Shown: positions 1-64,000, counted from the first letter of the stretch. The stretch is 64,000 nt of DNA from Dehalococcoidia bacterium (GCA_965226745.1 CBDDDS010000001.1:37536-101535); one strand, 5' to 3'. Numbers and translations are program-made. The notes: generated by a model not told the origin, from the letters alone.

Positions 1-1
1 C

Positions 2-586
2 GGACGACGCGTCGACGAAGCGCTCCCCCTGCTGCGGCGGCTGTGGACCGAGGACAATGTCACCCACCATGGCGAGTTCTTCACCCTCAATGAAGTCACC
101 ATTGAGCCCAAGCCTATCCAGCAACCGTGCATCCCCCTCTGGATCGGCGGCCGCAGCAGGGCCGCCCAGCGCCGCGTTGGCCGCCTGGGCGACGGCTGGC
201 TAGCCTCCAGCGCCACGCCAGCCGAGATGGAGGAGGGCGTGGCGCATATCTTCGCCACCGCCGCCGACGCAGGACGCTCAGTCGACGAGGACCACATGGG
301 CGCAACCATCGGCTTCCGCATCGAAGCTGACCGGGACACCGCCTCGGAAATGGCGGCGCCATTTGCCATCCGCCTCCGCCCCGACGCGGACCTCGCCAGC
401 TACACGGCTCTTGGCCCCGCCGAAGACGTGGCCGCCCTTCTGAGGGACTACGTTGCAGCCGGCATTACAAAATTCGTCCTGCGGCCGATGTGCCGCCCCC
501 ACGAAATGGAAGACCAGCTCCGGCGCGTCGGCGAGGACGTCATTCCTCTCTTCCACGCCTCCCCAAAGGAAGCAGCGGCCCGCTAG
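2..586 (+). CDS. LLM-class flavin-dependent oxidoreductase (5'-truncated by window edge)
   Basis: Frame open from base 2: ...LLRRLWTEDNVTHHGEFF...IEPKPIQQPCIPLWIGGRSRAAQRRVGRLGDGWL..., typical luciferase-like monooxygenase motifs; continues into ORF 227..586. Confidence 0.85.
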   Translation, partial: GRRVDEALPLLRRLWTEDNVTHHGEFFTLNEVTIEPKPIQQPCIPLWIGGRSRAAQRRVGRLGDGWLASSATPAEMEEGVAHIFATAADAGRSVDEDHMGATIGFRIEADRDTASEMAAPFAIRLRPDADLASYTALGPAEDVAALLRDYVAAGITKFVLRPMCRPHEMEDQLRRVGEDVIPLFHASPKEAAAR

Positions 587-640
587 GTATGCTTCCCAGG
601 GAGGTTGCTACAAACGCGAGGCGGGACCCCCATCCCGCCT

Positions 641-668
641 AAAAAAGAAACCCCCGGTCTCCCGGGGG
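641..668 (-). terminator. Intrinsic terminator of the priA-ftrC-dtxR unit
   Basis: Minus strand CCCCCGG-GAGA-CCGGGGG followed by TTTCTTTTTT. Confidence 0.7.
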
Positions 669-692
669 CCCACTCCGCCGCCTGAGGCGCCC

Positions 693-1439
693 CTACCCCT
701 CCCTCACCCGAATCCGCGAAGCCGCCTCATATCCCAGCGCAATCTCTGTCCCCTCCTGAGTGCGGAGCGCCATCACGCCCCGGTACGGCGCCGCCTCCAC
801 AACCTCCAATGACGCCCCGGGCAGCACCCCCTGAGCGACCAGATAGCCCAGGAGCTCCACCCCGTGCTCGGGCACCCACGTCACCTCATAGAGTCTACCG
901 GCCACCGCTCCGTCCAACGACAACTCTCCGGTCCGGTCCACGTCCGCGGCGCCAGGGATGGGGTGTCCGAAAGGACACGCCGAAGGATTGCCCAGCCGCT
1001 CGGCTATCTTGCCCTCGGTAAGGGGGGACAGGCCGTGCTCCAGCCGGTGGGCCTCTTCGTGCGCCCGTTCCAGCGGCACGCCAAGCTCGCTGACCACCAG
1101 GCACTCCGCCAAACGGTGACGCCGCACCATTTCCCTGGCCATCCCCCGGCCCTCCCCCGTCAGGCGCACCTCTTTCCCCGGCGTGATCTCTACGAGACCC
1201 TGCCGCGCCATCCGCCGCACCATCCCGGTCACCGACGGCAGCGATGTTCCCTGGTGCTCGGTGGATGCCAGCCCTCTCAGATAATCGGCCACGTGGCCGG
1301 GCGTGACCGCAATGTCATCCTCTTCCAGGATGAAGATGGCCTGAAGGTAGTTCTCAGCCGACGGCGAAAGACGCGGTTGCCCTTCTCCCTGAGCGGCGCG
1401 CCGGGTCTCGTCTCCGGCCACTGTCTCAACCGTGCTCAA
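693..1439 (-). CDS. DtxR/MntR-family metal-dependent transcriptional regulator with FeoA-like C-terminal domain
   Basis: ENYLQAIF, PSVTGMVRRM, RRHRLAE, EAHRLEH, CPFGHPIP motifs. Confidence 0.9.
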   Translation of the reverse strand: MSTVETVAGDETRRAAQGEGQPRLSPSAENYLQAIFILEEDDIAVTPGHVADYLRGLASTEHQGTSLPSVTGMVRRMARQGLVEITPGKEVRLTGEGRGMAREMVRRHRLAECLVVSELGVPLERAHEEAHRLEHGLSPLTEGKIAERLGNPSACPFGHPIPGAADVDRTGELSLDGAVAGRLYEVTWVPEHGVELLGYLVAQGVLPGASLEVVEAAPYRGVMALRTQEGTEIALGYEAASRIRVREG

Positions 1440-1858
1440 GAAGGCCGCTCCTTGCGTTCGATCTCCCGCTCTTCCGCCTTGGCCCGCAGGACCCGCCCCT
1501 TGTCCGGAGTTGGATCCTTCACAAGCCCGTACATCCGGCGTCCCTCGTGGTCTTCCGGGAGGTGCTCAGTGATGGGCAGGCCCTCCTCCGTTACGAACAG
1601 CAGACAGTGGCAGTACTTGTAAATCTGCATGTCGTCGCAGGCGCATATCCACGTCCGGTGTTTGATCTCCTCATCCTTGTCGGGATAGAACCGGCAGGGA
1701 CAGAGAGGCCTTCCTATCTGGTCGACGTTGGCCGCCAGGCCAAGGATCACGCCCTCTTTGACCTCGTCCATGGGATGCGTCGTCGTGCCCGACTTTTCGC
1801 AATACTTCTGCACGAAGTTCCGCATCTTCTGCATCGCTGCTTCGCTGGGTTGCTCCAT
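1436..1858 (-). CDS. ftrC: Ferredoxin:thioredoxin reductase catalytic subunit-like protein
   Basis: CPC-X16-CAC-X8-CHC spacing of the FTR catalytic chain; GLAAN...GRPLCPCR. Confidence 0.85.
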   Translation of the reverse strand: MEQPSEAAMQKMRNFVQKYCEKSGTTTHPMDEVKEGVILGLAANVDQIGRPLCPCRFYPDKDEEIKHRTWICACDDMQIYKYCHCLLFVTEEGLPITEHLPEDHEGRRMYGLVKDPTPDKGRVLRAKAEEREIERKERPS

Positions 1859-1958
1859 GATCTCGGCCTCCGTTACCGGGAGTGATCGATTGGATGCGAG
1901 TCGTCTGGGCGGACTGATTCGACGCCATCGTAGCTGGCGCCCTCCGCACTGGCAAGAG

Positions 1959-4388
1959 CTATGCCACGCTCACCGGGTCAATGTCCACAACCCACCCGGC
2001 CGGCAACTCCACCTGGCTCAGGAAGCCGGCCGGATCGGGGCTCCGTAGCACAACGTGCCAGCGGTAGCGCCCCCGAAGGCGCGCAGGATAGGCTGGGGCC
2101 GGCCCTATCACGGCGCTCTCCGCATCCCCGATGGCCCGTTGGCGCCGCAGCAGCGTCCTGCACAGGCGCTCCGCCTCGCCTTCGCTCAAGGCAGCGTTTG
2201 TATGGCTGTAGGTCAACCGGGCCAGGCGGGAAAACGGCGGGTACAGGAACGACCGCCGAAATGCTATCTCCTGGTGGTAGAAGGCTTCATAGTCCTGGGA
2301 GGCAGCCGCCTGGATCGCATAATTTCCCGGCTGATAGGTCTGGATGATAGCCTCTCCCGCCAGCGTCCCCCGGCCCGCTCTGCCCGCGACCTGGCATAGA
2401 AGCTGAAACACCCTCTCTTGCGCCCGGAAGTCCGGGATGTACAGGCCAAGGTCAGCTAGCATGACCCCAACGAGCATCACATTCGGAATGTGCAGGCCCT
2501 TGGTTACCATTTGGGTGCCCACAAGTATCTGGGCCTCGCCGCGGATGAACTTGTTCAACACCAGGTCCCGCTGGCCGGAAATCGTCGAAACGTCCCTGTC
2601 CCACCTCACCGCCTCCGCCTGCGGGAACAGTTCCTGCGCCTCCTGCAACACCCGCTGCGTCCCTACGCCCAGGTAGCGTATGCGCTTGCTCTGACATGCG
2701 GGGCAGGTGAAGGGGACCCGCTGCGCCCGCCCGCAGTGATGGCAAAGGAGCCGTTGGCGGTCCCCGTGATAGATCATCGGCGTGGAGCAGCTCCGGCACT
2801 CCACGGTGTGCCCGCAGTCGCGGCACTGCACGTGCGTGGAGCTGCCCCGGCGGTTGAGAAACAGGATCACCTGGCTGTCGTGGGCAAGCGCCCTGCCCAC
2901 GGCCTCCTGAAGCGGTTCGCTGAACATCGAGCGATTGCCCGCCTTCAGCTCCGACCGCATGTCCACGACCCGAACGTCCGCCATGGCTCCGATGCCCTCA
3001 ACCTCTTCGGTGGGCCTGATGCGGTTCGGCAGCTTGAGAGCCCGATGCTCGCCGCGCTCTGCCCGGTAGTAGGTTGCGACGTCCGGCGTGGCGCTGCCCA
3101 GCACCACGACAGCGCCGGTCAGCCTGGCAAGCTCCATAGCCGACTCCCGGGCGTGGTACCGCGGCGACGCTTCCCCTTGCTTGTAGGTCCACTCGTGCTC
3201 CTCGTCCAACACAATAAGGCCCGGGTCCGAGAGGGGGGCGAACAGGGCGCTCCGCGACCCCACCACCACGTCAGCCTCTCCTCGGTGCAAACGCCGCCAC
3301 GTCTCCCGCCGCTGTGTCTGGGTCAGTTCGCTGTGCAGCACCGCCACCCGTCCGGGGAAGCGCCGGTTGAACCGGTCCAGCGTCTGAGGCGTCAGCGATA
3401 TCTCCGGCACGAGAATGATGCCCTGCTTCCCCTGGCCCAGCGCCTTTGCCAGCGCCCGCAGGTAGACCTCCGTCTTGCCGCTTCCCGTGACCCCGTGCAG
3501 CAGAAATGTTCGCGGCTGGCCCTGCTGCGACTCCATCGCCGCCTCAATCTGCGCCAGCGCCCGCTGCTGATGCCCCGTGAGTGACGGCGGCGGCTCGGGG
3601 GCAGCGCCCGCATCAACATTGGGAGGCCCCTGGTCCACAACCCGGTCTTCCACCACAAGGCCCTTCCCCAGCAGCCCGGTCACCGTGTGGGCCCCGAAAC
3701 GCCGCCGCGCCTCCGTGGCGCGGATCGGCGGCCCCGCCGTCAATACGGTCTCCAGTAGTGCCGCCTGCCTCTTCGCCCGGCTCTTGGCCAGAATAGCCAC
3801 CGCTCCGGCGTCCACTCCCGGCGTTGTTCGTAGGAAGGCAACGTAGCGTTCCCCCTGAGCGGGACGCCGCCACGTCGCCTGGCGCTCCAGCAGGCCGGCC
3901 CTTTCCAATTTGACGAGCTGCTGCTCCGCCCCGCCGCCAAGCACGCGCTTCAACGTCGGCTGGGGCGTCTGAGGATGCTGTTGAAGGTAGTCCAGCACCG
4001 GCTGCTGGCTTGGGGGCATCGCTTCCACCGAGGCTGCCGCGCCCTTCGGCGTCAGCGACACCACGACAGCCCGACGCCCCAAGGCCCCGGGGGGGAGCAT
4101 CAGCGCCACCGCCTCGTACAGCGAGGCCATGTAGGTCTCGGCAATCCACCGGGCCAATGTCAGTTGATGGGCCCGCAGCAATACGCCGGGATGCACAAGG
4201 TCAACGATGTCGCGCGTCCGCTCGACCTGCGGGTGCTCCGCCAACTCGAACACAATGCCCACGACGTTCCTGGGCCCAAACGGCGCCAGCACGGCCTGCC
4301 CAGGCTGCACGGTCAGAGAGTCAGGAACGCGATAGGAGAACGTGCGGTTTCCCGCTGGCGCATCCACCGCTACTTCTGCGTAGCCCAT
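1959..4388 (-). CDS. priA: Primosomal protein N'
   Basis: GVTGSGKTEVY, VPEISLTPQ, DEEH, double CxxC Zn motifs, QVAGRAGR, DIDP C-terminus. Confidence 0.97.
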   Translation of the reverse strand: MGYAEVAVDAPAGNRTFSYRVPDSLTVQPGQAVLAPFGPRNVVGIVFELAEHPQVERTRDIVDLVHPGVLLRAHQLTLARWIAETYMASLYEAVALMLPPGALGRRAVVVSLTPKGAAASVEAMPPSQQPVLDYLQQHPQTPQPTLKRVLGGGAEQQLVKLERAGLLERQATWRRPAQGERYVAFLRTTPGVDAGAVAILAKSRAKRQAALLETVLTAGPPIRATEARRRFGAHTVTGLLGKGLVVEDRVVDQGPPNVDAGAAPEPPPSLTGHQQRALAQIEAAMESQQGQPRTFLLHGVTGSGKTEVYLRALAKALGQGKQGIILVPEISLTPQTLDRFNRRFPGRVAVLHSELTQTQRRETWRRLHRGEADVVVGSRSALFAPLSDPGLIVLDEEHEWTYKQGEASPRYHARESAMELARLTGAVVVLGSATPDVATYYRAERGEHRALKLPNRIRPTEEVEGIGAMADVRVVDMRSELKAGNRSMFSEPLQEAVGRALAHDSQVILFLNRRGSSTHVQCRDCGHTVECRSCSTPMIYHGDRQRLLCHHCGRAQRVPFTCPACQSKRIRYLGVGTQRVLQEAQELFPQAEAVRWDRDVSTISGQRDLVLNKFIRGEAQILVGTQMVTKGLHIPNVMLVGVMLADLGLYIPDFRAQERVFQLLCQVAGRAGRGTLAGEAIIQTYQPGNYAIQAAASQDYEAFYHQEIAFRRSFLYPPFSRLARLTYSHTNAALSEGEAERLCRTLLRRQRAIGDAESAVIGPAPAYPARLRGRYRWHVVLRSPDPAGFLSQVELPAGWVVDIDPVSVA

Positions 4389-4669
4389 GCTCGCATCCTA
4401 GCGCCGACGCCGGCCTTTGCGCCAGCGCCGCGTGTCACGGTCAACACAGCGGCGTAAGCCCAGGAATCCCGGCGGCCCGGCCATACAACAGCGTTCCACC
4501 CCGCTTGCATCGCCCCTTTGGAAGCGCCCCCCGCCAGCCGGCGGCTAGCCGGAGAGGCTCTTGCCAACCGGTTCCACCACACCGGCGCCCTTCCGGAGGC
4601 AGCCACACAACAGGGAAGGGGCGCCGGCTCGGCGCCCCTTCCTAAGTCTCTCTCCCTGTTCCCACGGGC

Positions 4670-5014
4670 CTACCGGCGCCCGCGCTCCCTGATCCGAGCC
4701 TTCTTGCCGCGCAGGCCCCGCAGGTAGTACAGCCTGGCCCGGCGCACGCGGCCCTGCCGCACAACCTTCACCCCGTCGATGCGAGGCGAGTACAACGGGA
4801 ACGTCCGCTCCACGCCCACGCCATGAGCGACCCGGCGCACAGTGAAAGTGGCGTTGACGCCGCCGCCCCGGCTGCGAATGATCACACCCTGAAACGCCTG
4901 GATGCGCTCCCTCTGGCCCTCCACCACGCGAAAGTCCACCTGCACCGTGTCCCCGGGCCTGAACTGCTCAATCTTTGGGTTGGGCTCTACGGCAACAACC
5001 GCCTGAAGGTCCAT
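4670..5014 (-). CDS. rplS: 50S ribosomal protein L19
   Basis: [34 protein letters not shown]. Confidence 0.98.
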
Positions 5015-5332
5015 GAAATCCTCGAACTACGTCCGTATTCGGTTCTCGTCAGCCACAGATTGTACTAGAGGCCGGCAGCCGCTGTCCAGCAGCAGCCAGC
5101 GCCGCCGAGCGCCATCAACGCCGGGCGCCGACAACTGCCACCCAGGCCTCCGGCAGCTCTCGTATGAGCGCACGAGGATTGACCAAGCCCTTATAGACTC
5201 TATCCTCCGTTGGAACTTACCTTGCCGTCCTCGGCCCTGACGGCCAGCAACACCGCATCTTCCGGCCGTTCACTCGCGGGCGCGTCTATGCCCACTTCTG
5301 CCATCCGCCTCTTCCTTTCACCATCCCGTTGT

Positions 5333-5346
5333 AGTACAGTAGTTCT
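5333..5346. promoter_or_regulatory. Putative LexA (SOS) box
   Basis: AGTAC-AGTA-GTTCT (minus strand AGAAC-N4-GTACT) fits the Gram-positive/Chloroflexi GAAC-N4-GTTC type box. Confidence 0.45.
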
Positions 5347-5507
5347 ATTCACCCTCTGACCTGCACTCTGGCGGTGTGCAAGTAATGATTCGGCAAAGAG
5401 GCCCCAAACAATCAAACACGGCATTCCTCGTAGCCAACCCCCAAACACCCGTTACAAACAATCAAAGATGGGATACGCCTACAGGAAGGCCCATCCGACC
5501 CCATCAC

Positions 5508-6602
5508 CTACCCGTTGGGCAGCAAGACCGGGATCATCGCCTCCATGGTGTCATGGGCTCTGAACGCCTCATTCACCTCTTCCAGAGGATAGTAGTGCGT
5601 GATCAGCTTCTCCACCGGATAACGCACAGCCCCGCTCATCGATTCCAGTGACCGTATGGCCGTCTGCGGCGTTGAGGCCACCACTCCGGTCACGTACAGC
5701 GACTTCCGCACGATGAGCGCGGGGTTGACCGGCAGCAGCCCGTAGTCCGTGTACTGCCCCACCACTACGTACTTGCCGCTCATGCGCACCATCTCCAGCC
5801 CTTCCTGAAAGGCCGTCTTCCCGCCCGAAGCTTCAACAACCACGTCGGCGCCCTTCTCCCCCACCAGCTCCAAAACCCGCTGGACCCGGGCCTCCGGCTC
5901 AGGATAGTCGGCTATGTCGACGGTGAGGTCGGCGCCCATCTCCTTGGCCAGCTCCAAACGGCCGGCCGGCGCGCCAACCACGACCACCAGGGATGCCCCC
6001 GATAGTTTGGCCTGGTTGAGCGCCCCCATCCCAACGGGCCCCGAGCCCTGAACGACCACCGTCTCCCCCACCCTGATGCCGCCGGCCCGCTCGATGGCGT
6101 TCATCGTGGTCTGGTTGCCGATGAGCGACATCAGGGCTCGCTCGCTTGATACGTCGTCCGGGATCCGCAGCAGCCACGGCGTCGGCTTCAAATAGACGTA
6201 CTGGGAGAACCCCCCATTGAGCACCGGAGGGTCGCCCAGCGTGTCGAGACCGTATTTACCGTAGGAGTCGCAGAAGAGCGGCATCCCTATTGAGCAGTAG
6301 TAGCAGTGGTTGCACGGGGTCCCTGAAAAGAGCACCCGGTCACCCTCTTTCAGTGGACGCCCGACAGCGTCCGCTGCCACGCCCCTTCCCATCTGGGCAA
6401 CGGTGCCAAGATTCTCGTGGCCAAAGATGGCGGGGTGAGGCGCATCGGGGTTGTGCCAAGCGTGTACGTCGGTGCCGCATACCGCGGCCAACTGCATCTG
6501 CACGAGCACGGCGCCAGGCTCGACCTCCGGCACCGGGAACTCCCGGACCTCCAAGGGCTTCATGGGCCCCACAAAGACGGCTGCCTTGCTAACGTTGGGC
6601 AT
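5508..6602 (-). CDS. Zn-dependent alcohol dehydrogenase (MDR family)
   Basis: CGTD, GHE, structural CxxCxxC..C, GSGPVG nucleotide-binding motif. Confidence 0.92.
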   Translation of the reverse strand: MPNVSKAAVFVGPMKPLEVREFPVPEVEPGAVLVQMQLAAVCGTDVHAWHNPDAPHPAIFGHENLGTVAQMGRGVAADAVGRPLKEGDRVLFSGTPCNHCYYCSIGMPLFCDSYGKYGLDTLGDPPVLNGGFSQYVYLKPTPWLLRIPDDVSSERALMSLIGNQTTMNAIERAGGIRVGETVVVQGSGPVGMGALNQAKLSGASLVVVVGAPAGRLELAKEMGADLTVDIADYPEPEARVQRVLELVGEKGADVVVEASGGKTAFQEGLEMVRMSGKYVVVGQYTDYGLLPVNPALIVRKSLYVTGVVASTPQTAIRSLESMSGAVRYPVEKLITHYYPLEEVNEAFRAHDTMEAMIPVLLPNG

Positions 6603-6795
6603 GACGACCTCCTGAGAAAATAGCCTGCGGCGCCACCCTCAACAGGCTTGCGCCTCCATCCTCGCCGTTGCTGCGGGAATCGCGTTGGCCCAGGGCCGCC
6701 GACCCCGTCTTTCCGGCGCTCCTCGGTGAACTCAGGCTGGACTCAGGGAAGTACCCCCTTGCCCAGCGTTCAGCAATAGCGCGCCAGCCGGACAC

Positions 6796-7137
6796 TTAGG
6801 ATCCCTGACCACCCATGTGCTTCCGCTTGAGCGCATCCAAATCCAAGTCGATGTCCCAGGTGAGAGGGTGTCCGGGGGGAAGATACTCGTTCTCCACCAT
6901 GACGCCGCAATGGGGGCAGTAGAACTCGATGATGCGGACCCATTCCGGGTCGAACGAGTAGTTGTACTGAGGATGGTCGTTGAGGGGGAAATGAATCTCG
7001 CCGGGGTCCCGCTCATGGACCAAGCAGCCGGTCTTGTAGGACTCGGTGGCGGCAACCAGGTCTCCCTGGCAGCGGTTGCAGCACCACATGTCCCGCTCTA
7101 GGTCTATGCCCAGGTATTCCGTTATCTCGACGCGCAT
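6796..7137 (-). CDS. Acetone carboxylase gamma / acetophenone carboxylase small subunit family protein
   Basis: ITEYL, CxxC, SYKxGC, WVRIIEFYCPxCG, EYLPPGHP motifs. Confidence 0.85.
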   Translation of the reverse strand: MRVEITEYLGIDLERDMWCCNRCQGDLVAATESYKTGCLVHERDPGEIHFPLNDHPQYNYSFDPEWVRIIEFYCPHCGVMVENEYLPPGHPLTWDIDLDLDALKRKHMGGQGS

Positions 7138-7153
7138 CGGCGGATCCTCTTCC

Positions 7154-7549
7154 CTAGTCTGGTTGGAAAAGGGGCATGCCCGAATCGCCGAACGTAATCC
7201 GGACGGGCATGCCCACGTATACGTCCTCAGGGGCGCATCCCACCACGTTGCTCATCAGCAGCGGGCCTTCGTCGAGCTCCACCAGTCCAACGACGTAGGG
7301 CACAGGCCAGTCTTCGGGCACGGGACGCATACGGAGATGCACCACCGTGTAGCTGTACACCTGCCCCCTGCCGCTCACCTCCCGCCAGTCCGGGTCGGAA
7401 GCGCCGCAGGCGGGGCAGAACAACCGGGGATAGTGGGCAAAGGCGCCGCACGACCGGCACTTGGGAAGGACCAAGCGGCCCTCCCTCGCGGCGTCCCAGA
7501 ACGGAAGCGTCGCCTCGGTCTCGGGTGGGGTGAAAACGTTATCGGCCAC
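7154..7549 (-). CDS. Zn-ribbon/OB-fold (DUF35) protein, thiolase partner
   Basis: PFWDAAREGRL, CxxC...CPxC, G.G.VYSYTVV, VELDEGP; GTG start at 7549 just after the thiolase stop. Confidence 0.9.
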   Translation of the reverse strand: MADNVFTPPETEATLPFWDAAREGRLVLPKCRSCGAFAHYPRLFCPACGASDPDWREVSGRGQVYSYTVVHLRMRPVPEDWPVPYVVGLVELDEGPLLMSNVVGCAPEDVYVGMPVRITFGDSGMPLFQPD

Positions 7550-7554
7550 GGAGG

Positions 7555-8727
7555 TCAGTCCCTCGCCAGAACCATGGTGTGATGATTGGACACCCATCCC
7601 GCAATGGAGGTGGCTATCGCCAGCTCGGCATCAGGGACCTGGCGCTCCCCGGCCTCCCCTCTCAGTTGCAGCGACGCCTCGATCACCCTCCTCATACCTG
7701 CGAGGTGGGCAAACGACAGCAACCCGCCGTCCGTATTCACGGGGCAGCGTCCCTTGCCCAACTCCAACCCGCCGTCCATGGCGTATTGGCCTGCCTCGCC
7801 CTCTCCGCAGAGTCCTATGCCCTCAACCTGAAGCAGAAGGGCAATGCTGAAGCAGTCGTACAGCTCCGCCACGTCGATGTCCTCGATGGTAACCCCCGCC
7901 ATACCCAGAGCCGCCGCCGCCGAGTCCCGCACCCCGAAGCTGTGCAGCCGCGGCGCCTGGCTCACCATCCAATGCGTCGTCTTGCTCCCAACGCCCAGAA
8001 CGCGGACGGGCCGCTGTCTCAGGTTCCTGGCCCGCTCCAACGTCGTCACCACGAAGGCCGCGCCCCCGTCGGTGATCACGGCGCAGTCTGGAACCCGCAG
8101 GGGCTCGGCCACCATACGCGCGCCGGGATAGTTCTCCCAGGTCAGAGGCTCCTGCCGGAAGGCCCCAGGCGTCATCGCCGCGTGCTTCCGCTCCGATATG
8201 CCCACCGCGGCGAACGACCCCTCCGGCGCGTTGTAGTCGTGAAGATAGCGCCGGGCCAGGAGCGCATAGTGGATGGGAGCGGGGATGCCGCCGTAGGGCT
8301 GCTCGTACTCGTCACCTATCATGGAGAACGAAGCCGGAAGCCCCGTGACGCCTCTCGAAGCGGTGTTGGCGCTCTCTCCAAACACGCACAGCGCCACCTC
8401 CGCCAGACCCGACTCGATGAGGCTTACGGCCTGCGTCAGCAGCGTCCCCGAGACGGAGCCGCCCGCCAACGTCATGGCAACAGGCGGGTCCACGCCCATG
8501 TATTCGGCTAGGGACTCGGCGTTGAAGAAGGTGGGGCGCAAAAACGGACTCTGGCAGAGCCAGGCATCCACGTCGCTGGGCGACAGCCCCGCGTCGTCAA
8601 GGGCAAGGCGGGCGGCCTTCACCTGCAACTCCAACACCGAGTACTGCGGTAGCCTGCCCACGTCGGTGTTGCCTATGCCGGCAATGGCAAGGGGTTTCGT
8701 AAAAGCCCTTCTGGGATGGGACGTCAT
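7555..8727 (-). CDS. Thiolase-family (SCP2-thiolase-like) protein
   Basis: AIAGIG, DCAVITDGGAA, ELYDCF, VNTDGGLLS, QLRGEAGERQV. Confidence 0.9.
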   Translation of the reverse strand: MTSHPRRAFTKPLAIAGIGNTDVGRLPQYSVLELQVKAARLALDDAGLSPSDVDAWLCQSPFLRPTFFNAESLAEYMGVDPPVAMTLAGGSVSGTLLTQAVSLIESGLAEVALCVFGESANTASRGVTGLPASFSMIGDEYEQPYGGIPAPIHYALLARRYLHDYNAPEGSFAAVGISERKHAAMTPGAFRQEPLTWENYPGARMVAEPLRVPDCAVITDGGAAFVVTTLERARNLRQRPVRVLGVGSKTTHWMVSQAPRLHSFGVRDSAAAALGMAGVTIEDIDVAELYDCFSIALLLQVEGIGLCGEGEAGQYAMDGGLELGKGRCPVNTDGGLLSFAHLAGMRRVIEASLQLRGEAGERQVPDAELAIATSIAGWVSNHHTMVLARD

Positions 8728-8760
8728 TGTGGAGACCCAGCCTCCCTTTGCTGAGGCGCC

Positions 8761-8788
8761 ATTATACGGTGCGCCATGGGGATGTCAA
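8761..8788 (-). promoter_or_regulatory. sigma70-type promoter for the thiolase operon
   Basis: Minus strand TTGACA-16-TATAAT perfect hexamers ~35 bp upstream of the start. Confidence 0.7.
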
Positions 8789-8955
8789 AGTCCCTTCCTG
8801 CAAGCGTTCCAGACTCGGACGGAGGCGAACCCCTCCGTCCGCCCTTCGCCAATCTTGCGCCCAACGGAGACCTCTGCAAAACCCGGACAGTGGAACAGCG
8901 CGGACACTTTCTGTGCAACTAGGGATGTTCTGAACAGGCCCCCAGCCCCTCCCTC

Positions 8956-8984
8956 TTGCAAAACAAGAACTTTTGTGCTATTAT
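8956..8984 (+). promoter_or_regulatory. sigma70 promoter with LexA-like box in the spacer (element copy 1)
   Basis: TTGCAA-17-TATTAT with extended -10 TG; AGAAC-TTTT-GTGCT at 8966-8979. Confidence 0.6.
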
Positions 8985-9058
8985 ATCGTCAAGATGCTAA
9001 AGTCTCTCCAAAAGGTGGGCCGCCGGCCCACTCCTCTCTCGGCGCCGGCATACGGATA

Positions 9059-9190
9059 CGCGACGGATACGCGACGGATACGCGACAGCTCCGCGACGGA
9101 TGCGCGACAACTCCGCGACGGATGCGCGACAACTCCGCGACGGATGCGCGACAACTCCGCGACGGATGCGCGACAACTCCGCGACGGCTC
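9059..9190. repeat. Tandem array of 12 x 11-bp CGCGAC-N5 units
   Basis: Tails GGATA, GGATA, AGCTC, then (GGATG, AACTC)x4, GGCTC. Confidence 0.95.
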
Positions 9191-9441
9191 CGTGCCTGCA
9201 CCCTCCGAGGTCCGGCTGACAAGCGTAGCCAACATATAATCAGAGGCCACGCTTTTCCCTCGCGGGAACCCTCTGTCCCTATCCCCGTACCTGCGGAAAG
9301 GTTTGGAAGCGTCACTGAGTGACCGAGGCGCCCCGGGCGGGCGGTCCAATTGGCGTGACGGCTAGTGGTGGCAAACGCCGCTTATGCAAAGGTCTCCGAA
9401 GGCCGTAGGAAAAGGGCATCCGGCAGAGCCGGGGCCCCTGC

Positions 9442-10452
9442 TCATCCCACCTGGAACACCAGGTAGACCCCCGCCACGTACAACGCCACGATGGCGCCGC
9501 TGCTTAGCGGCGCCGCCAGAGGCGAACGTCCCGCCCGGCGCAGCAGCAGGATCTGCCCCGTGCCCATGATAATCAGGGCGCAGGCGATTAAACCCGCCGC
9601 CGTATGACTGCGATCCAAAGCGGCGAACACTGACCCCTTGGTGTAGGCGAGGTCGGCAACACCCAGCGCCATCACGTTGAACGCGTTGCTGCCATAGATC
9701 CCTGCCAGGGCAAGGTCCGGTGCCCCAATGCGCAACGCCGTAGCTGTGGCGGTCATCTCAGGCAGCGTGGTGACAATGGACACCAGCAAGACACCCACGA
9801 AGCTCTGGGACAGCCCGGACTCCTCGGCGATGCCCGCCGCCGCGTTCGCCAGTAGCGGAGCCGATAGGAAAATTGCTGTCGCGCAGGCCAGGAAGACCAG
9901 CACTCCCCAGCGGAGCGAGTGCCCGGCTTCCTCTTCGTCCGCCTCATAAGCGTCATCCTGTCCGGACGAAGCGTTCTTCAGCACCCAGGAACCCGCCATA
10001 TAGAAGAGGATGAGCAGCGGCCCGGCAATGTTGACCCCCACCTCCACGTCCAGCCGGACAATGGCGAAAACAGTGGCAGCGCCAGTCATGGCGAGGGCCA
10101 GAAAGGCCACCGTCACCTGCTGCGGCAGGACCGACTGAAAGAGATGCCGGCCCCCCAGCAGAAGGGCCATGGCGGAAAGGGTCGCCATGTTCAACATGTT
10201 GGCCCCGAATATGTTGCCCGCCGCCAACGACGGAGCGTCGATGCGCACCGCCGTCACGTTGGTCACCAACTCCGGCAGCGAGGTCGCGCCGGCCAGGAGA
10301 AGTGTCCCCGCCCAGAGACGCCCCAGCGGCGTCCTCAGAGCGATTACGTCCCCAGACTTCGCCAAAAACGCCGCGGCGCCAACGACCACCGCGGCGGCAA
10401 CGGCAAACAGCCCAATGTAGCCGCCCAGCGACAGATTGAGGGATAGGTCCAT
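9442..10452 (-). CDS. Sodium:calcium antiporter (CaCA family) membrane protein
   Basis: Alpha repeats GATSLPE...GNIFGAN and IVTTLPE...GIYGSN; about 10 TM segments. Confidence 0.88.
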   Translation of the reverse strand: MDLSLNLSLGGYIGLFAVAAAVVVGAAAFLAKSGDVIALRTPLGRLWAGTLLLAGATSLPELVTNVTAVRIDAPSLAAGNIFGANMLNMATLSAMALLLGGRHLFQSVLPQQVTVAFLALAMTGAATVFAIVRLDVEVGVNIAGPLLILFYMAGSWVLKNASSGQDDAYEADEEEAGHSLRWGVLVFLACATAIFLSAPLLANAAAGIAEESGLSQSFVGVLLVSIVTTLPEMTATATALRIGAPDLALAGIYGSNAFNVMALGVADLAYTKGSVFAALDRSHTAAGLIACALIIMGTGQILLLRRAGRSPLAAPLSSGAIVALYVAGVYLVFQVG

Positions 10453-10479
10453 ATGAGTCCTTCAGCCTACGTTACCAAT

Positions 10480-10510
10480 ACAACAACAGGCGGGCCGAAC
10501 GGCCCGCCTG
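10480..10510 (-). terminator. Terminator hairpin in the leader of the antiporter (possible attenuator)
   Basis: Minus strand CAGGCGGGCC-GTTC-GGCCCGCCTG then TTGTTGT, under 30 nt before the ATG. Confidence 0.6.
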
Positions 10511-10647
10511 ACCGGACACACCAGGCTTTGAAAGCGTACTGGAAACACGGCCCAAGCGGAAGAAACGCCATCGGAGCAAGCCGGGGAACGCACGGGAAGG
10601 TTCCGCCAACGCCATCCCGCCGGTCCCTGCCCAGAGCGGAGTCAAAC

Positions 10648-11427
10648 CTACTCCGCTGTTCCCGCAGGACCTACATACCCATGCCCGGCCAGAAACTCCA
10701 AGTCCTCTTTGCCAAGGCAGGCGCGGGCCAGCAGGTCGGGGCGCCGGCGCAACGTCCGCAGCAGCGACTGCTCACGCCGCCACCGGTCCACCTCGCCGTG
10801 GTTGCCGGACAGCAGGACCTCCGGAACGTCCCAGCCCTGAAACGAGCGCGGCCGGGTGTATTGCTGGTGCTGGAGCAGACCCGAGCTGTGCGAGTCTTGT
10901 GCCACGCTCCGGGGGTCGCCGACAACGCCAGGCTGCAGCCGGGCCACGGCATCAATGATTACGACCGCGGCGGGCTCGCCGCCGGTCACCACGAAATCGC
11001 CCAGGCTGATCTCGTCTGTAGCCACGCGCTCCCGCACTCGCTCGTCCACGCCCTCGTAGTGGCCGCAGATCAAAACAATGTCCCCGTGGGCGGCAAGCTC
11101 CTCAGCGACGCCCTGGTTGAATAGGCGGCCCTGGGGACTCAGCAGAATCACCGGCGCCACGGAGGCCTCCCCCTGCGATTCCTCCTGAGCGATGACTTGG
11201 CGCACGGCCTCCACACCCCTGGCCAGCGGCGCCACCTTCATCAGCATTCCGCTGCCTCCGCCGAACAGGTAGTCGTCGGCGGTGCGATGGCGGTCGTCGG
11301 TGTAGTTGCGAATGTCATACAGCCGCACATCAAGGATGCCGGCGGCCACGGCGCGGCCAAGTATGCTGGTCTGCAAAGGGCTATCGAAGAAGCCGGGGAA
11401 CAGCGTCAGAAGGTGGAAACGCATCAT
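10648..11427 (-). CDS. trmD: tRNA (guanine37-N1)-methyltransferase
   Basis: [52 protein letters not shown]. Confidence 0.97.
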
Positions 11428-11432
11428 ACGCC

Positions 11433-11957
11433 CTAGTGGCGATGGTGTTTCGGGTGAGCCTCGCCCGCGATGATCTCCGCGGCGTGATGAAGCACGGGTT
11501 TCACCACCGCCAGGCACTGGCGCACCCCGTTGGGGCTACCCGGCAGGTTCACGATGAGGGTCTGGCCCCGCACGCCCGCCACGGCGCGGCTGATCATGGC
11601 CATCCGCGTATGCTGCAAAGACTCCGAGCGCATTGTCTCGGCGATGCCCGGCGCCTCCCGCTCGATAACGCCCAGCGTCGCCTCCGGGGTCAGGTCGTAG
11701 GGGCCAAGGCCCGTCCCGCCGGTCGTGAGAATCACATTGAGCTTGTCCTCATCCGACCAGCGATTCAGCCGATCCTGGATGGCGGCAACGTCGTCAGAGA
11801 CGATCTCGTAGCGCCGAACGACGAAGTCCTCGCCAGCCAGGTCCTCCTTGATGGCCTCGCCGCTCGCGTCGGCCTGCTCCCCCCTGAAACCTCTGGTGCT
11901 AATAGTCAGCACGCCTACGGTGACAGCCACTGTACCTCCCGTGAATGCTCCGCTCAT
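11433..11957 (-). CDS. mog: MogA/MoaB molybdopterin adenylyltransferase
   Basis: [38 protein letters not shown]. Confidence 0.92.
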
Positions 11958-12031
11958 CTTCCCAATTTCCGCCATCCAAACCCAGCTTGCCGCGTAGCCA
12001 TTGCGGCGTTGGCGATGCACTACTTGATTCA

Positions 12032-12057
12032 CAACATATGTACGAAACAAGTGTTCG
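12032..12057. promoter_or_regulatory. Two adjacent LexA-like boxes between mog and mraZ
   Basis: CAAC-ATAT-GTACG and GAAAC-AAGT-GTTCG (reverse complement CGAAC-ACTT-GTTTC, Cheo-box like). Confidence 0.45.
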
Positions 12058-12118
12058 GAACACCGCGAAAAGCCCACAAACTGGGCGAAATACGCTCTTT
12101 TTCGCGTGGTTAAGGGGC

Positions 12119-12192
12119 TTGACTTGCCCAATATTCCCTGGTAAAGTCAGGCGATGTTAGGCAGTTTTAGACGAAAAAAGGGTTCAACAGGG
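12119..12192 (+). promoter_or_regulatory. mraZ promoter and five 10-bp-phased putative MraZ boxes
   Basis: TTGACT-17-TAAAGT (12119-12147); AG(G/A) cores at 12149, 12159, 12169, 12179, 12189. Confidence 0.6.
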
Positions 12193-12203
12193 GAATCCTC
12201 TCT

Positions 12204-12593
12204 ATGTTCTCCGGCAACCAGACCTATAAGGTTGACGCTCAGGGTAGACTCCCTATCCCTCCTCGCTGGCGCACCAGTTTCGCCGGCGTGGCCAAAGTCA
12301 CCCGCGGCGAAGAGAGGCGCTGCCTCTACGTCTATACCGTCCCCGACTGGGAGCGCCGCGCCAACAGCATCAATAGCCGTGAAGACTCCCAAGCCAAGGA
12401 TCACGCGATGTATCGCTTCTTCGGCTTCACGGAGGAACTGGACATCGACAAACAAGGCCGGATTCAGCTCCCACAGATATATCGAAGCTACGCGCATCTT
12501 ACCACAGACGCCGTAGTCGTCGGAATGTTCGACCACCTGGAGATCTGGGCCCCAGACGGCTGGGCCACCCTGGTGGAGACCTTGGAGCCCTAG
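12204..12593 (+). CDS. mraZ: Division/cell wall cluster transcriptional repressor MraZ
   Basis: VDAQGRLPIP and IDKQGRIQLP repeats, VGMFDHLEIW. Confidence 0.95.
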   Translation: MFSGNQTYKVDAQGRLPIPPRWRTSFAGVAKVTRGEERRCLYVYTVPDWERRANSINSREDSQAKDHAMYRFFGFTEELDIDKQGRIQLPQIYRSYAHLTTDAVVVGMFDHLEIWAPDGWATLVETLEP

Positions 12594-12640
12594 GGCTCGA
12601 CGAAAGAAAACGAACGGGGAGGTGCGGAAAAGGGACTGCC

Positions 12641-13579
12641 GTGACGGCCAACGACCTCGTGATCTATCACACACCGGTAATGGTCCGCGAGGTCATCCAT
12701 TACCTTCAGGTCCGGCCCGGCGGCGTATACGGCGACCTTACTTGTGGCGAGGGTGGACATTCCCTGGCCATCCTGGAGGCGGCAGCCCCAGGCGGCCGGC
12801 TCCTCTGCCTTGATGCCGATCCTGACATGTTGGCGGCGGCCGCCAGGAGGCTTCAGTCCCTCTCCAACTCCATAACATTCGCCAATAGCAATTTCGCCCA
12901 TAGCAGGGAGGCCGCCGGGGAGCGCGGCCTGAATACATTCGACGGCCTGCTCATGGACCTTGGCATAAGCAGCAGACATCTGGAGATCAAAAGCAAGGGC
13001 TTCTCCTTCTTGGAGGGCCCTCTGGACTCAAGGCTGAACCCTCGACAGGAATTGACAGCGGAAGAGATTGTGAACACCTACGACGAAAGGGAGTTGGCCG
13101 GGATCTTCGCCGCCTACGGCGAGGAGCCTAGGGCGCGCCACATTGCAGCGGCCATCGTCCAAAGCCGGCCCATCGCCACCGCCCCAGAGCTTGCGGAGGT
13201 GGTGTCCAAGGCAGCGGGAGGCAGGAAGAGCCGGTCGCATCTCCACCCCGCAACCCGCGTGTTCCAAGCTCTCAGGTACGCAGTCAATGACGAGGTGGAG
13301 AACGTAAGATCAGGTCTTGAGCAGGCCGTCGGCCTGCTGGCGCCGACAGGGAGGCTTGTCGTCTTGGCCTATGAATCGCTGACGGACCGCGAGGTTAAAA
13401 CACTCTTCAAACGGGAATCTACCGGCTGCGTGTGTCCACCACGGGTTGTGGAATGTCAGTGCGGCCACAAAGCAACCCTCCGGCTTGTTAGCCGCAGAGT
13501 TGTCACTCCATCCCATGAGGAGGTTAGGACTAACCCCCGCTCACGAAGTGCTCGGCTCCGAGTGGTGGAGCGCCTCTGA
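12641..13579 (+). CDS. rsmH: 16S rRNA m4C1402 methyltransferase
   Basis: HTPVM, GEGGHS, DLGISS, HPATRVFQALR, NPRSRSARLR. Confidence 0.96.
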   Translation: MTANDLVIYHTPVMVREVIHYLQVRPGGVYGDLTCGEGGHSLAILEAAAPGGRLLCLDADPDMLAAAARRLQSLSNSITFANSNFAHSREAAGERGLNTFDGLLMDLGISSRHLEIKSKGFSFLEGPLDSRLNPRQELTAEEIVNTYDERELAGIFAAYGEEPRARHIAAAIVQSRPIATAPELAEVVSKAAGGRKSRSHLHPATRVFQALRYAVNDEVENVRSGLEQAVGLLAPTGRLVVLAYESLTDREVKTLFKRESTGCVCPPRVVECQCGHKATLRLVSRRVVTPSHEEVRTNPRSRSARLRVVERL

Positions 13580-13589
13580 GCGGGCTAGA

Positions 13590-13790
13590 GAACCTGTTCC
13601 CGATGCGCGCAGGGCGACGCGGGCGAGAGGCCAGGGCACAGCAATATTTTGTATTGCCCTGATTGTGGTAAACTACATTATCCACATCTACCTGGTGCGG
13701 TCGACCCCCCCCTGCGACACGGCGCCTCCTCGCGTCGGCCTGCGGGCCTCGGGAGCAGTTCGCGGTTCTACATCCTTCAGGGCTCCGCAT
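13590..13790. ncRNA. Candidate structured RNA (long imperfect closing stem, internal hairpins)
   Basis: ~40-nt arms 13590-13632 and 13721-13762 are imperfectly complementary; AT-rich core with two small hairpins; family not identified. Confidence 0.35.
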
Positions 13791-13821
13791 CCTCGGAGCT
13801 TCTGACCCGGAGGCGTCACTC

Positions 13822-15120
13822 TTGACGATGCGGAATCATCAGCCGCTGCTGGCTATCGATGTGGGCACCCACAAGGTGTGCGCCGCCATCGGCGTTGTGG
13901 GCCCAGCCGGAGGCGTCGAAGTCCTGGGTGTCGGCTACCAGGCGTCCAGCGGACTGCGCAAGGGCACGGTCATCAATACGCATGAGGCAGCCCCGGTCAT
14001 CAGGCGCGCCGTTCTCCAGGCCGAGGAAATGGCGGGCGTGAAAGTCGGCGAGGCGATGGTGGGGGTCACCGGCAGCCACGTCAAGTCCAAGAATCTAACC
14101 ACTGTTTGGGACCACCGGGATGCCGACGCCGCCATCTCTGCCGCCGGCCTCGAAGAAATCCTGGAGCAGAGTCACACGATACCCCCGGAAGAGGGCGAGA
14201 TCCTCCTGCACGCGATTCCGCGCAGCTACATCCTCGACGGCGAAGCGCGAATCCGGTACCCGGTGGGGATGTTCGTCAGCTCCATGCGGGTGGAGACGCA
14301 CCTGATCACCGCGCACCGTTCCCACATCAGCAACCTCGTTGAAGCGGTGGAGCGGGCCGGTGTCAAAATACAGGAACTGGTGCTGGAGCCCATCGCATCC
14401 AGCGAGGCCGCGACCACGGCCGACGAGCGCGAGTTGAGTTGCGTTCTGGTGGACATTGGCGGCGGAACCTCGGACCTGGTCATCTTCAAGGAAGGCTCCA
14501 TCTGGTACACGGCGGTCATCCCCATCGGCGGCGACAACTTCACCACAGACCTGTCCATTGGACTGAAGACCTCTATCCAAGACGCGGAGACCTTCAAACT
14601 CTCCCACGGGCACGCCCTGCCCGACCATATCCGCGAAGACGATGTCTACCAACTCGCCTATAGCGGCACGGACGATCTGCACGAAGTCTCCCGCCTGTAC
14701 GCCGCGCAGCTCCTCAACGACCGTTCTTTGGACCTTGTCCACTACATCGCCCATCACATCAGAGAAGCCGGTCTTCCGGCGACTCCCCATGCGGGAGTCG
14801 TGCTCTCCGGTGGCGCCTCAAAGCTATCGGGACTCCTCGAACTGGCATCGGAACATTTGCCCGGGCCTGTGCGGATTGGCTATCCCGAGGGGTTGTCCGG
14901 AAGGACCGAATCCCTCAGGGGTCCCCAATACGCCACCGTGACCGGCATCCTCATGTGGGCGGCGCGGCACCAGAGGCCAGGTCGCTGGCATAAAGAAGGG
15001 CTAGCGGGGTTCAAGAAGCTCTTCAGCAGGTTCACCGCCACAAAGGAACCGGAGTTCACGCTGCGCAATCCTCAGCAGATTTCCACACAACGCGTTCCTC
15101 GACGGTTCCATCGAAGCTAA
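13822..15120 (+). CDS. ftsA: Cell division protein FtsA
   Basis: DVGTHKV, GLRKG, VDIGGGTSD, IGGDNFTTD, SGGASKL, C-terminal amphipathic GFKKLFSRF. Confidence 0.95.
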   Translation: MTMRNHQPLLAIDVGTHKVCAAIGVVGPAGGVEVLGVGYQASSGLRKGTVINTHEAAPVIRRAVLQAEEMAGVKVGEAMVGVTGSHVKSKNLTTVWDHRDADAAISAAGLEEILEQSHTIPPEEGEILLHAIPRSYILDGEARIRYPVGMFVSSMRVETHLITAHRSHISNLVEAVERAGVKIQELVLEPIASSEAATTADERELSCVLVDIGGGTSDLVIFKEGSIWYTAVIPIGGDNFTTDLSIGLKTSIQDAETFKLSHGHALPDHIREDDVYQLAYSGTDDLHEVSRLYAAQLLNDRSLDLVHYIAHHIREAGLPATPHAGVVLSGGASKLSGLLELASEHLPGPVRIGYPEGLSGRTESLRGPQYATVTGILMWAARHQRPGRWHKEGLAGFKKLFSRFTATKEPEFTLRNPQQISTQRVPRRFHRS

Positions 15121-15137
15121 CAGGGAAGGAGGATCTC

Positions 15138-16220
15138 ATGTACGGACAAGAAATCGACGGCATGGTCAAGATTATCGTTGTGGGCGTGGGGGGAGGCGGC
15201 AGCAACGCAGTATCCCGTATGTTCCAAAACACGGTGCACGGCGTTGAGTACAACGTGGTCAACACCGACGCACAGGCGCTCATTCGCTCGGATGTGGCGC
15301 ACAAAATCCGCATCGGAGACCAGGCTACCCGAGGTCTCGGCGTGGGCGGCGACCCCGGGCGGGGACTTGAAGCCGCCGAGGAAAGCAACGAGGAGCTTGA
15401 ACTGGCTCTCGCCGGCGCGGACATGGTATTCGTGGCCGCCGGCATGGGCGGCGGCACCGGCACCGGCGCAGCGCCCCATGTCGCCGGGATCGCTCGTGCG
15501 TCCGGCGCGCTGACCATCGGCGTTGTCACGAAGCCCTTCCGGTTCGAGGGCGCCAAGCGCTCAAGAGTTGCAGAGGCAGGCATTGAGGCCCTCAAGGAGA
15601 AGGTGGATACCCTCATCGTCATCCCCAACGAGCGCCTTCTTGCTCTATCAGACGAGGAAGTAACGGTGCAGGCTGCCTTTTCCATGGCGGACGACGTTCT
15701 CCGCCAAGGAGTGCAGGCCATCGCCGAGTTGGTGACCGTTCCTGGCGAGATCAACCTGGACTTCGCGGACATCAAGGCCGTTATGACCAACGCTGGTCCC
15801 GCGTGGATGGCCATTGGCCACGCCTCCGGCAACAACCGAGCCGTTGAAGCCGCCCGCGCCGCCGCCGCCAGCCCCTTGCTCGACTCTTCCATAGACGGAG
15901 CTCGGTCGATCCTGCTCAATGTTACCGGTGGCACTGACCTCAAACTCCACGAGGTCGAGCAGGCCGCCAACCACATCCGCGATCTGTGCGCTGACGATGC
16001 GGAAGTTATCTTCGGTATGGTCACAGACCCGAAGATGGAAGACGAGGTTCGCGTTACCCTCGTGGCCACCGGCTTCCCAATGGTCAACGATGAACTGCCA
16101 GACGAAGACCAACTGGGCGAAGACCTGCTTTTCCCACAAATGGACGACGAAGCGCAGTTGGATCTTCCTCCGTTCCTGCGACGCGCCGGGGCGTTCAACT
16201 CCTCCCACAAGCTCGCGTGA
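15138..16220 (+). CDS. ftsZ: Cell division protein FtsZ
   Basis: GVGGGGSNA, GMGGGTGTG, NLDFAD, C-terminal LDLPPFLR. Confidence 0.98.
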   Translation: MYGQEIDGMVKIIVVGVGGGGSNAVSRMFQNTVHGVEYNVVNTDAQALIRSDVAHKIRIGDQATRGLGVGGDPGRGLEAAEESNEELELALAGADMVFVAAGMGGGTGTGAAPHVAGIARASGALTIGVVTKPFRFEGAKRSRVAEAGIEALKEKVDTLIVIPNERLLALSDEEVTVQAAFSMADDVLRQGVQAIAELVTVPGEINLDFADIKAVMTNAGPAWMAIGHASGNNRAVEAARAAAASPLLDSSIDGARSILLNVTGGTDLKLHEVEQAANHIRDLCADDAEVIFGMVTDPKMEDEVRVTLVATGFPMVNDELPDEDQLGEDLLFPQMDDEAQLDLPPFLRRAGAFNSSHKLA

Positions 16221-16286
16221 ACGCCGGTTCCACGAGGTTGCAACAGTAGAACATTCCTCCTCGTTCCTCCCCTGGGTGTGCACAGG

Positions 16287-16320
16287 GCCCCCGGCTTGCG
16301 CCGGGGGGTCTTGTGCGTTT
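16287..16320 (+). terminator. Terminator after ftsZ
   Basis: CCCCCGGC-TTGC-GCCGGGGG hairpin followed by a T-rich tail. Confidence 0.55.
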
Positions 16321-16422
16321 GTGGCGCTGCCGGGCGTCCTCTGCCTCATAGCCCACGCCAGTCACAGAGGGGGGTGCCCCCACCCCCCACCCCCGCCGGT
16401 TACTGCACAGCAGGCGTCGCAG

Positions 16423-17430
16423 CTAGGAAGGCGACAAAGAACTCCTCGTGGCCAGCGACACCGCCACCTTGATGGCCTCCACCATGCTTCTGTGGTCGGC
16501 GATCCCCTTGCCCGCGATATCGAAAGCAGTGCCGTGATCCACCGACGTCCGCACGATGGGAAGGCCCACGTTCACGCTTACGCTTTCTTCGAAGCCATGG
16601 GTCTTCACGGGAATGTGGCCTTGGTCGTGATGCATCGCCAGCACCACGTCGAAGCGCCCGTTGATAGCCTGGTGGAACACAGCGTCGGCCGGCACGGGGC
16701 CCGCGGCATCGATCCCCTCCGCCCGCGCCGCCTTCACCGCCGGCTCGATCTCCTCAATCTCTTCCCGCCCCAGGAGACCGCCGTCGCCGCCGTGAGGATT
16801 GAGCGCCGCCACGCCGATGCGCGGAGTTGAGAAGCCCCACCGGCGAAAGCTCCTATCCGTCAGCCGAAGCTGGGACAGCACTAGGTCATAGCGAACGGCA
16901 TCGCAGGCCTCCCGCAAGGAATGATGTGTCGTCAGGTGCACGCAGCGCAGGCCCCCCGACACCAGCATCGTTGCCACCTCGGCGGCGCCTGTCATGCGCT
17001 TCAGAACGCCCTGGTGGTCGATCTCGTCATACCCGGCAAGGCGCCAGGCACCCTTGTTGATGGGCGCAGTGGCCATTGCCGCAACCTCGCCGGCCGCAGT
17101 CAACTCGATGGCCCGCACGACGGCTTCCATCGATGCCCTTCCCGCCTCGGCCGTGACCTGCGCCAATGGCGCCTGCCCACGCGTCACGTCGTGGACCAGC
17201 AGAACCTCCAACGTCCCTCCCCCACCCTCCACCCTGGCTGCTGTCTCCACGACCCGTAGCCGCCATCCGACAGAAGCCAGCGCCTCCGCAAGAATGGACG
17301 GCGCTCCCACCACCAGAGGACGGCACACGTCCTGTACCTCCTCCTCGGCCACGGCCTTGGCCACAACCTCAGGGCCCACGCCGGCAGGGTCTCCCATCGT
17401 CACGACGATCACGGGGCGTTGGCCGCTCAC
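16423..17430 (-). CDS. pdxA: 4-hydroxythreonine-4-phosphate dehydrogenase family (PdxA/PdxA2)
   Basis: TMGDPAGVGPE, TAPINK, ALNPHGG, HDQGHIPVK, RTSVDHGTAFDIAG. Confidence 0.93.
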   Translation of the reverse strand: MSGQRPVIVVTMGDPAGVGPEVVAKAVAEEEVQDVCRPLVVGAPSILAEALASVGWRLRVVETAARVEGGGGTLEVLLVHDVTRGQAPLAQVTAEAGRASMEAVVRAIELTAAGEVAAMATAPINKGAWRLAGYDEIDHQGVLKRMTGAAEVATMLVSGGLRCVHLTTHHSLREACDAVRYDLVLSQLRLTDRSFRRWGFSTPRIGVAALNPHGGDGGLLGREEIEEIEPAVKAARAEGIDAAGPVPADAVFHQAINGRFDVVLAMHHDQGHIPVKTHGFEESVSVNVGLPIVRTSVDHGTAFDIAGKGIADHRSMVEAIKVAVSLATRSSLSPS

Positions 17431-17528
17431 TCTGTCCTCCGTTTTCTCAGCTTGTCACCGTGGCAAGGCCTGTTTATCATAGCAGGCAATCGAACCAATA
17501 GCCTTTTGCCGCGTACCCAGGAGAAACC

Positions 17529-17705
17529 GTGCCCAGGCGATCGGACGAGCGGTGGGCCAATCACAACGACGACCTCCGTTACTGCGTCTTCTGCAAGCAA
17601 TACATGAGCTTCCACGCCTGGGCCATCCACCACCACAACCCCGACCGCTCCCAGGGCGGCGCGGCCGGCTTCTTCAAACGGCTGCTGAGGCGATACAGGG
17701 GATAA
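17529..17705 (+). CDS. Small 58-aa protein with CxxC/His motif and amphipathic tail (not in ORF track)
   Basis: AGGAG RBS then GTG; MPRRSDERWANHNDDLRYCVFCKQYMSFHAWAIHHHNPDRSQGGAAGFFKRLLRRYRG; GC3-rich codons. Confidence 0.6.
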   Translation: MPRRSDERWANHNDDLRYCVFCKQYMSFHAWAIHHHNPDRSQGGAAGFFKRLLRRYRG

Positions 17706-17913
17706 CCGGGAGCGGCTGGCGGTTGCCAAACCTGCAACCCGGCGCCCGCAGCCTGCAAGACCTCCCCTCGAATGGCGCGGGGGGGGGCAAACCCCCGCCG
17801 GGAGCCACAGGGCGCATCCCCGGCCCCAAACGCGTTTAGGGGCGGAGCGGGCGAGGGCACAGCATCCGTCATCCAAGACCAAGCAGGAAAGACACCATCC
17901 CAGGGAGACCTCC

Positions 17914-19002
17914 ATGATAGACCGGGACCGCGTTGTACAAACCTTCATTGACCTCGCCCGCATCGACAGCCCCTCCGGCCAAGAGGATGATGTCGCCCGC
18001 TGGACAGTAGCCCGCCTGGAAGCACTGGGCTTCGCCGTCCAGGAAGACGCTTTCGGCAACCTCGTGGCGCGTCAGAACCCGCCCGGCGCCGCGCCCATCA
18101 TCCTGTCGGCTCACATGGACACCGTTCAGCCGTGCATCGGCATCCAGCCCCGTATACAGGACGGTCTCATCGTCTCCGACGGCGCCACCATCGTCGGCGG
18201 CGACTGTAAAGCAGGCATGGCGGCCATCCTGGAGGCCCTCGCCTCCCTTCAGGACGAAGGGGCCACCGGCCTTCCCGTGGAGGTATTCTTCTCCCGCCAG
18301 GAAGAGATGGGACTCGTTGGCGCAAAGAACCTCGACTTCCCTCTCCTGACCGGCAAGCAGGCCATCGTTTTCGACACCAACGGCCCGGTGGAGCGGGTCA
18401 TCTCTGGAGCTCCCACGCACTACGCCTTCAACGTCGACGTCACCGGTCGCGCCGCTCACGCCGGCGCCGAGCCGGAGAAGGGGCTCTCTGCTATTCTTCT
18501 GGCATCCGAGATCATCATGCGCCTGCCCCAGGGCCGCATAGACCTAGAAACCACAGCCAACGTTGGACTGATTGAAGGTGGCTCGGTGCGCAACTCCGTG
18601 CCGGAGCGCGCCTCGTTCAAGGGCGAGTTCCGCAGCCGCAACGCCGACGCGCTCGCCAGGGTCAAGTCTCAGGTGCAGCAGTCGGTAGACGAGGTCCGGG
18701 ACCATCACCCCTCCGCTGTCATTGACCTCCAGTTCATCAAGGAGTTCGACGGTTACAACCTCACCGGCGACGAGCCCCTCCTCGCTAGGGTGACCGCTGC
18801 GCTGGGCGCCGTCGGCTTGGAGCCCCAACTCGGCCCCACCGGCGGCGGCACCGACGCCAACATCCTGCGCCAGCACGGCATCGAGTCCCTGGTCGTAGGC
18901 ATGGCCGCCCGGGACATCCACACCGTCCGGGAGGTCGTCGACATCGCCTGGCTTGTCAACGCCGCCCGCTTCTGCAGAGCCATGATCGACGGCTACCGCT
19001 AG
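17914..19002 (+). CDS. M20/M25/M40 family metallopeptidase (peptidase T-like)
   Basis: IDSPSG, SAHMDTV, GGDCKAG, QEEMG, GRAAHAG, GGGTDAN, IHT. Confidence 0.92.
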   Translation: MIDRDRVVQTFIDLARIDSPSGQEDDVARWTVARLEALGFAVQEDAFGNLVARQNPPGAAPIILSAHMDTVQPCIGIQPRIQDGLIVSDGATIVGGDCKAGMAAILEALASLQDEGATGLPVEVFFSRQEEMGLVGAKNLDFPLLTGKQAIVFDTNGPVERVISGAPTHYAFNVDVTGRAAHAGAEPEKGLSAILLASEIIMRLPQGRIDLETTANVGLIEGGSVRNSVPERASFKGEFRSRNADALARVKSQVQQSVDEVRDHHPSAVIDLQFIKEFDGYNLTGDEPLLARVTAALGAVGLEPQLGPTGGGTDANILRQHGIESLVVGMAARDIHTVREVVDIAWLVNAARFCRAMIDGYR

Positions 19003-19196
19003 TAGGGAATCCCTCCGGGAATCCTCCGCCGAGCTCACCGGGACCGCAGCGACTTCGGCGGCTGGCCAACGTCAGCGTCAGGATGGTTGAGTCCGGATCC
19101 TGTGCATCCCAGCGCCAGCGCCTCCCTCCTGGCTTTTCCTCTACACTCCTCTCCTGCTCTGCGCTCTCGGCTCGCGCTGCGGCGTGTTCACCCACG

Positions 19197-19236
19197 AAAA
19201 ACCCCCAACCCGGGGTGATAAGCCCCGAGCCGGGGG
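19197..19236 (-). terminator. Terminator downstream of nrdJ
   Basis: Minus strand CCCCCGGCTCGGGG...CCCCGGGTTGGGGG followed by TTTTT. Confidence 0.6.
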
Positions 19237-19333
19237 CCGCCTTGGGGAAGGCGTAGAAGCGTTGGACAAGGGCGCGGGGGGGCACGCCCGTTTGGGACAT
19301 CGTTGGTTGGCGGCCTCTAGTGGCCTCTGCTCC

Positions 19334-21682
19334 TTATTCGCACTTGGAATAGCCGCAACTCGTGCAGTTGCCGCATCCTTCTTGGAACACCAGCGGCGCC
19401 GAGCAGTCGGGGCACAGGGCACCACCATATCCCCGGTGCACCGTCCCCGACGCGCCCACCGGCGTCAGGTTGACGCCAGCCAGCCCTTCAGCCTCTGCTG
19501 GCTCTTCCAGGTTCCGGTGGGCCAGCATGTTGAGCTGCGTGGCGTGGGCGCCGCGCGCCTGCTCTGAACCCATCTTGACTGCACGCTCCAGCGCCAAGGC
19601 CACGGCATCGGGGGAGGAGCGCACCAGGATGCCTTGATCCCACGTTGGGCAGCAGGTGATCCCTCGTATCTGGGTCACGATTTCTTCCGCCGCGATGCCG
19701 CTGCGCAGCGCCAGAGAGACCAGCCTTGAAATGGCCTCCAACTGCGCCGAGTCGCAGCCGCCGGACTTGCCCAGCATTGAGAACATCTCGAAGGGCTCGC
19801 TGCCCTCGTCGAAGTTTGTCGTGATGTACATGTTGCCGTGGCCCGTGCGGATCCGCTCCGTACGGCCCAGCATGGCGGTGGGCCGCTGACGAGGCGCCGG
19901 GTGATCCTGGACGCTGGCCAAGAGCCGCTCCAAGCCAGCCTCGGCCGACGCGTTCTGCTCCTTCGAGGCGCCCGTCTCCAGCACCTGTATCGCCTTGGAG
20001 CCGTCCCGATACACGGTCACCGCCTTGCAGCGGGTTTCCCATGCCAGGAAGAAGGCATCGCCGATATCTTCAACGCTAGCGTCATTGGCCATATTGATCG
20101 TCTTGGACACCGAGTTGCTGGTGTACCGCTGCCAGGCCGCCTGCATCTTCACGTGGTCCAGCGCCGAGATCGTCATCGACGTCCGCAGCAGGCTCGGGTC
20201 CACTCCGTGAGCCCGCAGCACCCCATCGGCTTCCTTGGGCCCAGCGCTCTCGGCGATCTCCCGCAGGATGGCCTCAGACTCCTGGGCGCCCACCTTCTCC
20301 TCCAGCACTCGCCGCACCGCTGTCGGCGCCTCCACGATGGTAATGCTGGCGCCTTCCTGGTCCTTCCACAGGGCCTTCCGAGTCCATGCCAGAGCAAAGT
20401 GCGGCTCAATGCCGCTGGAGCATCCCGCCAACAGTGAGATCGTGCCGGTGGGAGCGATAGTCAGCACACTGGAGTTGCGCACCGGGGGCATCCCCCGTTC
20501 CTTCAACCCGGACCGCTCATACTCCGGGAAGGGGCCGCGCTCTTCCGCCAGCTTTGCCGACTCGTCCCAGGCAGCGTCCCACAGGAACTTGCCCACCCGC
20601 TCCGCCATCGACTGGCCCTCCTCCGAGTCGTACGGAATCTGCAGGAGGATCAGGGCGTCGGCCCAGCCCATGACCCCCAGCCCCACCCGCCGCGTGGCCA
20701 GATTCACTTCCCGCAGCTTCGACAGCGGAAAGCTATTGACCTCAATAATGTCATCCAGGAACCGGATGCCCGTGCGGACCGTGTCTTCTAGGGCGTCCCA
20801 ATCGAAGTCCCCGCTCTCAGAGCTGATGTGCTTGCTCAGGTCAATGGAGCCCAGACAGCAGTTGCCGTAGTTCTCTAGGAACTCCTCACCGCAGGGGTTG
20901 CTCGTTTGGATTAGGCCAAGTTGAGGGTTCGGCGCTGTTTCCCACACCCGGTCCATGAACACCACCCCCGGGTCGCCGGTCTTCCACGCCGACTCGCAGA
21001 TCTCTCGCCATAGGTCTCGAGCCGACACCGTTTCGAGCGTCTCGCGGGAGCGGGGGTTGACCAGGCTCCAGTCTGCGTTCTGGCTCACCGCCTCCATGAA
21101 CGCGTCGGTGATCTGGACGGAAATGTTGAAGTTGGACAACGTGTCGTCGCCGTCCTTGCAGTGAATGAAATCCTTAATGTCGGCGTGCCACACACCGAGT
21201 TGGCCCATGTGGGCACCCAGGCGGAAGGCCCCCTGCGTCAGCGTCTCTCCCACCTTTGAATACAGCTTCATCACCGCCACCGGCCCGCAGGCGACGCCGT
21301 GGGTGGTGCTGATCTTGTCGTTCTTCGGACGCAGCGCCGTGAATCCGAACCCGATCCCGCCACCCCACTTCTCGATCATTGCCGCGTCGTAGGCGACGTT
21401 CATGATGGAATCCATGGAGTCGTCCGGGCTGACGCAGAAGCAGGCGCTCAGGCAGCCCTTATCCGTGCCCGCGTTGCGTATGGCCGGGGAGTTGGGCAGG
21501 AACCTCAGGGAGGTCAACGCGTCGTAGTACTTCTCCTCCCAGTGGGCCCGCACGTCTTCCTGCTCCGGCGACGCCACCGCACCGGCGATGCGACGGAACA
21601 GGTCTTCAGGCGTCTCGCCGGCGTGCAGGTACCGGGCGGTCAACACCTTCAACGCGTTCTCAGTCATCCGTAGCTCTGCCAT
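19334..21682 (-). CDS. nrdJ: Class II (B12-dependent) ribonucleotide reductase with TSCPD domain and C-terminal Zn ribbon
   Basis: FLPNSP, SNPCGE, CCLGS, TIAPTGT, SKTINM, TVYRDGS, CPDC...EGCxxCxxCGYSKC. Confidence 0.95.
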   Translation of the reverse strand: MAELRMTENALKVLTARYLHAGETPEDLFRRIAGAVASPEQEDVRAHWEEKYYDALTSLRFLPNSPAIRNAGTDKGCLSACFCVSPDDSMDSIMNVAYDAAMIEKWGGGIGFGFTALRPKNDKISTTHGVACGPVAVMKLYSKVGETLTQGAFRLGAHMGQLGVWHADIKDFIHCKDGDDTLSNFNISVQITDAFMEAVSQNADWSLVNPRSRETLETVSARDLWREICESAWKTGDPGVVFMDRVWETAPNPQLGLIQTSNPCGEEFLENYGNCCLGSIDLSKHISSESGDFDWDALEDTVRTGIRFLDDIIEVNSFPLSKLREVNLATRRVGLGVMGWADALILLQIPYDSEEGQSMAERVGKFLWDAAWDESAKLAEERGPFPEYERSGLKERGMPPVRNSSVLTIAPTGTISLLAGCSSGIEPHFALAWTRKALWKDQEGASITIVEAPTAVRRVLEEKVGAQESEAILREIAESAGPKEADGVLRAHGVDPSLLRTSMTISALDHVKMQAAWQRYTSNSVSKTINMANDASVEDIGDAFFLAWETRCKAVTVYRDGSKAIQVLETGASKEQNASAEAGLERLLASVQDHPAPRQRPTAMLGRTERIRTGHGNMYITTNFDEGSEPFEMFSMLGKSGGCDSAQLEAISRLVSLALRSGIAAEEIVTQIRGITCCPTWDQGILVRSSPDAVALALERAVKMGSEQARGAHATQLNMLAHRNLEEPAEAEGLAGVNLTPVGASGTVHRGYGGALCPDCSAPLVFQEGCGNCTSCGYSKCE

Positions 21683-21829
21683 GATTATCCTCTCCGTAGT
21701 GGGAAACCTGCGAAGCAAGGTCTCCCTTTTCTTTATTTGTTTCGTTCGCTGCCGGGATCCGCCCTCCCTCTCTCAAGGGACCAGAGAAGGAGACCCCAGC
21801 CTCTCCAACACGCTAGCCCAGTGAACCGC

Positions 21830-22399
21830 CTACCCCTCCCCCACCGTCGGCTTCGCCGGGACCCCCGGCTTCCGTCCCCTGCGGGGCTTCCGCTCCGACT
21901 CCAAGGCCATGGCATCCTTGAACAGCGCCAATTGCGCCTTGCTCGCCTGGTCGTCCCCCTTGTTCAGGGTCTCCAGCATCTCCTGGAACCTGTCCACATC
22001 CTCGAAGTCCCGGTACACGCTGGCGAAGCGGATGTAGGCAACCTGGTCCACTTCCCTCAGCCTGTCCATCACCGCTTCGCCGATCACGTAGGTCGGAATC
22101 TCACTCTTACGGGAGGCCACCACCTGGCTCTCGATTTCGTCCACTATCTTCTCGATGACTCCGGTCGGCAGGGGGCGCCTGGCGCACGCCAACCGGATCC
22201 CCGACATCAACTTGTCTCTGCTGAACTCCTCCCGACGACCGTCTCTCTTCACCGTCATCAGATTGCTGGCGTAGACCCTCTCGTAGGTCGTGAACCGCGC
22301 GCCACAGCCCAGACATTGGCGGCGACGGCGAATCCCGTCGTCGCTGTCGCGGGAGTCGGTCACCCGGGAGCCGGGATTGCCGCAGAAGGGGCAGCGCAT
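21830..22399 (-). CDS. nrdR: Transcriptional repressor NrdR
   Basis: MRCPFC, DSR, IRRRRQC..C..RFTTYE, ATP cone, VAYIRFASVY. Confidence 0.97.
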   Translation of the reverse strand: MRCPFCGNPGSRVTDSRDSDDGIRRRRQCLGCGARFTTYERVYASNLMTVKRDGRREEFSRDKLMSGIRLACARRPLPTGVIEKIVDEIESQVVASRKSEIPTYVIGEAVMDRLREVDQVAYIRFASVYRDFEDVDRFQEMLETLNKGDDQASKAQLALFKDAMALESERKPRRGRKPGVPAKPTVGEG

Positions 22400-22440
22400 T
22401 GGTTTCCAACGATGCCAGAGCACATCGCTCTGACCCAATT

Positions 22441-22576
22441 CCCCTAGATGTTGTGTTCCCAGAGCCTCAAACCACTTGTGCTTGAGGGTGCGAGCATTCA
22501 TGCTCGCAGGACAGCCGGTGGCTGTCAAGGGGTTTACAAGGCCAAAACAACATGTTTTTCCACAATATATGCCAGG
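22441..22576. promoter_or_regulatory. Putative NrdR boxes upstream of nrdR-nrdJ
   Basis: CCCTAGATGTTGTG and CCACAATATATGCC resemble the acaCwAtATaTwGtg consensus. Confidence 0.55.
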
Positions 22577-22711
22577 CCCAGGGCTTCGGGCCACAAGATG
22601 ACGGCATCCGCTCCCCAGGACCCCACCCTGCCCCGCTCCCTGTTCGCCCACAGCAGCCGGGCATGCTATAGTGAGGGTATTCCTTCCCCTCCGAGAGAGG
22701 TCTTTCACACT

Positions 22712-23521
22712 ATGCGCGTTGGCTTCATAGGAGGCGGCATCATGGCCGAGGCCATGATCGCCGGCGCCATCCGCGGCAACGTGCTCCGCCCCGACGACGT
22801 CGTCGCCGGCGAGGTTGTTGACGACCGGCGCGCCCTCCTCGAACAGCGTTACAACATCGCCACCACGGCCGACAACGCGGAGGCCTGTCGCAGCGCTGAG
22901 ATGGTCGTCTTGGCCGTCAAGCCCCAGAGCTTCCCCGGAGTGGCGAAGGGTCTCGCCGGGCGCCTCAACGACCGGCAGACGGTCCTCTCCATCATGGCCG
23001 GCGTCACCCTGGCAACCCTAACCTCTGCTCTGCGGAGCGACGCCGTCATCAGGGTAATGCCCAATACCCCGGCGCAGGAGGGCTTGGGCATGAGCGCCTG
23101 GATCGCCGCCCCGCCGGTGACGGCGATGGCCCGGGAGGGGGCGCGGGCACTGCTGAAGACGCTAGGAGAAGAGATCGAGTTCGAGGACGAGCACTACCTG
23201 GACATGGCGACTGCTGTAAGCGGCAGCGGCCCCGCCTACGTCTTCACCTTTGCCGAAGCCCTCATCGATGCTGGCGTGGCCGTGGGCCTCCCCAGAGATG
23301 CAGCAACCAAAATGGTGCTCCAGACCATCATGGGAAGCGTTGCCCTGCTGCAGCGCCGCCCCCAGCACCCCGCAGAGCTGCGGGCCATGGTCACCTCTCC
23401 CGGAGGCACAACCGCCGCCGCGCTCCAGGAGCTTGAACGGGGCGCGTTCCGCTCAACCATCGCCGAGGCCGTGCGAGCGGCCTTCGAGAGGTCTGTCGCG
23501 CTGGGTCAGAAGGAGGCCTGA
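22712..23521 (+). CDS. proC: Pyrroline-5-carboxylate reductase
   Basis: GFIGGGIMA, AVKPQ, RVMPNTP, SGSGPAY, VTSPGGTT. Confidence 0.96.
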   Translation: MRVGFIGGGIMAEAMIAGAIRGNVLRPDDVVAGEVVDDRRALLEQRYNIATTADNAEACRSAEMVVLAVKPQSFPGVAKGLAGRLNDRQTVLSIMAGVTLATLTSALRSDAVIRVMPNTPAQEGLGMSAWIAAPPVTAMAREGARALLKTLGEEIEFEDEHYLDMATAVSGSGPAYVFTFAEALIDAGVAVGLPRDAATKMVLQTIMGSVALLQRRPQHPAELRAMVTSPGGTTAAALQELERGAFRSTIAEAVRAAFERSVALGQKEA

Positions 23522-23522
23522 C

Positions 23523-23780
23523 GTGCAAGTGATCCTCCTCTATATCATTCAAATCCTCATGCTGGCCATCTTCGCCCAGGTGGTCATCTCTTGGCTTGTG
23601 GTCCTTGGCATCCGCAGCCCGCTGATACTCTCCCTCCAACGGGCAGTGACCACCATCAACGAGCCCATCATGCGGCCTCTCCGCAAAGTCATTCCCAACT
23701 TCGGCATGGTCGACATCACGCCAATGGTGGCCATCATCGTTCTCATTGTCACGCGAGAGGTTATTCTGAAGGTGCTCTAA
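23523..23780 (+). CDS. yggT: YggT family membrane protein
   Basis: VVISW...EPIMRPLRKVIP..GMVDITPMVAI; follows proC. Confidence 0.88.
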   Translation: MQVILLYIIQILMLAIFAQVVISWLVVLGIRSPLILSLQRAVTTINEPIMRPLRKVIPNFGMVDITPMVAIIVLIVTREVILKVL

Positions 23781-23787
23781 CCCATGT

Positions 23788-24078
23788 TCAGCGCTCCCCG
23801 CCGCTCTCGGGAGAACCCCCCGTCAGCCGTCGCCGCGCCTCCTCATCATCCAAGCCTTCGACCACCACCACCTTATTCCTAGAAGCCATGCCCCGAAGGA
23901 TGGCCACTCGGGATCGCGGCACACCCAGCCGCTCCGCCAGCAGCTTCACCAGAGCCTCATTGGCCCTGCCCTCCACCGGCGCCGCCGACAGCCTCACCCG
24001 CAGCACGCCATCCACGAAGCCCATCACCTGGCTCCGGCGAGCCATCGGCTGAACATGCACGCCAATCCTCGAACGCAT
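23788..24078 (-). CDS. DUF167 (YggU) family protein
   Basis: VHVQP, AAPVEGRANEAL, GMASRNK. Confidence 0.88.
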   Translation of the reverse strand: MRSRIGVHVQPMARRSQVMGFVDGVLRVRLSAAPVEGRANEALVKLLAERLGVPRSRVAILRGMASRNKVVVVEGLDDEEARRRLTGGSPESGGER

Positions 24079-24191
24079 CACACCCCTCCCGCCGAGCCAT
24101 CGCATGGACAACAACCGGCCCCCGCGTCCGCAAAGGACCATCGGGTTGCTTGAACCCAACCAGGAGGCTGCGCCGCATGGCCAACTGGCTA

Positions 24192-24220
24192 TTGACCCGG
24201 GCCCGCGCCCAGCCGATAAT
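24192..24220 (+). promoter_or_regulatory. Promoter of the padR unit
   Basis: TTGACC-17-GATAAT. Confidence 0.5.
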
Positions 24221-24249
24221 GGCCCCACTCTGCCCACAGAGGCGGCCTC

Positions 24250-24582
24250 ATGTACCGAAGAGAACTATTGAAGGGTAGCACCGAATCGCTGCTTCTGGCC
24301 GTGTTGGAGGAAGGCCCGCTCTACGGGTACCAAATAACCAGGGAAATGGAACAACGTAGTTCTGGGTACTTCCGCTTCAAGGAAGGAACCCTGTACCCCG
24401 CTCTACACCGCTTGGAGAAGGCGGGCATGTTGGACGGCATGTGGGAAGCCGCCCCCAGCGGCCAGCAGCGCCGCTACTATCACATCACCACCAGCGGCCT
24501 TGAGGCTCTGGCCCGCATGATGGACGAGTGGCGCAGCTTCTCCCGAGCCGTCAACTTGGTGATCGATCCTGGGCTGGCCTAA
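24250..24582 (+). CDS. PadR family transcriptional regulator
   Basis: LLKGS, YGYQI, EGTLYPALHRLE, RRYYHIT. Confidence 0.95.
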   Translation: MYRRELLKGSTESLLLAVLEEGPLYGYQITREMEQRSSGYFRFKEGTLYPALHRLEKAGMLDGMWEAAPSGQQRRYYHITTSGLEALARMMDEWRSFSRAVNLVIDPGLA

Positions 24583-24590
24583 GGTTCGCC

Positions 24591-25565
24591 ATGCCGTCTG
24601 AGTTCGACTCCTACCTGAGTTCCATAGAACGCCGGCTGCATCTCAGACCCGAGCAGGAGCGAGACATCCTCGTAGAGCTCCGCGGCCACCTGGAAGAGTT
24701 GGCCGACGAACATCGTCAGAAGGGCGTCGCCCCCCAGGAAGCGCTGCACCGCGCCGTGGAAGACATGGGCGTCCCCAACGATATCGCCCGCCGCATGTAT
24801 GACATCCACAGCGGCAACTCTTGGCGCGACGCCATGCTGGCGGCCACCCCGCACCTCGCCTTCGCCGTCCTGTTCGCTCTCCACCTGTGGACCCGCACGG
24901 CGTGGGTGGCCGTCGTCGTCGGCCTTCTGGCGCTGGTCAGCCTTCACGGCTGGCGGCGCACCAAGTCCATCTGGCTCTATCCCTGGCTGAGCTACAGCCT
25001 CGCCATCCCCATCCTGTCCAGCCTGGCCGCTATGGGCGCCGTGGGCTATGGCGTGTGGAGCCTCGTCCGACACGGCGACGCTCCCCTCGGCATCCCGTAC
25101 TACATCCTTTTGGGACTCTACGCCCCCTTCGCCCTTTATATCGCCGCTTTCCTGGCATCCAAGGTCGTCAGAAGAGACTGGCTCCTGGCCTCCCTTACCG
25201 CCACCCCTCTGCCCATCCTCGTAGGCTGGCTCCTGTTCATTCAGGACGAGGGCAGGACCATCGGCGACAACCCCCAGCACATCAACCAAACCGACAGCTC
25301 CACTGCCCTGGTCTTTCTGGCGCTCGCCATTACCACGGCAGTCTTCCTAAGGGTGAGTCAGCGGCTGCTGCGCATACTCCTGCTCATCACCGCCACTCCA
25401 ATCCTCACCTTCTTCGCCTATCTGACCTTCCTGGACAGCCCCGGCCTGCTCACCGTCGTCCTCGTCGCGGCCTTCTGCGCTGTCCTGTTGTTGGGCCCTG
25501 CCCTCGTGGACGCCCGCCTGCACAGGCCCATCTCCACCGGGCCACCTGCCTTCGGACGGCGCTGA
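24591..25565 (+). CDS. Multi-pass membrane protein with N-terminal permease-prefix (HAAS-like) domain
   Basis: YLSSIERRL...ELRGHLEE...AVEDMG.P..IA followed by many TM helices; follows padR. Confidence 0.75.
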   Translation: MPSEFDSYLSSIERRLHLRPEQERDILVELRGHLEELADEHRQKGVAPQEALHRAVEDMGVPNDIARRMYDIHSGNSWRDAMLAATPHLAFAVLFALHLWTRTAWVAVVVGLLALVSLHGWRRTKSIWLYPWLSYSLAIPILSSLAAMGAVGYGVWSLVRHGDAPLGIPYYILLGLYAPFALYIAAFLASKVVRRDWLLASLTATPLPILVGWLLFIQDEGRTIGDNPQHINQTDSSTALVFLALAITTAVFLRVSQRLLRILLLITATPILTFFAYLTFLDSPGLLTVVLVAAFCAVLLLGPALVDARLHRPISTGPPAFGRR

Positions 25566-25697
25566 ACGCCAAAGACCAGCGAGCGTCATCTGACGGACCC
25601 TCCCAGAAACGCGGGGCGAAGAGGCTCCAGCCCTTGCATCACCCGCCTTAGTCCACTACTGTTACCCTATCAATCGCACACCTCATGGAGGTTGGCC

Positions 25698-26870
25698 ATG
25701 GTGGAAGCAGCCAAAAAGACCCTCCGCATCGACTCCGACAGCCATTTCCAGCCGCTCCTCGATCCTGAATCCCTGGCGGCCCTCCTTCCCGGTTTCGAGC
25801 CGAGGCTCGTAGACATGATCGCCCGGGACGCCGCCGTCTTCTCCGACCCCAACGCCCGCAGCGGGGGCTTCAGCGGCACCGCCGCAGGCCAACAGGTGGG
25901 AGCCCTCGTCGGCGGCATCTCCGCTCGGGGCGGCAGTTCAGGGCCCGTCGGCCACGCTGCTTTTGAAGAACGGGCCAAGCTCCTCCCCGAGACCGGCTTC
26001 GACATGCAGGTCCTGATCCCCGACGGCGTCTTCCTGGAGAGGCCCTTCAAATCCCCCGTCGACGTGGCCGAGTCAGGCATAGACTCATCCATCCGATACG
26101 CCCTCTGCGTCGGGTATAACAACGCCGTGGCCGTGGCCCAGAGCAATATGGCCGATACCTTCATCGGCGGAGCGCTGGTCCCCTTCGGCGGGGGCTCCGT
26201 AGAACAGTGTTGCGATGAGGCCGTCCGGGGCGTCCGGGACCTCGGCCTCAAGGCCATCGTCATCAACGACAACTGGGCAGGCCGCAACTACGACTCCCTC
26301 GACCTGTACCCCTTCTGGCAAACCGTCAACGACCTCGACGTGCCAATTATCGTCCACCCCGCTCCCTTCGCCTGCCAGGTCACCGACCACGTGCCGCGTA
26401 CCTATCGCCTTGGGTGGGAGCGCATGCGGCGCCTCCACATCAGCAACTACCTTGGCTTCGCCTTCGAGTACATGGTAGCTCTGGCCAGCCTGACCCTGGG
26501 CGGCGTGTTCAAGGAGTTCCCCAACCTCCGCTTCTGCTTTTACGAGGCCGGGGGTTCCTGGCTGCCCTGGGTCATGTTCACCCTCGACCACACCTACAAC
26601 GTTGAGCGCCAGTGCGCCCGCTGCGACATACCCCCCAGCGAGCAGATCATGCGGTCCTGCTTCCTAGCAGTGGAGCCCTACGAGGAACCCATCGTCCAGA
26701 CCATCGCTCAGGTGGGAAGCCAGAACTTCCTGGTTGGCAGCGACTACCCCCACCCACCCTCCACCTTTCCCAACACCGCCGTCGGCATCGAGCGGCTGGA
26801 AGGCCTAACCCAGCAGGACAAGGACAATATCCTGGGCCTCAATGCCCGGGCTGTCTTCCAAGTACCCTAA
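25698..26870 (+). CDS. Amidohydrolase_2 family protein
   Basis: IDSDSH, YNN, IIVHP, FPNLRFCFYEAG, GSDYPH. Confidence 0.88.
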   Translation: MVEAAKKTLRIDSDSHFQPLLDPESLAALLPGFEPRLVDMIARDAAVFSDPNARSGGFSGTAAGQQVGALVGGISARGGSSGPVGHAAFEERAKLLPETGFDMQVLIPDGVFLERPFKSPVDVAESGIDSSIRYALCVGYNNAVAVAQSNMADTFIGGALVPFGGGSVEQCCDEAVRGVRDLGLKAIVINDNWAGRNYDSLDLYPFWQTVNDLDVPIIVHPAPFACQVTDHVPRTYRLGWERMRRLHISNYLGFAFEYMVALASLTLGGVFKEFPNLRFCFYEAGGSWLPWVMFTLDHTYNVERQCARCDIPPSEQIMRSCFLAVEPYEEPIVQTIAQVGSQNFLVGSDYPHPPSTFPNTAVGIERLEGLTQQDKDNILGLNARAVFQVP

Positions 26871-26889
26871 CCCCCTCCGGCCATCGCTT

Positions 26890-26924
26890 ACGGCCCCTCC
26901 AGCAGTGGAGGGGCCGTTTTCTTT
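26890..26924 (+). terminator. Intrinsic terminator
   Basis: ACGGCCCCTCCA-GCAG-TGGAGGGGCCGT followed by TTTCTTT. Confidence 0.8.
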
Positions 26925-27116
26925 ACAGAGTGGGGCCCCCGGCCCAAGAGTCCGAGCGCCGCCAAAGGTATCAACGGAGGGCCTACAAGCACGGCGGGGC
27001 GTCTGCGGTGGTTATAAGCCGGCCCACCTCAACCCACATAGCGCGCTTCGCGGCACATTGACCAACGTCGCTCTTGCGGGTATCGTGAGTGTCATCCTGC
27101 CGTTGGCTGGTTATTC

Positions 27117-27434
27117 GTGATCAAGAATCGCAACCTCGCTGTTCAAATCCTGCTAACCATTGTCACGCTCGGCATCTATACCATCTACTGGTACTACGTT
27201 AGCTACTCCGAGATGAACAAGTATCGCAATCTGGGCGAGAACCCGGTCATCTGGACCATCTTATTGTTCATCCCGATCCTGAACTTGATGTCCTTTTACA
27301 AGCACGCTGAAGCGGTGGAAGCGCTCACGGAACGAAACCTTAACAGGTGGCTGGTGTTCATCGTGTGGTGGGCCTTTGCGCCGGCCGCATGGCTGATCAC
27401 ACAACTTGAGTTGAACAAACGGGCTACGGCCTAG
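27117..27434 (+). CDS. DUF4234-like small membrane protein
   Basis: ILLTIVTLGIYTIYWYY ... Q.ELNK pattern. Confidence 0.7.
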   Translation: MIKNRNLAVQILLTIVTLGIYTIYWYYVSYSEMNKYRNLGENPVIWTILLFIPILNLMSFYKHAEAVEALTERNLNRWLVFIVWWAFAPAAWLITQLELNKRATA

Positions 27435-27505
27435 GGTCCGCCTTTCAGATCACAGCACTCTTGAGTCCTTTCCCCTGTTGACGCCGGCCACCCAAAGCAG
27501 TCTCG

Positions 27506-27534
27506 TTGCACCCCATCATCTTCTTCGCTACAAT
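27506..27534 (+). promoter_or_regulatory. Promoter of the mrp/mnh operon
   Basis: TTGCAC-17-TACAAT. Confidence 0.55.
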
Positions 27535-27591
27535 GCGGGCCACCTTGCGCCCCGAGCCAAACGTGCAGGGGGCGTTTCTTGTGGGGGAACC

Positions 27592-28185
27592 GTGGCCCAG
27601 GAGCCAAGCGTCAGGCCAAGCCGGCGTCGCAGATTCACTTTCATAGGCACGCAGGCCGTCTTCTTATACCTCTTCTGGTTGGGCCTCTCCGGACACACGG
27701 ACGCACTGGCTCTTATTATGGGGCTCATCTCGGTTGGGCTTGTCGTCACCCTCACCAGCCATGTCGCGGAGTCCCACCACCCGGTCGGCGCCACGCTACC
27801 CGGCGAGCACCTGGAACGCCTCCAGCCCCTGAGGTTCTTGGTCTATCTCCCCTGGCTTCTATTGCAGATCATCAAGGCCAACATCGACGTGGCCTATCTT
27901 ATCCTTCGCCCACGGTGGCTGAATCCCGTCCTCGTGGAGTTCCGCACCACCCTCCACAGCGAGGCGTCCCAAGTCCTACTGGCGCACTCCATCACCCTGA
28001 CCCCCGGCACCATCACCATCGACGTGCACGAGGGGCGTTACCTCGTCCACGCCATCACCCCGGAATCCGCCGAGTCGCTCCTCCAAGGCGACATGCAGCA
28101 AAGGGTGCAGCGATTGTTCAGCTTGGCCCCGGAGCAGCCCACCGAGGTCAAGGTCACCCGCAACCCCCAAGAGGTGGACGTATGA
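27592..28185 (+). CDS. mnhE: Na+/H+ antiporter subunit E
   Basis: IIKANIDVA, SITLTPGTITID, VHAI. Confidence 0.9.
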   Translation: MAQEPSVRPSRRRRFTFIGTQAVFLYLFWLGLSGHTDALALIMGLISVGLVVTLTSHVAESHHPVGATLPGEHLERLQPLRFLVYLPWLLLQIIKANIDVAYLILRPRWLNPVLVEFRTTLHSEASQVLLAHSITLTPGTITIDVHEGRYLVHAITPESAESLLQGDMQQRVQRLFSLAPEQPTEVKVTRNPQEVDV

Positions 28186-28454
28186 CCACCCTGGTCCTCT
28201 CCCTCGCCGTCCTCCTGGGCTTTCTCATGGCCGCCTCCATGTACCGCCTCATCAAGGGCCCCACAATCTTCGACCGCATGGTCGCGGTCGGCGTGATGGG
28301 CACCAAGTCGTTGCTGTTGCTAGCCTTTGTCGGCTTTCTCTACGGGCGCACCGACGTCTTCGTTGACCTCGCCATCGTCTACGGTCTTCTTAACTTCATT
28401 GGCGCCATCGTTGTTGCCAAGTACTTCGAGCGCCGCGGGGAAGGAGCGCCTTGA
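28182..28454 (+). CDS. mnhF: Na+/H+ antiporter subunit F
   Basis: RLIKGPTIFDRMVA, DLAIVYGLLNFIG. Confidence 0.9.
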   Translation: MTTLVLSLAVLLGFLMAASMYRLIKGPTIFDRMVAVGVMGTKSLLLLAFVGFLYGRTDVFVDLAIVYGLLNFIGAIVVAKYFERRGEGAP

Positions 28455-28783
28455 CTAATATCTTCGCTTCCATTCTGTTGCTGTTGGGCGCCGCCTTCCT
28501 GCTCCTCGCTACGCTTGGCATCGTGCGGCTGCCCGATTTCTTCACGCGGGCCCACGCGATGGGCAAGTCGGAAACCCTGGGGGCAATTCTCATCCTTGTG
28601 GGGCTTGCCATCCTCAACGGCCTCAGCCTGACCAGCTTCAAGCTCGTCTTGATTCTGGTCTTCATAGCCGTCGCTAATCCCGTTGCCACCCATGCCTTGG
28701 TGCGGGCGGCCCTGAGATCCGGAGTGGCCCCGTGGGTGCGCCGCTCAGACCCTGAATTCCCTGATCCCCAAAGCGGGGAGTAG
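28451..28783 (+). CDS. mnhG: Na+/H+ antiporter subunit G
   Basis: GIVRLPDFFTRAHA, NPVATHAL. Confidence 0.92.
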   Translation: MTNIFASILLLLGAAFLLLATLGIVRLPDFFTRAHAMGKSETLGAILILVGLAILNGLSLTSFKLVLILVFIAVANPVATHALVRAALRSGVAPWVRRSDPEFPDPQSGE

Positions 28784-28791
28784 GCGCCGCC

Positions 28792-29037
28792 GTGGCCTGG
28801 CAGCTCGACCTGCTCCTGTTCGTCCTCATCATCGTGGCGGCAATCGTCGCCCTCCGCGTCAGGGACCTCCTTGCCGCCGTGGCGGCGCTGGGGGCCTACA
28901 GCTTCTTCGCCGCCGTCCTCTTTGCCGAAATGGGCGCCGTGGACGTAGCCTTCACCGAGGCAGCCCTCGGCGCCGGAGTCACCACCGTATTGTTCGTCGT
29001 TGCCATCTTCGTAACCCGCAGGAGGTCGGAGGATTGA
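28792..29037 (+). CDS. MrpA C-terminal/DUF4040 (MbhD-like) subunit
   Basis: AVDVAFTEAALGAG. Confidence 0.85.
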   Translation: MAWQLDLLLFVLIIVAAIVALRVRDLLAAVAALGAYSFFAAVLFAEMGAVDVAFTEAALGAGVTTVLFVVAIFVTRRRSED

Positions 29038-29312
29038 GGCGACTGCCGATCCTGATTGTGCTTGCAGCTTTCGCCGCTCTGTTCATCTATGCCGAGGGCG
29101 ATCTCCCCGCGCGCGGCGACGCGCAGGCCCCGGCAAACCAACATGTTTCCCCCTACTACATTGAGCACGCCGAGGAGGAGGTGGAAACCCCCAACCTCGT
29201 CAGCGGGATCCTCGCCGACTACCGCGGCTACGACACCCTCGGTGAAACGGTCGTGATCTTCGCCGCCGGAATGGCCAGTCTTCTCATCCTGACTCGCGGG
29301 GGCCACCGTTGA
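29034..29312 (+). CDS. MbhE-like (MrpA C-terminal) subunit
   Basis: PNLVSGILADYRGYDTLGE. Confidence 0.85.
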   Translation: MRRLPILIVLAAFAALFIYAEGDLPARGDAQAPANQHVSPYYIEHAEEEVETPNLVSGILADYRGYDTLGETVVIFAAGMASLLILTRGGHR

Positions 29313-29740
29313 TCGACCGCTACGACAGCATCATCGTGACCTTCGTCACCCGGCTAATGGTCCCGTTCATTCAGGTGTTCGCCCTCTACGTCATCACCCA
29401 CGGCCACTTCTCCCCGGGAGGTGGATTTCAGGGCGGCGCCATACTCGCCGCCAGCGGCCTTCTTGTCAGGCTCGCGCTCGGCCAGCCCGTCGTGCGCTGG
29501 TTCACCCACGGCCGCATGCGATGGCTCGGCGCCGCGGGACTTCTCATTTTCGCCGGCGTCGGCATAGTGCCGCTATTCTTCGGCAGCGCCTACCTCGACT
29601 ACAGCGGCCTGCCCCTTCCCTTCCTCTCCGGCGCCGCCCTTCGAGCGATGGGCATCCTCATCGTGGAGGTCGGCATAGCCATGGCCGTCCTCGGCATCCT
29701 GCTCACCATCTTCGACCATCTGGTAGGTTGGGAGTGGTGA
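29309..29740 (+). CDS. mnhB: Na+/H+ antiporter subunit B
   Basis: GHFSPGGGFQGG. Confidence 0.9.
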   Translation: MIDRYDSIIVTFVTRLMVPFIQVFALYVITHGHFSPGGGFQGGAILAASGLLVRLALGQPVVRWFTHGRMRWLGAAGLLIFAGVGIVPLFFGSAYLDYSGLPLPFLSGAALRAMGILIVEVGIAMAVLGILLTIFDHLVGWEW

Positions 29741-29900
29741 TGCCGTCAGTACGCTCCATCAGCCGCAGGGCAACGCCGGTCCGCGCCGCCGGGCCCAGCG
29801 CTCCTGGCGCGCCCGCCCAGCAAGACCGTTTGTCAGCGCGGCGGAAGCCACAACGCGCCCCGGGGTGGGACGCGCCTAACCCCCCGGAAAAGGAATAGCC

Positions 29901-30272
29901 ATGTTCGAAGAATTCTTGGCCAGATACGCCTACTGGCTGACCACCGCCCTGCTGGTCATCGGCCTCTACGGGATGGTGGGCAAACGCAACCTCGTGAAGA
30001 AGCTCATCGGCATGAACATCTTCCAGTCCGCCATCATCCTGTTTTTCATCGTCGGCAGCGTCAAGGAAGGCGCCACCGTCCCCATCATCCAGGACGCGAC
30101 CCACGGGGCCATCGACACCGCCGCCTACGTCAATCCCCTTCCCCACGTGCTGATGCTGACCGCCATTGTCGTTAGCGTGGCCATCACGGGCGTCGCCCTG
30201 GCTTTCCTCATCGCTATGCACAAGCATCATGGCACGCTGGAGGAGCAGACCATCCTGGGAGAGATGCAATAA
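29901..30272 (+). CDS. mnhC: Na+/H+ antiporter subunit C
   Basis: NLVKKLIG, NPLPHVLMLTAIVV. Confidence 0.92.
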   Translation: MFEEFLARYAYWLTTALLVIGLYGMVGKRNLVKKLIGMNIFQSAIILFFIVGSVKEGATVPIIQDATHGAIDTAAYVNPLPHVLMLTAIVVSVAITGVALAFLIAMHKHHGTLEEQTILGEMQ

Positions 30273-31741
30273 GCTTCCCCGACCAGCTCCCCATCCTCAT
30301 CCCGGTCGTCCCGCTTCTGGCGGCCTTCCTCGCGTCCGTCCTCGGTTGGTACAGGGCGAGGCTGGCTCATGCTATCACCCTTGCCGCCGTCGGCATCTCC
30401 TTTGCCGCATCCGTGGCCACCCTCGCCGACGTCATCCGCAACGGCGACATCCAGTACCGGCTGGGTGGCTGGGCCCCACCCATCGGCATTGAGGTCTTGA
30501 TCGACCCCCTGTCGGCATTCGTGGCCGTGACCATTACCGCCGTGGCCCTGGTGGTCCTGATCCCCTCGCGCCAGCTCATGGCCGACGAGCTGCCCAACGG
30601 CGGCGGCGGGCCCTTCGCCAGCGTCGTGCTGCTCCTCATGGCCGGACTGACCGGCATCGTCATCACCGGCGACCTGTTCAACCTCTTCGTCTTCCTGGAG
30701 ATTTCGTCCCTGGCAGCCTATGCCCTCGTGGCGATCGGAGGCGGCAAGGCAACCGTTTCCGGCTTCAGGTACCTGATCCTCGGCACAGTGGGCGGTTCCT
30801 TCTATCTGCTGGGCGTTGGCTTCATCTATTTCATGACCGGCACACTCAACATGGCCGACGCCGCCCGGCTCCTCCCCGAGGTGCAGGACACCACCACGGT
30901 CGTCGCGGCGGTGGTGCTCATCACTCTGGGCCTTGGCCTCAAAATGGCCCTCTTTCCCCTCCACCAATGGCTCCCCGACGCCTACACCTACGCCCCCTCG
31001 CCGGTGACCGCCCTCATCGCTCCCATCATGACCAAGGTGTACGCCTACTCCCTGATCCGCATGTACCTCTCCGTCTTTCCGCCCGGCTATATCACCGACA
31101 TTGTGCCCATTTCGACAGTGCTGGTGATCCTGGGCATGATTGGCATCCTCTTTGGGTCCGTCATGGCCTTCGCGCAGCAGGACATCCGCCGTATGCTGGC
31201 CTACAGTAGCATCAGCCAGCTCGCCTTCATCGCCCTGGGCATTGGGCTGGCCAACTCCCTCGCCCTCATTGGGGCTGTGCTGCACATCCTGAACCACGCC
31301 GTCATGAAGGCCTGTCTATTCCTGGCCGTCGGTTCCATCCGCAGCCAGGCCGGCGTCGTATCCGTCGCCCAGATCGGGGGACTGGGCAGGCGCATGCCGC
31401 TGACGATGGGCGCCTTCACCGTCGGCGCACTGTCCATGATCGGCGTGCCCCCAAGCAGCGGCTTCTTCAGCAAGTGGTACCTCGTCCAGGGAGGCATCGC
31501 CGCCTCCAACTGGGTAGCCGTGGCCGTCATCCTTGCCAGCAGCCTTCTCACGGCCGTCTATTTCTTTCGAGTCCTCGAGCGCGTCTACTTCGCCGCTCCC
31601 GACCGCGCGGAAACCGGCGAAGTCAAGGAGGCGCCGCCCGTCGTCGTCATACCCATCTGGCTCTTTGCCGTTGCCATGGTCGGGCTCGGCATCGTGAACG
31701 CATTCATCGTGACTACCATTTTGGAGAGGGCCATCGGATAG
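30269..31741 (+). CDS. mnhD: Na+/H+ antiporter subunit D (first paralogue); start uncertain, possibly ATA at 30269
   Basis: GGWAPPIGIE, DLFNLFVFLE, FPLHQWLPDAY, LAYSSISQ; frame extends upstream of 30413 with a hydrophobic N-terminus. Confidence 0.88.
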   Translation: MSFPDQLPILIPVVPLLAAFLASVLGWYRARLAHAITLAAVGISFAASVATLADVIRNGDIQYRLGGWAPPIGIEVLIDPLSAFVAVTITAVALVVLIPSRQLMADELPNGGGGPFASVVLLLMAGLTGIVITGDLFNLFVFLEISSLAAYALVAIGGGKATVSGFRYLILGTVGGSFYLLGVGFIYFMTGTLNMADAARLLPEVQDTTTVVAAVVLITLGLGLKMALFPLHQWLPDAYTYAPSPVTALIAPIMTKVYAYSLIRMYLSVFPPGYITDIVPISTVLVILGMIGILFGSVMAFAQQDIRRMLAYSSISQLAFIALGIGLANSLALIGAVLHILNHAVMKACLFLAVGSIRSQAGVVSVAQIGGLGRRMPLTMGAFTVGALSMIGVPPSSGFFSKWYLVQGGIAASNWVAVAVILASSLLTAVYFFRVLERVYFAAPDRAETGEVKEAPPVVVIPIWLFAVAMVGLGIVNAFIVTTILERAIG

Positions 31742-31791
31742 AACCCGCCCAGCCTGCACAGCCCCAGGCCGGGCCGCCAATCCGCAACGAC

Positions 31792-33276
31792 ATGCCGTAT
31801 ACATCCTGGATACCCTTCGCAGCGGTGGCCGTCCCCCTCGTGGTGGCGGTGCCCATCGTTCTATTCGGACGGCGACCCAACCTCCGGGAGGCGTGGACCC
31901 TGGCAGCCGCCTTCGCGACCGTCGGCCTGGTTGCGTCAATGCTGCCCCGCGTCCTAGCCGGCGACATTCCGGAGCTGGAGCTGTTCCAGATCTCGCCGGC
32001 CATTCCCATTGCCCTGCGGGCCGACCCCCTAGGCATCTTCTTTGCCCTCGTGTCGTCCTCCCTATGGGTGCTGACGTCCTTCTACTCCATCGGCTACATG
32101 CGCGGCCACCACGAGCACAAGCAGACGCGCTATTATGCCAGCTTCGCCATCACGATGTCGTCGGCCATCGGACTGGCGCTATCGGCCAATCTGCTGACCT
32201 TCCTGCTCTTCTTCGAGATCCTCACCTTCGCCACTTACCCGCTCGTCATCCACCGGGAAACCCCCGAGGCCATTGCCGGCGGCCGCAAATACCTCGCCTA
32301 CACGATGACCGGCGGCGTGGCCCTGATGGGAGCGACGGCGTGGACGTATCTGCTGGTGGGGACGCTGGACTTCCAGCCCGGCGGGATCCTGAACCTGGAT
32401 ATACCTACGGCCCAGTTGTGGGGTCTCCTGTTCCTGTTCTCCCTCGGCGTCGGGGTTAAGGCCGGCGTCATGCCCCTCCATAGCTGGCTGCCCACCGCAA
32501 TGGTCGCTCCCACGCCGGTCAGCGCCCTGCTTCACGCCGTCGCCGTCGTCAAGGCCGGCGTCTTCGGATTTCTGAGAGTCATCGGGTTTGTCTTCGGAAC
32601 GGGCGTACTTCTGGACACCGGCGCCTGGCAGGCGCTGGCAATCCTTGCCAGCTTCACCATCGTCGCCGGGTCCCTCCTGGCGCTGGGGCAGGACCACCTC
32701 AAGCGGCGGCTCGCCTACTCTACGGTAAGCCACCTTTCCTACATTGTGCTTGGCGCCGCCCTTCTCGGCACCACGGCCTGGATGGGCGCCGTCCTTCATC
32801 TTGCAGCCCACGCCGTTATGAAGATCACCCTGTTCTTCTGCGCTGGCGCCATCGACGTCAAGACCGGGCGGACGCACGTGAGCCAGTTGGACGGCATTGG
32901 ACGGCAGATGCCCATTACCCTCGGCGCCTTCGCCCTGGCCTCGCTCGGTATGGCCGGCCTGCCTCCCATCATCGGCTTTGTCAGCAAATGGCACCTGGCG
33001 CTCGGCGTCACCGAGGCCGGCTACCCTGTCTTCATGACCTTCCTGCTCATAAGCGGACTGCTGAACATGGCCTACCTCTTTCCCGTTGTGTACAGGGCGT
33101 TCATGGCGCGGTCTCCCAGCTTCAGCCGCTTCGACGAAGCATCCTGGTTCATGGTGGTCCCGCTGGCCATCACCGGCGTGTTCTCGGTGGTGCTGGGCAT
33201 CGTCCCCAACGCGCCTCTACAACTCTTTCGCCTCGCCTCGGTCATCGCCCGCAGCGTAACTGGAGGCGGCGGATGA
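31792..33276 (+). CDS. MrpD/NuoL-M-like proton-conducting subunit (second paralogue)
   Basis: FYSIGYM, PLHSWLPTAMVAPTPVSALLHAVAVVKAG, RLAYSTVSHLSY. Confidence 0.9.
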   Translation: MPYTSWIPFAAVAVPLVVAVPIVLFGRRPNLREAWTLAAAFATVGLVASMLPRVLAGDIPELELFQISPAIPIALRADPLGIFFALVSSSLWVLTSFYSIGYMRGHHEHKQTRYYASFAITMSSAIGLALSANLLTFLLFFEILTFATYPLVIHRETPEAIAGGRKYLAYTMTGGVALMGATAWTYLLVGTLDFQPGGILNLDIPTAQLWGLLFLFSLGVGVKAGVMPLHSWLPTAMVAPTPVSALLHAVAVVKAGVFGFLRVIGFVFGTGVLLDTGAWQALAILASFTIVAGSLLALGQDHLKRRLAYSTVSHLSYIVLGAALLGTTAWMGAVLHLAAHAVMKITLFFCAGAIDVKTGRTHVSQLDGIGRQMPITLGAFALASLGMAGLPPIIGFVSKWHLALGVTEAGYPVFMTFLLISGLLNMAYLFPVVYRAFMARSPSFSRFDEASWFMVVPLAITGVFSVVLGIVPNAPLQLFRLASVIARSVTGGGG

Positions 33277-33491
33277 CGCTCAACCGCCTGGTTGCAACCC
33301 TCGCCGCCCTTACCAGTCTGGCCGTCGTCGTGGAGTTCTTCGTCTCCCTCAGCGAGCACACGGAGGGGCACTCCCTCTACTTCATCGGTCTGTTCGCCTT
33401 GGTCAGCGTTGCGGCTGCGCTCGTCCTGATCGTCGCCGCCAAGCTCCTCGGGCGCTTTTGGCTGGACCGCCCAGAGGACTACTATGACTAG
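33273..33491 (+). CDS. Small two-TM protein of the mrp cluster
   Basis: ATGA-type coupling on both sides; ends L.RPEDYYD. Confidence 0.7.
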   Translation: MTLNRLVATLAALTSLAVVVEFFVSLSEHTEGHSLYFIGLFALVSVAAALVLIVAAKLLGRFWLDRPEDYYD

Positions 33492-35253
33492 CATTCCTCC
33501 AGGCATGATCCTCATCGCGGGGGCTGCCCTGCTTCCCTTGGTTCCCGCGCGCCTCCGCTCGACATTGTGCGTCGTCCTGCCTGCCTTGGCCTTGTTCCTG
33601 TTGCTCTTCTACGGCCGCGACCTCAGCGCGTCGATGTCCTTCCTCCATTACCAGCTCCAGCCCGTAACCGCCGGAAACGCACTGAGCATCCCTTTCGGCT
33701 ACGTGATGGCCATCATGGCCTTCATCGGCGCACTGTACGCCTTCCACTTGAAGGATATTCGCCAGCAGATCGCCTCGCTGCTCTACGCCGGTTCCTCGTT
33801 GGGCGTCGTTTTTGCCGGCGACCTCTTCACCCTTTTCGTGTTCTGGGAAATAATGGCCGTCGCCTCGGCCTACCTCATCTTTGCACGCGCCACCGAGAAC
33901 TCCCGCGGCGCAGGTTGGCGCTATCTGTGGGTGCACCTCGCGGGGAGCGCCGTTCTCATGGCCGGCATCATGCTGCACATCGCCGACGCCGGTTCCATTG
34001 AGTTCGGCCTGTTCGATCCGGCCCAAAAGACAGCGGGCGGATGGCTGATCCTGATTGGCTTTGCCGTCAACGCGGCCATCCCACCCCTCCACGCCTGGCT
34101 CTCCGACGCCTATCCCGAAGCGACGGTGACCGGCTCCGTCTTCCTCAGCGCCTTCACGACCAAGACCGCAGTCTACGTCCTCGCCGTGGGCTTTGCAGGC
34201 TGGGAGCTGCTCGTCTGGGCGGGCGTGGCCATGGCCCTCTACGGCGTCATCTACGCCATGCTGGCCAACGACATTCGGCGCCTGCTGGCCTATCACATCA
34301 TCAGCCAGGTGGGTTACATGGTTGCCGCCGTGGGCATAGGAACTGAATTGGCCGTCAACGGAGCGACGGCCCACGCCTTCGCCCACATCATTTACAAGGG
34401 ACTCATGTTCATGGGCGCCGGCGCCGTCCTCCATACTGTGGGCACGGCCAGGGCATCCGAGCTCGGCGGCTTGGCGCGGTTCATGCCTGCGGTGATGGTG
34501 CTGTATATGGTCGGCGCCGTGTCCATCTCGGGGTTCCCGCTGTTCAGCGGTTTCGTCAGCAAGTCGATGGTCATAGGCGCCGCCATCGAGGACCATCGCA
34601 ACCTGGTGGGCATCCTTCTCAACGTCGCTTCAGTGGGCACGTTCCTCAGCACGGGGCTCAAGCTGCCATATTTCACATGGTTCGGACGAAACCGAGGCGC
34701 TGCCATGACCCGAGGCGTTCCCCTGGGCATGTACGCCGGCATGGCGGCAGCAGCAGGGCTGTGCCTTGCCATTGGCGTCTATCCCACGATGCTCTACAAG
34801 TTGCTCCCTTTCACCGTGGACTATACGCCCTATACTGCGGCGCACCTGGTGGAGACCGCCCAGATTCTCTTGGGCACTGCGGTGGTCTTCTACCTGCTCA
34901 TCCGAGTCCTTCAGCCCCACGAGGGAACCGCCCTCGACGTCGATTGGGTCTATAGGAAAGGCGCCAGGCCAGCCTACGCCGCTCTGGTCGAAGGTCCGGC
35001 TTGGGTCCTCACCCATATCGAGGCGATGGCGGTCAGCGCGGTCAGCGCCCTCACCAGGCTGGCCAGCAATCCCGTAGCCTATTTCCCGCAGGTGGCCCGC
35101 CGGCTCGGTATCGAAAGCTCCGCCTTGGAAGGGGACGGCGTCTCCGCGCCGCCCTTCAACCCCGACCGCTACCGGCTGTCGGTTGGGCTCGGCGTAGCGC
35201 TGGTGCTGTTGGCCTTTGTAGCCGTCGCGTTCTGGGCGCTCGTGGCGCTGTAG
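33484..35253 (+). CDS. Na+/H+ antiporter subunit D-like (third paralogue)
   Basis: PPLHAWLSDAYPEAT, SAFTTKTAVY, LAYHIISQVGYM. Confidence 0.9.
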   Translation: MTSIPPGMILIAGAALLPLVPARLRSTLCVVLPALALFLLLFYGRDLSASMSFLHYQLQPVTAGNALSIPFGYVMAIMAFIGALYAFHLKDIRQQIASLLYAGSSLGVVFAGDLFTLFVFWEIMAVASAYLIFARATENSRGAGWRYLWVHLAGSAVLMAGIMLHIADAGSIEFGLFDPAQKTAGGWLILIGFAVNAAIPPLHAWLSDAYPEATVTGSVFLSAFTTKTAVYVLAVGFAGWELLVWAGVAMALYGVIYAMLANDIRRLLAYHIISQVGYMVAAVGIGTELAVNGATAHAFAHIIYKGLMFMGAGAVLHTVGTARASELGGLARFMPAVMVLYMVGAVSISGFPLFSGFVSKSMVIGAAIEDHRNLVGILLNVASVGTFLSTGLKLPYFTWFGRNRGAAMTRGVPLGMYAGMAAAAGLCLAIGVYPTMLYKLLPFTVDYTPYTAAHLVETAQILLGTAVVFYLLIRVLQPHEGTALDVDWVYRKGARPAYAALVEGPAWVLTHIEAMAVSAVSALTRLASNPVAYFPQVARRLGIESSALEGDGVSAPPFNPDRYRLSVGLGVALVLLAFVAVAFWALVAL

Positions 35254-35395
35254 CGCCCTGCCCTCGCGAGTCAACTTATCAGGCGGCCTCCGCCTACGGG
35301 AACCACCCCACGGCGGAGCAGACAGGGCAAGCGGGCAGTCGAACCACGCCCGCCGCTTTACGCCCTTTCCTTCCTACGCTATAGTTTCAACGTAT

Positions 35396-35470
35396 GCCCT
35401 CGTAGCTCAGGGGATAGAGTGCTGGCCTCCGGAGCCAGAGACGGGAGTTCGAGTCTCCCCGGGGGTACCA
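35396..35470 (+). tRNA. tRNA-Arg(CCG)
   Basis: Acceptor GCCCTCG/CGGGGGT, anticodon arm CTGGC-CTCCGGA-GCCAG, T-loop GTTCGAG, encoded CCA. Confidence 0.95.
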
Positions 35471-35725
35471 CATACCTGACTGTAGACAGAACCGGGCTTC
35501 GGAGAGCCGCCTCTCGAGCCTCCCGCCTCTAATGGAACTGTCTTCAGGCGTAGGGAGGATGTAGCGGATCGTCGCTTTCCCGGGCCTAACCTTGATCTCC
35601 TTCACGAACGACCGGATGAATGCCTTGGACTCCGTGAGTTCGCTGGTCACAAGGAAGCCGCTCATGTCCTATGCGTAGGCCGTGATGGTTTCCACAGCGT
35701 GTAGGATCACCCTGCGCACCGAGAG
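35471..35725 (-). pseudogene. C-terminal remnant of a large serine recombinase abutting the tRNA 3' end
   Basis: LSVRRVIL..VETITAYA*DMSGFL..SELTESKAFIRSFVKEIKV.PG.ATIRY; internal TAG at 35669-35671; family assignment from recalled C-terminal pattern. Confidence 0.6.
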
Positions 35726-36080
35726 CGCCGCTTGCCATGTGACACAGCGCCTCCCACGCAACTATAAGACCCAGTTGAGCAGATCACTGTCGCCGGCAAC
35801 GCCATCTTTCCTTCGACTGTAAGTCTTCGACCTGCCCCCTTACGAAGAGCAGACGCCGTTCTCCGAGGTGGACTGCCAAAGAGATGATCGTAGGCAATCG
35901 CCGTCTGTCTATCAACGGGGCAGGCCGCGAGGAGGCTCCGGAGCCGCAGCAGTCGCTATTCGCCTGAGCGGAGTTCATAGCCGAAGATCCTGCCCGTTCT
36001 TCCAGCTCTTCCTCACGAGCCTTCAGTTTCTCGTAGCAGCTCGTTCTTAGACACTCCAGCCTCAGCTCTTCAACATCCTG

Positions 36081-36425
36081 CTAAGGTCGGCGCGTTCGAT
36101 CCTCAGCGGCAGCAATATCCGTCTGGATGGACATAAACTGGTCGAATCCGATTATCTCGAAAACTTGCCTTATATATGGTCTAAGGGCGCAGATGTGGAG
36201 GTTGCGGTTCTCCTTTTTGAGGTCCTGCCACAGACGCAAAAACGCCCGTAGGCCCACGGAGCTGATATGGGTCACCGCCGAGGCGTCTATGATGACGTCT
36301 TGATCGGTGCCCGCAAAGGCGCGCCTTGCATGGGCCTCGAACACGTCAGCGGTGAGAACGTTGATGCGTCCCCGAGCTTGCAGCAGACGCGCGGGGCCGT
36401 TGAACTCGACAAACTCGACCATCAT
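36081..36425 (-). CDS. STAS-domain anti-sigma factor antagonist
   Basis: GRINV, IIDASAVTHISSVGLR, VFEIIGFD. Confidence 0.88.
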   Translation of the reverse strand: MMVEFVEFNGPARLLQARGRINVLTADVFEAHARRAFAGTDQDVIIDASAVTHISSVGLRAFLRLWQDLKKENRNLHICALRPYIRQVFEIIGFDQFMSIQTDIAAAEDRTRRP

Positions 36426-37040
36426 GATGTGCTTCCTTCCATAGCGGCGCCCCCGATCTTAGCATGTGCAGGATACGCACGGACGCTCGCGTACGCAACC
36501 GCCGCCGGACTCTATGTGAAGCAGCTAGTCACATGGGCAGCGAAAGACACCCAGAACACGCGTCAGCACTCCCGGTGCCCCGTGTATGGTGCGTCGGGAA
36601 GCTGGATGGACACTGGTCCTTGAGGAACCCCAGAGCCATGGCCTACACGAGTCTTGCCGGTGTCGCTGTTCCTAATGGCGATGACATTCTCTTGCCGGTC
36701 TGCATACTCGTGATCTTCTCCCGATATTTGCACCACCTGCCATATTACTCCGACAAGCATGGGGACCAGGTCGGTGGGCAGGAAGGTCTCCGGTGCGGGC
36801 GGCCTGTAACCGAGCGAGCTGCGAGGCCTGATGCGGTTGTACGTCTGCCAGTGATACTGTCCACCCTATCGGAGTTGTCATGCGCCGCTGTTTGCCGTCT
36901 CATCCAAGGCCGCAGCCCAGGAATACCTCAGAGTTTCGTCGCTATTGCCTATCACGCATGAAGGAAGCTGGTTAGGCAATACCACCTACTCCCTATCAGT
37001 GGACATGTGCGCGGTTGAGCCTAGGAAGCGGGGCGGGGGA

Positions 37041-37334
37041 TTACGCGGCCGGGTCCTTGCGAGGCCTGCCGCGGCGCCGGCCTTCCGACGCCAGGAAGTA
37101 GACGGCGCTGGCGGAACGGCGGACATCCAGGTTCTTGCCCAGCACTTCCGCCGCCGCGGTGAGCCTGCGCCGAATCGCCTGCGTCCTCTCGCCCTCTCCA
37201 GGCGCCCGCATCCCCGCTTGCCCCGGAGCGACGCGTTGGACGTACCCGGCGTATTCCTAGAGCAGCGCCGCGCGCTTGCCCGTTGCGCCTTTCGCGCGTG
37301 CTTCGCCTATCGGAAGAGTGCCAAACGTGGGCAT
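37041..37334 (-). pseudogene. Small AT-hook-tailed protein interrupted by an in-frame TAG
   Basis: AGGAGG RBS; MPTFGTLPIGEARAKGATGKRAALL*EYAGYVQR...VYFLASEGRRRGRPRKDPAA; TAG at 37257-37259. Confidence 0.6.
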
Positions 37335-37435
37335 CCCGTCTTCCTCCTAGCGCCAGCGGCTGCGCCGGGCAGCCGCCCTCTGAGCGGGCTCCCCACATAC
37401 CGCCTCTCTGCCCTTTGGTTACTCCTCAGTGCGGA

Positions 37436-38290
37436 CTACCGCCGCCGTCTACGGACATACGCCAGGGCGGCGCCTACCACGAGGACTATCCCAGCAACCA
37501 CCAGGACGATCAACCATGCCGACACGCCGCCGCCACTCGACTCCTGTGCTGGAGGCGCGGGGGGAGCGGCCGTTGCAGGGGCGGCAGTCGGTCCGGGCGC
37601 CGAGGTGGCGGTTGGCGTCGGCGCGAGCGTGGGAGTGGGCGTCGGCGTCGGCGCGATGGTCGGCGCCAGCGTTGCCGTGGCAGTCGATTGCAGCGTTGGC
37701 GCCGATGTCGGCGCGGGTGTCAGCGTGGGCGCGGGCGTCGGTGTGGGCGTGGGCGCGGGTGTCGGAGTTGGCGCGGGCGTCGGCGTTGGCGTAGGCGCGG
37801 GTGTCGGGGTTGGCGTGGGTGTCGGAGTTGGCGTAGGGGTAGGCGTAGGTGTGGGTGTCGGGGTTGGCGGAGGGCCTACTCGTATACTGGAAGCGCCGCC
37901 CACCGATGCCTCCACTCTGTTCACATCCTTGATGGTCCCGGAGAAAACGTAGGAACCCTCGGCGGCGGGGGCGGTCACGGCATACGTAAAGGTTTCCTCC
38001 CCCAGCAGCGTGAAGGTGACGGTCTGGCCGTCAACGGCAACCTGAGATTCAGACAGGCCGGAGCCTGCGTAGGCGAACCCGGCGGGCAGCGTCTCCACGA
38101 CCTGCCCAAGACTGCCGTATCCGGTGGGGGCAATCGTGACCTCCAAACGCCCGCCCGGGAGCACCGACGACGCGGAGAAGGACCTGACTGCCCCGTGCGA
38201 CGTCGCCTCCACTGGAGCAGAGTGCAACAGCCCCACTACCCAAAGAGCCGCCCCGGCAACCGCCAACACCGCCAACGCTTTCCTGACCAA
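37436..38290 (-). CDS. Exported surface protein with Pro-Thr linker and C-terminal TM anchor
   Basis: Signal peptide, beta-rich domain, (PT)n linker, SSGGG-TM-RRRRR tail. Confidence 0.8.
37610..37872. repeat. Pro-Thr coding microsatellite
   Basis: Degenerate 6-bp GG(C/T)GT(C/G/T) repeats encoding PTPTPT on the minus strand. Confidence 0.85.
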
Positions 38291-38344
38291 TGCTCTCCCT
38301 CCCTTTTACCCTCTACGGCGCTCCACTCCCCGGCCGCCATCGAA

Positions 38345-41300
38345 TCAGCCGGCGAAGTAGACCGTGATGACCGCTATCGCCTCTTCCTTGCTGATGACCC
38401 CATTGAAGTAATCGACGGCCGCCGCGATAGCCTCGTCCCGTTCGACCACTCCGTTGTCGTCCTTGTCATACTGGCCAACCATGCCCTCCAACCCCACGTT
38501 GAGCACCGCGATCGTCACTGCGATGTAGCCCCCGGCCCCCGGCCATCCGCTACGCGCACGACCACGGAGTAGCTGCTCTTGGTCTCGTAGTCCAGGGGGA
38601 CATTGACCCGCAACTGGCCCGTCGCCGGATGCAAGACGAAGAACTGGGGGTCGGCGCCGCTCAGGGTGTAGGCCAGCGCGTCGCCGTCGGGGTCCCTGGC
38701 CGCCACCGGAGCGCCGATGTACTGGCCCACCACCGCGTTCTCGGCCACCGAGCGCGCGGTGACGGCGCCGTCGATGAACGACGGCGACCGGTTCGAAGGC
38801 GCGCCGCCTCCGCCGCCTCCACCGCTGCCTCCGCCCGTTATCGGTGGTGGCGGGGGCGGTGGAGGCGGTGGAGGCGGGGTTTCCCGAGCGGTTGCGGTCG
38901 CCTCGTTTGAGCATTCGGCGTCGCCGTCGGCGTTGACGGCGCGCAACTGGTAGGTGTAGATCGTTCCAACCGACACCTGGCTGTCCCGGTACGTTGTAGC
39001 CGCGACGCTAGGTCCGGGAGTGACGAGAGCATAGCTCTCGCCGGCCTCCTTGCGTTCCAGCTCGTATCGGGTGATGGGGCTACCGTTGTCGCCCGGTGTG
39101 CTCCACGTCACGTCAATGTGTGCACTCGCTCCTGATGCCCGCAGATTCGTGATCTGCCGCGGCGCCGCAACCAACTCCGTCGTGACCGAGTCGTCATTGT
39201 CCCCCGGCATCCGATCGAGTTGGTCTCCTTCGGCCGTAGCCTTGAAGCCAATGTCCCCCGAGGCGTTGTCGGTGACCTCGACAACAATCTCGCCCTCGGC
39301 GGTGTCGCTGAGCCCAACGGTTCCAAGCGAGCACGTGACAGTGCGGCCGGAGCGCCTGCACTGACCGGTTGACGGCGCCGAGACACTAGCCGAGACAAAG
39401 GTCACGCCGGCATCCAGCGTTGCGGTGAGAACCGTGTTGGTGGATGCGGCCGGCCCGCTGTTGATGACTGCCCAATCGTAGGTGATCTCATCCCTCGGCG
39501 AGGCGATGCTACGGTCGGCGTTGACCGTCGTCCGCAAGTCCACCAGCGAGGCAATATCGTCCGTGGTGGTCACCGTCGCGGTCATGTCGCCCCGCAGCAG
39601 GTACGGTTGGCTCGGGCCTACGAACGCCAACACAACGCGGAACGTCTCAAGCGGCTCGTTGACCGTGTCATGTTCAACGTTCACGGTGAAGTCGCGCGAA
39701 GCCACCCAGCGAGACTCGCCGTCCACTGTGGTCCGGGAAAAGTCGTTGCGTTCGAACGTTTCCGTCACGGACAGCGGCTCGTAGTCCGAGGGCTGCCTTG
39801 CGGCGCCATTGACTGTGTTCACCGTGAATTCGAAGGCGAACCCGCTCTCCGGGCGCTTGTCCGTTGAGGTGACCGCCCTGCCGCGCAGGGTAACCGCCGT
39901 TGTCTGGCCGGGACTCGTGGGCTCCTCCGCGGTGAACTCCGTCTCCTCCCATCCAAGCGTGACCGGCGCGTGGTCGTTGTCGGCAATGGTCACCGTCGCA
40001 GTGTCGGGACCTCCCTGCAGATGGGGGAGGCTTGAGTCGGAGTAGTTCAGGGTTACCTTGAAGTCCTCGTTCGGCTCGTCGCCGGTGTCATCGATGATGG
40101 AAACGCTGATGTCCCGGGTTGCCTGGAAACGGAATTGGCCCCCCACGTCAGTGCGCGTGAAGTCGCCCTGGCCGAACCTGAAGCTGCTGGTCAGCCTCCG
40201 ATAGTCCGAGCCTTGGGTGGCGGTGTCGTCGGCCGTCGTTGCGGACAGGGGGACGGTGAAACCGCTCTCCGGCATTTTGTCCGACGCGGTGGTAGCCCGG
40301 GCCTGCAGGGTGATCGTTGTCGCATCCTCGTCGACGCTCACGAACGACTGGTCCCAGCTGATCGTGACGGGTACGAAGTCGTTGTCGGTGATCTTTACGC
40401 TCATAATGGCTGGTCCGCCCTGCAGGTGAGACGGGCCGGGATTCGCGTACTCCATGGTGACCGTGAAGTCCTCATCATCTTCGTCGGATGTGTCATCCAC
40501 AATGGGCGCCAGCACTTGCTTTGCGGCGCGATAGCGGCGTTCGCCGTTGACGGTTACCCGGCTGAAGTCGTTCCGGCTGAAAGTGACGGTATCGTCCACC
40601 TGCGTATAGTCGCCGGGCTGAGCCGCGCTGCCGTTAGATGTAGAGATGGAGGCGTCGAAGGAGAATCCGTCTTCAGGCCGCTTGTCCACAGTGGTGACGG
40701 CGTAGGCGCGCAGTGTGGCGCTTCCGGCGTTCTCACCGACCGTTATGTCTGACCGTTCCCAGCTGAGAGTAACTGGAACGTGTTCGTTGTCCTTGATTGT
40801 GACGACTACCGTAGAGGGCCCTCCCTGGAGATGCCTGAGGCCGGGAGTCAGGTAGGCCAGCCTTACGTTGAAGGCTTCGTCCGATTCATCCACTGTGTCG
40901 TCTATGATGGCTACGGTGAAATCCCTGGTTGCGCGGTATCGCTGCTGGCCGTTCACGTCGGTCTGGCTAAAGTCGCTCGCGACAAAGGTCGCGGACGAAG
41001 GCGGAGCCGGGTAGTCGTCGTCTTGGGTCGTGGCGGTATCGGTGGTGGTCAGACTCACATCGAAGGTGAAGTCAGCCACCGGCGGCGCGTCCAGTGTGGT
41101 TGTGAAGACTGCCCTCAGAACTACGCTCCCGGCGTCCTCGGCCACTTCAATAGAGGTCTCTTCCCACTGCAACGTTACGGGTATATCGTCCGGCAGCGGA
41201 GTGCCGGTCTCTGTGTCAGACCATGCTCCATCCCCCGCGGAGTTGACGGCCCGCACCTGTACGTCGTACTCCGTCGTGTTTGTGAGATTGGAAATGACAT

Positions 41301-44300
41301 ATCGAAGGTCGCCGCTTCTCCAGGCGTTGTCCCGCACCATCCAGTTGGATTCCACCGTCTCGTCTTCGCTGGTCTCGATGTAGCGCACATCGTAGGCTGT
41401 GATGTCCCCGCCGCCCGTGTCAGCGGGAACAGTCCAGACGACAGCCATGGTCCTATCGCCGCGTGAGATGGAGGTTATGGCCGGCGCCGCCGGCTTGACC
41501 GTGGTGGGCTCCTCAGCTTCCTCTAGGGACCAGGGGCCGTGTCCGGAATCGTTGTGGGCCCGCAGTTGAAATTCGTACTTAACTCCGCCCTCAAGGCCAG
41601 TGATGGTCTAGCTCCGGTTGCTCGGCGTCCCCACGCCTGTCTCATCAGACCAGTTGCCATCGCTCTTGTCCGTAGCATCGTCTCGGATATAGCGCAGGTC
41701 GTAGGAGGTGATGGCCGTCTCCCCTGTGTCGGTCGGCGCTTTCCAGTCAATTTCGAGTGTGCCTCCACCCGGAGTCACAACGTCGATCTCAGGCTCGCCG
41801 GGAACGAAGCCATGACCGTAAATGGTGAGACCCCACGACCTGAGAGCTCCCGTATCCCTTCTACTAAGGTCTTTAATCCGCAGCGTCCACTCGCCGGCCG
41901 CGTCCTCGCCCAAGTGGCGGGCCGAACCAAAGCGAAACTCAGTGTTCAACGCCCCGTTTATCGGGGCGGAAGTGGACAGCGTTGAAACGGCCCCTGAGGG
42001 CGAGACCAGCTCAACGGTCAGGTCCCGGAAGGAAGAGTGGTTGAAGTGGGCATTGACCTCCACAAACTCAACGAACTCCACATAAGGGTCTACGTTCAGA
42101 CTGGCGGTAACCGTGGTAGGCGTACCGGACGACGGCAAGTCGGGGATTGACAGGTTGATGACGCTTGACGCCGAGGTAATTTCCCTCAAATCTCGGACGT
42201 TTGTCCAAGTTGTGGCTAGGTCCACGGCCGCCTTGGCGTCCACCATGCCGAAGCCGTACTCATGGTTGAAGTTATAACGGTCCGTGGTCGACCCGTATTT
42301 GAAAGCTCCTTCTACCCAGTCGGTGTTATCCGGGTCGTTCTTGTGGGCGGAGGCCGCCAGGATGAGCTTGACGTCCCGCCAAGTCAGCGCGTTGTTGGCT
42401 TCGCGCACCAGAGCAACCACGCCCGAGACTATAGGAGTGGCGGCGCTGGTGCCTCCAAACGTGCCCCTGTAACGGTGGCCGTTGTCGGTGGTGGCTATTC
42501 TGGGTTGGCCCACCCTCCCGCTGCTGGACGGTCCGCACACCCACAGGTTTGCGCCTGCTTCCGAGTAGCTGCTTCTTATGTCGTCGTGGCCGACGGCGCA
42601 GACGGCCGTGACGGCGTAGAAGTTGGCATTTTCGTCCAGGGTGGAGTAGTCATCGTCTCCTCCGTTGCCGGCAGCCCAAGCGTAGAATACGCCTTTCCCG
42701 CCGTATCCGGAGGTGACACCGTTCTTGACCGCAGTCTCCCACAGCTCAGTGGCAGGTTCCGGGCGACCGTAATCCCCAGGGCCCCAGCTGTTGTTGGATA
42801 TGGCCGTGGTCGCCGCGTTGCGAGACATGGCGTCCGCTTCGTTGGCAACAGTATCTTCCAGCAGATAATTGTATCCGTATATCTTGGCCTCGGGGGCTAC
42901 GCCGCGCAAGCCCAGACTGTTGTCCTTCGCCGCGATGAGGCCGGCCACGGCGGTGCCGTGGTCCTCGAATGGATTGTATATGTCGGTTTTGTCGGTCAGG
43001 TCCGGGTCATAGTTGTGATTGAAGGAGGTGAGGACGTTGTCAGTCAGGTCCTCGTGCCGGTAGTGCATTCCATCGTCCACCACTGCCACGTTGATGCCGG
43101 AGCCTGTGTATGTGGGCCACACCTCCTCGACGCGTATGTCATGCCCACCACTGTTGCGGAACTGGTCATTGTTCTTCAGGTGCCACTGGCAGCCGTAGAG
43201 CGGGTCGTTTATGCCGCTGCTGGTCGTGATGTTGGAGCAGCGGTTTACAAAATAAGTGTAGCCGCCCTCCACGTTAGCCCGGACGGTGTAGCGGCCTGTG
43301 TCTGTGGCATCCTTGCCCGTCACCTTCAAGTAATATGTGCCCGCGTCCAGTCTGCCCTCGAAGATAAACAAGTCGTCAAAGTGAATCGAATCTACCGGTG
43401 CCCGGAGATCGTTTTCATCGGTTAGGCCACCGCTGATATTAGTGACGTCGCTCACTCCGCCGACGGTCACGTAAGTTGTCTCTTCGAGGGTCAGGCTGAA
43501 GTAGTCCTCGTCGCCAGCCGGGTCTATATTGCCGCCCGCCGTACCGCCAAGGGCCAGTGGCTGGGCTTCGGCGATGGCGCCGCCCGGCTCGGTTATTTCT
43601 GTAGCGTATACCGTGTACGGCCCATCGGAATTACTTGCGAAAGAGCTGACCTTAACGTAGTAGGTTCCCCGTTGGAGGCTTTCCCGAATGAGAAAATTTC
43701 TTCTATTTCCGGGTAGATAGCCATCGTCGTTGGACGCTATCACCGTGCCGTTGCTCCTTTGCAGCTCACCGACGGTGTCAGGGAAGCCGGAGGCGCGAAT
43801 GGCAACTTCCGTTGTCTCGGAAAGCTCCAGCTTGAAGTAGTCATCGTCGTCTTCCGGGTCAATTGTGCCGCTCGCAGAGCTGTTGAGATTCAGAGTGGCC
43901 GCGTTGCTCCTTGAAGTTGTGTCCCTAAACTCCCTGATCCTAAGGACATATGGTTCGTCAGTAGATCCGTAGCCGGTTACCTTGATGTAGTACGTCCCGG
44001 ACTGGAGTCTTTGCCACAGGAAGAAGTTGTCTGGGTTGGGCAGCACGGCGCCTCTATCATTGCTCTCGATGGAGATGCCGCCGCTGTCCAGCAGCTCACC
44101 CACGGTATCCAGGTCGCTTAATGTATATATCCAGTAATCGGCTGTCCTTGACACGCTAAAGCTGAAGTAGTCTTCATCGTCGGCGGGGTCAATGGCTCCC
44201 CACACCCTCGCGCCCGCGGTCACGCTCGTGGCTGCGGCGCGAGTGTCGCCGTGGTCCGCGGGAGTTGCGCTGGATGTCGCCGACCAGGCGCCGTCGACAT

Positions 44301-44955
44301 CCTTCTCGTCAACCGCCCGCATCTGCACGTCGTACTCCGTGCCGTTGGTCAGGCCGGTGACGGCGTAGCTCAAACTGCCATCGCCGTCTCCCCAGGCATC
44401 CTCCTCCACAGTCCAGTTGGCGTCCACCGCCTCATCTGCGCTGGTCTCGATGTAGCGCACGTCGTACGCCGCGACTCCGGTGGTGATTCCGGTGGGAGCG
44501 CTCCAGGAAACCAGCACGGCCTGGTCGTCAGCGCGAACGGAATCGACGGTGAGAGCGGGCAAGGCCGGCGTCCCGACCTCAGTTGGAGACCAGATCCCGT
44601 CTCCGTTGGAGTTTACCGCCCGCACCTGCACGTCGTACTCCGTGCCGTTGGTCAGGCCGGTGATGGTGTATTCCAGCGCGCCGGATGTCCAGGCGTTGTC
44701 CTCGACAGTCCAGTTGGAGTCAATCGTCTCATCCGCGCTGGTCTCGATGTGACGCACGTCGTAGGCCATGATGCCGGTTTCGCCGGCGGGAGCGGTCCAT
44801 GCAACGGTGAGTGTGGTATCTCCAGAGGATACGGAGTCGAAGGTAGGCGCGGCGGGCACAGACTGCGCGCTGGCGTAGCCCAGGGCCAGCACTAGGCAGA
44901 GCATGGCGCATCCCGCCGCCCACAGCAATCTGGCCGGGCTGACCATCCTGGTCAT
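38345..44955 (-). pseudogene. Giant secreted protein (~2200 codons): FN3x2, PPC-like repeats, kexin-like S8 peptidase + P domain, FN3s, Calx-beta repeats, DUF11, FN3, cadherin, EF-hand-like tail; interrupted twice
   Basis: S8 motifs VDDG/HGTAVAG/AAGN/GTSAATP; in-frame TAG at 41608-41610 links ORFs 41608..44955 and 38515..41448; frameshift near 38535. Confidence 0.8.
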
Positions 44956-45034
44956 GGGATAGATGACTCCGAAGAGACGTTAGCTTGCACAGGAAAAGTG
45001 GGTCACAACAACCCGTGGTATCCGCAGGCAGCAA

Positions 45035-45811
45035 TCACTTCGGGGTGGCTTCTCTTCCCCAGTTAGGACTGGAGATTTCCACACCGTCCTGCACTGCCAG
45101 GGTGTTGGCGAGGTCCAGCGAGGGGAACCCTGGTTCAGTATCAACGAAGAAGCCATTGGCGACGTAGCCCAACTCCGACACGCGGTCCATCTTGATCCCG
45201 TTGTTGGAGAAAAAGGCGTTCGTTTCCGCCTGGCTCCATTCAGAGCTGAGCACCAGCAGAACGCCGCCGGGTAGGGTCAACAGCGCGCCAGACTCCGAGC
45301 GAAAGACGGGCAGCGTATCACTCTTCGATTGTCCATCCGCACTCCTGGCGACGTTGGTTCCATCCTCATTGGCTGAAACGACGTCACGAGGCAGTCCGCC
45401 GGAGCCCTTCTCTACTACCAGGTCTGTCTGAAGCTTCACCGTCATAGTCCTATCGCCGTCCTGCCAGGTGTAGGGTTCACCCTCGAAAGGGCCGGTGGCG
45501 CCGGCGCCACCCTTCTGGGGAGAATCCGGATCAACAACCGCTATGGGTTCCTGTTTCTTGGACGTTCCGGAAGAGTCGACGGGCGCGAATTCAATCCCGT
45601 CGCCGGCAGACGACGCGGGAGTCGGTGTTGACGCGGAGTCTTCCACTAGAGGAGCGGATTCGGTGGCGGTGGGCTTGAGGAGTGGCGATGTGGTCTCCGT
45701 TGGCACTGCAGCGGGCTGGTCCGTCGGTGCAGACGATCCGCATCCGGCCAGGACCGCCGTCACGCCTGATACAAGGGCAACTATGGTGAGCAGGACAACG
45801 AGCTTTCTCAT
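45035..45811 (-). CDS. Lipoprotein, candidate S8-protease prodomain/chaperone
   Basis: Lipobox LAGC, low-complexity linker, C-terminal domain ending LANTLA...VEISSPNW. Confidence 0.7.
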   Translation of the reverse strand: MRKLVVLLTIVALVSGVTAVLAGCGSSAPTDQPAAVPTETTSPLLKPTATESAPLVEDSASTPTPASSAGDGIEFAPVDSSGTSKKQEPIAVVDPDSPQKGGAGATGPFEGEPYTWQDGDRTMTVKLQTDLVVEKGSGGLPRDVVSANEDGTNVARSADGQSKSDTLPVFRSESGALLTLPGGVLLVLSSEWSQAETNAFFSNNGIKMDRVSELGYVANGFFVDTEPGFPSLDLANTLAVQDGVEISSPNWGREATPK

Positions 45812-46551
45812 TTCACTCCACCTGTAGGGCCTTAAATTATATTCGGTGTAACGGCCGTTGAGTAGCCATTGGGCGCGGAAATTCCGAGACGTCTCGCGAA
45901 GGGAAGTTCCGCGTCCACGAACCCAACGCTCCAGTGGTCCTGTCGCTGAGAGCGAGACGGTGACGGCCTTCTATGTTGACGGCGGAGACCAGGCCGAACC
46001 AGCCGAGCGGCGCAGTTGGCCTCCATGCGCCAGACTCCCGGATCAGGAAGGGGGATTGAGGTTGTCAGAGAGGACCGCCGGGTCTACGTGCGGATGCACG
46101 GGCCGGAGTATCTGAGCAACGAGAAGGTGCTTTGCCGTGCCATCATCAGGGAGGAGGAACTTGAACGGACCGTACGGGAATTGGAGCGGAGCGCGTCGGA
46201 GTTGGAGCGGGAACGGGACGGCGCCAGGGACGCTGCATATGTTAGGGAAGACGCGTACGGGGAACTGGAGGAATTGTCGACGTCGATCAGCAGACGCAAC
46301 CCCCTATGGCGGACAGGGGATTGTCACCGACGCCAGCATACGGTTCACCGTAAATGACACAAGTCCGACGAACACGCTTTGGGGTCAGCGGCGCAGTAGC
46401 GTTCTCAGCCACGCAGGGAACTAAGCAGGGCGACGGTTGCGCCTGGCCCGGCGTTCGGCTTCCTCACGCCATTCGTACGCCTGGCGCTCGTCGACCGGTG
46501 TCGGGCGCTTCTTGATTCCGTCGGCCGCCCTGGCGCTGTCGTCGAGACCCA

Positions 46552-46752
46552 TACGCCACACCCATCCGGTCGGAGGAGGGCGGGGTAGAGTCCGTCGGCG
46601 TCACCATACAGGATATGACGCCCCTGGAGCAGATGGAACGGCTTCGGGCCGAGTTTTTCGGCATTCTGAGCCACGAGCTGCGGACGCCGCTAACCTCCGT
46701 CAAAGGCTCAGCCGCCACGCTCACCGAGGAGGCGTCCGACCTGGACCCCGTA
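46552..46752 (+). pseudogene. PAS/histidine kinase (HisKA) fragment
   Basis: VTIQDMTPLEQMERLRAEFFGILSHELRTPLTSVKG; no HATPase domain follows. Confidence 0.75.
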
Positions 46753-47494
46753 CGGCATGAGCTGGGCAGGAGCGTTCTTTGATCTGACTATCGTGGGTTG
46801 GCTGCTCTGGAGGAAGACTCGGCCCTTCGCCTATACCTTGCTCGTGATGTTCCATATAGCAACGGGGCTCTTGTTCCCCCCTATTGGCATGTTCCCCTTG
46901 ATTATGACCGGGGCCGCGCTCATCTTCTTCGATCCTGACTGGCCAGTCCGCCTTGCAAGACGGCTGCGTAGACCAAACGGTGCGTTGCCTGCATCTACTC
47001 CTGCCTCCTTGCCCTAGACCGAAGCGCGATTTCTGTCGTGGCCGGTTCGGGCAGCCCTCCTCCTCGGAGTTGTTTTCCTGGCAGTGCAAGCGCTCATCCC
47101 CCTCAGGCGCCTGGCCTACCCGGGGAACGTGCGCTGGACGGAGGAAGGCTACCGATTCTCTTGGAGAGTCCTCGTTACGGAGAAGACCGGCCTCGTAAAG
47201 TTTCGTGTGAACAGCCACTCCGCGAATGAAGCGCGAATAGTCTATCCTGAGGAGTACCTGACGCCTACTCAAGTGGAGCGCATGGCGTATCAGCCGGACA
47301 TGATCCTGGCTACTGCGCACATCATCCGAGACGATCTCATCCGGAGAGGGCACGAAGGCGTCGAAGTTCGAGCAGACGCCTTCGTCACGTACAACAGACG
47401 GCCCTCAGCTCGTCTGATAGACCCAGAAGTCGACCTTGCCCGCATCGATTCGGGGATCGGCCCCAAGCGCTGGATCCTGCCCCCGCCAACGTAG
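46751..47494 (+). pseudogene. HTTM / vitamin K-dependent gamma-carboxylase-like protein, 5'-truncated with internal TAG
   Basis: SWAGAFFDL, FH...IGMFP, WTEEGYRFSWRV, QPDMIL; TAG at 47015-47017 in frame with 47084..47494. Confidence 0.75.
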
Positions 47495-47509
47495 GAGGTG
47501 ATTGGCAAC

Positions 47510-48253
47510 ATGCAGACTTCACGTCAGCCAAGCTCGCATCATCCGAGCAAGAAAACAACCGGGCCCCCTTCCGACTCCGCTGCCCGCAAAGCCGGAATGC
47601 TTCTCATACTCTCTGCAACTGCTACCATCATCGCCGTTGTCGGCAGGCTCTCCGCCGACGCCGACCAGCTCACGCTCGCAGAATCCCTAGTTGCCATCTC
47701 GGAAAGCAGCGGTCTCTACGGCATGGGAGGCGCCGCACGATTCATCTCAGGAGTCGCGCTGGCGGCTGGAGCATGGTTCCTGTTGAGGACATGGATCATT
47801 CGAGAGCGTCTGGGCACGCCGCTTGTCCCGGCCTTATTTGCCGCATCGGGCCTATTCACGGCCTTGTCGGGCGCATGCGCCGTCGCATTGGCGGCATCTG
47901 TCTTTGGCGCGTATGATCCCGACCTCAGCGTCATAGACGCCTCCACCGAAACGACAGCCTATCTCCGATGGCTTACCGGCAAGATAGGTTTCGCGGTGGC
48001 AGGGCTGGGATTGGTCGTTGCCGCGCGGCGCCAGTGGAGGGGCGGCGGGACTCTTAGGCACATCTCGCCTGTATCCGCTGTAGTCGGCATCGCGATGCAG
48101 CTCATCTGGTTCGATGCCGCAACCATCATGCACCCCATCATTGGGGTTGCCTTTTTTGTTTGGCTTGTCGCCATTGGCGGCATGCTCCTGACAGGTAGGG
48201 TAGAACGGCATTTCGTCGCAATGCTTGGGCATCCTCGACAAACTAGCGGGTAA
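47510..48253 (+). CDS. Hypothetical multi-pass membrane protein
   Basis: GGAGG RBS; about six hydrophobic segments. Confidence 0.65.
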   Translation: MQTSRQPSSHHPSKKTTGPPSDSAARKAGMLLILSATATIIAVVGRLSADADQLTLAESLVAISESSGLYGMGGAARFISGVALAAGAWFLLRTWIIRERLGTPLVPALFAASGLFTALSGACAVALAASVFGAYDPDLSVIDASTETTAYLRWLTGKIGFAVAGLGLVVAARRQWRGGGTLRHISPVSAVVGIAMQLIWFDAATIMHPIIGVAFFVWLVAIGGMLLTGRVERHFVAMLGHPRQTSG

Positions 48254-48831
48254 GCGCTTGGAACGGGACACTGCCTACTTCCAACATGATCTGGACCACC
48301 CTCGCCGGGTACTGCCGAGGCCTCCCCTCCTCTGTGAACACGAAATACGCGCCAAAGACCCTCCGGGCTGCTGAATGTCTTCTCTGAGCATAGTGAGCCA
48401 TCCGCCCGAATCCTCCGTGGACAATAATGGCCATACCACTCTTGGCGACTGTCCAGAGCTGCGCGTTCCGCGTTGTGCAAAGCCGTTTCTTATGGATCTG
48501 GCGCTTGTCCACCTCCTCCAATGTTGGTTTGGCAAGTATTAGCCACTCCATCCCAAACGCCATTCGCCGCACCGCCTCGCGCCTCGCGGGCAGCCTTCCA
48601 CTATGGAGACCTTGCGCGGGAGGACGCACGCGACGACTGAGACAGCGGTTGTTACCCCTGATTGTCGTCAACCCTCCCGCCGCTTGTAGTATTGATGTCT
48701 GGGGTGACGCCAGTCTTGCAACGACGCCGTCGTCTGTATGAGACCCGGAGGGCGGCTCCGACGGGAACCACCTCCCCAAGCCGCTAATCGAGCGTTGCCG
48801 CCGACCAGCCCGGCGTCGCAGCAACAGCCGT

Positions 48832-51800
48832 CTACGCATCCTCCTCCCGCGTATCCTCGAACCCCAGCGACGGTGGGATTTCCAGTGCCTGCCCCGCAGC
48901 TATCCGCGCCCGCGTCGCCGCCAGCGCCCTGTTCAAGTCTCCAGCGTCGGGCGTGTAGGTCTCCCCGGTCCGCAGGAACAGCAGGCTCGCGACCGGACGC
49001 TGGCCGGTTGCCCTTTCCAAGGCTGCTGCATATAGAGCAAGCTGCGGCAGATACGGCTCTGACGCCTCGGCCAGGGGCCTGCCGCGGAGATCGTCGGTCT
49101 TGAAATCGAGCACCCGCCAACCTCCAGCGTCCTGGTAGGCTAGGTCAATCGTTCCGTGCACCGGCGCGCCTTCCCAGTCCCACGAGAACGGTAGCTCGAA
49201 ATGGGCGCGGCCCTCTGGACGGCGGAGCGTGGCCGCCAATTGGCTTGCGTCCAGCAGGTCCAACATCGCCTCAACCTCGGCGGCGATGTGTTCGGTCGCC
49301 TGTACGCTCAACCCTGCATCAATGCTCCGGACCAGTTCAGCCAGCGCAGGCCGCTCCCCAGTGGTGAACCTCAGCTCGATGGCCCTGTGCGCCAAGTTCC
49401 CCCGGACGATGCCAAGGCCGTCTCCGTGGCCTGTAAACGCCGGGCTCGCCGCAGGCGCCCGCAGGGCCGTGGCTGGCGTGCTGGAACGCAGGGGGATCAC
49501 CCGCGGTCGGGCGACGAGCGAGGGCATGAAGTCCTCTTCCTCGTCCGGGGACGGCGGCGTCAGCTCCGGGGGCGCCGGCATGCGAGCGCCGCCTCCCCCT
49601 CCGACGATCAGCGGCTGCCGGACCTCCACACCGTCCCGCGAGGCCGTTCCCACGACTTCCAAAGCGGCGGCGAGCCACCCGTCGCCGCCGCTCGTCTCAT
49701 TCCCGCTGATGTACAGCGCGTCGGCGGCCCTGGTCGCGGCAACATAGAACAAGCGCTTATGCTCCGCGGCCTCCTCCACGGCGTCCCGGTCCAGAAGGTA
49801 GGTGTAAAACCCGGGCCGTGGCCGGCTACCGGCGGCCCCGACCTTTCGGGCAAGCGTAAGGGAGATGCCGTCCGCGCTCCGCCAGCGCACGGAGTCGTTG
49901 TCAGCCCGCGATGCAAGATGGGCCTCCGGAACGAAGACGATGGGGAACTCCAGCCCCTTGGCGCCGTGCACCGTCATCAGACGCACCGCATTCGACGCGT
50001 CCAGGACCGCCTGCCCCTCGCGAGCCGCGAGTTCGTCCCTCCGGCGGCACACGTAGGTGGCCAACTCATCCAGCGAGTGATCGGCCAACGTCCGGGCAAG
50101 GCCAACGAACTTCCGTATGTTGGCGAGCGCCTGATCGCCGCCTTGCAGCGGCGCCCATGCCGCCTCGAACCCGGTGAGGGCCAGCGCCTTCTCGATGAGC
50201 GCGTGGGCAGCGGCTGTAGGAGCGTCCCGCCGAAGCTCGCCGAGCACGGCAGCGGCGCGGGCGCACAACGGGCGGGCCGCATCGAGGACGCCCTCTGGCG
50301 GGCGCCGGAGCGCCTCCAAAAGATCACCTCCCTCGGACCGGAGGGCCAGCAGGGATTGGTCGTCAATCATAAAGAACGGCGATCGGAGGACCCCGACAAG
50401 CGCAATAGCGTCGTCCGGCTCGGCCAGCCAGCCGAGGAGGTTGGTCAGATCGCGCACCTCCTGCCGGGTGAAGAAACCGGCCCCCGCCGGTGTCCGGTAC
50501 GGAACCTGCCGGTTCTCCAACGCCAGCTCGAACAGGTGGACGTTCGTCAACCGGCGCAGGAGGATCGCCACGTCCGACGCCACCGCCGGGCGAAGCGCTT
50601 GCTTCTCCCGGTCCCACACCAGCGCCTCGCGCTCCAAAATCGCCGCAACCTCAGAGGCGACGGCTTCGGCTTCCGCCTGCCGGCGCTCGTGATCAAGCGC
50701 CTTGTCCACGCCCCCCGCCGTCTGATCGGAAACGGGCATCAACACCAGGTGGGACCCCTCTGGCGCGTTCGAGCCGCGCCCGGTCATGATCTGCATCGGC
50801 GCCTCGAATTCCTCGCTCGGGTCGGCGAATACGTGGTGAAAGAGCGCGTTGAATGTCTCCACCAGCGGGTCGTGGGCGCGGAACGACTGATCGAGCGACA
50901 GCACCGCCCCGGTCGCTTGCATCTCGTCGCGAAGCCGAGTGAAGTGCCGAACGTCGCTCCCACGGAAGCGGTAGATTGCCTGCTTGACGTCGCCCACAAA
51001 GAAGCGCTCGGGGCCCGGCGAGTCGGGGCCCCCGCCCCGCGAGAGAAGGTCGAGAAGCTTGATCTGCGACGGGTTGGTGTCCTGCAACTCGTCCACCATC
51101 AGGTGGCGGAACCGCGACCGGTAGGATGCGGCGATGTCCGGGTGCGACCGGAGCAGCTCGGTCGCCTTGAGCTCGAGGTCCAGGTAGTCGAGGGCCGCAA
51201 GCTCCCGTTTGCGGCCCTTGTACCGCGCACAAGCGGCATCGAACAGGCCCCGAAGCGAGGACAGGGCCTCGAGGGCAGGGCCGTCGAACTCGTTCCACTG
51301 GGGGGTATCTTTCAGGCGGACCGCGACGTTGCGGATGGCGCCCATCTCTGCCTTCACGCCGTCGAGGTTGTCCCAGTTCTTGGCGCTCCCGCCCGTCAGC
51401 TTGACCCTCCCCCCGGCGTCGAGGACGCGTTGCAACAGGTCCCCGCCGCCGTCCTTCGGGTCGCCCAACGCCGCCAGCACATCCAACAGCCGCTCGTGGA
51501 TAGCATCCGTTCCCGTGGCGGAGTCGGCGGCGTCCTGAAGCCACGCTACCGACTCCGCGAGCTGCGGGCGCACTTTCTCGACGGCCTCCCCGATCAGGGG
51601 GTCCAGCACCGCATGGACGCGTTCGAGCCATTCCGTTGGCCCCGCGCCTGCCATGATGCCGAATGCATCCACAACCTCGTCCCGCCGCGCAACCATGTTG
51701 GGCAGCAGGTCCGAGAGCGCGAAAACGCCGATCTCGTGCACAACAAGAGCCCTGTGGCCGTCTGCCTCTGCAGCTTCCTCCAGGGCGTCTTGGCAGGCCG

Positions 51801-52173
51801 TGACGCGCTCGGACTCTGCCTCGTCATCGGAGAGGACCCGGGCAGCGGGGTCAATGGCCGACTCCACGGGGTTCTCCCGCAGCAACTGACGGCACAGCGA
51901 ATGGATCGTGCCAATGACTGCTCTGTCCAAATCGGCGCGGCGCCCGGCGAGATCGTCGCGCGACAGCACCTCGCGGCGTACCCGCTCCCGCATCTCCGTC
52001 GCGGCGGCATCGGTAAACGTGACGGCGGCAATTTGCGGGATGCCGCACTCGCTGAGAAGCTCAACGTAGCGGCTGACGAGCACGCTCGTCTTTCCGCTGC
52101 CCGCGCCGGCAACAACGAAGACGTCTTGACCGCGGGCGTCCACTATCGCCTGCTGTTGGGGGGTTAGATCCAC
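48832..52173 (-). CDS. addA: UvrD-like helicase with C-terminal PD-(D/E)xK nuclease (AddA-like)
   Basis: AGAGSGKT, TFTDAAA, TIHS, VDELQDT, VGDVKQAIYRFRG, MTVHGAKGLEF, YVAATRA, GTIDL...DFKT. Confidence 0.88.
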   Translation of the reverse strand: MDLTPQQQAIVDARGQDVFVVAGAGSGKTSVLVSRYVELLSECGIPQIAAVTFTDAAATEMRERVRREVLSRDDLAGRRADLDRAVIGTIHSLCRQLLRENPVESAIDPAARVLSDDEAESERVTACQDALEEAAEADGHRALVVHEIGVFALSDLLPNMVARRDEVVDAFGIMAGAGPTEWLERVHAVLDPLIGEAVEKVRPQLAESVAWLQDAADSATGTDAIHERLLDVLAALGDPKDGGGDLLQRVLDAGGRVKLTGGSAKNWDNLDGVKAEMGAIRNVAVRLKDTPQWNEFDGPALEALSSLRGLFDAACARYKGRKRELAALDYLDLELKATELLRSHPDIAASYRSRFRHLMVDELQDTNPSQIKLLDLLSRGGGPDSPGPERFFVGDVKQAIYRFRGSDVRHFTRLRDEMQATGAVLSLDQSFRAHDPLVETFNALFHHVFADPSEEFEAPMQIMTGRGSNAPEGSHLVLMPVSDQTAGGVDKALDHERRQAEAEAVASEVAAILEREALVWDREKQALRPAVASDVAILLRRLTNVHLFELALENRQVPYRTPAGAGFFTRQEVRDLTNLLGWLAEPDDAIALVGVLRSPFFMIDDQSLLALRSEGGDLLEALRRPPEGVLDAARPLCARAAAVLGELRRDAPTAAAHALIEKALALTGFEAAWAPLQGGDQALANIRKFVGLARTLADHSLDELATYVCRRRDELAAREGQAVLDASNAVRLMTVHGAKGLEFPIVFVPEAHLASRADNDSVRWRSADGISLTLARKVGAAGSRPRPGFYTYLLDRDAVEEAAEHKRLFYVAATRAADALYISGNETSGGDGWLAAALEVVGTASRDGVEVRQPLIVGGGGGARMPAPPELTPPSPDEEEDFMPSLVARPRVIPLRSSTPATALRAPAASPAFTGHGDGLGIVRGNLAHRAIELRFTTGERPALAELVRSIDAGLSVQATEHIAAEVEAMLDLLDASQLAATLRRPEGRAHFELPFSWDWEGAPVHGTIDLAYQDAGGWRVLDFKTDDLRGRPLAEASEPYLPQLALYAAALERATGQRPVASLLFLRTGETYTPDAGDLNRALAATRARIAAGQALEIPPSLGFEDTREEDA

Positions 52174-55118
52174 TGCTTCCTTCGGCTGAACCCGTTGACT
52201 CGGCAGATGTGCATGAAGGCACAGTAGGAGGGACAGGGCGTCACCTGTGGGTTGACTCGGAAATCGCCGGATTCGACTCCGGCGCGCACGTCCCCGGCAA
52301 TCCCAACGGCGTACTCCAATGCAGCCTCGTCGTCGCTGTTGGAGGAGTCCAGCTCCCACTGGGCGTGGTTGGGGTTGAGCCAAGCGTAGCGGGCAACCAC
52401 TTGCCCGGCGCCCGCCCGCGTCCGCGCCGCGTGGGCGTAGACCTGAAGCTGCACCCGGCGCCCGTCCAGCACATGGCTCTTGGGTATGTGCCGCCCCGAC
52501 TTGTAGTCGACGATGACGACAAGCCCGTCGCCCCCGTCCAGCCGGTCCAGCCTGGCAACCACGCGGAGGGGCGGATCGAGGGGCAGGGTTGTCCTGATCT
52601 CTTCCTCGGCGCCGATGATGCTCGTCACCCCGAGCCGCTCGCTCGCCTCAGCCTCGCGCTCCAGGAGCATCTCCATCTCCTGAAAGGCCGTCTGGGCGCC
52701 GAGCCGCCACAAGGCGGCGCGCCCGATCCCGTACTTCGCCGGCGCTGAGTCCCAGATACCGGGGCCGTTGGTTCGCAGGCGGTCGACGGCCTCGCCCAGC
52801 GTACTCGGCGTCAGGGCCTCGGCCCTGGCGATGAGCGCCTGCATCGCGTCCTGCATGATCTCGTGGACCACGGTCCCCCGCGTCGCAGCATCGGCGGTCT
52901 CCATCTCATCGTCCAACGTCCGCAGGCGCAGGGCGTACTGGCTGAAGAACTGGAACGAGCACGTCCGGTAGGACTCCAGCCGCGAGGCGCTCCAAACGGC
53001 GTCGCTGTTCGTGAGGAACGGAACGAGGCCGGCATCGAGGCGGCCCTCGTACATCCCCGCGTTGCCCCACGAACGCCGCCGCTGCTCGTTCACCGCCGCC
53101 AGTTGCACGACGGGCCACGCATCCGCGCCCCTTGGCCGGCGCCGTCCGCCGGCAGGCCACTGCTGGGCACAGGCGATGGCAAGCTCGCGGACCGAGGCGG
53201 CGCGCTCGGGCGAGGTCTGCGGCTCGTCATACGTCTCCACCTCCTCCCCCGATGCCAACAGACCGAAATAGTACGAGGCCGCGGCCGGGCGTCCCCGCTC
53301 ATCGAGGCTGGTCTTCCACAGGGCCAGCGCGCCGTCCGCCCGCGTTCGCACCGACGCCCATAGCTCATCCTCCGCCAGTCGCGGCGCGGGCGGCAGGGCC
53401 AGACCCACCTCGCTTAGGGTTTCCCTAGCGTCGTCGAGGAGCGCGGTTACGGTGCGCCGCGCCGGGAACTCTCCCTCAATGAGCCCTCCAAGGGCCACGA
53501 ACTCGAAACGCAGGTTGTGCAGCGTGTGCATCGGCGCCAGCAGCACCCCGCCCGCTTCCCGCAGCAATACGGCGGGCGCGTCGACCTCCCGTTTGAGGCG
53601 GACCGTGAACACTGCGAACGGCTCAGGTTCCCCGCCAAGCATCTCCTGCGCAGCGGCGAAGTCCCGGAGGTAGCCGCGGAGCGCGTCGATCTCCACGTTC
53701 ACGCCGGGCAGCTCCCGCGAGGACGGCGGAACGAGGCCGTTCTCTCCGAACAGCGCATCGTCGAGGTGCCGCGCGTGGTCGGCGGCGGCAGCGGGGGGCT
53801 GGTCCAGCAGGGCGCGCAACTCCTCAATGGCCTCAGCCATACCGCCGGCAGTCCGGCGCATCGCCTCGCGGCCAGTGCCGTCGGCTTCGTCCTCGCCGGC
53901 CTCCGCTCGCAGCGCCTCCACGATGTCCTGCATCCTGTCGGGCCCCGCCCAGAAGTGATTCTGCCGCCCTTTCCTGGCGAACCGCGCCACGTCATCCCAG
54001 GATAGCCCCCACCGCTGGAGGTCCACGAAACCGCTCGAAAGCACCGCTATCAGGTCGCGCAGACGCCAGCCGTCTTGGGCAAGGCGCAGCAGGCGGAGCA
54101 GCCAAACCCCCAGAGGGCGGTTCCTCAGCCGTTCGCCCACAGCCGGATCGAGCGGCAGGTCATACTCGGCAAACACCTGTCTAGCCAGGCTTATGTAAGG
54201 CGACACCTGTCTGAACGCCACAGCACAGTCGGAGGGGCGCAGGCCGGGGTTGTCGACGAGACGCTGCTTGATCTGCCGAGCGATGGCGCGCAGTTGACCC
54301 TCGTGATCCAGGGAGTTGCCTGCCGTCACGGTTAGGGGATCAGCCGCCGCTCGCTCCTCCAGCGCCACAACCTCGGCGCTGGGAAAGCATTCGAGGAGCC
54401 GTTCGTAGTCGTGCCGGGCGCGCGCCCCGGAGTCCGGGTCAATAGTGACGACAACCTCAGCCCGCTCGGCCAGCGCTTCCAGGAACGCAACCTCCGTCCC
54501 CCGGAAGAGATGGAACCCGTCAACCATCACGACGCCGGGCAGCGGGGCGCCGGCTCTCAACGCGTCTGCCGCAGCCCGGGCGGTCTGCGCGGGGTGCAGC
54601 CAGCGCCGCTGCTCGAGCTCGGAGACGTACGCCGCGAAGATGGCGCTCAGCGCGCCCACGCCGGCGGAGCCGGCCTGGGCGGCGGCTTCACTCAGCGCTT
54701 GCGGGTCGATTGCCTCCGCCAGCAGCTCGCCGACCGCGGCGCTCACAAGGTCGCCGAATCCTTCAGTCCTGGCGATCGGCCCGAAATAGGCGGCAGGCCC
54801 GCGTTCGACCTCGCCCCGCACAGTTCGCGCGAGGAGCTCCTCCACGAGCATAAATGACGGCGGGTTGGCGGCTTGCGCCAGCGCCCAACTGAAGTGGGAA
54901 ATCGTCTCCACCCGGAGCCGCATCGCCACCCCACAGCGGCTGACCAGGCGGCGACGGAATTGGTCGCCGTGACGTATGGTCGGTATGAGCACAACAGTCT
55001 CGGAGAACGCGTCGGCCTCATACCGAGCGGCCAGCCTCGACACAACCTCCCACGTCTTCCCGCTGCCGGGCCCACCGATGATGAACGTTGGGTTAGCCAT
55101 TTGTCGTGGTTGGTCCAT
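52164..55118 (-). CDS. addB: AddB-like nuclease subunit
   Basis: N-terminal GGPGSGKT, SASRLESYRTC, RLDRLD..DYKSG, C-terminal CPSYC...C Fe-S staple; overlaps addA start. Confidence 0.85.
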   Translation of the reverse strand: MDQPRQMANPTFIIGGPGSGKTWEVVSRLAARYEADAFSETVVLIPTIRHGDQFRRRLVSRCGVAMRLRVETISHFSWALAQAANPPSFMLVEELLARTVRGEVERGPAAYFGPIARTEGFGDLVSAAVGELLAEAIDPQALSEAAAQAGSAGVGALSAIFAAYVSELEQRRWLHPAQTARAAADALRAGAPLPGVVMVDGFHLFRGTEVAFLEALAERAEVVVTIDPDSGARARHDYERLLECFPSAEVVALEERAAADPLTVTAGNSLDHEGQLRAIARQIKQRLVDNPGLRPSDCAVAFRQVSPYISLARQVFAEYDLPLDPAVGERLRNRPLGVWLLRLLRLAQDGWRLRDLIAVLSSGFVDLQRWGLSWDDVARFARKGRQNHFWAGPDRMQDIVEALRAEAGEDEADGTGREAMRRTAGGMAEAIEELRALLDQPPAAAADHARHLDDALFGENGLVPPSSRELPGVNVEIDALRGYLRDFAAAQEMLGGEPEPFAVFTVRLKREVDAPAVLLREAGGVLLAPMHTLHNLRFEFVALGGLIEGEFPARRTVTALLDDARETLSEVGLALPPAPRLAEDELWASVRTRADGALALWKTSLDERGRPAAASYYFGLLASGEEVETYDEPQTSPERAASVRELAIACAQQWPAGGRRRPRGADAWPVVQLAAVNEQRRRSWGNAGMYEGRLDAGLVPFLTNSDAVWSASRLESYRTCSFQFFSQYALRLRTLDDEMETADAATRGTVVHEIMQDAMQALIARAEALTPSTLGEAVDRLRTNGPGIWDSAPAKYGIGRAALWRLGAQTAFQEMEMLLEREAEASERLGVTSIIGAEEEIRTTLPLDPPLRVVARLDRLDGGDGLVVIVDYKSGRHIPKSHVLDGRRVQLQVYAHAARTRAGAGQVVARYAWLNPNHAQWELDSSNSDDEAALEYAVGIAGDVRAGVESGDFRVNPQVTPCPSYCAFMHICRVNGFSRRKQWI

Positions 55119-55388
55119 GCGCCCCGGGCCTCAACTAGCGGCCCTGCATTACGTCGGGACATCCGCCTGCTTAGGCGCCGGCGCCGCGTCTCCTGCCTGC
55201 CGGGTGGGCGGCCATGCCGGTTCAGAGTACGCTGAACCACCACCCGATAGCCACCGCCCCCCTGCCCGCCCCGTCCTCCGCTGGTTCCGGCAGACTATTC
55301 GTTGACCCTTGACGCGAGAGAGGTTCTCGGCCACTCTGGCGGGGTCGGCTATCTCTCCCACTCACGATGAACATCGCAGGAGGCCCAC

Positions 55389-56468
55389 ATGATAGACGAT
55401 GCCTTCGTCATCGACGCAATCAAGCACTCGCACAACCTGCACCCGTCCAATTATGCATTCGCCAAGCACGCCAAGCCCATAGCAGAAGCTGTTGCCCAGG
55501 GGCTGTTCTCAACCAGTCCGTTGGGGACGCAACTGCCGCAGGAATACTACCAGCGGGACTGGCGCATTGAGGATACCGCCCACACGACCTTCCTGGAGAG
55601 CGACGTGGATATGGCAGTCCACCAGGTTCTGCCCATTGCCGCGTTCAAGGACGGGCTGGACTCCCTGGAGAAGAACGTGGAGGCCCAGCGCCGCTGGCCG
55701 GACCGCTTCATCCTGTACGCCGGCGTTGACCCCATGCAGGGCCAGAAAGCCATGGAGGAGCTCGAACGTCAGGTCGAAGTGCTGCGGCCCGTCGGGTTGA
55801 AGCTCTACCCTCACACCTGGGTCTCGGGCGAACCTCAGGGGTGGCTCATGGACGATCCCGAGGTAGCCTACCCCTTCTTCGAGCGATCGCAGAAGCTGGG
55901 CCTCAAGATAGTGGCCATTCACAAAGCAGTGCCCATGGGTCCAGTGCCTCTACAGTATTACCACGTCGAAGATGTGGACCGAGCCGCCCTGGCCTTCCCG
56001 GAGATGGTCTTCGAGATCATTCATTCCGGCGTGGCGTTTCTGGAGGAAACGGCCTGGCTGCTGGCCCGTTTCCACAACGTCTACGGCAACCTCGAGACCA
56101 CCAGCACGTTTCTGGTCAAGCGGCCAATGGCCTTCACTCAGGCCATGGCAGGATTGCTGGCGCAGGGAGGGGCCCAAGTCTTGGACAAGCTTCTCTGGGC
56201 CACGGGGTCCATGCACCCCCAGGCCAGCCTGGAGAAGTTCTGGCATGAGTGGGACTTTCCCCCCGACATGGTGGAGGGCCTGGGACTCCCCCAAATGACC
56301 AAGGCCTTGAAAAAGAAGGTGCTTGGAGAAAACTACGCCCGCATCCTGGGTTTGGACATCCCCGCCATGAAGGCCAAGCTGGAGCAGGACGAGTTTGGCG
56401 TCGCCAAGGCGCAGACGGGAAAAGCGCCCCCCTATTCCTCCGTGTCATTCGCCGGCGAGGCCGTGTGA
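55389..56468 (+). CDS. Amidohydrolase_2 family protein
   Basis: IDAIKH, GVDP, GLKLYP, AIHK, EIIHSG, LGENYAR. Confidence 0.85.
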   Translation: MIDDAFVIDAIKHSHNLHPSNYAFAKHAKPIAEAVAQGLFSTSPLGTQLPQEYYQRDWRIEDTAHTTFLESDVDMAVHQVLPIAAFKDGLDSLEKNVEAQRRWPDRFILYAGVDPMQGQKAMEELERQVEVLRPVGLKLYPHTWVSGEPQGWLMDDPEVAYPFFERSQKLGLKIVAIHKAVPMGPVPLQYYHVEDVDRAALAFPEMVFEIIHSGVAFLEETAWLLARFHNVYGNLETTSTFLVKRPMAFTQAMAGLLAQGGAQVLDKLLWATGSMHPQASLEKFWHEWDFPPDMVEGLGLPQMTKALKKKVLGENYARILGLDIPAMKAKLEQDEFGVAKAQTGKAPPYSSVSFAGEAV

Positions 56469-56848
56469 TGCCCACGGAGCAGGGAGTGCGCGCCTGTCTC
56501 AGGGAGATCGTGGACCCTTGCAGCGTGGGCACGGGCCTTCCCCTCAACATCCTGGAAATGGGCCTGCTGCGGGATATCGAGATCACCAGTGGCCATGTCG
56601 CCGTGCGCCTGCGGCTCACCACCCCCATGTGCATGCTGGTCCCCTACTTCCTGGACGAAGTGCAGACGAGGGTGAGCGCCCTCCCCGACGTTGAGTCGGT
56701 GACCTGCGAGGCCGACGCCGGGCTGGACTGGGACCCCGCGATGATGTCTGCGGGAGCGCGTCGGCGTCTGAAGCGCCTTCGCGAAGATTGGGACCGGAAG
56801 ATCGGATACGTCCCGGAAGCGCTCCGGCCTCCACCCCAAGTGGAGTAA
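56468..56848 (+). CDS. Metal-sulfur cluster assembly factor (DUF59/SufT/PaaD-like)
   Basis: IVDPC, LNILEMGL, LRLTTPMC, WDPAMMS. Confidence 0.85.
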   Translation: MPTEQGVRACLREIVDPCSVGTGLPLNILEMGLLRDIEITSGHVAVRLRLTTPMCMLVPYFLDEVQTRVSALPDVESVTCEADAGLDWDPAMMSAGARRRLKRLREDWDRKIGYVPEALRPPPQVE

Positions 56849-56959
56849 TCTCGGAAAAGCCGCCACGCGAACACCGGCATCGCGTAGGCCCCATCGCCGC
56901 CGGCAGGAACCGGCGCCGTATCACGCGCTGAGACGATAGGATAGACGGAGGGCACGAGA

Positions 56960-57550
56960 TTGGACGAGGACAAGAGAGCAACGATGACCTCCTTGAAACC
57001 GCAATCAGAGACGAGCGACGAGGCGGTGTTGCGGGCGACCGGGAAGAGCCGCGGCGATTGGTTCGCGATTCTGGATGCTGCCGGCGCTCGCGAGTTGGCG
57101 CACAGGGACATCGCGGCCTATCTGCGTGAGCAAGAGAACGTTTCCCCCTGGTGGAGCCAGGAGGTGACGGTGCAGTACGAACGCGCCCGCGGGCTGCGGG
57201 AGAAGCACCAGGCCCTGAGCGGCTACCAGGTCAGCGTGACCAAGACGATCGCCGCCCCGCTCAACGCCCTCTACGCCGCCTGCGCCGACGACAAGGCGCG
57301 CAGCAGTTGGTTGGGTGAGGCGCCCCTGACCGTGAGGAAGGCAACGCCGTCAAAGTCGGTCCGCGCAACCTGGGGCGATGGCGCCACCAGCGTCGACATC
57401 GGTTGCTACGAAAAAGGAGCGGCAAAGAGCCAGGTAGCCGTCCAACATTCGAAGCTGGCGAACCGTCGGCAGGTCGAAGAGTTGCGGGCCTACTGGAAAG
57501 CAGCCCTGGAACGGCTAGCGAGCCTGCTGACCAACGGCGGCGCAGGCTAG
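56960..57550 (+). CDS. DUF4287/SRPBCC-like hypothetical protein
   Basis: SDEAVLRATGKS..WF..LD, WWSQ.VTV.YE, VQHSKL, YWK. Confidence 0.7.
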   Translation: MDEDKRATMTSLKPQSETSDEAVLRATGKSRGDWFAILDAAGARELAHRDIAAYLREQENVSPWWSQEVTVQYERARGLREKHQALSGYQVSVTKTIAAPLNALYAACADDKARSSWLGEAPLTVRKATPSKSVRATWGDGATSVDIGCYEKGAAKSQVAVQHSKLANRRQVEELRAYWKAALERLASLLTNGGAG

Positions 57551-57761
57551 AAGAGCGGCGGGGCAGCGACCCAAAAGGGATCGCACATCCTCTTTGAGGT
57601 CGATGCAGAGCGCTGCAGCGCTAAGAGGAAACGCGGACGCTTCCGAGGGCGCATGGTCCGAGTCCCATTAGCCCTTCCTCGCTGCCACTCTTACCGAAAG
57701 ATGCGGATCGGGTTGGTTGTCAGGTAGGCCCAACCCGTCGCCTCCGCTATTTGTCAGCCCC

Positions 57762-58880
57762 CTACCCCACAGGCGTCAGCTTGTACATGCGTTGAGCGTT
57801 GCCATGGAGGATCGCCGCCTTGTCCTCGTCCAGCAGGCGGGGGTGCTCAATGACCTCCCGAATCTCTGCCTTGCACATCTCGCTATTGACCTCGTGAGGG
57901 AAGTCCGACGAGTACACCGGGAACCCGTTGCTGCCCACCTGGGCAATCGCCTCGGCAAGCAACGCCTCGTGGCCCTCGCACCCCACGAACAGGCGGCCCT
58001 CGCCAATGTGGCGCGCAACGTAGTCGCTCACCCGCTCCCCGTCCCGGAGCTGCATCAGCTCGCCGCGTGGATCGACGAACTGGTGGGTCTCGTAGGAGCG
58101 GTTGAATCGCTCCAGGCACATCAGAAACCAGCCAATGCCCCCCTCCATCCAGCCGAACCGGACGTTGGGGTACTTGTCCATCACACCGTTGAACACAATG
58201 CTGGCAAACGACGTCATCAGCGTCACCGGATGCCCTAGAGCGTGGGCCGAAGCCAGGTACTCGAACGTGTCGAAGCCTAGACCCGAATGCCCCCCGGCGT
58301 GGACCGCCATTACGCAACCCAGCCGGTCGGCCTCCTCGTAGACGGGCCAGTATTCCTTGGCCCCGTGGTGCCTTCCCAGGTTCGGCGACGGCAGGATGGC
58401 GCCGAGAAAGCCCAGGTCGGTCACGATTCGGCGCAGCTCCTCCACCGCGGCCGCGGGCTCCTGCATCGGGATGATGCCCAGTCCCTTGAAGCGGGGGCTG
58501 CGCTGCACGTAGGTCTGGTGCAGCCAGTCATTGTAGCCCCGCGTCGCGGCGATGGCCCATTCGCGGTTCGTGATCATGCCGCTGGTCAGCGCCCTCGTGG
58601 CGAAGAGCACCGTCGTATCGATGCCCACGTCGTCTAGAAACGCCAGCCAGCCATCGGCGTCCGCCTGCACAAACGACCCCTTGGGGTGCCGCACCGGCTG
58701 AGCGGCGTGCAGGTGATCGGCGGCAGGAAAGATGCCGAGGCTATTGTTCCAGCTCCGCGCCTGCCGGGCGACCAGGTCCCGCGGTATCAGGTCCTCCGGC
58801 ATGAACTCGCCAATGGCATCCATGTCCTCCACCAAATGCCCGTCCCCATCGATCACCAGCTCCAGGTTCGCGTCAGGCAT
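57762..58880 (-). CDS. Amidohydrolase_2 family protein
   Basis: IDGDGH, YNDWL, MAVH, EGGIGW, SSDFPH. Confidence 0.88.
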   Translation of the reverse strand: MPDANLELVIDGDGHLVEDMDAIGEFMPEDLIPRDLVARQARSWNNSLGIFPAADHLHAAQPVRHPKGSFVQADADGWLAFLDDVGIDTTVLFATRALTSGMITNREWAIAATRGYNDWLHQTYVQRSPRFKGLGIIPMQEPAAAVEELRRIVTDLGFLGAILPSPNLGRHHGAKEYWPVYEEADRLGCVMAVHAGGHSGLGFDTFEYLASAHALGHPVTLMTSFASIVFNGVMDKYPNVRFGWMEGGIGWFLMCLERFNRSYETHQFVDPRGELMQLRDGERVSDYVARHIGEGRLFVGCEGHEALLAEAIAQVGSNGFPVYSSDFPHEVNSEMCKAEIREVIEHPRLLDEDKAAILHGNAQRMYKLTPVG

Positions 58881-58956
58881 CGCGTCCTCCTCCCTGCGAC
58901 ATTGCTGCTTCTCCTACGATCCCCCGCCGCCGGGCAAGACCGGCTCTCCGGCGCCC

Positions 58957-59925
58957 TCAGTCCGGCATTGCCAGGGCCCGCCTCGGGTTCTCCACCATGA
59001 TCGTCCGAATCACGTGCTCCCCCACCCCCTCCGTCCGCAGCATGGGCAGAAACTCGCTGAGCAGTTGGTCCGCAGTGAACCGTTGCCCGCCGCCGCCCGA
59101 AAGGAAGTGCATGATGCGGTCCGTGGCGAAGATCATCTGCCGCTCGTACCCGTGCTCCAACAAATTCATGATCCAAGGGAGCCGCATCTCGTTGGCAAAG
59201 GCGTAGGGAGCGCCCACCTCGTCGCAAATATGATCGAAGGCCACATAGGCTCCCGCCTTGGCGACCTCTAGGTGATAGTCGGTCAGGCGCGTTGCATCAC
59301 AGTGCCCAATGATCACTCGGCTCGGCTCCACCCCCTCCTCCTCGATGAGTACCTTCAGGTGCTCCCGGCCGGAAATCAGCCCAACGGGGCTCGGAAGGTG
59401 GCTTGAGATGTGGGTCGTAATCGCCGCGCCGGTGCGCTTGCTGGCGCGGGCCGCGGCCCGGAACAACCCCTCTTCCATCGGCGTCATGTGCTCACCCTTG
59501 GTGCCGATCTTGATAATGCCGGCCAACACGTTGGTGGCGCCCATGCCCACCGTCAGCTCCCTTACGAAAATCTCCTCCAGGTCCTCCGAGCTCTTCTGTG
59601 GCGGGTGGAAATGCGGCGGCATCCCGCGCTCGCTCCAGAAGCCGGTGCAGGCCAGCAGCCGCAGGCCGGACGCCATGCTCGCCCGCACTAGGAAATCCAC
59701 GTCGCGCCCGGAAGCAATGGGCGTCAGATCGACCAGCAGGCTGGCCCCCGCCTCCTTCAGATCGCGAAGCTCCTTCACCACACCGTTGAACACGGCTTCC
59801 CGGTCGAACGCCATCGCTGGGTCCAGGTCCCATCCGGGAAACCCGAACAGCACATGCTCGTGCATGAAAGCGACGCCCAGGGACTCGGGCGCCATCGCCC
59901 CCGTCACCGTCTGTATCTTCGGCAT
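58957..59925 (-). CDS. Phosphotriesterase-related protein
   Basis: MHEH, GRDV, GIIKIG, ITTH, IGHCD, AFDH. Confidence 0.9.
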   Translation of the reverse strand: MPKIQTVTGAMAPESLGVAFMHEHVLFGFPGWDLDPAMAFDREAVFNGVVKELRDLKEAGASLLVDLTPIASGRDVDFLVRASMASGLRLLACTGFWSERGMPPHFHPPQKSSEDLEEIFVRELTVGMGATNVLAGIIKIGTKGEHMTPMEEGLFRAAARASKRTGAAITTHISSHLPSPVGLISGREHLKVLIEEEGVEPSRVIIGHCDATRLTDYHLEVAKAGAYVAFDHICDEVGAPYAFANEMRLPWIMNLLEHGYERQMIFATDRIMHFLSGGGGQRFTADQLLSEFLPMLRTEGVGEHVIRTIMVENPRRALAMPD

Positions 59926-59952
59926 AGGTACTCCTGCTGCTTGGACTCGGTG

Positions 59953-60918
59953 CTAGGCTGGGTGCACGGGAACCTGCGCCAACTCCTCGGAGAAATCGGC
60001 GAGCCCTTCGGCCAAATCGACGAACTGGGGGTTGTAGCCGAGCTCGCCGCGGGAGCGGCTGAGGTCCAGAGGCTGGTCGCGGTGCGTGACCTGCATGGCC
60101 CCCTGCGCCTCCTCCACCTGGACCTCAACAGACGGGAATACCCCCTTGAAGGCATCAGCGATGTCGACAGGCGTCAGAAGAACGCCCGTCCCAAGGTTGA
60201 ACGTCTGGTTCTTTCCCCGTTGCTCGGCTGCCAGGGCCACGCCCTGGACGGCGTCCTTGACGTAAACGTACTCCGTCAGGTCGGTGAGGCGCCGGGGATC
60301 CACGCGGACGACGCCGCCCTCCCTGGCAACCTCAACAAGCTCGTGTATCGCCGAGGCGCCCGCCCCACCCCCGGCTCCACCGGCGTAATGGCCCGGCCCG
60401 TAGACGTTGGCGAACCGCGTCACGGCTGTCGGGATGTCATACCTGTTCCCATACGCCCGCATGATCCGCTCGGCCGCCACCTTGCTCCCCGAGTAGAGCA
60501 CGTTGCCCGCCAGCGGAAAGTCCTCTGTCACCGGCGCCGTGGGTGGCAGCGTCCAGTGATAGACGCCGAAGGTGCTGGTGTACACCAGCCGCTCGACACC
60601 CGTGAGGCGCGCCGCCTCGGCAACGCTGATGGTCCCGCCGACGTTGATAGACATGCCCCGGTAGGGCTGGTCTTCGAGCTTCTGCCCCATTAGCGCCACC
60701 GTGTGCACCACCACGTTGACCTCGTACCGCTGCATGGCCTCTACAAGGGCCGGCAGCTCCCGCACGTCCCCCTCAACGACGGGAACGTCTCCTGCCACCC
60801 AACTGATGTAGTCGCGAAACGGCGCCACCTCATACAGCACGGGCTGATGCCCACGCTGCAACAATTCACGGGCCAGGTAGCAGCCAATCAGCCCCGCGCC
60901 GGTTATCAGAACGTTCAT
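59953..60918 (-). CDS. NAD-dependent epimerase/dehydratase (extended SDR)
   Basis: ITGAGLIG, YSGSK, RFANVYGPG, YVKD. Confidence 0.9.
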   Translation of the reverse strand: MNVLITGAGLIGCYLARELLQRGHQPVLYEVAPFRDYISWVAGDVPVVEGDVRELPALVEAMQRYEVNVVVHTVALMGQKLEDQPYRGMSINVGGTISVAEAARLTGVERLVYTSTFGVYHWTLPPTAPVTEDFPLAGNVLYSGSKVAAERIMRAYGNRYDIPTAVTRFANVYGPGHYAGGAGGGAGASAIHELVEVAREGGVVRVDPRRLTDLTEYVYVKDAVQGVALAAEQRGKNQTFNLGTGVLLTPVDIADAFKGVFPSVEVQVEEAQGAMQVTHRDQPLDLSRSRGELGYNPQFVDLAEGLADFSEELAQVPVHPA

Positions 60919-61145
60919 AGCATCCTCCGTTCGCCTTCCTGGACTTCGCCTTCTTGGGAATCCAGGCCACCGTCGCGCCGAATCTAACCCCATTGAAGCC
61001 GCGGGTCAACAGCCCATCCCGCCCCCAGCTGCCGGGCCTCCCCCCACCCCTGTGAGGGCGCGAGGGCCGCGATTCGGGCTCGCCGCAGTCCGGCGGCGCG
61101 GCGTCCTGCCAGGCCCGCGTTCTCTCCATACCCCTAGCGCGCAAC

Positions 61146-62218
61146 TGTTCTCGTTCAGATAGATCAGTGACACTGGGTTACAGTGTCAGCCATGCGAATT
61201 GTGAACGGGAACGTGCCCCATGCACGCAGGTTAGCCCACACCGGCGCAGCCCTGAGCAGAGCGGCCCGCGTCCGACTGGCGTGGATGGACTACTACCACT
61301 CCCACGGCCAGAACGCCGCCCTCACCTGCCGGCACTTCGGCATTAGCCAGCAGACCTTCTACCGCTGGAAACGCCGTTACGACCCCGACCGGCTCGCCAG
61401 CCTGGAAGCACGCGGGCGGCGGCCCCGCCGGCTACGCCAGCCCACCTGGGGACGGGAGCTCGCCCTCGCAGTGCTCCACGTCCGGGAGCAGTACCCCCGG
61501 TGGGGCAAGGACAAGCTTGCCGTGATGCTCCGCCGCGCGGGCTGGTCCGTCTCCACCTCGATGGTGGGGCGCATCCTCGCCCGGCTGAAGGCCCGCGGCG
61601 TCCTGCGGGAGGCGCCCCTGGCGACCATCTCCACCCGCAAGTGGGCGTTCCGGCGGCCCTATGCGGTCCGCAAGCCGAAAGGATATACCGTGGACCAGCC
61701 CGGCGACCTCGTCCAGGTGGACACCCTGGACGTGCGCCCCCTGCCCGGCGTCGTGCTCAAACACTTCACCGCCCGCGACATCGTCTCCCGCTGGGACGTG
61801 CTGGAAGCCCGCACCCGCGCTACAGCCACCACCGCCGCGGGCTTCCTCGACCGGCTCGTGGCCCGCATGCCCTTCCCCGTCCGCGCCATCCAGGTGGACG
61901 GCGGCTCCGAGTTCCAGGCCGCCTTCGAGGACGCCTGCCAGGCACGCGGCATCCGCCTCTTCGTCTTGCCCCGCGCTCGCCCAAGCTGAACGGCTGCGTC
62001 GAGCGCGCCCAGCGCACCCACACGGAGGAGTTCTATGAGGTCACCCCCTTCTCCTTGGAGATCGCCGCCCTGAACCGCGAGCTCCTGGCCTGGGAGCGCA
62101 CCTACAACACTGTCCGGCCGCACCAGGCCCTCGGCTATCTCACCCCTGCCCAGTTCCTCACCCGATGGACAGCTCAGCAGAAGGAGGCCCAGTGTCACTA
62201 ATGTACTGAACGAGTACA
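61146..62218 (+). mobile_element. IS481-family insertion sequence
   Basis: TIRs TGTTCTCGTTCAG...AGTGACAC and GTGTCACT...CTGAACGAGTACA; GCAAC direct repeat on both flanks. Confidence 0.88.
61192..62201 (+). pseudogene. IS481-type DDE transposase with a 1-bp frameshift
   Basis: HTH (CRHFGIS..TFYRW), VQVDT, QVDGGSEF, then frameshift at ~61970 before RSPKLNGCVER...RPHQAL. Confidence 0.85.
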
Positions 62219-62318
62219 GCAACTCGACGCCCGCTCCCCTTTCGGGCTACCATCGTAGGCGCGGCATCGGGGTCCCGGGCCATCCACGCCCCGCCATAGG
62301 GGCACCTGTAAGGAATAC

Positions 62319-63515
62319 GTGGGCAGTTCCAAGCTAACCGCCATCCTCCAGGTCTTCCTCCCGTCGACGCTCATGAGCTTCGGCCTCGGGATCATTGTCC
62401 CCGCCATCCCCGACATGGCCAAGCAGTTCAACGTCTCGGAAGGTTTGGCGGCGCAGGTTATCACAGCGCAGGGCGTGGGTAGAGTCCTGGCCCTCATGCC
62501 CGCAGGCATCCTCGTCGACCGCGTCGGTAGGCGGGCCACCATGGTCACCGGCAGCGGCGTCGTTGCCCTGGGAGGCTTGATCGCCGCCACCACCGACAGC
62601 TTCCTCATCCTCCTCCTCACCCAGTTCCTCTGGGGCGTCGGAAACAACATCTACATGGTGGGCCGGGAGGTCGCCGCAGCCGACCTCATCCAACCTCATC
62701 AGCGGGGCCGCTTCCTCAGCATCCTCTTCGGCCTGCACTCCGCAGGCATGGCTTTCGGACCCGTGATCGGCGGCATCCTCACAGACCAGTCCGGGCTGGA
62801 CATCCTGTTCTTGGTCTACGGCGGGGCCGGATTGATCGCCATGCTGCTGGCCCTCCCCATGAAGGACACCCGGCAGCAGACCCCCATCGCCGTCAAGGCA
62901 TCCTTCCTCGGCTTCGGCAGGCTAAGCGAGATCCACCCCTATTTCCGGCTCACCTACGTCATCCTGATGGTCATGGCCGTCAGCGCCATCATGCGCATGA
63001 CCGTGGTCAACAGTATGCTCCCCCTGCACGGCGACGAGTTGGGTTACTCCGCAACCAAGGTGGGCTCCATCTTCGGCGTCTTCTCCGTTGTCAGTCTCCT
63101 GGTCATGTTCCCCGGCGGCCTCCTCTCCGACAAAATTGGACGCAAGGCCGCTGTCGTTCCCGCAGCCCTCATATCGGCCGCCGTGTTTGCTGCGATGCCG
63201 TTCACCACGTCCTTGAGCCAAATAGTGGCGCTTGTCATATTCATGGGTGTGGCCAACGGCATGTCTCTGGGCTCCCTGACGTCCTACACCTACGACATCG
63301 CACCCGAAGGCGGAAAAGGCCGGTTCCAGGCCCAGCGGCGCCTGTTTGGAGAGATGGGTGGCTTCGCCAGCCCCGTGATTGCCGGCGCTCTCCTGGCCTT
63401 CGTCAGCCCCGGCATGACCTTCGCATTCTTCGCCCCCGTCCACCTGGCCGCCGGCGTTCTCGTCTTCTTCCTGGCCAAGGAATCGGCCGGGTCCCGCAGA
63501 AGGATCCCCGTATAG
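62319..63515 (+). CDS. MFS transporter
   Basis: GILVDRVGRR and GLLSDKIGRK motif A; ~12 TM. Confidence 0.93.
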   Translation: MGSSKLTAILQVFLPSTLMSFGLGIIVPAIPDMAKQFNVSEGLAAQVITAQGVGRVLALMPAGILVDRVGRRATMVTGSGVVALGGLIAATTDSFLILLLTQFLWGVGNNIYMVGREVAAADLIQPHQRGRFLSILFGLHSAGMAFGPVIGGILTDQSGLDILFLVYGGAGLIAMLLALPMKDTRQQTPIAVKASFLGFGRLSEIHPYFRLTYVILMVMAVSAIMRMTVVNSMLPLHGDELGYSATKVGSIFGVFSVVSLLVMFPGGLLSDKIGRKAAVVPAALISAAVFAAMPFTTSLSQIVALVIFMGVANGMSLGSLTSYTYDIAPEGGKGRFQAQRRLFGEMGGFASPVIAGALLAFVSPGMTFAFFAPVHLAAGVLVFFLAKESAGSRRRIPV

Positions 63516-63634
63516 ATTATGTCTCGGAAGTCCCCTCTCCCCTTTGTGAGACCTTTGCAAAACCCGGGCCGTGGAACGGCGCGGCCCTTACTGTGCAACT
63601 AGGGGATCTCTGAACAAGCCCCCACCCCCCCTAC

Positions 63635-63663
63635 TTGCAAAATGAGAACTATTGTGCTATAGT
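63635..63663 (+). promoter_or_regulatory. sigma70 promoter with LexA-like box in the spacer (element copy 2)
   Basis: TTGCAA-17-TATAGT with extended -10 TG; AGAAC-TATT-GTGCT at 63645-63658. Confidence 0.6.
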
Positions 63664-63737
63664 ATCGTCATGATCCCAGAGAGTCTCCAAGAAGCGGGCC
63701 GCTGCCCCACTCCTTTCCTAGCGCCGGGATACGGTTA

Positions 63738-63792
63738 CGCGACGGCTACGCGACGCCTCCGCGACAGCTACGCGACACCTCCGCGACGGCTC
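63738..63792. repeat. Tandem array of 5 x 11-bp CGCGAC-N5 units
   Basis: Tails GGCTA, GCCTC, AGCTA, ACCTC, GGCTC. Confidence 0.92.
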
Positions 63793-63964
63793 CGTGCCTG
63801 CACGACTCAAGTTCCGGCTGACAAACGTAGCAAACATACAATCAAAGGCCACACCTTCCCCCCTCGGGGGAACACTCCCGTCACTGCTCCCCTACGCTGG
63901 GGAAGGTTAGAATGGGGGTCCCCCTACCCTGCCCTGTGCTACAATGGAAGCGGAGACGACATGC

Positions 63965-64000
63965 GGGGACGCGCGGTTTCGACAGGGGGTCGCTCTCCTG
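63965..64000 (+). ncRNA. ssrA: tmRNA 5' end (truncated by window edge)
   Basis: GGGGAC-GCGCGG-TTTCGAC-AGGGG is the canonical tmRNA 5' pattern; TG-C-TACAAT promoter at 63937-63945. Confidence 0.8.

Follow-up and report, generated by a model that had tools for sequence, protein, structure and literature searches.

A multi-copy modular repeat in a Dehalococcoidia genome, probably derived from the leader of a phage packaging cassette

Results

Two colinear copies in the window

The DNA analysed here, referred to as the window, is a 64,000-nt stretch from a Dehalococcoidia bacterium (GCA_965226745.1, CBDDDS010000001.1:37536-101535), and positions are counted within it. The host genome (G000; 3.17 Mb in 5 contigs, 64% GC, 95% complete) was compared with a sister genome (G001) and with the third genome of the genus (G002). 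An element with a promoter and a tandem array lies at 8866-9397 (copy A) and again at 63548-63922 (copy B), and its features are collected in Table 1. Copy A faces the 3' end of an antiporter gene, and copy B reads toward the tmRNA.

Copies A and B are colinear and share ~80% identity, as had been claimed from the sequence alone for 8867 to ~9308 and 63548 to ~63912. A MAFFT alignment of 8800-9420 with 63490-64000 is colinear from 8867/63548 to ~9312/63920, with a mean column identity of 78% over 630 columns when the non-homologous flanks are counted in, and BLASTN matched the two sides of the array separately, with 80.3% identity over 249 nt (E 4e-58) and 79.7% over 172 nt (E 1e-33). The order of parts given by this sequence-only reading (left end, promoter, hairpin, array, conserved block, hairpins) is correct, and the GC hairpin, the conserved block and the first 3' hairpin can be read directly in the sequence; the second 3' hairpin of copy A is degenerate. 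The promoter words are TTGCAA-17-TATTAT in copy A and TTGCAA-17-TATAGT in copy B. Tandem Repeats Finder (TRF) resolves the array of copy A into 12.8 copies of an 11-nt period or 6.2 copies of a 22-nt period with 95% matches. The outer end of copy A, at 9396, is its left end inverted. The open reading frames of copy A depend for their frame on the length of the array.

Table 1. Coordinates of the features of copies A and B and of the neighbouring tmRNA gene within the window.
Feature	Position	Strand	Evidence
Copy A left arm, IS5-type terminal inverted repeat GGAGACCTCTGCAAA at 8866-8880	8866..8918	+	~22 of first 26 nt match the IS left end (G000:C5:553537), by eye
Copy A C-rich upstream stretch (CTAGGG...CCCC), common to other minor-subfamily copies	8919..8955	+	Homology of several copies begins at query position 60 = 8919
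Copy A promoter	8956..8984	+	-35 TTGCAA 8956-8961; LexA-type box GAACTTTTGTGC 8967-8978; extended -10 TGCTATTAT 8976-8984
Copy A 5' GC hairpin GTGGGCC-GCC-GGCCCAC	9015..9031	+	Read from sequence; found in all subfamilies, changes one-sided only
Copy A tandem array, 11-nt period, 22-nt super-unit ACGGATGCGCGACAACTCCGCG	9052..9192	+	TRF
Copy A conserved block B, GGCTCCGTGCCTGCA...CCGGCTGACAAGCGTAGCCAACATATAATCAGAGGCCAC	9186..9250	+	71 nhmmer hits in genome, 70 with same-strand promoter block upstream
Copy A 3' hairpin TTCCC-TCGC-GGGAA (9255-9268) and degenerate REP-like tail module	9255..9312	+	Tail (T) module has 290 genome hits; stability not above shuffles
Copy A right arm, inverted terminal repeat (reverse complement of 9383-9397 = GGAGACCTTTGCATA)	9313..9397	-	Matches IS end; G001 empty-site breakpoint 9395/9396
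Copy B left arm (terminal-repeat-like GAGACCTTTGCAAAA, 63548-63562) and C-rich upstream stretch	63548..63634	+	Aligned to copy A; orthologous to post-MFS stretch in G001 up to ~63629
Copy B promoter	63635..63663	+	-35 TTGCAA 63635-63640; LexA-type box GAACTATTGTGC 63646-63657; -10 TATAGT 63658-63663
Copy B tandem array, 11-nt period, 5.5 units, CGCGAC cores	63731..63791	+	TRF
Copy B conserved block B	63788..63852	+	Alignment to copy A; nhmmer
Copy B 3' hairpin TTCCCCC-CTC-GGGGGAA (63856-63872) and REP-like tail module	63856..63922	+	Hairpin z -3.0
ssrA promoter TGTGCTACAAT and tmRNA start (63965, runs off window); neighbour of copy B, outside the element	63933..64000	+	Rfam RF00023, 149 bits, L005 1918-2272

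A family of more than 100 copies

The element had been described as present twice, which holds for the window but not for the genome. Iterated nhmmer searches of G000 recovered the promoter block (P) 126 times and the conserved block (B) 71 times, a family of more than 100 copies rather than a two-copy element, with many copies also in G001. All but one of the B hits (70/71) are preceded on their own strand by a P, usually at a distance of 290-345 nt, and in an all-against-all BLAST the homology of the family reaches from about -200 to +400 around P. Most of the 126 P copies score >38 bits, and few decayed promoter copies were seen. Copies A and B fall in a minor subfamily, ~18 strong, whose arrays are of the CGCGAC type and which lacks a ~150-nt core carried by 85 copies. 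The P-B units are joined in many orders to REP-like modules, namely a palindromic module U (155 hits) and a hairpin-plus-tail module T (290 hits, ~97 of them solitary loci), and P, B, U and T together form a mosaic repeat system. A RAYT-driven REP/REPIN system was ruled out, since the Y1 (IS200-like) transposase domain PF01797 had no match in the 95%-complete G000.

The copies are intergenic, though a crude GC3-based gene caller predicts a gene overlapping 12 of the 126. The next gene downstream runs the same way as the copy in 57 cases and the opposite way in 69, with the four configurations of flanking genes about equally frequent; because orientation to downstream genes is random, a general role as gene leader or portable promoter was rejected. 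A coding element or leaderless small protein was likewise ruled out, as 28 of the 126 copies have no ATG and the open reading frames of 97 others range from 2 to 177 aa; the one copy left over has no recognisable -10.

When 401 genomes of the order were searched for the promoter pattern with 1 mismatch allowed, it occurred 117 times in G000, 135 times in G001 and once in G002. Elsewhere in the order, 23 of the 398 other genomes gave 1-2 matches each, and the reversed pattern gave 0 hits across the 401. BLAST of the module against 40 relatives was positive for G001 alone. Metagenome contigs gave 0 hits to the left-arm pattern and 15 to the block B pattern, each of the latter a chance match with none of the other modules beside it. 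Among the 401 genomes, the multi-copy state was thus seen only in two of the three of the genus. With intergenic copies, end modules around a variable tandem module and this narrow host range, the family has the make-up of a modular interspersed repeat; published full text on SAR202 repeats and on LexA/SOS-box repetitive elements yielded no description of it.

The promoter contains a putative LexA box

The TTGCAA-17-TATNNT promoter proposed by the sequence-only reading stands up well, having the architecture of strong host promoters, TTGnnn-17-TGCTAnnnT, as at the tRNA and tmRNA genes. The -35, GAAC and TGTGCTA elements of P carry ~2 bits at each position, and three spacer positions carry 0.2-1 bit; because the information profile differs in this way within one promoter, the unconstrained positions have drifted while the -35, GAAC and TGTGCTA stayed. 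A candidate second promoter in block B, TGACAA-12-TATAAT, was rejected for its wrong spacing.

The Gram-positive-type SOS box has the consensus GAAC-N4-GTTC. A GAAC-N4-GTGC box overlaps the promoter in 105 of 125 P copies, and it is of the host's own type: the same GTGC variant lies just downstream of the recA promoter of G000 (GAACGAATGTGC), and lexA of G000 has CGAACATGCGTTCC together with GCACGCATGTGC, which overlaps the -10. Ten loci were fetched from the 23 genomes of the order with 1-2 pattern matches and 9 were inspected, of which two proved to be the promoter of a LexA gene (G028 and G197, both in other families; Pfam LexA_DNA_bind and Peptidase_S24 in both). In these lexA promoters, as in P, the box lies between the -35 and the -10. 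Because the same box sits at recA of G000 and at the lexA promoters of two other families, we infer that P is a LexA-repressed promoter under SOS control. LexA-repressed promoters with a Gram-positive-type box resemble P in the position of the box between -35 and -10, but P differs from them in occurring >100 times per genome with no SOS gene behind it, and its binding by LexA is putative.

The array, block B and possible RNA functions

The array units share the skeleton ACGG/ACAA-N-T-N-CG..., with cores that vary by copy (GTAAC/GTAAT, GTTAC/ATTAC, CGCGAC and others), and array length also varies between copies. Unrelated motifs and families all hold to the 11-nt period. Block B has a variable segment that is related to the array of the same copy: it is GTTAC in 23 copies with GTAAY arrays and GTAAC in 14 with NTTAC arrays, and 3 are discordant, a concordance of 37/40 among the GTAAY and NTTAC copies whose B segment carries GTTAC or GTAAC. 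The complementarity extends over 8-10 nt and tolerates G:U. Its mean within a copy is 6.5 for Watson-Crick pairs and 7.5 with G:U, compared with 5.5 between copies and 4.6 for shuffled segments, and it is weak in the subfamily of the window, with 3 nt in copy A and 6 nt in copy B. Such complementarity could reflect pairing of RNA or of single strands, or protein sites in direct plus inverted orientation; taken with its G:U-compatible changes it speaks for such pairing over protein sites, and counts against the explanation that we favour below. CsrA-type GGA loops in the array were considered and rejected, being found in copy A and missing in copy B.

The sequence-only reading had called the element structured, with hairpins that keep pairing despite sequence change, and this was not borne out. 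An Rfam scan, which it had also proposed, found no covariance-model match for the element, either in the window at the gathering threshold or in five loci at E<=1, and returned only the window tRNA and the tmRNA beside copy B. Folding of the whole transcripts of the window copies gave z-scores of -1.19 and -0.72. The 3' hairpins were not above shuffles (mean z -0.65, with 4 of 28 copies below -2), RNAalifold found no consensus structure in the block B region, and the stems of the core and of the 5' hairpin showed invariant positions or one-sided changes only, with no compensatory ones.

Contigs from four metatranscriptome runs (X1-X4) were compared with the locus of copy A. A 182-nt contig of X1, with a depth of 2.6, covers 9210-9391 with 1 difference. 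X1 also covers 8047-8564 and the adjacent thiolase-like gene, with the downstream genes uncovered, and has no cover at 8812-9209 or 9416-11500; contigs of X2-X4 lie off the element, and the uncovered parts are uninformative. The one contig is a weak hint that copy A is transcribed, as DNA carry-over is possible and contigs cannot show ends, and it is here that the 'transcribed ncRNA' of the sequence-only reading finds some slight support.

These results bear on the possibility, which we regard as improbable, that the copies are free-standing small-RNA genes, each making a 300-450-nt trans-acting RNA whose 11-nt units serve as a sponge or pairing platform, the DNA-level features being incidental. 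Such genes would be expected to look much as the family does in several ways: every copy retains a complete promoter, orientation is independent of the neighbours, the majority of copies have the conserved ~150-nt core with predicted stems, the cores of array and B segment are reverse complements in the 37 concordant copies, with GTAAT/GTAAC being G:U/G:C compatible, and an RNA-library contig covers part of copy A. They would not be expected to have no Rfam match, folding z-scores as small as those above, stems that change on one side only, or a CGCGAC subfamily with no core and so little array/B complementarity, and an 11-nt period held across unrelated motifs fits DNA helical phasing better.

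Recombination and persistence of copies

Copy B, upstream of the tmRNA, is a recombinant. Its left part, to ~63629, is orthologous to a G001 stretch that follows an MFS gene, where unrelated DNA then begins, and from ~63750 it is orthologous (94%) to an element between smpB and ssrA in G001; its 3' half is therefore the old element upstream of ssrA. In G000, smpB lies elsewhere and adjoins another minor-subfamily copy.

Fifteen other G001 loci were compared with G000. Two, L032 and L081, align colinearly, two more (L035 and L036) do so around an internal gap, and L033/L034 show partial orthology; of the six minor-subfamily loci of G001 that were looked at first (L032-L036), four occupy orthologous sites in G000 at 91-96% identity, as does L081. 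L077 and L083 are found in G001 only, the boundaries of L077 being ragged and of substitution type. At least 5 of the 15 (L037, L043, L079, L080 and L084) have flanks that map to different places in G000. Among the rest, L045 is the MFS locus and L078 the counterpart of a terminase cassette (see below), L085 had one flank matched and L082 had no match. The conserved blocks evidently act as recombination substrates, and copies persist, because minor-subfamily loci occupy orthologous sites in G000 and G001 at the identities given.

The strong conservation of P and B could come partly from gene conversion instead of selection. A rival view is that the copies are functionless selfish or neutral repeats, conserved through recent spread or ongoing gene conversion, with an array that is a plain minisatellite. 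The confinement of the multi-copy state to two genomes of the genus, with no multi-copy case in 398 others of the order, fits this view, as do the mere chance hits of the B pattern in metagenome contigs, the frequent module swapping and rearrangement, and the differences in array length between copies. We consider it unlikely all the same: within the 60-nt promoter window, randomised positions (0.2 bit) lie beside invariant ones, which argues against recency, and the orthologous copies have persisted between G001 and G000 with few decayed promoters.

Origin in a terminase cassette

Two G000 copies (C3:272991 and C3:55373), 86% identical over 2 kb, run on into the genes of a cassette, in which block B or an equivalent leader is followed by a 153-aa zinc-ribbon ORF and then by a 428-aa large terminase (TerL; Terminase_6N/6C). 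In about 10 further copies, all that is left of the small gene is its ribosome-binding site and first codons. One cassette is followed ~2 kb further on by a portal gene, though the portal's neighbours are not phage-like and no match to an HK97-type capsid was found in the 95%-complete G000; the cassette and portal region looks like a phage remnant. In G002, which is without the family, the sole P-like promoter with its 5' hairpin drives a homologous pair of small-protein and TerL genes. Five genomes from other families (G067, G130, G155, G093 and G053) have a single-copy P-like promoter, then a hairpin and short motifs (TGTTCCA, TGTCACA, TGTCTCA) that look phased at ~10-11 nt by eye. A 146-aa ORF comes next in G067 and G130, and that of G067 hits small-terminase PHROGs (E 7e-6 and 1e-5). 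From these contexts in G000, G002 and other families it follows that the module is probably the amplified control region of a phage-type packaging cassette. The sequence-only reading had held that a match to the 5' remnant of a known gene family would tell against it, and this has partly come about, the module being the promoter and leader of a small-protein and large-terminase cassette. The idea that the short elements are internal-deletion derivatives of the terminase unit was set aside, since the tail behind one TerL is a generic T module and uninformative.

The zinc-ribbon protein matched no Pfam family and no small-terminase PHROG, with weak hits to PHROGs of unknown function only. Nothing below E 0.2 was found among PDB sequences, hhalign with the small-terminase-like ORF of G067 gave a probability of 0.3, and an AlphaFold2 model (pLDDT 55.5) was too low in confidence for use.

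In phage SPP1 the direct repeats of pac extend across the promoters and across the start of the small terminase gene (PMC4737164), and the origin proposed here agrees with that layout. The native copies resemble pac of the SPP1/SF6 type in that direct repeats span the promoter region ahead of the gene for a small DNA-binding subunit, with TerL next, and the one-turn spacing of the repeats fits a ring of DNA-binding domains (PMC4737164). The likeness is restricted to the two native copies: terminase genes stand beside 2 of the 126 G000 copies, and copies A and B have none. The small protein also differs from that of SPP1/SF6 in being a zinc ribbon with no small-terminase match. The SPP1 box repeats were found to have little effect on binding (PMC4737164).

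A bolder reading is that the whole family consists of dispersed pac-like loading sites, with the small protein and TerL assembling on the arrays to give ~100 SOS-switched start points for packaging or cutting. The module does natively lie straight upstream of the small-protein and TerL genes, with a portal gene 2 kb beyond one cassette, and the G067 ORF behind a similar array does match small-terminase PHROGs. Even so we consider it very unlikely, given the failure to match an HK97-type capsid in the 95%-complete G000, the neighbours of the portal gene, a zinc-ribbon protein not recognisable as a small terminase, and at least three array motifs for only two cassette copies; packaging would also leave the retention of the promoter by every copy unexplained. 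The sequence of events it calls for, equally hard to credit, is that LexA would be cleaved and the cassette expressed, the arrays opened by transcription and occupied by the small protein at one subunit per turn, and the DNA then cut or packaged by TerL. If true, it would mean chromosome-wide, site-initiated packaging (distributed lateral transduction or gene-transfer-agent-like transfer) or programmed cutting of the chromosome.

Copy A is framed by IS5-type inverted repeats

Copy A is a 532-bp unit bounded by terminal inverted repeats (TIRs). Its ends, 8866-8880 and 9383-9397, match the IS at C5:553537-554755, which encodes a transposase with DUF772 and DDE_Tnp_1; what had been noted as an IS-like left end is thus the TIR of an IS5-family element with five G000 copies, 99.9-100% identical and all inserted in loops of T-type hairpins. 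The corresponding site in G001 is empty. Its flanks, 96-97% identical to those of copy A, abut at G001:2967420/1, where window position 8862 meets 9396, placing the breakpoints at 8862/8863 on the left and 9395/9396 on the right. The flanks CCCAACG and CGAAGG of copy A, against CCCGAAGG at the empty site, do not make a clean target-site duplication. No transposase is encoded, as the sequence-only reading had stated, nor any conserved ORF. Copy A is therefore a passenger between IS5-type inverted repeats, present as an insertion/deletion polymorphism: its TIRs match an autonomous IS, it is small and has no transposase, and presence and absence change over at its ends. Mobile insertion cassettes (MICs) and passenger-carrying MITEs have IS-type TIRs, no transposase and a passenger segment. 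Copy A resembles them in all of these and in its presence or absence between close genomes, but differs from MICs in that the passenger is a non-coding promoter/array module, not a gene, and in the want of a clean target-site duplication.

In the interval from -400 to +1000, TIRs on both sides were found at copy A only (1/126), and 13 others have a single IS or MITE end nearby. Because just this one copy is so framed, the IS5 element appears to have moved copy A without spreading the family. The description as a non-autonomous mobile unit hence suits copy A, but not the family, most copies of which are not bounded by the same TIRs as those of a MITE would be. The notion of an ordinary IS5-derived MITE family, with all copies scattered by an IS5-type transposase, draws on the two TIRs and polymorphism of copy A, the left TIR-bearing arm of copy B and the active-looking IS, but is scarcely credible when 125 of 126 copies are not framed on both sides, metagenome contigs have no match to the left-arm pattern, and the five IS copies lie inserted in REP-like hairpin loops, which explains their proximity to the elements.

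Discussion

The copy number and modularity of the family, its intergenic and orientation-free placement, its lack of coding capacity, its cassette context and its narrow host range are established. We think it rather probable that both loci in the window are copies of a lineage-specific, non-coding, modular interspersed repeat that arose from the promoter and leader of a phage cassette, with a LexA operator embedded in it; the family is real and multi-copy, it probably stems from a phage packaging leader, and it is probably SOS-controlled. On this explanation, the module would have started as the promoter and long leader of a cassette for a phage-derived small zinc-ribbon protein of DNA-binding type and a large terminase, and would have multiplied to >100 copies in two sister SAR202 genomes. 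Each copy would be transcribed as a unit in its own right, silenced by LexA until DNA damage sets it off. The phased array may be a row of binding sites for the small protein of the cassette, after the manner of the direct repeats in SPP1-type pac/promoter regions, and would grow and shrink by slippage. The conserved P and B blocks would serve as portable homology through which copies recombine, giving mosaic elements and chromosome rearrangements. The family may have spread mainly by recombination or by unknown means, and not by the IS5 element, which would have mobilised copy A alone.

The BOX elements of Streptococcus pneumoniae (boxA-boxB(n)-boxC) and the enterobacterial BIME/REP elements are modular, with variable middle units, and occur in ~100 intergenic copies that form mosaics with REP-like palindromes and act as recombination substrates. 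The family described here is like them in modularity, copy number and placement, a likeness at the level of description. It differs from BIME/REP mosaics in that G000 has no RAYT/Y1 transposase, and no BOX or BIME element is known to have a complete SOS-type promoter or an origin in a phage packaging leader. We place the family among the known kinds of bacterial interspersed repeat, with a putative function. Of the repeats described so far, the BrickBuilt MITE of Porphyromonas gingivalis (Klein et al. 2015, PMC4596501) comes closest; its unit is 23 nt long, strain ATCC 33277 carries 19 copies, and the element itself ends in small inverted repeats. BrickBuilt shares with the present family its intergenic, species-restricted and multi-copy character, a layout of leader, spacerless tandem array and tail, and promoter elements (PMC4596501). 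The family here differs in its 11-nt unit, its >100 copies, TIRs on one copy that are borrowed from an IS5-family IS, a LexA-type box in the promoter, and a module drawn from the leader of a terminase cassette.

If SOS control holds, a free-living marine bacterium would have >100 LexA-controlled promoters that drive no gene, a very large repeat-borne extension of the SOS regulon. Such repeats could titrate LexA, send antisense or read-through transcripts into their neighbours and seed rearrangements. The family would likewise exemplify a phage packaging control region turned into a genome-wide repeat. In copy A, there is a specific example of a promoter module captured and moved by an IS5-type element. 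In annotation, the loci of the family are best masked as one repeat family and not entered as novel RNAs.

The tmRNA gene beside copy B

Copy B, the second in-window member of the repeat family, is followed immediately downstream by the tmRNA gene ssrA with its promoter TGTGCTACAAT, in the same orientation. The gene order in the sister genome G001 is smpB-element-ssrA, which indicates that an element upstream of ssrA is older than the split between G001 and the source genome, G000. An ORF 1.3 kb upstream of copy B (window 61500-62201) has a C-terminal part that by eye resembles a DDE (rve-type) integrase/transposase fragment.

Features and their positions
Feature	Position	Remarks
tmRNA gene (ssrA) and promoter	window 63933-64000, on into L005 (continuation past 64000) 1918-2272	RF00023, 149 bits
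REP-like module, example	G000:C1:29099-29282	immediately upstream of window
IS5-family IS, five near-identical copies	G000:C5:553537-554755, C5:155435, C5:694063, C3:7375, C3:42768	
SOS-type promoter loci, single-copy	L065 (G067), L066 (G130), L068 (G155), L069 (G053), L070 (G093)	

REP-like modules and the insertion sequence

Two REP-like modules are abundant genome-wide in G000, the palindromic U (GGGTACAGGGGGAGTCCCCCTGTACCC; 155 matches) and T, a hairpin plus AAGGTTAGGAAGGGGG (290 matches); no Y1/RAYT transposase was found in the G000 genome. The T hairpin loops (CCCCC-GTAC-GGGGG type) are the insertion site of the IS5-family IS in all five of its copies, which suggests a target preference for hairpin loops. 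G000 also has a 12-kb inverted duplication (C3:1-12000 versus C3:39363-51363, 99.85% identity) that takes in one IS copy and a portal gene; whereas it may be genuine, it may equally have arisen from misassembly at a contig end.

Other observations in the window and the order

At an intergenic site (window 26916-27019) G001 carries a 787-nt family element (modules T, B and P, minus strand) where G000 has 102 unrelated nt, with ragged boundaries between the two; the G000 stretch holds a hairpin similar to the 5' hairpin of the repeat family. Window 37710-37869 holds a tandem repeat (GGCGCGGGTGTCGGAGTT..., period 42/18), probably within a coding region.

In other families of the order, each single-copy locus has an SOS-type promoter followed by a hairpin and then short motifs, which by eye seem phased at ~10-11 nt. 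At two of the five, promoter and motifs precede an orphan gene of small-terminase-like type, which has housekeeping genes (lspA, rluD-like) as neighbours.
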